Shown here: piece after piece, positions 1 to 38,995 of the stretch | Layout: each line of letters begins with the position of its first letter | How positions within the stretch are numbered: the stretch's first letter is position 1 | Assembly: GCA_001642005.1 (NCBI GenBank) | Contig: LWCA01000220.1 | Location: 1 to 38,995, forward strand | DNA from: Intoshia linei | Lineage: Eukaryota; Animalia; Orthonectida | Direction: 5' to 3' | Length of the DNA stretch: 38,995 bases | Made by a program: the position numbers and the translations under genes | The notes under the pieces: generated by a model | Told to the model about the DNA's origin: nothing | Database searches by the model: none | The model's input: only the letters and a program-made list of their open reading frames with translations

Positions 1-959
1 GAAAATGTAAATATTGATCCTACAATTTCAAAAAAAATGTGCATTGTACGTCTATACATTTCCAATGAAAACATATGGGTGAAAATATATATAATTTATT
101 TCTTAATTTAATTTTTCAGTGTTCTGTGTTATCCGAGTATTTAGTATAATGGGAACGATGAAGAATAAAATAAAATTTTAACTTGTAACAATAATGTATC
201 GTTTTCAGTCCTAGTTGTCACACCTGAATATGAAATTTTATATTTTTGTGGTTTAATATCAAGCAGGGTTCTTAAGTAGTGTTTTTGTTATTATAATCGT
301 ATAGCTATAATTCCTTAGTCTTCTAGAATTACAACATGCCGATATAAACTATAAATATACATTTTAAATTTACATCACTGGATATCTTCTCGGTGAGTTT
401 CTCCTTCTTAATATTTATTTTAGTATCTACATTTTGGTGTATTATTTGATAATTTATTTTAATATTATTAAAAATGTTTATTTTATTAATTAAAACATGA
501 ATTATATAAACAAATTTATCAGATCGTAAAAGGGCGTTTTCGCAGTGCTGATGAATATAATGTAGGCCTAAGTTTTAAGGTAACAAGATTTTCGACCAAC
601 AGTCTGGATAAAAATTTGAATGGAAGCGGAATGAAAACAATTACAAAATTAAACATTGATTCCATTTTAAAATGTCAAAGGCTGAAGAGATTTTACAAAA
701 TTCATTAAATTGAAAAACGTTGACAAATTTAATTGAGAATACAATTATCTTTATCAACTTGTTTGGAAAATATTGGAATCTTTGTAAAATTGTTAAAAAT
801 GGGTTAAAAAGATATGGATGAAAACAAAAATTGTATATATAATGTATGCTAATAATTATATAAATGTATATTATAATTATTATTGTAAAAAAATGCAAAC
901 TTTTTTTTACAGCATCCCGCATTTTGAAATTATTTTGATTAGTTACATTGGATTGTTTC

Positions 960-1190
960 GAGTTATTTTCAAATAATCCCGATTTATGTTTGACAGTTTC
1001 TTTTTTAATTTCCGGTTTGGTTTGAGTCTAAATAAATAATAATATCTTATTGTTGCAGCACAAGATATTATTTGCTATAAATGTAATTGCTTTGTCACAC
1101 AATAATTCATTTTGTAAATCATTGGTCAAGAATATTAACATAAATAATGTAGTTTTTTTTTCATGTAAAATTGTATGTGTAAATTCCTAA
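960..1190 (+). pseudogene. Possible decayed secreted Cys-rich (Ly6/uPAR/quiver-like) gene fragment
   Basis: Hydrophobic LCLTVSFLIS, a ~43-nt GT-AG intron (about 1015-1058), then AQDIICYKCNC. After a frameshift it reads LSHNNSFCKSL..SCKIVC. Stops or frameshifts are present and no clean start is found. The family guess rests only on the CYxC pattern after a signal-like segment. Confidence 0.2.
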
Positions 1191-1971
1191 TTTAAGCAAA
1201 TGTTAGTAAATCTGATGTACGTGTAAAAAATAGTCAATTCTCACTGATAGTTTAATATCCACCGGCATACATTATTTATATGTTGTTATTTTGGTTCTTA
1301 ATTAATTAATAATTTATGATAATTTAAATTTATATTTTTTTCAGATGGGTTAAACTTTTCTTTAATTTGATTAAACTAAATGTCATGTAAAATATAAATA
1401 ATAAGTACACTGTACAGTGTACAGTATTATAATTATTATTTTAAGTATTTTTATCATGTAAATGTTATAACTTAAAATTGACTGCTTCTGAAATCGGTCT
1501 TTTTTGTGGTTTTTTTATATTTTGAATTCTATGTGACGTGGTGTTCTAATATTGTTCGTATTAGTTATATGGAAAAAATTATTGTGGTAATAATAATAAA
1601 ATATAATTATAATAACATTAATATTATCATTACGTATTATTATATTAACAATTTAATGTTAGTTAAAACTATTATCAAGTATGTTTTAAATTATTTTATT
1701 TTCAAATTAATTCCAATTCTTTCTTAGATTGACATTTTTTGTATTATTTAGATTTGTAGTATTCTTTTTAATTTAATTAAAATTTAATAAATATAATACA
1801 ACAATGTATAATTATATCATATAAATAGTATATTTTTATATACTATATATAGTATATTAGTATATTTAGTATAAACCTTTGATGTTTGATGTTTCAATAA
1901 TAAATGTTTCATTTCAGATTTATTTGATATATTTAAATTTTCACTAGCCTAAATATGTTGTATTACGTATA

Positions 1972-2784
1972 CAGTATAACCTCGTTTTGCGACACCTTTT
2001 TTAAAAAGTGCCCAAAAACTGAAAATAATGATAAAATTCTGTTATCTATTAAATTAATTGAACAATGATAATATTTAATCAGATTCAGAAAGTTGATAAT
2101 GATTCGTTGATGAGGTATCAAAAAAATAATGCATTTATTTAAAAATAGACTTTTATAGTACGCTGTATTGAAAAATATATAAATAAAATTGAAAATTTGA
2201 GAAGGCAGAAATATTGAGACAAGACAATGAAATTTTAGTGTATATATAATATCTGATAAAAAGCAAAGCAAAGATGAAATATTATTTAATCTATATTAAA
2301 ATAATCGGTTATCTTTTCTTTTATTTTTTTCTTTTCGAAAACTCTGTTGTTTTTTAAATTCATAGAATTCTTAATACGAAAAAATATTGAAATTTGGTAA
2401 AAAAATCTTGAATTATCTTCAAAAGAAAAATAAAACAAAAAAATAGGTCCGCTTGTGTACGGTATTGTTACATCAAAATTAACATTCATCTATTAATTAC
2501 TCAAAAGTTGTACAATTTCCTTATTTATTTGAAATATTGTTCCTTTACTCGTTGCATACATTACACCCAGTTTTCGTTCAGATTAATTTTTATCTTAAAA
2601 GTTTTTAATTTAGCTATTTCGATTTTGTCATAATTTAATTTTTGTAAAATAATAAAGTGCAAAAATGAGTTGTATTTGACACTAATTTATAGGAAATAGC
2701 TACACTAACTAACAGGATATTGAAAAAGTGCCCCAAAAGGCGGGTTCCCGCTGCCGAGGTTCGCCCCAAACCGGGGTCGGACTG
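1972..2784. mobile_element. Tc1/mariner-superfamily (pogo-like) MITE
   Basis: TA|CAGTATAACCTCGTTTTGCG at the left and CCCCAAACCGGGGTCGGACTG|TA at the right: an imperfect TIR with TA target duplication. The right end is nearly identical to that of the element at 29063-29890. Confidence 0.65.
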
Positions 2785-2859
2785 TATCATCACTATTATT
2801 ATTATGTACATATTTAGAGTTCATCAATATTTTAAATACAGTTTCTTATTTATTTCAAT

Positions 2860-3420
2860 TACAATTTTTTCCGGATGTTAGCAAAATAAATTCCAAACTT
2901 CCAAATTCACATCTTACGGGTCAAAAATCCCAATTGTCCTTTTTTTGTAAATCAAACGAGTTCGAGAATTTTTAAAAATATATACTCTGATACGGATTTT
3001 AAAATGATAAATTTTTTTTTAATAAAAACAGCCCTAGAATTTAAAAAAATTTACAGGTGGTACAGTTGTATCTTGTAAATTTCAATCTGAATAAGTGAAT
3101 CCTTCATGGTCAAGAAAACATTTTAGTATTTATATATATTTTTTCCGAAATATTTTATTAACATGAAACAAAAACTGTGAAATAATTAACGGTCCGAAAA
3201 TTAAAGAAAAAGATAATTTTAGTTGCAATTTTTTGATTTTTCAAAGGTTTTTTTGGACCAAAATCATAAATATGCACACAACTATGCTGTGAATTAGACG
3301 GCGGTCGTTACCCATCAAGGTCAATTTGATATTTTGAATTTGGATAATTTAAAAAAGGTAGAAATGGAATAACCATAATATAAATATATATTCTTCGTTA
3401 CCTTTAAAATTTATGAAATT
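2860..3420 (+). mobile_element. Fragment of Helitron-like dispersed repeat family R1
   Basis: Reverse complement of parts of 10400-10830 and 13560-13800. Contains the recurrent subrepeat (aaaacccagattacccttttt...cctagaattt). A further fragment occupies 1-110. Confidence 0.7.
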
Positions 3421-4079
3421 TTAAATTGTTAGTTTTATAACCTGAAAAAAGTTGTAAATATCACATTTATACTTTAAATATTTATTCTTATCCTCTTGTA
3501 ATGCCTTGGTTCCAGTCTAAATATTATATTCAAATGACTAATTTGAGATTTGATATTCGGATAATTTATTAAAAAAATAAAGAGTATTTTGTATCTAATC
3601 TTTACTAATCTAATCTTTTGACGAAATTGATAAAAGTCTTTTTCAATCAAACAATCCACAATTAAATCTTTCTTTATTTATTATTCTTATTAATCGTATT
3701 ATATTTTTAAAGATATTAGTGGTACATTCGAAAGTTTGTATTGTAAAAACCAGTGTTTTTTAACCTTGTGTGTGTCAGACGAACCCTATATAAAATTTTT
3801 TTACAACGCATTAACAGTATATACATTTTACTAAATACAATATAAACAACCATAAATATGTAGCAGCAAATGAGCCAAAATATTAAAAAAACTTTTATTT
3901 AAATGTGTCAAATTTAAATAAATTAAGCAGTTTATAAAAATGTTTTATGTAATATATAGCTTTTCTCTCGCGGCCCCCATTTAAGAAAAGCAGATGTAAA
4001 CTAATAAAGAAGCATTATTCCTGCACTGACTGTAAATTATAACCAGCCTGTCAATTGTACAATGTACTACACACCGTAA

Positions 4080-5278
4080 GTTATATTTATCTCATAAATA
4101 TGTTAATGTTTTATTCGTGCTTAACGATCCACGGCATTTGTATAGATACAATTTAATAAGATTTGGGCTATGAAATATTTTTATTCATTCTATATATATT
4201 TTATCAATTTATTTCAATACCTGGCTGACATCTACTTGAAATTTAGAAAATAAAACCTTTCTGAGAGAATAAATAATATCCAAGTAATGCACCACAGCCA
4301 AAATATTTAAATTGGTAATTAAAGATAAATTATCCGTTTATTAAAGTAAAAAATATACATGTAACATTAAATTACATTAAGTGTGTTACGTATCATAAAT
4401 ATAAATAACCTACCCAATTGATGAGACATGTGTTGATTTCGTTATTTTTATTAAAAGCAAAATATAAGAAATAAATCCGATAACAATTAAAATAAATCAA
4501 AGAATTTTGCAAGGGTGCATCTAATAAAATTAAATAGTATAATATGATTAATTCAATATTAGTTATATACAGCAGGTATTCTCAACCTTTTTTCGATATG
4601 GACCCGCAAATGATATTGAAAAAACTTGTGGACCCAAAAAAAACTATATATTTTACCGTCCGTTTAGAGTTTCAGTCATTCTTCAGAATGACTAAATCAG
4701 TCATTATAAAGAATTTTCTTTAATTTTTAATTTTTTTTAAAATCCATCATTCAAAATTTACTTTTACCAAACCTTAAGGAAAAAATCCACTTTTACCTCA
4801 AACCCAATGTTATTATTTTAAAAATAAAATCAACTCTAGAATTTCAAATAAACATATATTCTAAAACACGTTTGAAAGTCATTAAGATTTTTGTAAATCT
4901 TAGCCTCACAAACTTACATCTTCATAGTCAAAACCACAATTACCCTTTTTTTAACCATTTAACCCTTTAGTGAGGTGACTAAAACTTGGTGAAATTATAT
5001 AAAAAAATATTTTTTTAATTTTTCAGTAAATACGATTAAGAAAAACTAATTTAAATAAATTTAAACATACCAGATGCAATCTTAACGCATATATCGATTT
5101 CATTATTATCAAACTGGGCAATAAGCCTACATTACAGTGTAAATAATTAAAAATAAAATATATTTCGATACGTTTTCAGTATGTTTACAATCAGATCCGA
5201 AGTTCGGATTCTGAACTTAACATACTTCAAAAACAGCGTCTGGGCCTCTACCCAAACGAATTTTTTGCAAAAGGACAT
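4080..5278 (-). pseudogene. Decayed multi-exon membrane protein gene, possibly GPCR-like
   Basis: Exon-like pieces with GT-AG boundaries: ~5278-5172, 5126-5071 (LIAQFDNNEIDICVKIAS, joined in frame over a 45-nt intron), 4520-4414 (one frame LIVIGFISYILLLIKITKS) and ~4340-4220 (KRIIYL*LPI*IFWLWCITWILFILS). In-frame stops indicate decay. Confidence 0.3.
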
Positions 5279-5398
5279 AATTACTCCAAGTTTAAATTAA
5301 AACAAAATTACACACCAAGAATTAAATATATTTTTATGAAGCAACAAGCTTAATTCAAATTTATTTATTTTACAAAATTTTGATTAATAAACCAATAA

Positions 5399-6000
5399 TC
5401 CTTACGTACATAAAGTAAAATGATTAAAATGTATGTCTGTTTATTTATTTGTTCCAGTTTATTTAAGAAGGTAAAGGGATTCGAGTTTTACAAATTCTAT
5501 ATTCTTAAAACAGTTTTTCCAGAGTGATGTTTTATCGCAAATTTCAATTTCAGAAATTGAGTCCTTCAAGGTTAAAAACTCCAATTGTTGTTTGTTTTTA
5601 AATTTAAACCCGTCCTAGAATTATAAAAAATACACATTGTAATAAAAAGTTTCAAATTCATCAATGTTATGATAATTTTCAATTTCAAAATCTTATATCT
5701 TCATGGCCAAAACCAGAAATTACCCTTTTTTATAAAATTTAAGAAAGTTTTATAATGTTATACAACATAAATTCTGGAATTATTTTTAAATTCATATGCA
5801 TTATCATAAATGGTAACCTTAAAAAAGGTAATTTTCACGGTCAAAAACCCAGATTACCTTTTTTTTTAAAAATGAAAACCACTCTAGAATTTAAAAAAAA
5901 TAAAGATGATATAGTTATATACAGTTAACTCACACAAAAAATTTCAATTTGATTAACTGACGCCTTCATGGTCAAAAAAGCAATTTAATATTCATTTTTT
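5399..6000 (+). mobile_element. 5' part of Helitron-like repeat R1
   Basis: Begins A|TCCTTACGTACATAAAGTAAAATG and is the reverse complement of 20210-20803 over ~600 nt. Confidence 0.7.
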
Positions 6001-6464
6001 TTACTGAGAATAATATAAATATAAGATAAAAAAATAGTAACACCATAAGAAAAGATACACAAGAAAGATATAAAAAAAAACATAAAGAATAGTCCTAATT
6101 AGTTAACCTTTAATTTTTATTCTTTGTTTTGTAGCTAGTTTATTTTTATTTCAACTATTGACATTTTTAACATTTAGCTTTTGTAAAATTTCATTTAAAA
6201 AAACAACCAAAGTGTCTAAGGCAGTGATTCCCAAACTTTTTCCATCATGAACCACTCGTCACAAAAAAAATTTATGTGAACCGCATAATTTTATTAAAAA
6301 TATGTTTAATTCTGAAAACACCACTAATGTAACACGTCTAATTTCAATAAATTATAAAATCGTAAAAGCCTGTGGGATAGATAATATCAATGAATTGGAA
6401 TATCACAAAAGCCAAAAATGCGATAATTTCTTTAATTTAATGATAATTCTTTGTACAATTTACA

Positions 6465-6602
6465 TAAATTCTAAAGAGGGTTTTAAAGAATTTTTTTTGT
6501 ACTAAATTATAAAGAAGGTATTTAGATTAATTTATTACTACCAAATTTTAAAGAGGGTTTTTAGAGAAATTTTTTATTACCAAATTTTAAAGAGAGTATT
6601 TA
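6465..6602. repeat. Degenerate ~36-bp tandem repeat, about 4 copies
   Basis: aaattctaaagagggtttt / aaattataaagaaggtattt / aaattttaaagagggtttt / aaattttaaagagagtattt, evenly spaced. Confidence 0.6.
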
Positions 6603-7161
6603 TGCTTTTGAGATTGTATTTTAAAATATAATATACATTAGTAGGCCCCCGAAGAGGGGATCTCATGTATGGTAGTTTCGGCACTGTATAAGGGTCCATA
6701 GAACGAAAAAGGTTAACAACGTTTAAAGTATATTATAGTCAACCCAGAAGTTGCCCATCAACTTGTAATGTGTCGAACAAACTGTTAACTAAGCAAATGA
6801 AAATTTTGTTTTGGTATTTTTTCGAAAAGTTTCTAGTTTTTGCAGAAACGTGTGATGTATACAGACAAACAAGATAGATTGAATTTTAAATTAATTTATA
6901 ATGTTTAATTTTAATAAACATACCATTTAGATTTAGCATTAGTATCTTTTATAAGGTTTAATTCATTTGTGATTTCAGATAAATTTTTATGAAAAATGTT
7001 CGACATGATTCGATTTAAATGTTTATATAAAGTTTATATTTAACTTGTTAAACAAAACAAATATAGTTAAAATATATTATTTATAAAACTTATTTATGTA
7101 GTGATATATCGCGACCATACTAATCGAGATTCGAATATATACTTTTATATAACTTACTTGT

Positions 7162-7238
7162 GATGTCTAACTGGCAAAGTGGTTAAAGTCATATAATTGT
7201 ATTCTGCGTAGCTAAATTCGAATCGAGATTTAAACATC
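7162..7238 (+). pseudogene. tRNA-like relic (tRNA pseudogene or SINE head)
   Basis: 77 nt with complementary ends (GATGTCTAA / TTAAACATC), a consensus Pol III A box TGGCAAAGTGG (7172-7182), a degenerate B box (attcgaatc) and a following T-run. Anticodon and T stems do not pair well. Confidence 0.35.
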
Positions 7239-7606
7239 TTTTTATTTAAGATAAACTTATCAGAGTTCTTATTAGTTATATAAAAATTTTAGGGTTCCGT
7301 CAAACTTTACTTTTTTTAAATGAAGCAAAAGTTTCGGCTTAAATATTGTAATTATAAATGTAATCTTGACATACTATTTACAGTCCATATCAATACTACT
7401 TGATACGTCATATATGTAATGAACTATAAAAACACGTCCTTATGATTGAAAAGTTTATTTAAAATAATTTTCTGGAAAGGCATTAATATGCGTAATATGA
7501 ATTTACATTAAAAAAACGGATCAAGAACCCATCACCTAGACTCTAGGTCCAAGAAGTATATTAGATTTAATTGAAAATGAAAATAATTAAACAGAAAAAA
7601 TCATTT

Positions 7607-10600
7607 TTAGTAGTCCTTCAATTTACTTTCAAGTAGATCAATTTCATCTTGTATCAAATCTAGAGTATTTTTATTTGAAGAAATGATATCTTTCAGAGAA
7701 TTTTGTAATTTCAATAGTTTTTCTTTATTTTTATTGTCCTTATTAGCAGAATAAAAATTTTTTTCAACAGACAAAATTAAAATGTTAGTCAAAGTGTCTA
7801 AATTTTTATGATCCAAATCAATAGAATAAATTTCTGATAATATTACACCATTTTCATTTAAAAGATTCTGAATAATATCCAAAATAATTTGCTTATTTTT
7901 CAAATCAATCAAATTTGAAAATTCTCCAAAGTTTTCATTATGGATGCATTTTGTATTATTGACGATATCGTCAATGTATTTTGAATAATTTGTTCCAGGC
8001 GACTTCAAAGAGTCGTTATTCATGTTACCAATCTTAATTTTTAATTCGTCATTTTCAATTTTATCTAATAATTGAATTTGACTCTTGTCTTTAACTTTAA
8101 AATTCCATTTTGTTTTGTAAATAAACAATATTCCTATTGCAACTAATATTAATACGTGAATTAAATCTAAAGTAGCCGACACCATTAATAGTGTAACAAT
8201 TGTATCACTATTGATAATTATTTCAACAGTTTTTGCGTCTTTGATCAAAAATATGTACATGACGTCTGTTTGAATAAGATAAACTTTTGCAACTAAATAA
8301 ATTACTAGAAACGCTAATGCAATGATATGGTACATGTAACGGCTGTTTACCAATTTTTCAATCATATTTTCCATGAAACCTTTTGGTTTTTTAATTTTTG
8401 GTTCATTTGCTGTTTTAGGGTAAGTCTTTTTTTTAGCTTTTATTTGAGTAAAATTATTTTTAGTGTCAATTTCTATTCTATCAGTTATCAAAACAAATGT
8501 TAGATATGTCCATTTATCTGTGACGGAAATTGTTGGATCTGTCAACTTTTTTCCAAGTTCCACGTCTATTTTAACATTGTTGGACGCACTTTTTATTATT
8601 ATGTGATTAATGTAGAAAATTAATATTGAGTGAATCAAGTATAAGAACAAAAAACTAATTATGTAAGCACCAAATAAAATTTTTGGGTTTTGGTTTAATT
8701 TATCTACCGTTTCCAGTAAGGTGAAGTTTTTTACTGAATCAGAAACAGTGCTGTAGTCTATTTTTATTTCGTCTGATTTTGGTAAATCGGAATAATATGA
8801 ACTTACAAATGTAAATATTGGAGAAAATACTACTAGAGACATCATACTTATTATTAGCAATGATATACTTTCTATGAATAATACTGTCCGTATTATTATG
8901 GATGTTCTAGAAATTGAAGATATGTGCACGTATAACATGAATAATAATGCAAAGCCGAGATTAATTATATTTAATTGTACTGTAGTGTCTGTCGGGTCAA
9001 TTGTGTTTGAGAGTATTGTAGAGTCTGTACTTTCATTTGTTGTGTTTTTTAGTATAAGTTCTGGAAATATTTCAGATGGAATAATGTTGCTGAATAATGA
9101 ACTTAAAGTTTCTAAATTTAATGAATAAATACTAGTGCTGGCAATCGATAAAAAATTTAAAAAATATACATTAATGTCACATTTTTTGCAAAATTTGCTC
9201 ATTTTATCCATGTTCAGCACTCACGGCATTCACATATAATATAATCAAGTAAAAATTAAAATCCTCAAATTTAAATATTGATAATACAGGAATGATTTTA
9301 ATTATTTCATACGAAAATATTATAAAAAAATTATAAATTTAACTTTATTTGTCTGAATATTTTATTACACCCGTTTATATAGTTTTCATGTTTTTGAAAC
9401 TTATATAATTACTATGAAAGATAAATTTAGATATTAAATTAGAATTAAACTTGATTTTTTAGATTTTTAATTTAAGATAAGATATTATAATTTAGTATAA
9501 TAAACCCTGGTAAAAACCCTCAAAAGTAAGCTAGTGTAAAATTTAAAAAGCGTATATATTTAACTAAATATGTATATCATCATCAAAAAGAAAGAAACCA
9601 TATATACCTACAATTCATAAGAGTATATACAATCAAGTTAACTTTAATTATTCATGCAATAATTTTTTGGTGTCCGTTCACAATATCGTAAATCAAAAGA
9701 TCGTATTTATTTTGTTAGGCTTAAATTAAATAATTCATTAACTAGTTCATTTAATTTAGACTACAGACCCAAGTTAAAACTGAAATATTAAGATACCATA
9801 TTATACCTACAAACCATATTACAAAAAAAATAGATATATTCTATGGTGTTCACACCAGAGACTATTTTTTATTCAATTCTATTTACTATATATAGTTTAG
9901 TTATGAAGTTTATTTTTTTACGATCTTTTTTTTGTATGAGATAATAAAAAAAAATAAAAAATATCAATTTTGTATTAATAATTAACGGAATGAGCACTTT
10001 AGAAACATATTTCAGATGAATTTTACCAATATTAAAAAAAATTTTAATAAATATAAAAAAATAATAACAAAGTTGCATTTTTATTAATTCGTTGTTGTAG
10101 TTTTAATTGAATAATTTAAATTGTTTTGAAAATGATAATTTGAGAATGAAAAATTGCATAGCAATGAAAAAAAATCCGAAGTAATGAATTATATAGATTT
10201 TCACCCACATTTCTTTATTGGAAATGTGTAGACGCTCAATGCACATTTTTTTTGAAATTGTAGATTTACATTTTCATTTTTGATTTTTAATTGATTTATT
10301 TGAAAAATATTGGTTGAATATATTAAAAGTATTTTTCCCCGGGAATGCGTAGATTTCTGGGGTTGAAATTTTGTATTTATATCAACTGGAATAATCTCTA
10401 TTAGAATAATTTTTTTTTTTTAATTTTCGGATCGTTCATTATTTCACATTTTTTTTACAGTTTTGTTAATAAAATATTACCAAAAAAAAATATATGAATA
10501 AATACTAAAATGCTTTTTTGATCGTGAAAACGTCACTTATTCAGATTGAAATTTTTTGTGTGTGTTAACAGGATACAACTGTACAACTTGTAAATTTTTT

Positions 10601-13600
10601 GAAATTCTAGGGCTGTTTTCAATAAAAAAAAAGGGTATTTTGGGGTTTTGCCCCTAAAGATATATTTTTTTATATTTAAATTTATGATTTTAAAATCCGT
10701 ATCTGAGTATACATTTTTTTAAATTTTCGAACTCGTTTTATTTTCAAAAAAAAGGAAATTGGACTTTTTGATCCCTAAGATGTGAGTTTGGGAAGTTGAA
10801 ATTTATTTTGCTAACACCCGGAAAAAACTGTAATTGAAATGTGGACATTATAAAATTCTAAGAGGTAGTTATTGATATAAACGGTAACACACACAGACAA
10901 ACAAATATTGCAAAGCATTTTAAGGATTATATATTATTATCATTTGTTTTGAATGAATTTTTCTCAAAATTAATTAATAGAAAATATTAATTTACAAAAA
11001 ATTATGTTATAATGTTAAAAAAATAAAATAGATAAATATATCGAAACGTTTTTATCGAATGTCAGCCGGCCTAGCACTAATTAATATATTTCATTTAAAT
11101 TATATAAAATTATAACAATAATAAAAATTGAAAATCATAAACCAATATATAAATTTTATATTTAAATTAGTCATAAATATAAATATATTTAGGTTCATAT
11201 TGATTCCCTCAAATGTAATCATTGAAATTCATACAAAAATGTTGGATAACTAAAATATAATTTCATTTTATTTGTAATCAGCGTTTTTTTGTTTTTATGG
11301 TTTTAATTACTTTTATGGACTTACCATGTTTTGTGTGCTATTTTCTTTTTTTAAATTCAGTTCTAGTTTATTTATTTTAATTTTTAATGTTTCAATTCCT
11401 CATAAATACCTCATAAATAACACTAGACAACAAAAATGAACTTTTTGGTTTACTTATGGGGTCTGATTATTTCAATTGAAAGTGTGACGTCTCCGGAGCA
11501 AAACGACATCATTTACGATATTTGGTTGGATCGTTAACGTAGTAATTAACCAATTAATATTTTCATTTTCCATAGAAACAATAAACAAAATTATTTAAAT
11601 CGGCTATTTTTGTGCTTCAATTTATGTGTTTTCTGAAAAAATTAATTATAATTATATTTTAGCTTACTTATTATAATGATCACATACATGTAAAACTAGA
11701 GTTAAATACGGATATTTTCATGTATAGGTTATTGTCAAGTTAGATCGATTAATTACATTAGAGATACATTAGGAGATAAGTTATCTACGACTGTTATTTA
11801 TTAGACCTTGAAAATATATTAGAAATAAGATGTTAATTATTATAAGAATGTAAATTTATTGAACATGTAACCATTGACACCAGAGCTAAATTTACTATGA
11901 CTCGAGACTTTTTATAAATCAAAAATAGGTCCTAGCAATTCCAAAGATTTGGAGTCTACAGTTTATATTTGATATATTAAACAGTTGAATGACATGAAAA
12001 ATATAATATTTTTAACAAATAATAAATAATTTTTTTTATTTAATTTGTTAATTATAATATTTAAAATAAAAACCTGTTGTAAAAGCTTCGGGGAAAATTA
12101 AAAGACATGCAATTATAACATGTATAACATTAGCATGAGGTAACAAATATTTGAGCATAAATTTAATATATTGCTTCATGGTAATTGTAGCTTTTGTCAA
12201 TGTAGCACTAAGATTAGAATCTACATTTTGATTTTCTGATCCAACGTAAACTTTGTTTGAACCATTGTCGTCTGATACTTTTGTTGTAAACTTGTATATT
12301 TGGGATTCAAATAATTGAGTTATAGTGTCAAATAAAATTGTGTTGATTTCTCCATCCAAATTTGGACACCATATTTTTACAAAAAAGGCATTAAGCACAA
12401 AGACTACCAATAGCACGGCAGCCATTATTGTGCTATTATATTTTTTACTATTTATACTTTTTCCTAAGGTTTTATTAGTAATGTATAAGATTTTTAACAA
12501 AACCACAAAAATCGCTGATTGCAGTGCACCAGCCGCATTTGTAGTATGAATGAAAATGGTGCAAATTTTAAATGTTATATTTTTTATATTATTTATGATC
12601 ATATTCTAAGAAACGCCCCTTAAAGTTTGGTTCAAAAAAAATTTCTAAAACCCAAAATTAAACTAAAATATTAATGAAAGTTTTACACATTCTATACGTT
12701 TATATACATTACATATAACTAAAGTCATTTGATTTTAACATTTAACACTTAATTTGTTTAAATTAGCACTTTAATAAAAAATATAAAAAATATATAGAAA
12801 CTATACATTGTATAGTATACAAATAATGACGTTATCAATATAGAAATTTCAGTTTATTTTTTATCAAAGCTTAAAGGGGTAGGTTTCTGAAGATTTTTTT
12901 AAACAAAACTTTTGAAGGGGGAATTTTCATATTATTTTTTTAAGATGAAAATTGAGATTTATTTACTTGAGAAACTTAATATAATCATTAAAATTATAAC
13001 CCTCCCCTTTAAGGTTTGGTAAAAAATATATTCATGACATAATTTTTTAAGAAAATTGAGACTTATTTACTTGCTAGTTATTTACCTAGTATTATCTATT
13101 TTATTTCCATATTATATATTTTTAATATTCAAAACAATTTAAATTTTCTGTGTATTTTTTTATTTTTCTAAAAATAATAATACATAATAATAAATAATGA
13201 TAATAACAAAGTTGTATTACTTTTAGTAATTCGATGTTGTAGTTTTAATTTAAATTTTAAACCAAATGTTTTAAAAATAAGAATATGTAATTATAAAAAT
13301 TGCGTAACAATGAAAAAAATTCCAAAAAAATGAATTATATAGATTTTCACCAAAATTTCTTTATTGGAAATGTGTAGACGCTCAATGCACATTTTTTTTA
13401 AATTGTAGGATCAATATTTACATCTTCAATTTTTATTATAATCGAAATATTTGAAAAGTATTGGTTAATAATATATTAAAAATTAATTTTCACCGGGAAT
13501 GCGTAGATTTCTGGGGTTAAAATTTTGTATGTATATCAACTGGAATAAGCTCTATCAGAAAAATTTATTTTTAATTGTCGGACCTTTTATTATTTCATAT

Positions 13601-14107
13601 TTTTGGTTTTAATAAAATATTTCGGAAAACATATATATGAATACTAAAATGCTTTTTTGACCGTGAAGGCGTCACTTATTCAGATTTAAAATTTTTGTGT
13701 ATGTTAACAGGATACAACTGTACCACCTGTAAATTTTTTACATTCTAGGGCTTTTTAATTGAAAAAAAAGGGTAATTTGTGGTTTTGCCTCTGAAGATAC
13801 ATTTTTTTAAATTTAAATGTATGATATTTATGATTTATGATATAAAAATTTTTCGTATCGTGCCGATACTTTGTCATGATTCACGACTCTTGAACCCATG
13901 CTATAATTAGAATAACTGCATATTATTATTATTATTATTACCGTCACTTGATTCTTGGAAAACATCGGAGAAAGAACAAAAAATTAGATAAATGGTGAGG
14001 CCAGTTGTAACAAAAGTATACACTATATTAAATACATGACAGTTTTTGAGACATCTTTTTGATTTATCCTTTGGAGCAGGCTTTCCAATATTGTAATCGT
14101 TAGCCAT
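7607..14107 (-). CDS. Orphan multi-pass membrane protein (~686 aa, ~8 TM segments, C-terminal helical/coiled-coil tail); 3 exons: 14107-13942, 12463-12074, 9111-7607
   Basis: ORF-track entries 13907..14155, 12048..12602 and 7607..9220 join in frame through two phase-1 GT-AG introns (GAC G|gtaata..ccttag|GA; ACA G|gttttt..atttag|AA). All four splice sites are at homologous positions in the paralogue at 17229-21794. Total 2061 nt with no internal stop. Family not recognised. Confidence 0.75.
9960..10926 (-). mobile_element. Helitron-like repeat R1 copy in intron 2 of the membrane protein gene
   Basis: Colinear with 19540-20330 and 13150-13830. Its minus-strand 5' end reads A|TCCTTAAAATG followed by a GT-rich microsatellite-like tract. 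Confidence 0.7.
12858..13025. repeat. Inverted repeat, 28-bp arms with ~110-bp spacer
   Basis: TTTTTATCAAAGCTTAAAGGGGTAGGTT matches the reverse complement of AACCCTCCCCTTTAAGGTTTGGTAAAAA at 24/28 positions. Confidence 0.55.
13150..13830 (-). mobile_element. Internal fragment of Helitron-like repeat R1 in intron 1 of the membrane protein gene
   Basis: High similarity to 10050-10690, including ggaaatgtgtagacgctcaatgcaca and ccgggaatgcgtagatttctggggtt. Confidence 0.75.
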
Positions 14108-14557
14108 GGTTTTTATTTCAAACTTATTTATTTTGTGATTATTCAACCATAACACTACTCTTTATTGAAATTGGGCCAAATCCTACTCTAGTAAATTCTA
14201 GTTTTATTTTTAAAAAGTTGTATTTAGTAACAGTGTTGACAAAATGGTTATTTAACTCTATAAAAATGCATTTTAATTGTACGATTTATGTAAAGTTTTG
14301 TTAATTTTATCATGTACACAGTTATAATATATACAAAGTGCAAAGACTTTAGAAATGCTTATAATATGCATATATTTACATATTGAAACAATAACAATAT
14401 TTAAATGCAATTAAATTAAATGTCAACATTTTTTTAAGCGTTCTACAATGTACAATATACATTGTACATTGCAATAGTTTATTTTTTAGTTTCACGACCT
14501 TATGATTCAATCCCAATTATAATAATCTTAAGAAACCATATTGCATTTTAAATTACA

Positions 14558-15055
14558 CTAGTTTGACTGTTATGTACTACGTACAAAAAGCACCTAGCTC
14601 TGCGGATGGCACATTTTTATTTTACCAAAAAAATAAATTCATATTGAAAATCTAACTTAAAATCATACTATTCACTATTATCAATTTTTTAAAGCAGTGG
14701 TCCCTAAATTTATTTCATATGGAACCATTATATCACATTACTTTTTACTTTAAACTGAATTATTCTATCTTAATTTTTTTTGGTAACATTTGCGTAAAGA
14801 ATTTGTGTGTGTTAACAAGATACAACTGTACCACCTGTAAATTTTTTTTTAATTCTAGGACTGTTTTCATAAAAAAAAAAGTAATTTGTGGTTTTGGCCC
14901 GTAAGATGTGAGTTCGGGACGCTGAAATTTATCTTATTATATGTTCCGGAAAAAACTGTAATTGAAATGTGGACTTTATAAAATTCTAAGACTGGTAGTT
15001 ACTGAAATAAAGTGGAACACACACACAACACAACAAATATTGCGTAGCATCCTTA
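14558..15055 (-). mobile_element. Internally deleted Helitron-like R1 copy retaining its 3' end
   Basis: The minus-strand 3' end is ...cagtcaaaCTAG|T. 14560-14800 matches 18786-19380 (minus the piggyBac insertion), then joins directly to R1 subrepeats. Confidence 0.6.
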
Positions 15056-15939
15056 TCCTTACTTATGTGTGTGTGTTATTATATCGCAGAGAACCTTATC
15101 TGGATATCTTGAACTTAGTTAGCGTAAGTTACTTTATCAGCGATTATCCCTATTTAATGTTATCAAATGTCGATTTATCTTAATTTTGATAGTTTTTGAA
15201 TTCACAACATCAATCGCAACGTTATTTTAATATTATTCTTTCAATATTGAATTAACAATTGAATAAACAACTATAAAAATATTTGTTTAGCTAAGTTATA
15301 TGCATGAATTTAATAATCAGATTAAATACAAATTTAGACCATTCAAATAACTTATATACCCATAGTTCTGATTGGAATCTTAATGGGGCTTTTCAATATA
15401 TCTATATACATCATGTATCGAAAAACGCTTCTAAAGTTTAAATCACAATATTTTTTATTTGTGCTGACCATATCTGATGTAATTGTTATAATTTAATACA
15501 GAGTATTCCAAATAAGGGACTGAAGGTCAATAATAAAAAATACAGTCAAGGTTATAAAAAATATTGTGGAGCTATTTTTGATTTTCTGGTCCTTCTGTAC
15601 GGTACATTCGAACTTGACTACACTAACTCAAAATTAATAAATTTAGAATAAAGAATTTGTAAAATTTAGCAACGTGGTAAGACGTTAAGACTTTATGGTG
15701 AGACAATTTTAAATTTAAAAATTGCAATATCAAATAACAAATAAGCGTGATAAGTAGAGTAGACAAAAACGAGTAAAGTGATCGAAATAGTCTTTTTAAA
15801 AGTCTTTTACACTAAAATGATTGAAATCTGCTCGTTTTAATAAATATGTTGCATGATTGTTCGGAATGTAAAAATGTGTTTATTTTTAAATTTATAGTGC
15901 CCGATTTTTTAAAAAAAACATATATAATATTATGCAACT

Positions 15940-16075
15940 TTCTAAGATCATCAGAAAACAAATTTTTTGTAATCCGAAATAGAAAATTGCCTTGCAATTT
16001 ATGTAATAGTGACATAAGTTCAAAAGGATCGAATGTAAATCGTCAATTGTTCACATCCAAGCATGTTTTGAGATC
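15940..16075 (+). pseudogene. Decayed zinc-finger remnant resembling the N-terminal finger of DNA transposase-related (CGGBP1/BED-like) proteins
   Basis: FFVIRNRKLPCNLCNSDISSKGSNVNRQLFTSKH has CxxC plus a final SKH, with Q where the first His is expected. No catalytic domain follows. Confidence 0.3.
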
Positions 16076-16139
16076 AAAAATCGGATCCCAAGTATAATCT
16101 TAAAATTCCTTTTTAATCACGTATTATCAGATTGTTCAC

Positions 16140-16760
16140 CCGATTAATTATGGCTTTTTATAAATCCTAACATATGTCCTATAATTGTATACAACATAAA
16201 TTCTGGGATAGTTTTTAAATTCATAAGCATTATCATAAATGGTAACCTAAAAAAATAATTTTTCTGTATCAAAACCACAGATTACCCTTTTTTTAAAAAA
16301 TGAAAACAGTCCTAGAATTATAAAAAAATTACAGATGATACAGTTATATACTGTTAACACAAAAAAAATTTCAATCTGACAAAGTGACGTTTTCACGGTC
16401 AAAACGGCACTTTAATATTCATTTTATATTTATTACAACCTTTTGCAATATTGGTAAAATTCGCCTGGAATATGTTTATAAAGTGAAGCCTCCGTTAATT
16501 ATTGGTACATAATTGGTATTTTTAAGTATTATTAAATTGGTACTGAATATATATCATCAAATTGAAAATGACAAAATAGGTTTTTATAATTTTATTTTTT
16601 CTGGAATTTATGCTATTTTGACAAAATTTAGGATTGGACTGTTTTTACATTATTTTTAATATTATACACATTCTGTCTAATAAATTAAAAAATTGAGATA
16701 ACAATTGTTTTTAAAATTCTTTACGCAAATTTTAACAGACAAAATTAAGATGGAATTACC
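16140..16760 (+). mobile_element. Helitron-like R1 fragments
   Basis: 16140-16420 matches 5700-6000; 16430-16760 is the reverse complement of parts of 19335-19630. Confidence 0.65.
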
Positions 16761-18881
16761 AGAAAAATTTACCGTAAAATGTCCGGTGTTTTATGGAACA
16801 CTAGATTTAATACAATATAGTGACTAAGTTATATCATGCTTCGTTATTATAAAGATGAAATTTGGTAAATTAAATTCTCCGCTTCTTTATGGAATTGACA
16901 TATTTTTATTTTCATAATTAATTATATATACAATTAACGGTTGATAATAACTGAAAAAACATGTAAAAAAATGCATGTTTTGAAATAATATTAAAGTTGA
17001 TTCAATAAAATGAATTTAATTTTTTAGTCTAATGATTAAACTCCAGATGAATTGTAGTATCAGCCAAAAAAAGTACTTGAAAATAAGTGCACAGTTAATA
17101 GTTATGAGTCGATAAATATAATTGTTCCATTAATGGAACAATGGTAACATTGAGTAGTACAAAAATATCATTGTAGGAAAAAACCAAAATTTTAAATTTA
17201 ATTTGAATTAATTTGTAAATCTAAATATTTATTTAATCATTAAAATATCTTTATCTTTATCTTGATCATGTTTACTTTGATTATCATAAATACATCTATA
17301 ATATTTTTCAATGGAAAGAATCAATATGTTTGTAATAACATTTAAAGTTTTTTCGTCCATATCAATAGAAAAAATTTGAGTTAAATTTAGATCATTTTCA
17401 ATCAACATGTTTTGAATAATTTCCAAAATAATTTCCTTGTCTTGAAACATAATTAAACTATCAAGACATATGACCCGTAGCACAATCGCAGAATTTAAAA
17501 AAATTAAAAATTTCAAAAATTTGTTAAATATACTTGGTATATTTGGTTTTCGACATTGAAAAAGAATTACTCGTCAAAATATCTAATGTTTTCAATTTTA
17601 GTTCATCATTTTCGATTGAAGAAAAGATTTGAAGTTGATTTTTTCCGTTTATTGTAACAATCCATTTGGTTTTCAAGATGAATATCATTGCAATAAGTAA
17701 AACTATTATCAAATGAACGATATCAAAAATAAAAGAAAATAAGTGCATATTAAATATAAAATTTTCATTTTGATTGGTGTATTCCAGATTAATTGGATTA
17801 TTGACACTATAATTTAAATTTAGAATCAATATATACAATTCAGTTAAATTATTGAAATGAATATTATAGAATACAAAAATTTTTGATATAATAAATATCA
17901 CTAAAAAGAAGAGACCCGTATAATGATACATGTAAGGACTCTTTAAAAAAATTGATAATAATGCCATAATATAGTTTTTAATTGGTGTGTAGATTTTAGG
18001 ACCTCTGGGTACATGTCTAGCAGATTTTGGATACATTTTTTTGAATGGTTTAATTTTCGTAAAGTTTTTTCGACTATCAATCACCACTGTATTAGTTAAT
18101 ATTATAGAATTTAGATAATTCCCTTTATCATTCAAGGTAACATTGCTACTAGTTAAAATTTTACTCAGTTGTGGGTTCATTTTAATTTCCTCAGATACAT
18201 TTTGTAGAATTATGTGGCCAATGTAGAATAAGATTAAGGAGTGAATAATATACAATGACAGTACACTAAATGTGTAGAATGTAAGAAAATTTGAGATATA
18301 ATTGTTTAATTTTGATATTTTTTAGAGTGAGTTTGTATAATCTTTTAAATGTATTTGATGTATCAAATCTGAAACAGGTGTACCGTTTTCAGTCAAATTG
18401 TGTAAATTGAATATTTTTAGTTTCGTTTCATCAGTTTTTATTATATTTAAATACGAATTTATTGTTGAATATATAGATGGAAATAGTATTAATGATACTG
18501 TACTGTTTAGCAATAATGACACACTTTCAATTAATAGTATTAATTTTAAGTATATTGATGTTTTAGAAAATTGCACAGCACAGCGTGGACAAATTAGCCA
18601 TTTTTAATTGGTGTGAATTTTTTGTCGTGTTAAATGTCATTTGGATGGATTTTTCGTTTTGGTTCCATGAAACATCCTCAAATGTTGTACCAATTGGTAT
18701 TATTGACTTCAAAATCTTTATAATGTATTCTAAAAATTGTTAAAAAATAAATTAAAATAAAATTTTTTTAAAATGTAATTCTAACCAGTTGACTATTATG
18801 TACTACATACAAATAGCACCTAGCTCTACCGATATCACATTTTTATTATACCAAAAAAATTAATTTGAAAATCTAACTTAA

Positions 18882-19231
18882 CCCGAATACTCCCAGACAA
18901 TTTTTTCAAATTTTTTGGCTTCGATTTTTACAAAAATTTGGGAAGTTATATTCATCATATGGTATTCATTAAATTCAGTTATCACAACTATAACATAAAA
19001 AAATATAAAAAATTTTTTCAGTGATTTTTTTTTGCTTTGAAAAATCATTTTGGCCCACTGTAAGTGACACAGGAGGCTAATCGGTGAAAACTTATAACTA
19101 ATATACTCGAATGTTATATAATATACTAATTAATTTAATTTTTCATATTTAATTAACTTTGTTTCAATTTGATACGTGTTTTTAAAATTGTAATGTTGTG
19201 TGACCATATGGTCACACTGGGAGTATTCGGG
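18882..19231. mobile_element. piggyBac-type MITE (350 bp)
   Basis: TTAA|CCCGAATACTCCCAG ... CTGGGAGTATTCGGG|TTAA: perfect 15-bp TIR with TTAA duplication. The empty site (tctaacTTAAaatc) is visible in the homologous repeat at ~14651-14664. Confidence 0.92.
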
Positions 19232-19782
19232 TTAAAAATCCTACTATTCACTATTATCAATCCTTTAATGGAGTGGTTCCCAAACTTATTTCATGTGGAT
19301 CCGTCATATCACATTACATTTTAATTTAAAGTGAATTATTCCATCTTAATTTTGTATTGTTAACATTTGTGTAAAGAATTTTAAAAACAATTGTTACTCT
19401 ATTTTTTTAATTTTTAGACAGTATGCGCATACTCTTAAAAATAAACAATCTTAAAAATTGTTATAAATAGCTTAAATTACAGAAAAAATAAAATTGTAAA
19501 TAAACCTGTTTACTCAGTATCTGCTTTCTATGAGTAAAACATTGATTTTGTATCAATAATAATGAACGGAATCAGCACTTTAGAAACATATTCTAGATGA
19601 ATTTTACTAATATTACAAAGCATTGTAATATATATAAAAATGATAATCACAAAGCTGTACTTTTACTAATTCGTTGTTGTAGTTTTAATTTAAATTTTAA
19701 ATAAAATGTTTTGAAAATGAGAATTTGAGAATGAAAAATTGCGTAGAAATGACAAAAAATACGAAATAATAAATTATATAGA

Positions 19783-19945
19783 TATATTATATATATTATA
19801 TTATATTATATTATATTATATTATATATATTATATTTCCACTCATATATTCTTGATTGAAAAAGTATTCAATACATATTTATNATTATATATATTATATT
19901 TCCACTCATATATTCTTGATTGAAAAAGTATTCAATACATATTTA
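19783..19945. repeat. (ATATT)n microsatellite plus a ~62-bp direct duplication around an N
   Basis: The same ~62 nt lies either side of the n at 19883; probably an assembly junction artefact. Confidence 0.8.
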
Positions 19946-20810
19946 TTTTGAAATTGTAGTATGATTATTTACTTTTTTATTTTTAATTTTACTTCAACAT
20001 TTGCAAAATATTGGTTGATGGTTGAATAATAAATTAAAAATTATTTTTCACCGGGAATGCATAGACTTCTGGGGTTGAAATTTTGTATTTATATCAACTC
20101 TATTAAAGCTCTATCCAAAAAAGCTCTATCAGAAGAATCTTATTTTAATTGTAGGACCATTAATTATATCAATTTTTTTGTTTTAATAAAATAGTTTCGA
20201 AATAAAAAAAAATGAATATTAAAGTACTTTTTTGACCATGAAGGCGTCACTTCATCAGATTGAAATTTTTTGTGTGAGTTAACTGGATATAACTGTATCA
20301 TCTATAATTTTTTAAAAATTCTAGGGCTGTTTCATTTTTAAAAAAAATGTAATCTGGGTTTTTCATTGTGAAAATTACATTTTTTGAGGTACCATTTATG
20401 ATAATGCTTATGAATTTAAAACCCATCCCAGAATTTATGTTGTATAAAATTCTAGGACTTTCTTAATTTAAAAAAAAAGTAATTTGGGGTTTTGGCTGTG
20501 ACAATGTAAGATTTTGAAATTGAAAGTTATCATTATATTGATGAATTTAAAAATTTTTATTAGAATGTGTATTTTTTATAATTCTAGGACGGATTTGAAT
20601 TTAAAAACAAAGTATAATTAGGGTTTTTAACCTTGAAAGACTCAATTTCTGAAATTGAAATTTTCGATAAAACATCACTCTGGAAAAACTGTTATAAAAA
20701 TATAGAATTTGTAAAACTCGACTCCTCTTACTTTCCTAAATAAACTGGAACAAGAAATAAACAGATGTACATTTTTAACCATTTTACTTTATATAAGTAA
20801 GGAGTCCTTA

Positions 20811-20992
20811 GTAGGTTGCCTATTATGTACTACGTCCAATCAACACCCAGCTCTGCTGAGAAGAAGCAGGGAAATTTTTATTCTACCAAAAAAATAAATT
20901 TAGTAAGAAAATCTAAATTAAAAATGCTACTCTTCAATATTATCAATCCTTTAAAGGAGTGGCTACCAAACTTGTTTCACGTGGACCCGTCA
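20811..20992 (-). mobile_element. 3'-terminal fragment of R1
   Basis: Homologous to 14560-14730. It lies a few nt from the 5' end of the 18785-20803 copy, head to tail. Confidence 0.6.
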
Positions 20993-21794
20993 TTGACAAT
21001 GACCTACGGTATTTAGGTTACTAATAAACTCTGATCTAAAAATAAATAATATAAAAGTAATAATAGTACCCAATGAGAAATAATCCGGAAAAACCAATAA
21101 AGAAGCAATTAACACATAAATCATATTAGCATAAGGAAGCATATAATTGATCATAAATGTTAAATATTGAGTGAAAGAAATTATGCATTTTTTCAAAATA
21201 TCAGCATCAAAGTTTTCATGGATAAAATGATTATTTGGTGCAAGGTATATTTTTGCTGGTTCAGTAGTCAAATTTTTAGGTATTAACTTATAAATTTGAG
21301 TTTTTAATAATTTTGTAATTGTATACATCAACGTTTTGCTAATTTCCTTGTTTACATTTGGACATACATTTGTCACCAATATGACATTGAGTATATTAAT
21401 TATCAATAACATTGTGCATAGTACTGTACAAACGTATTTCGTATTTGTAATGTTCAACGACGAATCTAAACTGCAAGTTATATTTAAATTAATAATTTAC
21501 AATTAAAAATCTGGAAATCCCTTGAATTTGGAGACCCTAGCGACCTTCTTGATCACAAATACCCGGAAATTGAATGATAAGGCTTTAAAATTAACAAATA
21601 CAAAGTGTAATATAAAAATAGAAATAAATACTGTTCAATTGATATGCATTAATTTCTTGAAAAGATTTACAGATGAGGTAAATGGATGTGCAAATTGTGA
21701 TGGTTGTGTATGCCACGAAAAATATGCTTCAATTTTTTAAGTATTTTACGAATATCTTGTCATTTTCGTCGTCCGGTATTTCTACATAATTCAT

Positions 21795-22516
21795 GCTGTA
21801 TGGGTTTATTATTTAATAGTTTGTAATAACTTAAGAGTTCAATTTAAAATAAGATTGTCTATTGTTATTTCTTCATCTTTTACAATTTTAAAAATAAGAC
21901 TTTTTTGTACATCAAAAATGGACCATTTTTAACTACTGTAAGCATTAAATAAAATCAATTTGCTCTAATTTAACCTAATCCTTTTACAACCTGATTTGTA
22001 TAATAATACCAGTCACGTAAATGTTAAAATGTACCACCAAGTGTATGTCAGATTAAATCTCATTTAATCATCTTTAAAGTAAAATTTAGTTAAATCTTAA
22101 GTTTAAGTTTAAGTTTGTAGTCAATAAATTAATTTTCAGCGAAAGTTAAAATTTCAGTGTTTAAAAATTTAAACGCAACGTAATTGAATGCATTAGAAAC
22201 ATAAGTACTACCGCTCTGGTAATGGGAAAAGTCGTTCAATATTAATTAGTATCCGTGAAGTAATACTACGTATAAATTGATTTAATTTAAAAAGCCTAGA
22301 CTATTGCAATATAAAAAAAGATACAAGTGTACAATGACAAAAAAACAACCTACAATATTGTTAAAATATTGTTAATATAAATTAATGTAAAAAATTGTGA
22401 ATATATACTATAGTTATTAACTACGAAAAATAATATTAAATTCAATTTAGAACTATAGTTGGAAATACGCGCAATTTTTAATTTATAAATTTATATTTTA
22501 CATTTGATTAACGTTA
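21795..22516. promoter_or_regulatory. Divergent intergenic region, candidate bidirectional promoter
   Basis: 722 nt between the pseudogene ATG (-, 21794) and the KNL1 ATG (+, 22517), free of recognisable transposon copies. No specific promoter motif identified. Confidence 0.35.
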
Positions 22517-25500
22517 ATGACCAATAAACGTAAAAGAAGTTCCGTAATATAATGAATGTTTAAAATTAGTCATTTATTTAGATTTTAAAATCTAGCAGTA
22601 TATACCAGCCATTTTCTGGTAAATTGGCGAAACAAGTCAGCTTTGCGGAGACATGTCATGTTTTGTATGCTTTAAAATTATTTATTGGGATATTTCATAT
22701 TATTGTATTGTTCCCTAACTTTTCTTGGTAAGTTTTAGTATGAACTAGATTGACTGTTATGTATTTTGTACAAACAGCACCTAGCTCTTGAGAGGGCGGT
22801 CTTTTTTAATTCTACCAAAAAAATAAATTTAATAATAAAATCTTAATTATAAATGCTACTATTATCTACTATCAATCATTTAAACTTTAAAGGCCTTTCA
22901 ATTTTACATTAGTAAAGGATTTGGATTTGACAGAATTGGTAGAAAAAATTTTAATTAGAAGAAACTGATTTTAAAAATTGTGTAAATTTTTTAGCAAATG
23001 TGTTGTACTACAATATCTTTTATGGCAGCGGTTCCCAAATGGGGCTAATTTATTTATATTATTTATAGAAATTATTTTAGGAATAACAGCTCGTCTGATA
23101 CTATGACTCGTAAATTATAGATATTTTTTAAATTCCCAAAAATAATTGAAAATATAAATTAATTTGTAACAATATACTTAATTTTTTAGGTATTTACGTC
23201 TATTTGGTATTTTCTGTGATTTTAGGGTTGCATATTAAATATATGTACGTCCCCATTTCATCAGTTCAATGATTAACGATTTTTGAGATATCCATTTTTG
23301 ATCAAGTAGAGTTTTAACAATTTTATATTTTGTATGTTATATTCGTCATTCTATATCATGTGTTCTTAATTTGGGGTGCCAGAAAATTTTTGGATAAAAA
23401 TCATTTTATAGCTATATTTTTTAATCTTGAATTAAGTTTCCAAATAAATTAAAGACAAAAGGTTAAGAACTCATGTTCTATGCTAAGATGGTCCAAACAT
23501 ATGGCGAGTGAAGATAAAAAAATAAATTTTGTATATTATATATGCTTTTATATTCTGCTATGCTTTTGTTGGATGGACTGTATTAATCTAACGCTAAATA
23601 AACCTTTTTATTTGAAATATACTTTTTAAGTTTGATTCTCCAAAGTTACTAGAGCCGCCTCGAGGCAATTTGGTCCCTAATATTATTTTTTATTCTAATT
23701 TAATTATTTTATTTAATAATAATAGTAGTTGATAAATATTTGATTATTTTATTATAATTTATAGGGAATTTCAGAAAATTGGAAAGGCTGAAAATTCTCC
23801 AGGTTATATTATAAGTTAAGATTAAAGCAACCACTATCCAAAAGTACAAAATATTAAGTACGTTTTAGTGCATTATTAGTAAATTGCTAAAAATTTAATT
23901 TTTGTCAGAAGAGAATGGAATTTGTGATACACTTATAAGTTATTTTAACTTATAGCATGAGTTCTTAACTTTTTTCCACTTAGCAGCCCTTAAATTAAAT
24001 TAAATTCGATTTGGCATCCCCAAAAATGTAATAAACTTAATAATATAATTGCAGTAACAAAACATTACTGGCTGAAATGGCTAAAAATTGCTTTAACTTT
24101 GAATTAGACAAAACACTGTGGTTTTTACGATTTATCAATATCATTTATTTTAGTGTCGTTTAATATTAACCGATTTCATTTTTTTGGTATAAATGCTTAA
24201 AATCAAAAAAGTAGACACCCTAATATACATATTAAAATAGTTACATAATATGTATATCAAAACATTTTAAAAATGGTCTTTTACATCTTGGTTTGCATTT
24301 AAAAATACATCTAGTCCACATGGTACGTCTTTAAAAATATCAAAATTTAAAAACGATGTGACACTCTAATACAGCGGTTCTCAACCTTTTTCAGGTCATA
24401 GCCCAAAAAAGTTTTGCCTAAGATTCCATGTCCCACCTTAAAATATTTACTTTTATTTACAGTATAATAAACTGCTGAAAATCCATCTTATACAAGCCAT
24501 GTTGTAGGAAAAGCAATAATGCTTGGTTGAACATAATCAAACACAATTGGATTTAATTCTATAATTCCCATAAATCCAAATACACCTTACTTTTCTATTC
24601 GTTTTACTATTTCAAACCTTCTTTTAAGTCTAAGAGATTTTGAGTTAGTTCAGGACTGGTTTTATCATTTGGTCCAAAGTTTTGAAGATCTGTAAACCAT
24701 AATTCAAAATTTATATTTTAAATTCATTTGCATTATTAGATTTTGTTTTGGTTAGCAATTTTATGGCTTAATACACCAAATGTTTTTTAATTTTGAAAAT
24801 TTTCTGTGGTCCACGTTGAGAACCCCTGCCGTAATGTAAAATTTATTGAAAAATTTTCTGGCACCCCAGGTTAAGAACTCATGACTTATACTATATGTTT
24901 AACTTATAACGCTATATTGACCATAATGATATTATAGTACAATTGAAATTGTAATAACATACATGTATTACTAATAATATATTTACCAAATATTTTGTAC
25001 ATTTGGAGAGTGGTTGCTCGAATCCAGTGGCTCTCGATTCAAGTAGTGTACGTACTACGGACACCATTTCAAAATATTTATTTTTTTGAACCCCAAAGGA
25101 AATATGAAATTGAAGGTTTTTTCTCATAAGATTTGATAAAATCGGATTTTTCAAAAAAATATTGGAAATAGAGGATATTTTCTTTAAGCGTTGCTAAAAT
25201 TCAATTTTTATTTTGAGGTTAGAATAAGAGGTTTTTCTAAGTTTAATAATATTTGATAAAATTGTGTTTATCAAAAAAATATTGGAAAAAGAGGATTAAA
25301 AGTGATTGTACAGTCATTCTTAACTCTTTTTACAACTTACATTAATTATAATACTATATAATGTAATTATATTGTCTCAATTATTAATAAGTAATTATGT
25401 TTATTTAGCATCATCTATCAATATGAGTAACGTTACACAAAATGATAAAATGAATGATGATAAAGACACAATGCAAAACATTAGTTATGCCGATGATTGC

Positions 25501-28500
25501 GATACACAGAATGGTACTATATCGTCAATATTAATTAATTTATTAATGGAGTAGTCAATGTTCTGGTCACTATGAAAATGAGGTTATTATAGTATTAATA
25601 ATGCTTTAATCCTCAGAATTTGTAAGAAACAAATTTTTTTTTATTCTTTACTTATATAAGATTGAATGTATGTGTTACCGTTTAAATTAGAACAGATTAT
25701 TAACAGTAGAGATTCTTAGAATTAAACAACAGAAAATTCTAATGCAGTTTTCAAGAGTGACGCAATAACGTAACTTTCGTTCTCAGAAATTAAGAGCTGC
25801 AGCGTCAAAAATACAGATTACCTTTTTTTAAAAGAGCCTTAGAAGTTTTGAAAACACAATTTCTTGGACACTTTTTGGAAATAATAATAATCATGAGCAT
25901 TGTCATAAATCAACCAATAAATCAGGGGTTTTCACACTTTTTTTGACGGGCGACGCGTAATCAATTATAAATTATAAAATCAATCGCGGACCATTAAAGA
26001 GAAATACTAGGCAACCTTATAAAAAAATTTAATAAAAATCTTAATACATTATAATTTAATAATATCTTAGTACTTGAATGTAATATAATACGTTATTGAC
26101 TTTTAAGTATTAAATATTTTTTCAAAATTATCTCTCCGACCGGTAAAAATTTTTTACGGACCAGTACTGGTACTATAACCGGCATTTACGAAACGCTGTA
26201 ATAAATCATTGTCATAAACCCGACATTACCCTTTTTTTATAAAATAAAACAGTCCTATAATTTAAAAAAAATCACAATTACATATAGTAGTTATTGCCCT
26301 TTAATATACATTGTATGTTGCTAAATTTTGTAAATATATACAAAAATATTAGACCAAAGCCGTACTTTTGCCTTCCATTATATATTTTTAATGACCAAAA
26401 TATGTGGATATCTTTCTATTATAATATTTTTGTGTTATAGAAATGTCAATCAGTATGATCAATTCTGATTCAAATACCAGTCTCGCTAAAAATGTTGAAT
26501 CGAATAATACGATTAGTTTTACAATGAATGAATTGACTTGCGAACCTAATGAATCTGATTTATGTCCTAAATTATCTGGTGAAGAAAGTAATCGCAGCAT
26601 TTCAATTTTAGATTCTATTTATATAAATAGATCTGATGATTGCAAAGGTACATTAGAGAACGGTGATTTCATGCTTATCAGTTTTTCCATTTTTGTATAC
26701 ATAATATATAAACCAGGGGTTCCCACACTTTTTTCGCGGCGGAATGGTAATAAATTATAAAATATACTGCGGACCATTAAAACAATATTACTAGGGATAA
26801 TTAAAAAAATTTTGATAAAAAATGTACTGAATGGACTTTTAATGAGTAACAATTTTTTCAAAATTTTTCGAAAACCTTTCAAAATTTGGATTGGCATGTG
26901 GGAAACGCTGATGTAAACTGTTTTATAAAACAAGAATGTTCAGAGTCGCAAAATTTTTTCTTTGGATCACTGAACACCCAAAATATGTATGAAATGGTCA
27001 CTTTCCCGTTCATTTAAGGATTTTAGATTTTTTTATTTTTAAAATTTAAAAAGATTTTTAGGGTGTTTTTTCAACCTTGAAATAATATTTTCGTGTCAAA
27101 ATTGTTGATGATTATTTCATTTTTAGATAACGATTACATTGGATATTGGGATATTTTTTATAATATTTTTATCCTTACATTAAAAGTTAATTGAAATTAA
27201 ATTTGTTTTACTAAACTTTGTTAGAATTTTTGTCATTTTTGTATAATATTTTAATATAAAATATAGAATTATCTATGGATTGCAACGTCAGTTTAAATGA
27301 TAACGACTTAGTCAATGTTACTGAAAAAATAAAAAGTGCAAAAAAATCATTTAGCGTTGATGAAAACAATAGTATTGATATGAGTTCCTCTAATGATATA
27401 CCCATGATGCAATTAAATTTTCACGATGTTACTAATATTGGTAACAATAATGGTAAATTTTATTTTTATTTTTTATTTAATATTTGTAATAATTGTTTAT
27501 ATTTTTGATTTACTTGTTTGGATAATATTATTCATCTACCAGATCCTGGTTGTATCTATCGACAATACTAAAAAAATCCACTGATGAGAACAAATTATAA
27601 ATTTGTAAGTTACAATTCTAAATTTAATTTTTGCGACAAACTTTACCTTTGCTGTAAGGTTCGGTTTTATCAAAATTTGAATAAAAAATTTTTCAAATAA
27701 TTTTAAGATTTTGTGATGGTATGAATTTGAAAAGTTTGTTGAATAAACGTTTCCTGATCCGTGCTATTCAATATACTGTTTCGAATCTAGGGGTAAATTT
27801 GAGAACCGTGGTGATAAGTATATGCCCAAGACTAAGATCTTTATTGGCTTAATATTTTTATTTTACAATATAACATTTATTTTTATTTGTAACACTGTAT
27901 TTATGATTTTGGTAATTATTTTTCATCTGTATTTAACATATTTCCGGTCTATTCTTGGTTTTGGGTTCTACAAGGTGGATACGTTAATGTTGTAATTTTT
28001 ATTTTAGACGTCTCAATGAACTGTAATGAAACAAATGATTTTAATAATTTAACTATGATTGCAAGCGATACAATTGAAATTGAAACAAATTCTTTTAACA
28101 TGGATGACAATAAATCTATCGAAATTGGTTGTTCTAATAATGTGTCCATGAAACATTCTTATTCCCAAAATATTTCAAATTGCAATAAAACTAATGGTAT
28201 GATTTTCTCTTTGTTAGTTGCAGGGATTTATCGTTCCTTTATATGAGTTTTTTAAATTTTATTCTCAGAAATTGAGATCTTCAGGACATAAACCTAAATA
28301 CCCATTTTTTCAATGAAAAGAATCCTAGAATTTTAAAATACATACATTTTGGGACAGTTTATAAATAATTTTTAACCTGCAAGAATTTATTATATGCATG
28401 TACTAGATCAGTCATTCTTAACTATGCGTCTCCGCGCATTTGTGTACCAGGAGTACAAGTATTGTTTAGGTGATAGTGGAGTGACCAATGGTCACTGACC

Positions 28501-31500
28501 ACTGAAAACTAGCCTAGTATGTAAGGATTAATATTCTATATACAGGTATATTAAAAAAATGTTTTAGTGACATTTTATTGAGATCTCTATGTTGAGTTAG
28601 TGGTGATGTTATTAGGGACAGTTGGAATTTTTTGTTATATTTTTATTTATATTAAACATTTAATCAACGATATTTAAGCGGAAATATCAATGGTCAGTAT
28701 GGGGAAAAACGAAACTATGCAAATCTCACCAGAAATCAATCATAAATCAAGTAAAGAATGTACTATTCAACAATGTAATACATTCAACGATATCAGCATG
28801 GATGTAGCTGCAAGTGACAGATCTTGTTTTATAAAAAATGAAAATTTCGATATGAAATTATCCTTGATAAATAACGATTCAGGGACTTGTCGCGCTACAA
28901 CTAGTATTGTTTAATAATATAAATAATGTAATAAATAATGATTTTAAAAAATCAATACTAAAGTGAATTTTTGACCGTGAAGGCGTCAATTTATGAAATT
29001 AAATTTTTTTGTGTGGGTTAACTGGAAATAACTATTAGCTGTGATTTTTTTTAAATGTGATACAGTCCAACCCCGGTTTGGGGCAGCAATAATACCATAG
29101 TGCCTCAAATACAGGGGTTTTTGATAAAAATAATTAAGTTCAATGTATAACCGTATATTAGAAGATGGTGATTAGTAATCACTGATTACATCGTTTAAAT
29201 TTTTATATAGATTTGTATTAATAATATATTAATATAGATTCTATTATAATAATTAATATATTCACAATCACAATAATCCAATATATCTGACTCAGATATA
29301 GAATTTTGTACATCAACCATATCTGTAATTTGATCAAAGTCTAAAAATTATGATTACGCTACCGTCAACGTTGAGAACTAGTAATCTAGACAATAACAAT
29401 AATTAAATTCGCATGTTGACCCACACAGCTAGGTCACATGAATATTTCAAGATTTAGACAAGATTAAATATATTTAATATAAAATAATAATTTAATATGA
29501 AAAAGGACACATAGTATATTGTAAACATCAATGATTTTTACTATACAAAAATAATTAAGTAAAATATTATTTATTTTAGTTTTTATTATTTAGTTTTAAA
29601 CATTTTGGATAATTTTCTTTCTGATCATTTACCATTTTTAAATAATTTTGCAATTTCTAATTTACTAGAATAATTTAATTTTAGCATTACAAGAATAAAT
29701 AAATATATTTTTAATTTAATATAACTAGAAATTATATTTTTAATATTTTTTGCCCCAAAACCGGATTAATTTCAAATATACTGCTATGCGATAGCTGTAA
29801 ATTTTAAGAAATTAACATTAAATTAGCAAAGTGCCCCAAAATGCGATGGTGCCCTTCACTAAAAATTTTCCCCAAAACGGGGTCGGACTGTAGTATGAAT
29901 TATAAAAGTTTGTTGAGTTAACGTTATCGGATCTATGCTATTCAATATGCTGTTCCGAATCTATGGGATAGGAATATGGCCATATGACCCAAAATAAGAT
30001 CTTTAATGTCTTCATATTTTTATTTTACCATACTACACGTTTTTGTTTTGATTTGTAACACTGCATTTATGATTTTGATACTTATTTTTTTATCTGAATC
30101 TGGCCTATTTCTGGTATAATCTTGGTTCTGGGGTGTTTATAGGGTGGATAATATCCACGGATATACAGTCGAAATCCTTATTAACGGAATTTTTGTTAGC
30201 GCAAATTCCATATTAACGAAGTTTTAAATTATTTATTGATTTTTTTTAACGAATTTGTATGAACCAAAAATTCCGTTAATAATAATTTTATCTTTAAAGC
30301 TCTAGAATATATTTTTAAGAGAATCATAAATATTATCTCATTTTTTTATCAAATTTCTAATAGATATTAAATTAGATGGCGTTAATTAGAATAATTACTA
30401 TCATTGCGAAAATATCACTTTTAACTAATCATTTATATCTGTAAATAATTTAATATTTATAAAATTTTACATAGACCCCAAAAAACTGATGTGGACACGT
30501 TGATAATGTTTTGTGCATATTAGTTCGTCATGTATTATTTAAAACTCATAATAACAAGAAATATGACCATTTAATGGTTTTTATTTAAAAAATTAAATTC
30601 CGTTAACTGTGGTGTTACTATGGGGAAAATTCCATATTAACGGAATTACGGAATTCTCAATTCCATTAATAAGGACTTAGACTATATTAATGTTGTTAAT
30701 TTTTATTTTAGACGTCTCAATGAACTGTAATGAAACAAATTCTTTTAACATGGATGACAAATCTATCCAAATTAGTTGCTTTAATAATATGTCTATGAAA
30801 GATTCCTATTCCCAAAATATTTCAAATTGTAATAAAACTAATGGTATTATTTTCTCTTTTGTATTGCAGGATGCATCGTTTCTTTATATGGGTTTTTTAA
30901 ATTGATATCAGGAAATTGAGACCTTCATAATAAAAACCTAAATACTATTATTTTAAATTAAAATAATTGTAGAATTTAAAAATACATAAATTATGGGACA
31001 GTTTTAGAATAATTTTTAATCTGCAAGACTTTATCACATAAATTTTATAGATCAGTTATTTTTAACCAATGCACCACAAATAAAATAGTCAAATCTCACC
31101 AACCACAGATATCCCAGTTAAAAACTAATATAAAATGTACTAATATTGTCAAAATATATTTTTTTATTATTATTATTGTTGTTTTTTCTTATCAAATTTA
31201 CATTTTACAGGTGCATCCTGTAGTAAAAAAGGTTAAGAAACATTTCTCTAGGCAGAATTTCTTAACGGGGTGCTAGAAAAAATATTTTTATTATTTAAAT
31301 ATTTACTAACTCATTTTATTTATTTGCATTTTGTTAAGTGAATTTATCCTTCACTTATATAAAATTGAATGTCTGTGTGTGTGTTACCTTTTATTTAAAA
31401 AATTGACTGTCATAGAATTAAAAAACCCAATTTCTAATACAGTTTTTGCTAGAGCTTGTTTTTATTTATTTTTTAGTTATCAGATTTGAGTGATTCAGGG

Positions 31501-34500
31501 CCAAAATCCCAATTTCTCTTTTTGTTTAAAAAATAAATCAGCCAAAAAATTTAATAAAACATACATGGTGGACGCGTTTTAAAATCATTAACATTTTGGT
31601 AAATCTCAGCCTCAGAAACACATACTTTCATGGTAAAATCCTTAAATTACCCTTTGTTTTAAAAAGTAAACATGTCCTAAAATTTTATAAAAAATAAATT
31701 CTGGAATAATTTTTAAAATCATAAGCATTATGATAAATGGAAACATAAAAAAGTTTAAAGAAGTTTAAGGGTTTTTAAAATATTTAACAATCTTTTAAGG
31801 TTTGGAGTAAAATCACACCTTTGGAGGTGACTATTATAATACTCATATTAATTAATTAAAATTTACAGCACAGGATTTCTTATTATGTATTATTTAACTA
31901 TAATTTAAAAAATATTCTGTTGCCATGAAATTATTGTCCACACACCCTGTGAGAAAAGTCACTCTAAGCCACTGCTACATAACAATCTACCTAGTATCTT
32001 ATAAAATACAGTTTTTATGTTCATTTTTTACAATTTATTGATGTTATTTATTAATTTCGATATTAATAGGGTGGTTTTTTTAAATGGCAATAAAATACGA
32101 TTTTTACGTTGAATTATAAGATAACATTATTTATTTTTCACAGGGGTACTGGAAATAATAGATGTGGCTAACGGAAATTTCTAAATTTTCTAAATTTAAA
32201 AAAGTCTAATAAACCTGCACTAGGCATAAAATTTTAGAGAATCTTATGTCATACATATTAGATCGATATAATCATTGATTTTGCTAATTAATCATATTAT
32301 TGATTTTTTGATCAAATTTTTGTGGGTTAGTTTAATTAATTTTTTTCTATATTATATAAAACATTTTTTATATTTTTCGTATTCAAATTTTAAAGATTTT
32401 AAAGCAAATATTGTAGGGTTTTTAAGGCAACATTTTTTTATATATTTTTTTAAAAATTTTCAAGATTTCTAATTGAGATATTTACGTCAAGTTAATGTTG
32501 ATGTCATGAGCTAGGGTTGTAATTTGTTGTTATATTTTTATTTAAACATTTCATGAACAATATTTAAGCGGAAATATCAATGGTGAGTATGGGGGAAAAC
32601 GAAACTATGCAAATTTTACCAGCAATCAATCATAAATCAAGTAAAGAATGTACTGTTCAAAAATCTAATATGTACAACGACATGAGTATGGATGTATCTA
32701 CAAGTGACAAATCTTGTTTTATAAAAGATGAAAGTGTCGATATGAAATTATCCTTGAGAAATAACAATTCAGGGACTTGTCACTCTATGATTGGTAATGT
32801 TTAATAAAATATTTAGCAATTTAAAAAAATCAATACTAATTTAATTTTTTGACCGTCAATGCTTAAATTTATGCAATTAAATTTTTAGTGTGGGTTTAAC
32901 TGAAAATAACTATTAGCTGTGATTTTTTTAAAATGTAAAATTTAAAAAAAGGGTAATATTTTCATTTTACCATATTACAAGTTATAATATTATGATTTTT
33001 AACATAGAATTTATAATTGTGATTTTATTTTTTATTTAAATCTGCCTATTTCTGGTCTATTATTGGTTCTGGGTGTTTATAAGGTGAATACACTAATGTT
33101 GTTAATTTTTATTTTAGATGTTTCAATGAACTGTAATGAAACAAATGATTTAAATAATTTAACTATGATTGCAAGCGATAAAATTGAAATTGAAACAAAT
33201 TCTTTTAACGTGGATGACAAATCTATTAAAATTAGTTGCTCTAATGATATTTCCATAAAACATTCCTATTCCCAAAATATTTCAAATTGCAGTAAAACTA
33301 ATGGTATGCTTTTCTCTTTTTTAGTTGCAGGGATTTATTGTTCCTTTATATGAGTTTTTTTAAATTTGATTCTCTGAAATTGAAGCCTTCAAGGTCGAAA
33401 CGTAAATGATTCTTTTTTTAAATGAAAAAATCGTAGAATTTTAAAAGAAATAAATTCTGGTACAATTTTAAAATAATTTTTAACTGCAAGAATTTATGAC
33501 ATCCACCTTTAAATCATTGATTCTTAACCGTCGCGTCCGGCACATTTGTGCTTCATGAGTAGTGTTATTATTATCAAAATTTAAGATAGACCCTGAAGTT
33601 AAAAAGATTAAGAAACACTGCTCTACAGCGATATTAATTTGAACGATGTATTGTTGGAGCATTAAATATCTTACACATTAGACTATAAAGCTTAGAGCGA
33701 CATAATCATCGATTTTGCTAATTAATCATATTATTGATTTTTTTACCAAATTTTGTGGGTTTCTTTAAGTAAACATTTTTTTGTTTAAATTTTGAATAGT
33801 TTTTAAGGCAAAATTTTATCACCAATTCTTTAAAGATTTTCAATTTATTTTTGCAACCAAAATTTGATGGGGTTTTAAGGCAATATTTATCAGTTTACCA
33901 GAAATTGCCCAAAGATGTGCCATAATATAATTCAAATTTGCCCAAGAGTGTGCCGTAATATTGTCAAATTCTAGTGGCCCTAGAGAGGAGCTGTGATATA
34001 TGTAAATTGTTGTTTGTATATTTAATTTTGTGTTATATATCTTATGCTATCATGTTAATCATCTTTGATGTATAGAGTTAACAAGTCCTGCTATATATAA
34101 TAATAATGCAATTATATTAGAATATTAATATTATTATCTATGCATGTATCTTTTATATACAATTATATTCAAAAAAATATTACTGATCTCTAATTGGCAT
34201 TTTTACCCCAATTTAGTAGTGATGTTAGGAAGAAGGGTTGTTATATTTATATGTAAACATTTAATGAACAATATTTAAGCGGAAATATCAATGGTTAGTA
34301 TGGGGAAAAACGAAACTGTGCAAATTTCACCAGCAATCAAACATAAATCAAGTAAAGAATGTACTGTTCAACAATCTAATATAGTCACCGACATCAGCAT
34401 GGATGTATCTACAGGTGATAGATCTTGTTTTATACAAGATGAAAGTGTCGATATGAAATTATCCTTGAGAAATAATGATTCAGGGACTATTCACGCTACG

Positions 34501-37500
34501 AATGGTATTTTTAATTAAAACAGTTACCAAATAAAAAAATTTATAGACTAAGGTTTTGATGGTTGAGTCGAGTTATATTTTTATTTGTCATAAAAAATAT
34601 TAAATGTGAAAATACAGTCAGATTTTAATTTTAGAGTACATTGAACGTTATATCGAATAGATCAGGCATTGTCAACTTTTTTTCGCTGTGGAACCTAAAA
34701 AAAATTGTATACATTACATCTTTTGTTTATATAAAATGTAATGTGTGTGGGTTACTCTTTATTTAAAAACCCTGTTTCTAATACATTTTTTCACGAGTAA
34801 TACAGCATCGAAAATTTCAGTGACAGTATTTGTATTATATCTGACTACATTTATTATTACACATAAATAAAACTAATTAATGAATTGATAAAACACTTTT
34901 TAACAATATGGCCAGGGCCGTGAAAAGGTCTATAGAGGACATATGACTAGGGTCTACAATCATGAGGGCCTACTTTTTTAATTTTTGTTATGTTGGAAAA
35001 TTTCTTAAGTATACTAAAATTTCGATAATAAATTTGATTTCCAACGGTTATTTTTAATTTTTAGATAATGAACGATCGATTAGCAATTTTTATAGGTCCA
35101 TAAAATTTCCATCTGACAAGGGCTTATTGTTGACTCTCTACGAGCCTGGATATGGTAAATCCCATAAAATTGAATGGTACACTGTAATGTCCCCACCAAG
35201 AGACCATATGACGTGTCTACTATTTTAAATTGACAAATTATAGAAAAAAAGTTTGGAAATCGTTAGATGAAACGATACATAGTGGAACCAAAATTTTTTT
35301 AGTGATCTCTAATTGATATATTTACGTCAAGTTAATGTTGATTTCATGAGCTAGGGTTGTAATTTGTTGTTATATTTTTATTTAAACATTTAATGAACAA
35401 TATTTAAGCGGAAATATCAATTGTCAGTATGGGGAAAAACAAAACTGTGCAAATTTCACCAGCAATCAATCATAAATCAAGTAAAGAATGTACTGTTCAA
35501 AAATCTAATATGTACAACGACATGAGTATGGATGTATCTACAAGTGACAAATCTTGTTTTATAAAAGATGAAAGTGTCGATATGAAATTATCATTGAGAA
35601 ATAACGATTCAGGGACTTGTCGCGCTACGATTGGTATTGTTTAATAAAATAGTTAGCAATTTAAAAAAATCAATACTAATTTAATTTTTTGACCGTGAAT
35701 GATCCAATTTATACAATTAAATTTTTTTGTGGGTTAACTGGAATGACTTAACTGATTTTTTTAAAATACTTGTAATTTTTTTATTTGTTAAATTGTATGA
35801 GATCTACAATTTCCATCTGGCTGAGCCTACTTCTCGCCCTCCACGGCCCTGTACATACCCAGTGTGTACTAATCCTAATTTTTAGAATTTTTAACCGCCA
35901 ATATACCTTATTTTTTTACTTATCATAAAAAGGTTAGTTGATAATTTTATGAAATTTTTAATATTATAAAACCAAAAATAAGTATATTAGGATAATAAAA
36001 CTAGGTTTGACAAAAATTTGAACAGATTAATAAAAACTAATTAATTTTTTGAATTATTTCAGTAGTTTAATTTTTTATATTAGACACAGCCAAATATGAT
36101 AATTTTATCAACGATACTATTGTTTTGAAAAAACTTAAAAAAACTGATGATTGCTCAAATATATTTAATGGTTAATTATTTCCATGTTTCGCGCATCTTT
36201 ATTAGAAATTTAGAATCATATGTAAGGAATGATGCTTCTATTATGAATGTTTCAAATATTGATAAAACTCGGATTTTCAAAGAAACTTTTTTAAAGTATT
36301 ATTGATATAACTGTGTCCTGTACTCACCGGTCCCCAATAAAATGTGAAAATTTAAAAATGTAATGTATACTAGTTTTAACTGGATTTTCCTTTGTTTTTA
36401 TTTAATATAATAATATTTTATTATTTTATTTTTGCAATATTGAGTTAATTTTATAGTTTCGTCATTGGGCCCAATTTTTTTGAAAAATTTTGTATTTTTA
36501 AGTTAAGGAAGAATTAAGTTTATTTGAAAAGTTAAGTTTACACACTTCAACCTTAAAACGGTACTAATAGTAAAAATATCTTTTAACCAATTAGACCAAT
36601 TGAATCAATTAATGAAACAAAAATAAATACCTTTGTTAATGAAAATGCAGAAATTTCTCATAGTAATTTTTATTCAAATATTATAAATGTATTATAATTT
36701 ATAATACATTAAATTATTAAATAGCAGTGAGTTGATTGCATCGCAATTAATTGAATAATTATGGAGTAACCCACAATCTTTTTAATTCAATGACATAAAA
36801 AATCATATAGAATAGATTGAATTGGGTCGCACATGGGAATTGTGAAAAAAGTCAAACTAAGAATAAGATTTAGTGACATTTAATTTACAATTATAATTTT
36901 AATTTATTCAAATTTCGGTTAATTTCTGAGATTAATAATCGTAAGACGGAAAAATTTTGAAATAAAAATGTTTATCTTTTTTTAATAAGCTTTTAAATTG
37001 AGATTGCATTTATCCACATATTACTGTTATTTTACACCATACGCCCAGTAGGTATTACTTTGCGTATCACTGGTATAATGGTTATAATTTGCGTTTGTAG
37101 AAGTTGAAAACGAATCTGAATTAGACATTACAAATCTAGGTATATTATATAAATTGTGAATTATTTAATTGATTAATAGATTTACCAACTTTGCATGAAT
37201 TAATGACACCAAAATGTTCAAGAATTAAAACCCGTAATTTATTAAATATTCATTATATAATTGTATAAAATTTATCTAGCAAGGCCAGATAAAATGGGTC
37301 ACTACTAATTTTTATTTGTTACATTTAATTTTATATTATTGTCGATCAATTTTTTTATTTGTCAACAATTTGAAAATATCCTCTGCATGTTTTTTATGGT
37401 TAGGGATAATTGATTACAAATATTAAATAACAACTGATTAGATTAAATTCTTTTTGTACAATGTTTTATTTACCCGGTATTTAAGTTCTCGATGCAAAAA

Positions 37501-38418
37501 TACTTTTGATTATAAGAAAAAATTAGCGTTAATTATTAGATTGATTTATATTGTTGAATTTTAGGTTTTTTATTGAATTCCTATACTAATCAAGATAACA
37601 TTTCAGATGGTTACTGTTTTGAAAATATAAAGTTTGATGAACCCGATATAACTGATGAATTAATTCTAGAAGCAGAAAATCGGAGTATTATTTATTTTTT
37701 ATTCGTTACATATTAAATTTTTAGTCAAGTATAAATTCGACGCGATTTCAAACATTCGTTCTTATGATGGTATAATTATAATTAAATAGTTAACAATTTT
37801 TGATTTGTCGTATATTTTTTTTTATTTATTTATAGTTGAACAATTTTTTTCCACTAAATATTTGGATACTGATGTTATTAGCATCCCAGAAGTTTTATTC
37901 ATTCCTGAACATAGTCATGTTTGTATTATTATTTATTTTAGTGTATTATTTTATTGCATTATTATCAATTTTAGCTGATGGAATCACTTCCAAATTTTTA
38001 CGAATTTGAAGACGATTATATTGATAATTATGAAAAGAAATGGTGATTTTTTAATTTGTCAATTTTCAATTCTATATTAGTCTTGAAAATTATAACGAAA
38101 TTATTCAAATTGTTGAAAATGAAATGATAAAACATGAACAAATTTACAATAAAAGAATTCAAATTGAACAAGACATTAAACTTGATGAAGAACATTTGAT
38201 GCAAGGTTAATTAATTTTTATTTTATTATTAATTTAATATTTTATTTTAATATTTAATACTGAATTTATTGTATTTTAAAATCAACTGTTTATTATATAT
38301 ATGTACAATTATTTTTGTTATTTTTTAGCAATTGAAAAGGTAGAAAAATTGAAACTTAATGGTGAAAATTTATTGCGTGATATATATGCGGCTAGAGAAA
38401 ATGTATTCAATATTGAAG
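22517..38418 (+). CDS. KNL1: Kinetochore scaffold KNL1/Spc105 orthologue, 3'-incomplete (~982 aa in window). Exons: 22517-22543, 22582-22664, 23765-23802, 25409-25513, 26441-26662, 27267-27452, 28008-28196, 28679-28903, 30712-30843, 32569-32793, 33118-33303, 34280-34504, 35409-35633, 36084-36170, 36214-36295, 36595-36662, 37101-37139, 37180-37233, 37280-37297, 37565-37684, 37725-37769, 37836-37918, 37975-38042, 38081-38205, 38329-38418
   Basis: The spliced N-terminus MTNKRKRSS|ILKSSSIYQPFSGKLAKQVSFAETCHVL|EFQK carries SILK and RVxF-type motifs in KNL1 order. The long Ser/Asn/Asp/Met-rich middle has MELT-like sites (DMSMDVST, DKSCFIKDESVDMKLS, ELDIT, DKTRIF). Later exons encode YEKKCLENYNEIIQIVENEM..AIEKVEKLKLNGENLL, a coiled coil like the start of the Spc7 region. 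All 25 exons chain in one open frame with GT-AG ends. Exons between 36295 and 37565 are least certain. Confidence 0.85.
22745..22883 (-). mobile_element. 3'-terminal fragment of R1 in KNL1 intron 2
   Basis: ctagattgactgttatgta..gcacctagctct..taccaaaaaaataaatt matches 14558-14690; ends CTAG|T on the minus strand. Confidence 0.6.
23357..23475. mobile_element. Short hAT-type MITE (119 bp)
   Basis: CATGTGTTCTTAA ... TTAAGAACTCATG with 8-bp flanks ttctatat/ttctatgc. Confidence 0.65.
23956..24883. mobile_element. hAT-type non-autonomous element (928 bp) containing a nested MITE
   Basis: Perfect 14-bp TIR CATGAGTTCTTAAC/GTTAAGAACTCATG; 8-bp TSD acttatag/acttatac. Confidence 0.8.
24372..24828. mobile_element. 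hAT (Charlie/MER5-like termini) MITE nested in 23956-24883
   Basis: CAGCGGTTCTCAAC ... GTTGAGAACCCCTG; degenerate 8-bp TSD ctctaata/ccgtaatg. Confidence 0.7.
25923..26198. mobile_element. hAT-type MITE
   Basis: CAGGGGTTTTC ... CGAAACGCTG with TSD caataaat/taataaat. Interior shared with 26714-26910. Confidence 0.7.
26714..26910. mobile_element. hAT-type MITE
   Basis: CAGGGGTTCCCACA ... TGTGGGAAACGCTG with TSD atataaac/atgtaaac. Similar single termini at ~3751, 4574, 6222, 23026 and 34663. Confidence 0.75.
29063..29890. mobile_element. Tc1/mariner-superfamily MITE (828 bp)
   Basis: TA|CAGTCCAACCCCGGTTTGGGG ... CCCCAAAACGGGGTCGGACTG|TA. The empty site is in the paralogous intron (tgtgatggtatgaatt, ~27712-27727). 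Confidence 0.88.
30166..30684. mobile_element. Tc1/mariner-superfamily (Tigger-like) MITE (519 bp)
   Basis: TA|CAGTCGAAATCCTTATTAACGGAATT ... AATTCCATTAATAAGGACTTAGACTA|TA, with internal ttaacggaatt/aattccgttaa repeats. Absent from the paralogous introns before X1 and X3. Confidence 0.85.
31347..31745 (+). mobile_element. 5' fragment of an R1-related Helitron-like repeat
   Basis: A|TCCTTCACTTATATAAAATTGAATGTCTGTGTGTGTG followed by R1 subrepeats; similar starts at ~25645 and ~34719. Confidence 0.55.
34913..35148. mobile_element. hAT-type MITE (CAGGGCCG termini)
   Basis: CAGGGCCGTG ... CTACGAGCCTG with flanks aatatggc/gatatggt. A related right end (ccacggccctg) lies at ~35840-35851. Confidence 0.55.
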
Positions 38419-38995
38419 GTTTGTTGATTTTTTTTTAATTTAATTTGTTAGTTTATTTTTATCTATACATATAGTTAGTTTATATTTTTTCAAGAAAATT
38501 TTACATTATAGTTTACTTTATATGATTATACAGTTTTCTCTCTACAAATCGCTATTTAGTAACTCGCCACGAGTTTTTTCTTTGCTATAGAAATGTTGCC
38601 ATTTTCTACAACTTGCCATCCATTTAATTAAACACATTTTATCAACACCGAGGAGCAATATATGAAAAATTTCTGATTAAACCTTTTTCCAAAATGAACA
38701 TTTAAAAAATTATTTTTAATATCATAACTGTCTAGTTCTGGAACGTGCAGGGGTGGCTATCAGCTGTATGACTTTACCGATCGTTTTAAATTTTTTTAGT
38801 GTCTATTTTTAAGATTCTGTCTCGATTATCGTAGGTTTGGATTTGCCTTTAGGTGACTTAGATACACAAATATTAACGTCATAATTGATCACTATTTTTT
38901 TTAAAAATATGATGGTTAGGGGTGTGAATTTTTTCAAATTATTGCGAAAATACAAAAGTGCCACCCCATACGTGGAAGATGGGGTTGAATGATAC

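What the first reader, a model, noticed from the sequence alone, without database searches (positions are those of the whole stretch)
25409..36170. KNL1 checkpoint-signalling array built from duplicated, frame-symmetric cassette exons
Seen: eleven consecutive exons (105, 222, 186, 189, 225, 132, 225, 186, 225, 225, 87 nt) all have lengths divisible by 3 and phase 1 at both ends. Eight belong to two homologous types in the order X0 X1 Y1 X2 Y2 X3 Y3 Y4, each in its own TE-filled intron context. Known: KNL1 MELT repeats are Mps1-phosphorylated Bub3-Bub1 docking sites whose number influences checkpoint signalling, and in human most lie in one very large exon. Inference: here the array grows by exon duplication, and any exon can be skipped in frame. 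The number of Bub-docking modules could therefore be tuned by alternative splicing, e.g. mitosis vs meiosis or life stage.
Basis: partly seen in the sequence, partly recalled or inferred. Interest (0 to 1): 0.85.

Follow-up and report, generated by a model that had tools for sequence, protein, structure and literature searches.

The report
Exon-per-repeat KNL1 array in Intoshia
In the tiny parasitic worm Intoshia linei, the repeat region of a probable KNL1 kinetochore-scaffold gene consists of eight duplicated exons of two types, and transcripts splice all of them together with no sign of exon skipping.

Summary
Window 25409-36170 (a whole Intoshia linei contig) carries eleven AG..GT-bounded exons. 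All have lengths divisible by 3 and phase 1 at both ends.

- **Families:** eight exons form two families, X (27267, 28008, 30712, 33118) and Y (28679, 32569, 34280, 35409). Neither occurs elsewhere in the genome.
- **Splicing:** spliced contigs from two public runs join them in genomic order: X0>X1>Y1>X2>Y2>X3>Y3>Y4>87-nt exon>next exon.
- **Origin:** homology runs 100-260 nt into the flanking introns. It defines a ~1.3-kb X-Y block present three times, plus a lone Y. The array therefore grew by tandem duplication of exon-plus-intron blocks.
- **Identity:** the gene (public record: hypothetical protein OAF69854.1) is probably KNL1. It starts MTNKRKRSS|ILK...KQVSFAET, with the same first-exon boundary as fly Spc105R-B. 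Y2-Y4 carry MELT-like SMDVST, X carries T-x-x-F, and the C-terminus models as a long helix. No homology or profile search confirms this, and the RWD end lies off the contig.
- **Tuning by splicing:** no exon-skipping junction was seen, and junction contigs have similar depth. The idea is unsupported.

This is a lineage-specific variant of known KNL1 repeat evolution, of moderate interest.

The parts
22517..22543 (+). Coding exon 1, MTNKRKRSS. It is followed by a 38-nt intron (22544-22581) that splits the SILK motif.
   Evidence: Read directly and mapped from public protein P0001. The first-exon boundary is the same as in fly Spc105R-B, MNANKRRSS|LRK.
22582..22727 (+). Exon 2, ILKSSS...KQVSFAETCHV (the rest of SILK, plus an RVxF-type motif). 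The 3' end is uncertain: the donor is either 22727|GTAAGT (annotated) or 22664|GTATGC. Both are in frame with exon 3.
   Evidence: The last 63 nt are 52% T. They either encode a 21-aa hydrophobic stretch or are intron.
23765..23802 (+). Exon 3 (38 nt). It shifts the phase from 2 to 1. It comes from the public model only.
   Evidence: Not checked with reads.
25409..25513 (+). 105-nt phase 1-1 exon, not homologous to X or Y.
   Evidence: Its junctions were not seen directly.
26441..26662 (+). 222-nt phase 1-1 exon (207 nt if the annotated donor at 26647 is used). It carries SFTMNE but is not significantly similar to X.
27267..27452 (+). X0 (186 nt), the diverged X-type exon.
   Evidence: The X0>X1 junction appears in a loose end of a 1165-nt contig.
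28008..28196 (+). X1 (189 nt). It has two ETN[DS]F motifs and SFNMDD.
   Evidence: Its transcript contig is recognised by the AAT insertion and about 14 differences from X3.
28679..28903 (+). Y1 (225 nt). Its MELT-like core is degenerate (SMDVAA).
   Evidence: The Y1>X2 junction contig is recognised by 17 mismatches to Y4 and the AACTA tail.
30712..30843 (+). X2 (132 nt). This is an X exon with a 54-nt in-frame deletion between two copies of GAAACAAAT.
   Evidence: The 30842>32568 joint is.
32569..32793 (+). Y2 (225 nt), with SMDVST.
   Evidence: Joints 30842>32568 and 32792>33117 are.
33118..33303 (+). X3 (186 nt).
   Evidence: A contig with 0 mismatches spans Y2>X3>Y3.
34280..34504 (+). Y3 (225 nt), with SMDVST.
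   Evidence: Joints 33302>34279 and 34503>35408 are.
35409..35633 (+). Y4 (225 nt), with SMDVST. It is 95% identical to Y2.
   Evidence: Joints 34503>35408 and 35632>36083 are.
36084..36170 (+). 87-nt phase 1-1 exon, followed by a 43-nt intron.
   Evidence: The joint 35632>36083 and a loose end matching 36214 onward are.
36214..36295 (+). Next exon (82 nt, phase 1>2). It ends the run of symmetric exons.
   Evidence: Its start is supported by RNA. Its end comes from the public model.
27719..29058 (+). X-Y duplication block 1: flank, X1, a 482-nt intron, Y1, flank.
   Evidence: Self-BLAST.
29893..32936 (+). X-Y duplication block 2 (X2, Y2), enlarged by later repeat insertions at 30163-30690 and 31346-31752.
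32954..34539 (+). X-Y duplication block 3 (X3, Y3), lying head-to-tail after block 2.
35290..35767 (+). Lone Y block (Y4), 93% identical to the Y2 block over 471 nt. This is either a recent duplication or gene conversion.
35065..35154 (+). A 90-nt exon present in the public model only. It overlaps a dispersed repeat with at least 40 copies and is not used in the transcript contigs.
   Evidence: The direct Y3>Y4 joint has full depth in both runs.
38081..38417 (+). The last two annotated exons, which encode the start of a long helix (P0001 residues 942-1015). The gene then runs off the contig.

Best explanation
This is the middle, probably disordered repeat region of the Intoshia linei orthologue of the kinetochore scaffold KNL1/Spc105. 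The gene is in public records only as a partial hypothetical protein.

The region was built by tandem duplication of a ~1.3-kb genomic block. The block holds two phase 1-1 exons: X (~62 aa, T-x-x-F and SF.[MV]D[DE] motifs) and Y (75 aa, MELT-like SMDVST core). The present layout is X0 (X1 Y1)(X2 Y2)(X3 Y3) Y4.

Because the introns were copied along with the exons, every module stayed a separate in-frame exon. Later, dispersed repeats were inserted into the introns, one X exon lost 54 nt between short direct repeats, and Y2/Y4 were duplicated or homogenised recently.

The exons are spliced constitutively, in genomic order.

Shown: the exon structure, the splicing order, the block duplication, and lineage specificity.

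Inferred: KNL1 identity; that phosphorylated Y motifs dock Bub3; and that X motifs contact the TPR of the Bub1/Mad3-family protein, as in other animals.
For: - **Exons and phases:**
- **Transcript junctions at the predicted boundaries, in two runs:** depths are 1404-1798 in X1 (907 for Y4>e87) and 161-215 in X2. The paralogue assignments were checked.
- **Duplication:** the X and Y exons are unique to this contig. Block homology includes the intron flanks. Exons are 88-95% identical against 67-97% for flanks.
- **Post-duplication changes:** repeat insertions at 29371-29840, 30163-30690, 31346-31752 and 34960-35100.
- **N-terminus:** MTNKRKRSS|ILKSSS...KQVSFAET, with a basic patch, SILK and an RVxF-type motif. 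Fly Spc105R-B starts MNANKRRSS|LRK, with an isoform-specific first nine residues followed by RISF (PMC11321039).
- **MELT-like motifs:** strict M[DE][ILVM][ST] occurs 3 times, all at the same Y position, against 0.32 expected.
- **Precedent:** KNL1 arrays are known to evolve by lineage-specific block duplication and to carry T-omega (T-x-x-aromatic)/TF motifs beside MELT, with weak purifying selection at dN/dS 0.55 in primates (PMC4558858; PMC10996584). Here dN/dS is 0.44-1.09.
- **Structure models:** there is no confident fold in the Y unit (pLDDT 41.7). The protein ends in a single 74-residue helix, modelled at low confidence.
- **Partner:** a Bub1/Mad3-family gene with a KEN box, a TPR (56.7 bits) and an ABBA-like motif exists in the genome.
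Against: - No search confirms KNL1 identity. The following all returned nothing but the protein itself: Pfam on the exons and on P0001, the Pfam MELT, Spc7 and Knl1_RWD_C models on the genome, PDB sequences, the 5.8-billion and 1.84-billion protein libraries and the ESM Atlas.
- The diagnostic C-terminal RWD domain cannot be examined because the contig ends.
- Only three strict MELT-like motifs exist, and Y1 has lost its phospho-acceptor.
- dN/dS near 1 in Y allows neutral drift.
- The public model has a 21-aa hydrophobic stretch after KQVSFAET that would not fit KNL1, unless it is intron.
- The joints e105>222-nt exon>X0 were not seen.
- Contigs drop rare isoforms, so 'constitutive' means only that there is no major alternative form.
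Confidence: 0.65

Rival explanations
1. One reading: the symmetric exons are cassette exons, and the number of Bub-docking modules is tuned by skipping them, for example between mitosis and meiosis or between life stages.
For: All eleven exons are 3n and phase 1-1, so any skip stays in frame. The array introns are 324-1808 nt long in a genome whose median intron is 57 bp, which leaves room for regulation. The public model contains a further in-frame 90-nt exon between Y3 and Y4, so at least one optional exon is conceivable.
Against: The best-supported joints in two runs are only the consecutive ones, at similar depth. The single apparent skip (33302>35408) belongs to the contig carrying the X1-specific AAT insertion, so it is X1>Y1 laid on the wrong copy. 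The phase symmetry is a precondition for surviving tandem exon duplication and is not a sign of regulated skipping.
Confidence: 0.1
2. The gene is not KNL1. It is a lineage-specific repeat protein, either another PP1-binding scaffold or a membrane-anchored, Asn/Ser/Cys-rich glycoprotein of the parasite. In the second case the short basic N-terminal tail happens to resemble KNL1.
For: There is no detectable homology to any KNL1. The public model has a 21-aa hydrophobic segment, modelled as a helix at residues 28-51. Each module has three conserved Cys and many N-x-S/T sites. Phase 1-1 exon modules are classic for extracellular domains (established knowledge). Contig depth is high, at 1400-1800.
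Against: The N-terminal match to fly Spc105R-B covers both the residues and the exon boundary, and it is followed by KQVSFAET. An alternative in-frame donor (22664|GTATGC, the same intronic sequence as the RNA-confirmed X3 donor) removes the hydrophobic stretch, which is 52% T like the introns. No confident fold is predicted. The protein ends in a long helix, as expected before the KNL1 RWD domain. There is no signal peptide.
Confidence: 0.15
3. The gene is KNL1, but most X/Y modules are neutral or decaying filler rather than working Bub-docking sites. The array then reflects duplication and drift only.
For: dN/dS is 0.75-1.09 among Y copies. Y1 lost the S/T of its motif. X2 lost 18 aa. The RNA samples differ from the reference by two non-synonymous changes in X2, M>I within SFNMDD and N>D. 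In human and yeast only a fraction of MELT repeats are active (PMC7292645).
Against: 47 of 74 Y columns are invariant, including SMDV, SCFI and DMKLSL. Exons are better conserved than their flanks. All copies keep open frames and splice sites.
Confidence: 0.25

Closest known systems
KNL1/Spc105 MELT-repeat arrays evolving by block duplication (Tromer, Snel & Kops 2015, PMC4558858)
   Same: A lineage-specific array in the N-terminal half of the protein. It shows duplication of multi-repeat blocks, recent near-identical copies (Y2/Y4), decayed and truncated units, a MELT-like core plus extra motifs including conserved Cys, and weak constraint.
   Different: Here every module is a separate phase 1-1 exon, and the duplicated unit is a genomic block containing introns. 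That paper does not mention exons, and no held paper pairs KNL1 with exon duplication. Only three strict MELT-like motifs are present.
C. elegans KNL-1 two-motif docking: TF motifs for the BUB-1 TPR and MELT motifs for BUB-3 (PMC10996584)
   Same: There are two kinds of short motifs. X has an acidic T-x-x-F and Y has M-D-V-S. A Bub1/Mad3-family TPR gene is present in the genome.
   Different: The worm consensus is [D/N]-[D/E]-T-phi-x-phi-F, with F at +4. X has F at +3 and shows no match to that consensus. Binding was not tested here. The motifs sit in separate exons about 75 residues apart.
Drosophila Spc105R isoform B (PMC11321039)
   Same: The N-terminus is MNANKRRSS|LRK...RISF against MTNKRKRSS|ILK...KQVSF. 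In both species the first nine residues are a separate coding exon. Both have few MELT-like motifs, a second lineage-specific repeat type and a C-terminal coiled coil.
   Different: The known fly alternative splicing concerns the first exon, not the repeats. The fly central repeats (ExxEED) are unrelated in sequence to X and Y.
Human KNL1 (CASC5)
   Same: SILK/RVSF, then an array of Bub-docking repeats, then a coiled coil and RWD domain.
   Different: Most human repeats lie in one very large exon. The human T-omega-MELT-SHT unit spans about 25 aa, whereas Intoshia has 62-75-aa exon modules.
Tandem exon duplication of symmetric (phase 1-1) exons (classical exon-duplication and exon-shuffling principle; established knowledge)
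   Same: Homologous neighbouring exons with the same phase and 3n length, with homology continuing into the introns.
   Different: The principle is usually described for folded extracellular modules or for mutually exclusive exons. Here it applies to a probably disordered intracellular signalling array that is spliced in full.

Membership tests
KNL1/Spc105/Spc7 | A PP1-docking pair, SILK then RVxF, close to the N-terminus, next to a basic patch. | tested here: met
   KRKRSSILK at residues 4-12 and KQVSF at residues 26-30. One SILK was found against 0.08 expected, and one RVxF against 0.33 expected, in shuffles.
KNL1/Spc105/Spc7 | An N-terminal sequence and first-exon boundary shared with a characterised orthologue. 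| tested here: met
   MTNKRKRSS|ILK against fly Spc105R-B MNANKRRSS|LRK, whose first nine residues are isoform-specific (PMC11321039). The comparison was made with sequence quoted in a paper, not by an alignment tool.
KNL1/Spc105/Spc7 | A repeat array carrying the MELT-like motif M[DE][ILVM][ST]. | tested here: met
   SMDVST occurs at the same position in Y2, Y3 and Y4 (3 found, 0.32 expected). Y1 has SMDVAA.
KNL1/Spc105/Spc7 | A match to the Pfam MELT repeat model PF19221. | tested here: not met
   There was no match in P0001 at E<=10 or in the genome. The model has 26 positions, and it rang in no control genome either.
KNL1/Spc105/Spc7 | A C-terminal coiled coil followed by tandem RWD domains (PF18210), or the Spc7 domain (PF08317). 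| tested here: inconclusive
   The contig ends inside the gene. The last 74 modelled residues form a single low-confidence helix. PF18210 gave no six-frame hit in the genome, and PF08317 gave only one weak hit (14.7 bits, below cut-off) in an unrelated long ORF on another contig. Exons at this end of the gene are only 39-125 nt, so absence is not shown.
KNL1/Spc105/Spc7 | Detectable sequence homology to named KNL1 proteins. | tested here: not met
   Only the protein itself was found. There was no PDB hit.
KNL1/Spc105/Spc7 | Phospho-dependent binding of Bub3-Bub1 to the repeats, and localisation at kinetochores. | not testable with these tools
   The Bub1/Mad3 TPR is split over three exons, and no Bub3 sequence was available by reference. 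No complex job was sent.
Alternatively spliced cassette-exon array | Neighbouring homologous exons with 3n length and the same phase at both ends. | tested here: met
Alternatively spliced cassette-exon array | Transcripts that lack individual exons. | tested here: not met
   Only consecutive joints were found among the best-supported joints in two runs. The apparent Y3 skip is explained as X1>Y1. Only contigs were available, so rare isoforms are not excluded.
Tandem segmental (exon-plus-intron) duplication | Homology that continues from the exons into the flanking introns, with units lying head-to-tail. | tested here: met
   Blocks 27719-29058, 29893-32936, 32954-34539 and 35290-35767. Flank identity is 67-97%.

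The most novel reading that the evidence does not exclude
Individual X or Y exons are skipped at low level, or only in particular stages (plasmodium, embryos, male or female adults, meiosis). Intoshia would then adjust the number of Bub-docking modules on KNL1 by splicing. This would be a mode of checkpoint tuning not described for any KNL1.
Probability: 0.08. Interest if true: 0.7.

Novelty: new variant of a known kind. Interest (0 to 1): 0.4.

Why it matters
KNL1 repeat arrays are a textbook case of rapid, lineage-specific repeat turnover, usually explained by unequal crossover within one coding exon. This locus shows the same turnover working through a different substrate: whole exon-plus-intron blocks, in a compact genome whose introns are normally about 57 bp.

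It gives a concrete, RNA-supported gene structure for an unnamed, very divergent kinetochore gene of an orthonectid. It also corrects the public model, which has one unsupported exon overlapping a dispersed repeat and perhaps two wrong donors.

The layout separates a T-x-x-F module and a MELT-like module into independently duplicable exons. This could be used to test how the two motif types cooperate.

The more exciting idea, tuning of checkpoint strength by exon skipping, has no support so far.

Tried and rejected
- **Pfam on single exons and on P0001.** Only weak hits were found. CBF_beta reaches 26.9 bits summed over three stretches, and single Y exons on their own give no CBF_beta hit. I take it as an artefact.
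- **Pfam Knl1_RWD_C, Spc7, MELT and Mad3_BUB1_II on the whole genome.** Knl1_RWD_C, MELT and Mad3_BUB1_II gave no hit. Spc7 gave only one hit below cut-off (14.7 bits), in an unrelated long ORF.
- **Y-exon profile against 1.84 billion representatives.** It returned only P0001 plus two low-complexity chance hits.
- **P0001, whole and N-terminal 42 aa, against 5.8 billion proteins.** Only the protein itself was found. One search was a parameter slip.
- **PDB sequence search** and **ESM Atlas**: nothing.
- **X versus Y homology.** Not significant: hhalign E=0.15, BLASTP E=0.14, shuffle z mostly below 2.5.
- **The 222-nt exon as an X member.** Rejected, with z below 0.
- **Apparent Y3-skipping joint 33302>35408 and the 'goes back' joint 35628>30712.** Both are contigs of X1>Y1 and Y1>X2 laid on paralogues inside the 6-kb stretch.
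- **C3240 hit to the Bub1 TPR model.** It is a SYF1/XAB2-like HAT-repeat ORF and not Bub1.
- **AlphaFold2 of the Y alignment and of P0001.** Confidence was low (pLDDT 41.7 and 32.3), so neither a fold nor disorder is shown.
- **Composition test of the hydrophobic part of exon 2.** It cannot separate a T-rich intron from transmembrane-type coding sequence.
- **Bacterial promoter scan**. Irrelevant to this eukaryotic gene.
- **Complex prediction.** Not run, because neither partner could be given as an unaltered single reference.
- **Joined model.** I did not build or search a joined spliced model of my own. Whole-protein searches used the public protein P0001 by id. That protein includes the unsupported 90-nt exon and possibly 21 intronic codons.

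Full report
**Source.** The window is one complete contig (C2814, 38,995 bp) of a 41.6-Mb assembly in 3,520 contigs. A profile of the four Y exons, searched against 1.84 billion protein representatives, retrieved one real hit, P0001. This is NCBI OAF69854.1, 'hypothetical protein A3Q56_02409, partial [Intoshia linei]', 1022 aa, encoded on a 38,995-bp contig. The organism is therefore the orthonectid Intoshia linei, and the gene is public but unnamed. The scan had noted this same stretch (s1-787678) and the N-terminus (s1-787729) on this window, not on other DNA.

**The observation.** A scan for AG..GT-bounded intervals of the stated lengths in an open phase-1 frame recovered all eleven exons at unique, sensible positions. 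They are 25409-25513, 26441-26662, 27267-27452, 28008-28196, 28679-28903, 30712-30843, 32569-32793, 33118-33303, 34280-34504, 35409-35633 and 36084-36170.

- The four 225-nt Y exons are 88-95% identical in DNA. 47 of 74 residues are invariant.
- X1, X2 and X3 (189, 132 and 186 nt) are 90-93% identical.
- X0 (27267) is related to them at protein level only (z=7.3). The 222-nt exon is not related (z below 0).
- X and Y are not demonstrably related to each other.
- Neither family occurs anywhere else in the genome.
- X2 is an X exon that lost 54 nt between two copies of GAAACAAAT.

**Transcripts.** The only two runs that hold the stretch have no library record. Their contigs, laid on 30200-36199, contain exact GT..AG joints:

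- 30842>32568 (X2>Y2)
- 32792>33117 (Y2>X3)
- 33302>34279 (X3>Y3)
- 34503>35408 (Y3>Y4)
- 35632>36083 (Y4>87-nt exon)
- a loose end after 36170 that equals the sequence from 36214, so the intron there is 43 nt

The X and Y exons have no other genomic copy, so these joined forms are cDNA.

Three odd rows in that output are contigs of exons lying outside the laid stretch.

- A 'goes back' joint, 35628>30712, has 17 mismatches and the bridging letters AACTA. This is exactly Y1, which has 17 differences from Y4 over that range and the tail AACTA. It is joined to X2.
- A contig with 14 differences and an AAT insertion after 33218 is X1. Upstream it carries the end of X0 (GTTACTAATATTGGTAACAATAATG). 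Downstream it carries the start of a Y exon.
- The same AAT-bearing contig accounts for the apparent skip 33302>35408. The first 86 nt of Y1 are 94% identical to Y2, Y3 and Y4.

The chain X0>X1>Y1>X2>Y2>X3>Y3>Y4>e87>next exon is thus supported in both runs. Junction-contig depths are 1404-1798 in X1 (907 for Y4>e87) and 161-215 in X2. No skip is among the best-supported joints. Contigs drop rare variants, so this shows only that there is no major alternative isoform. The joints e105>222-nt exon>X0 were not seen directly, because only one call of at most 6 kb was allowed.

**The public model.** P0001 maps onto 25 exons with canonical sites. It contains all eleven exons, with three differences or doubts.

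- It ends the 222-nt exon 15 nt earlier (26647|GTACAT, giving 207 nt).
- It inserts a 90-nt phase 1-1 exon, 35065-35154, between Y3 and Y4. This exon overlaps a dispersed repeat with at least 40 copies. It is bypassed by the full-depth Y3>Y4 joint.
- Its exon 2 runs to 22727 and encodes 21 hydrophobic residues. An in-frame alternative donor, 22664|GTATGC, would remove them. That stretch is 52% T, outside the range of this gene's exons, but a transmembrane-type segment would look the same.

The run of phase 1-1 exons begins after exon 3 (phase 2>1) and ends at 36214-36295 (phase 1>2).

**How the array arose.** Self-comparison shows that homology extends well beyond the exons.

- 27850-28455 matches 32954-33561 (617 nt, 83%).
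- 28081-28422 matches 30731-31066.
- The Y blocks run from about 100-165 nt upstream to about 150 nt downstream of each exon.
- 27719-27981 matches 29893-30150.

This defines an X-Y unit of about 1.34 kb (27719-29058). It recurs as 29893-32936 and, immediately head-to-tail, as 32954-34539. A lone Y block follows at 35290-35767.

The introns therefore predate the duplications. The array grew by tandem duplication of exon-plus-intron blocks, which only phase-symmetric 3n exons can survive.

The blocks were later enlarged by insertions of dispersed repeats at 29371-29840, 30163-30690 and 31346-31752, each with many copies at 80-85% identity elsewhere. Some flank segments, for example 28946-29056, themselves resemble dispersed elements and could have served as substrates for unequal recombination. 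This last point is inference.

Y2 and Y4 are 93% identical over 471 nt, with a 97% identical upstream flank. That indicates a recent duplication or gene conversion.

Array introns are 324-1808 nt. The introns in the 3' part of the gene are 38-66 nt in several cases, and the species' median is 57 bp (PMC6543705).

**Selection.** Exons (88-95%) are better conserved than their 100-nt flanks (67-82%, apart from Y2/Y4). However, dN/dS is 0.75-1.09 among Y copies and 0.44 for X1/X3, on few synonymous sites. Primate KNL1 repeats show 0.55 (PMC4558858). The RNA samples differ from the reference by two non-synonymous changes in X2, M>I in SFNMDD and N>D. Constraint is therefore weak and probably limited to short motifs.

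**What the gene is.** The N-terminus reads MTNKRKRSS|ILKSSSIYQPFSGKLAKQVSFAETCHV, with a 38-nt intron at the bar. That gives a basic patch, SILK and an RVxF-type motif, which is the PP1-docking arrangement of KNL1.

Fly Spc105R-B begins MNANKRRSS|LRK. Its first nine residues come from an isoform-specific exon, and RISF follows (PMC11321039). The residues and the exon boundary match closely. I take this as the strongest evidence of orthology.

- The strict MELT-like pattern M[DE][ILVM][ST] occurs three times (0.32 expected), always as SMDVST at the same place in Y2-Y4. Y1 has SMDVAA.
- X exons carry E-T-N-S-F (T-x-x-aromatic, the T-omega type) followed by [MV]-D-[DE]. The SF.[MV][DN][DE] core is shared by all X exons and by the 222-nt exon (5 found, 0.02 expected).
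- Separate T-omega/TF and MELT motifs, conserved Cys, block duplication, truncated units and homogenisation are all described for KNL1 arrays.
- The genome encodes a Bub1/Mad3-family protein with a KEN box, a TPR (56.7 bits, above cut-off) and an ABBA-like FNIYKDE.
- Structure models are of low confidence. They show no fold in the array and a single 74-residue helix at the truncated C-terminus.

Against this, no profile, homology or structure-database search recognises KNL1, and the RWD end lies off the contig. I put KNL1 identity at about 0.8, and the whole best explanation at 0.65.

Exons were searched singly by reference, and whole-protein searches used the public protein P0001 by id. No complex prediction was sent, because the Bub1/Mad3 TPR is split over three exons and no Bub3 sequence could be given by reference.

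**Verdict.** The structure is real and RNA-supported. The exon-duplication origin is well supported, and the KNL1 assignment is probable. Tuning by alternative splicing has no support.

Compared with what is known, this is the familiar lineage-specific turnover of KNL1 repeats, realised through duplicated exon-plus-intron blocks. I found no paper describing that layout. It is a new variant of a known kind, of moderate interest.

Noticed in passing
window 35065-35154: The public gene model (OAF69854.1) contains a 90-nt in-frame exon between Y3 and Y4. It overlaps a dispersed repeat with at least 40 genomic copies and is bypassed by the full-depth Y3>Y4 transcript joint. It is probably a mis-annotation, or at most a rare exonised repeat.
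   Followed up: yes
window 22665-22727: Exon 2 of the public model ends with 21 hydrophobic codons in a stretch that is 52% T. An in-frame alternative donor at 22664 (GTATGC, the same as the confirmed X3 donor) would remove them. Which donor is used decides whether the protein has a transmembrane-like segment.
   Followed up: partly
window 38916-38995: The contig ends in an ~80-bp element with at least 40 copies at 87-96% identity across the assembly. This probably explains why the assembly breaks inside the gene.
   Followed up: partly
window 31346-31752: A ~410-bp dispersed element in the X2-Y2 intron has at least 30 copies at 80-84% identity. In other contigs, a ~110-bp piece like 28946-29056 often lies next to it in inverted orientation. 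It may be a non-autonomous transposon family.
   Followed up: no
L004 (G000:C381:22752-25973), ORFs at 1302-1481, 1558-1779, 2635-2835, 2949-3152: A Bub1/Mad3-family gene. It has a KEN box (INKENIEPLKRGR), a TPR domain split over exons (Pfam Mad3_BUB1_I, 56.7 bits) and an ABBA-like FNIYKDE. No GLEBS domain was found by Pfam.
   Followed up: partly
window 36084-36170: The 87-nt exon encodes KYDNFINDTIVLKKLKK. This loosely resembles the vertebrate KNL1 KI motifs (K-I-D-x-x-x-F-[IL]-x-x-L-K, recalled from memory). It was not tested.
   Followed up: no
P0001 residues ~390-450 and two further stretches: Pfam CBF_beta passes its cut-off (26.9 against 25 bits) only by summing three weak stretches; single Y exons on their own give no hit. 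The precomputed PF02312 label on this protein is probably an artefact.
   Followed up: partly
window 30752 and 30786: Both transcript data sets differ from the reference in X2 by G>A (M>I in SFNMDD) and A>G (N>D). Both changes are non-synonymous and are probably strain polymorphism.
   Followed up: partly
window 34280-34504 versus flanks (all Y pairs): Synonymous divergence between Y exons (0.10-0.16) is lower than the divergence of their intron flanks (about 0.2-0.4), although dN/dS is near 1. This could reflect exon-limited gene conversion or nucleotide-level constraint. The number of synonymous sites is small.
   Followed up: no
L006 (G000:C3240:48230-51613), ORF 562-2487: A 641-aa single-exon ORF with HAT/TPR-like repeats, resembling the splicing factor SYF1/XAB2. 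It gave a weak false hit to the Bub1 TPR model.
   Followed up: no
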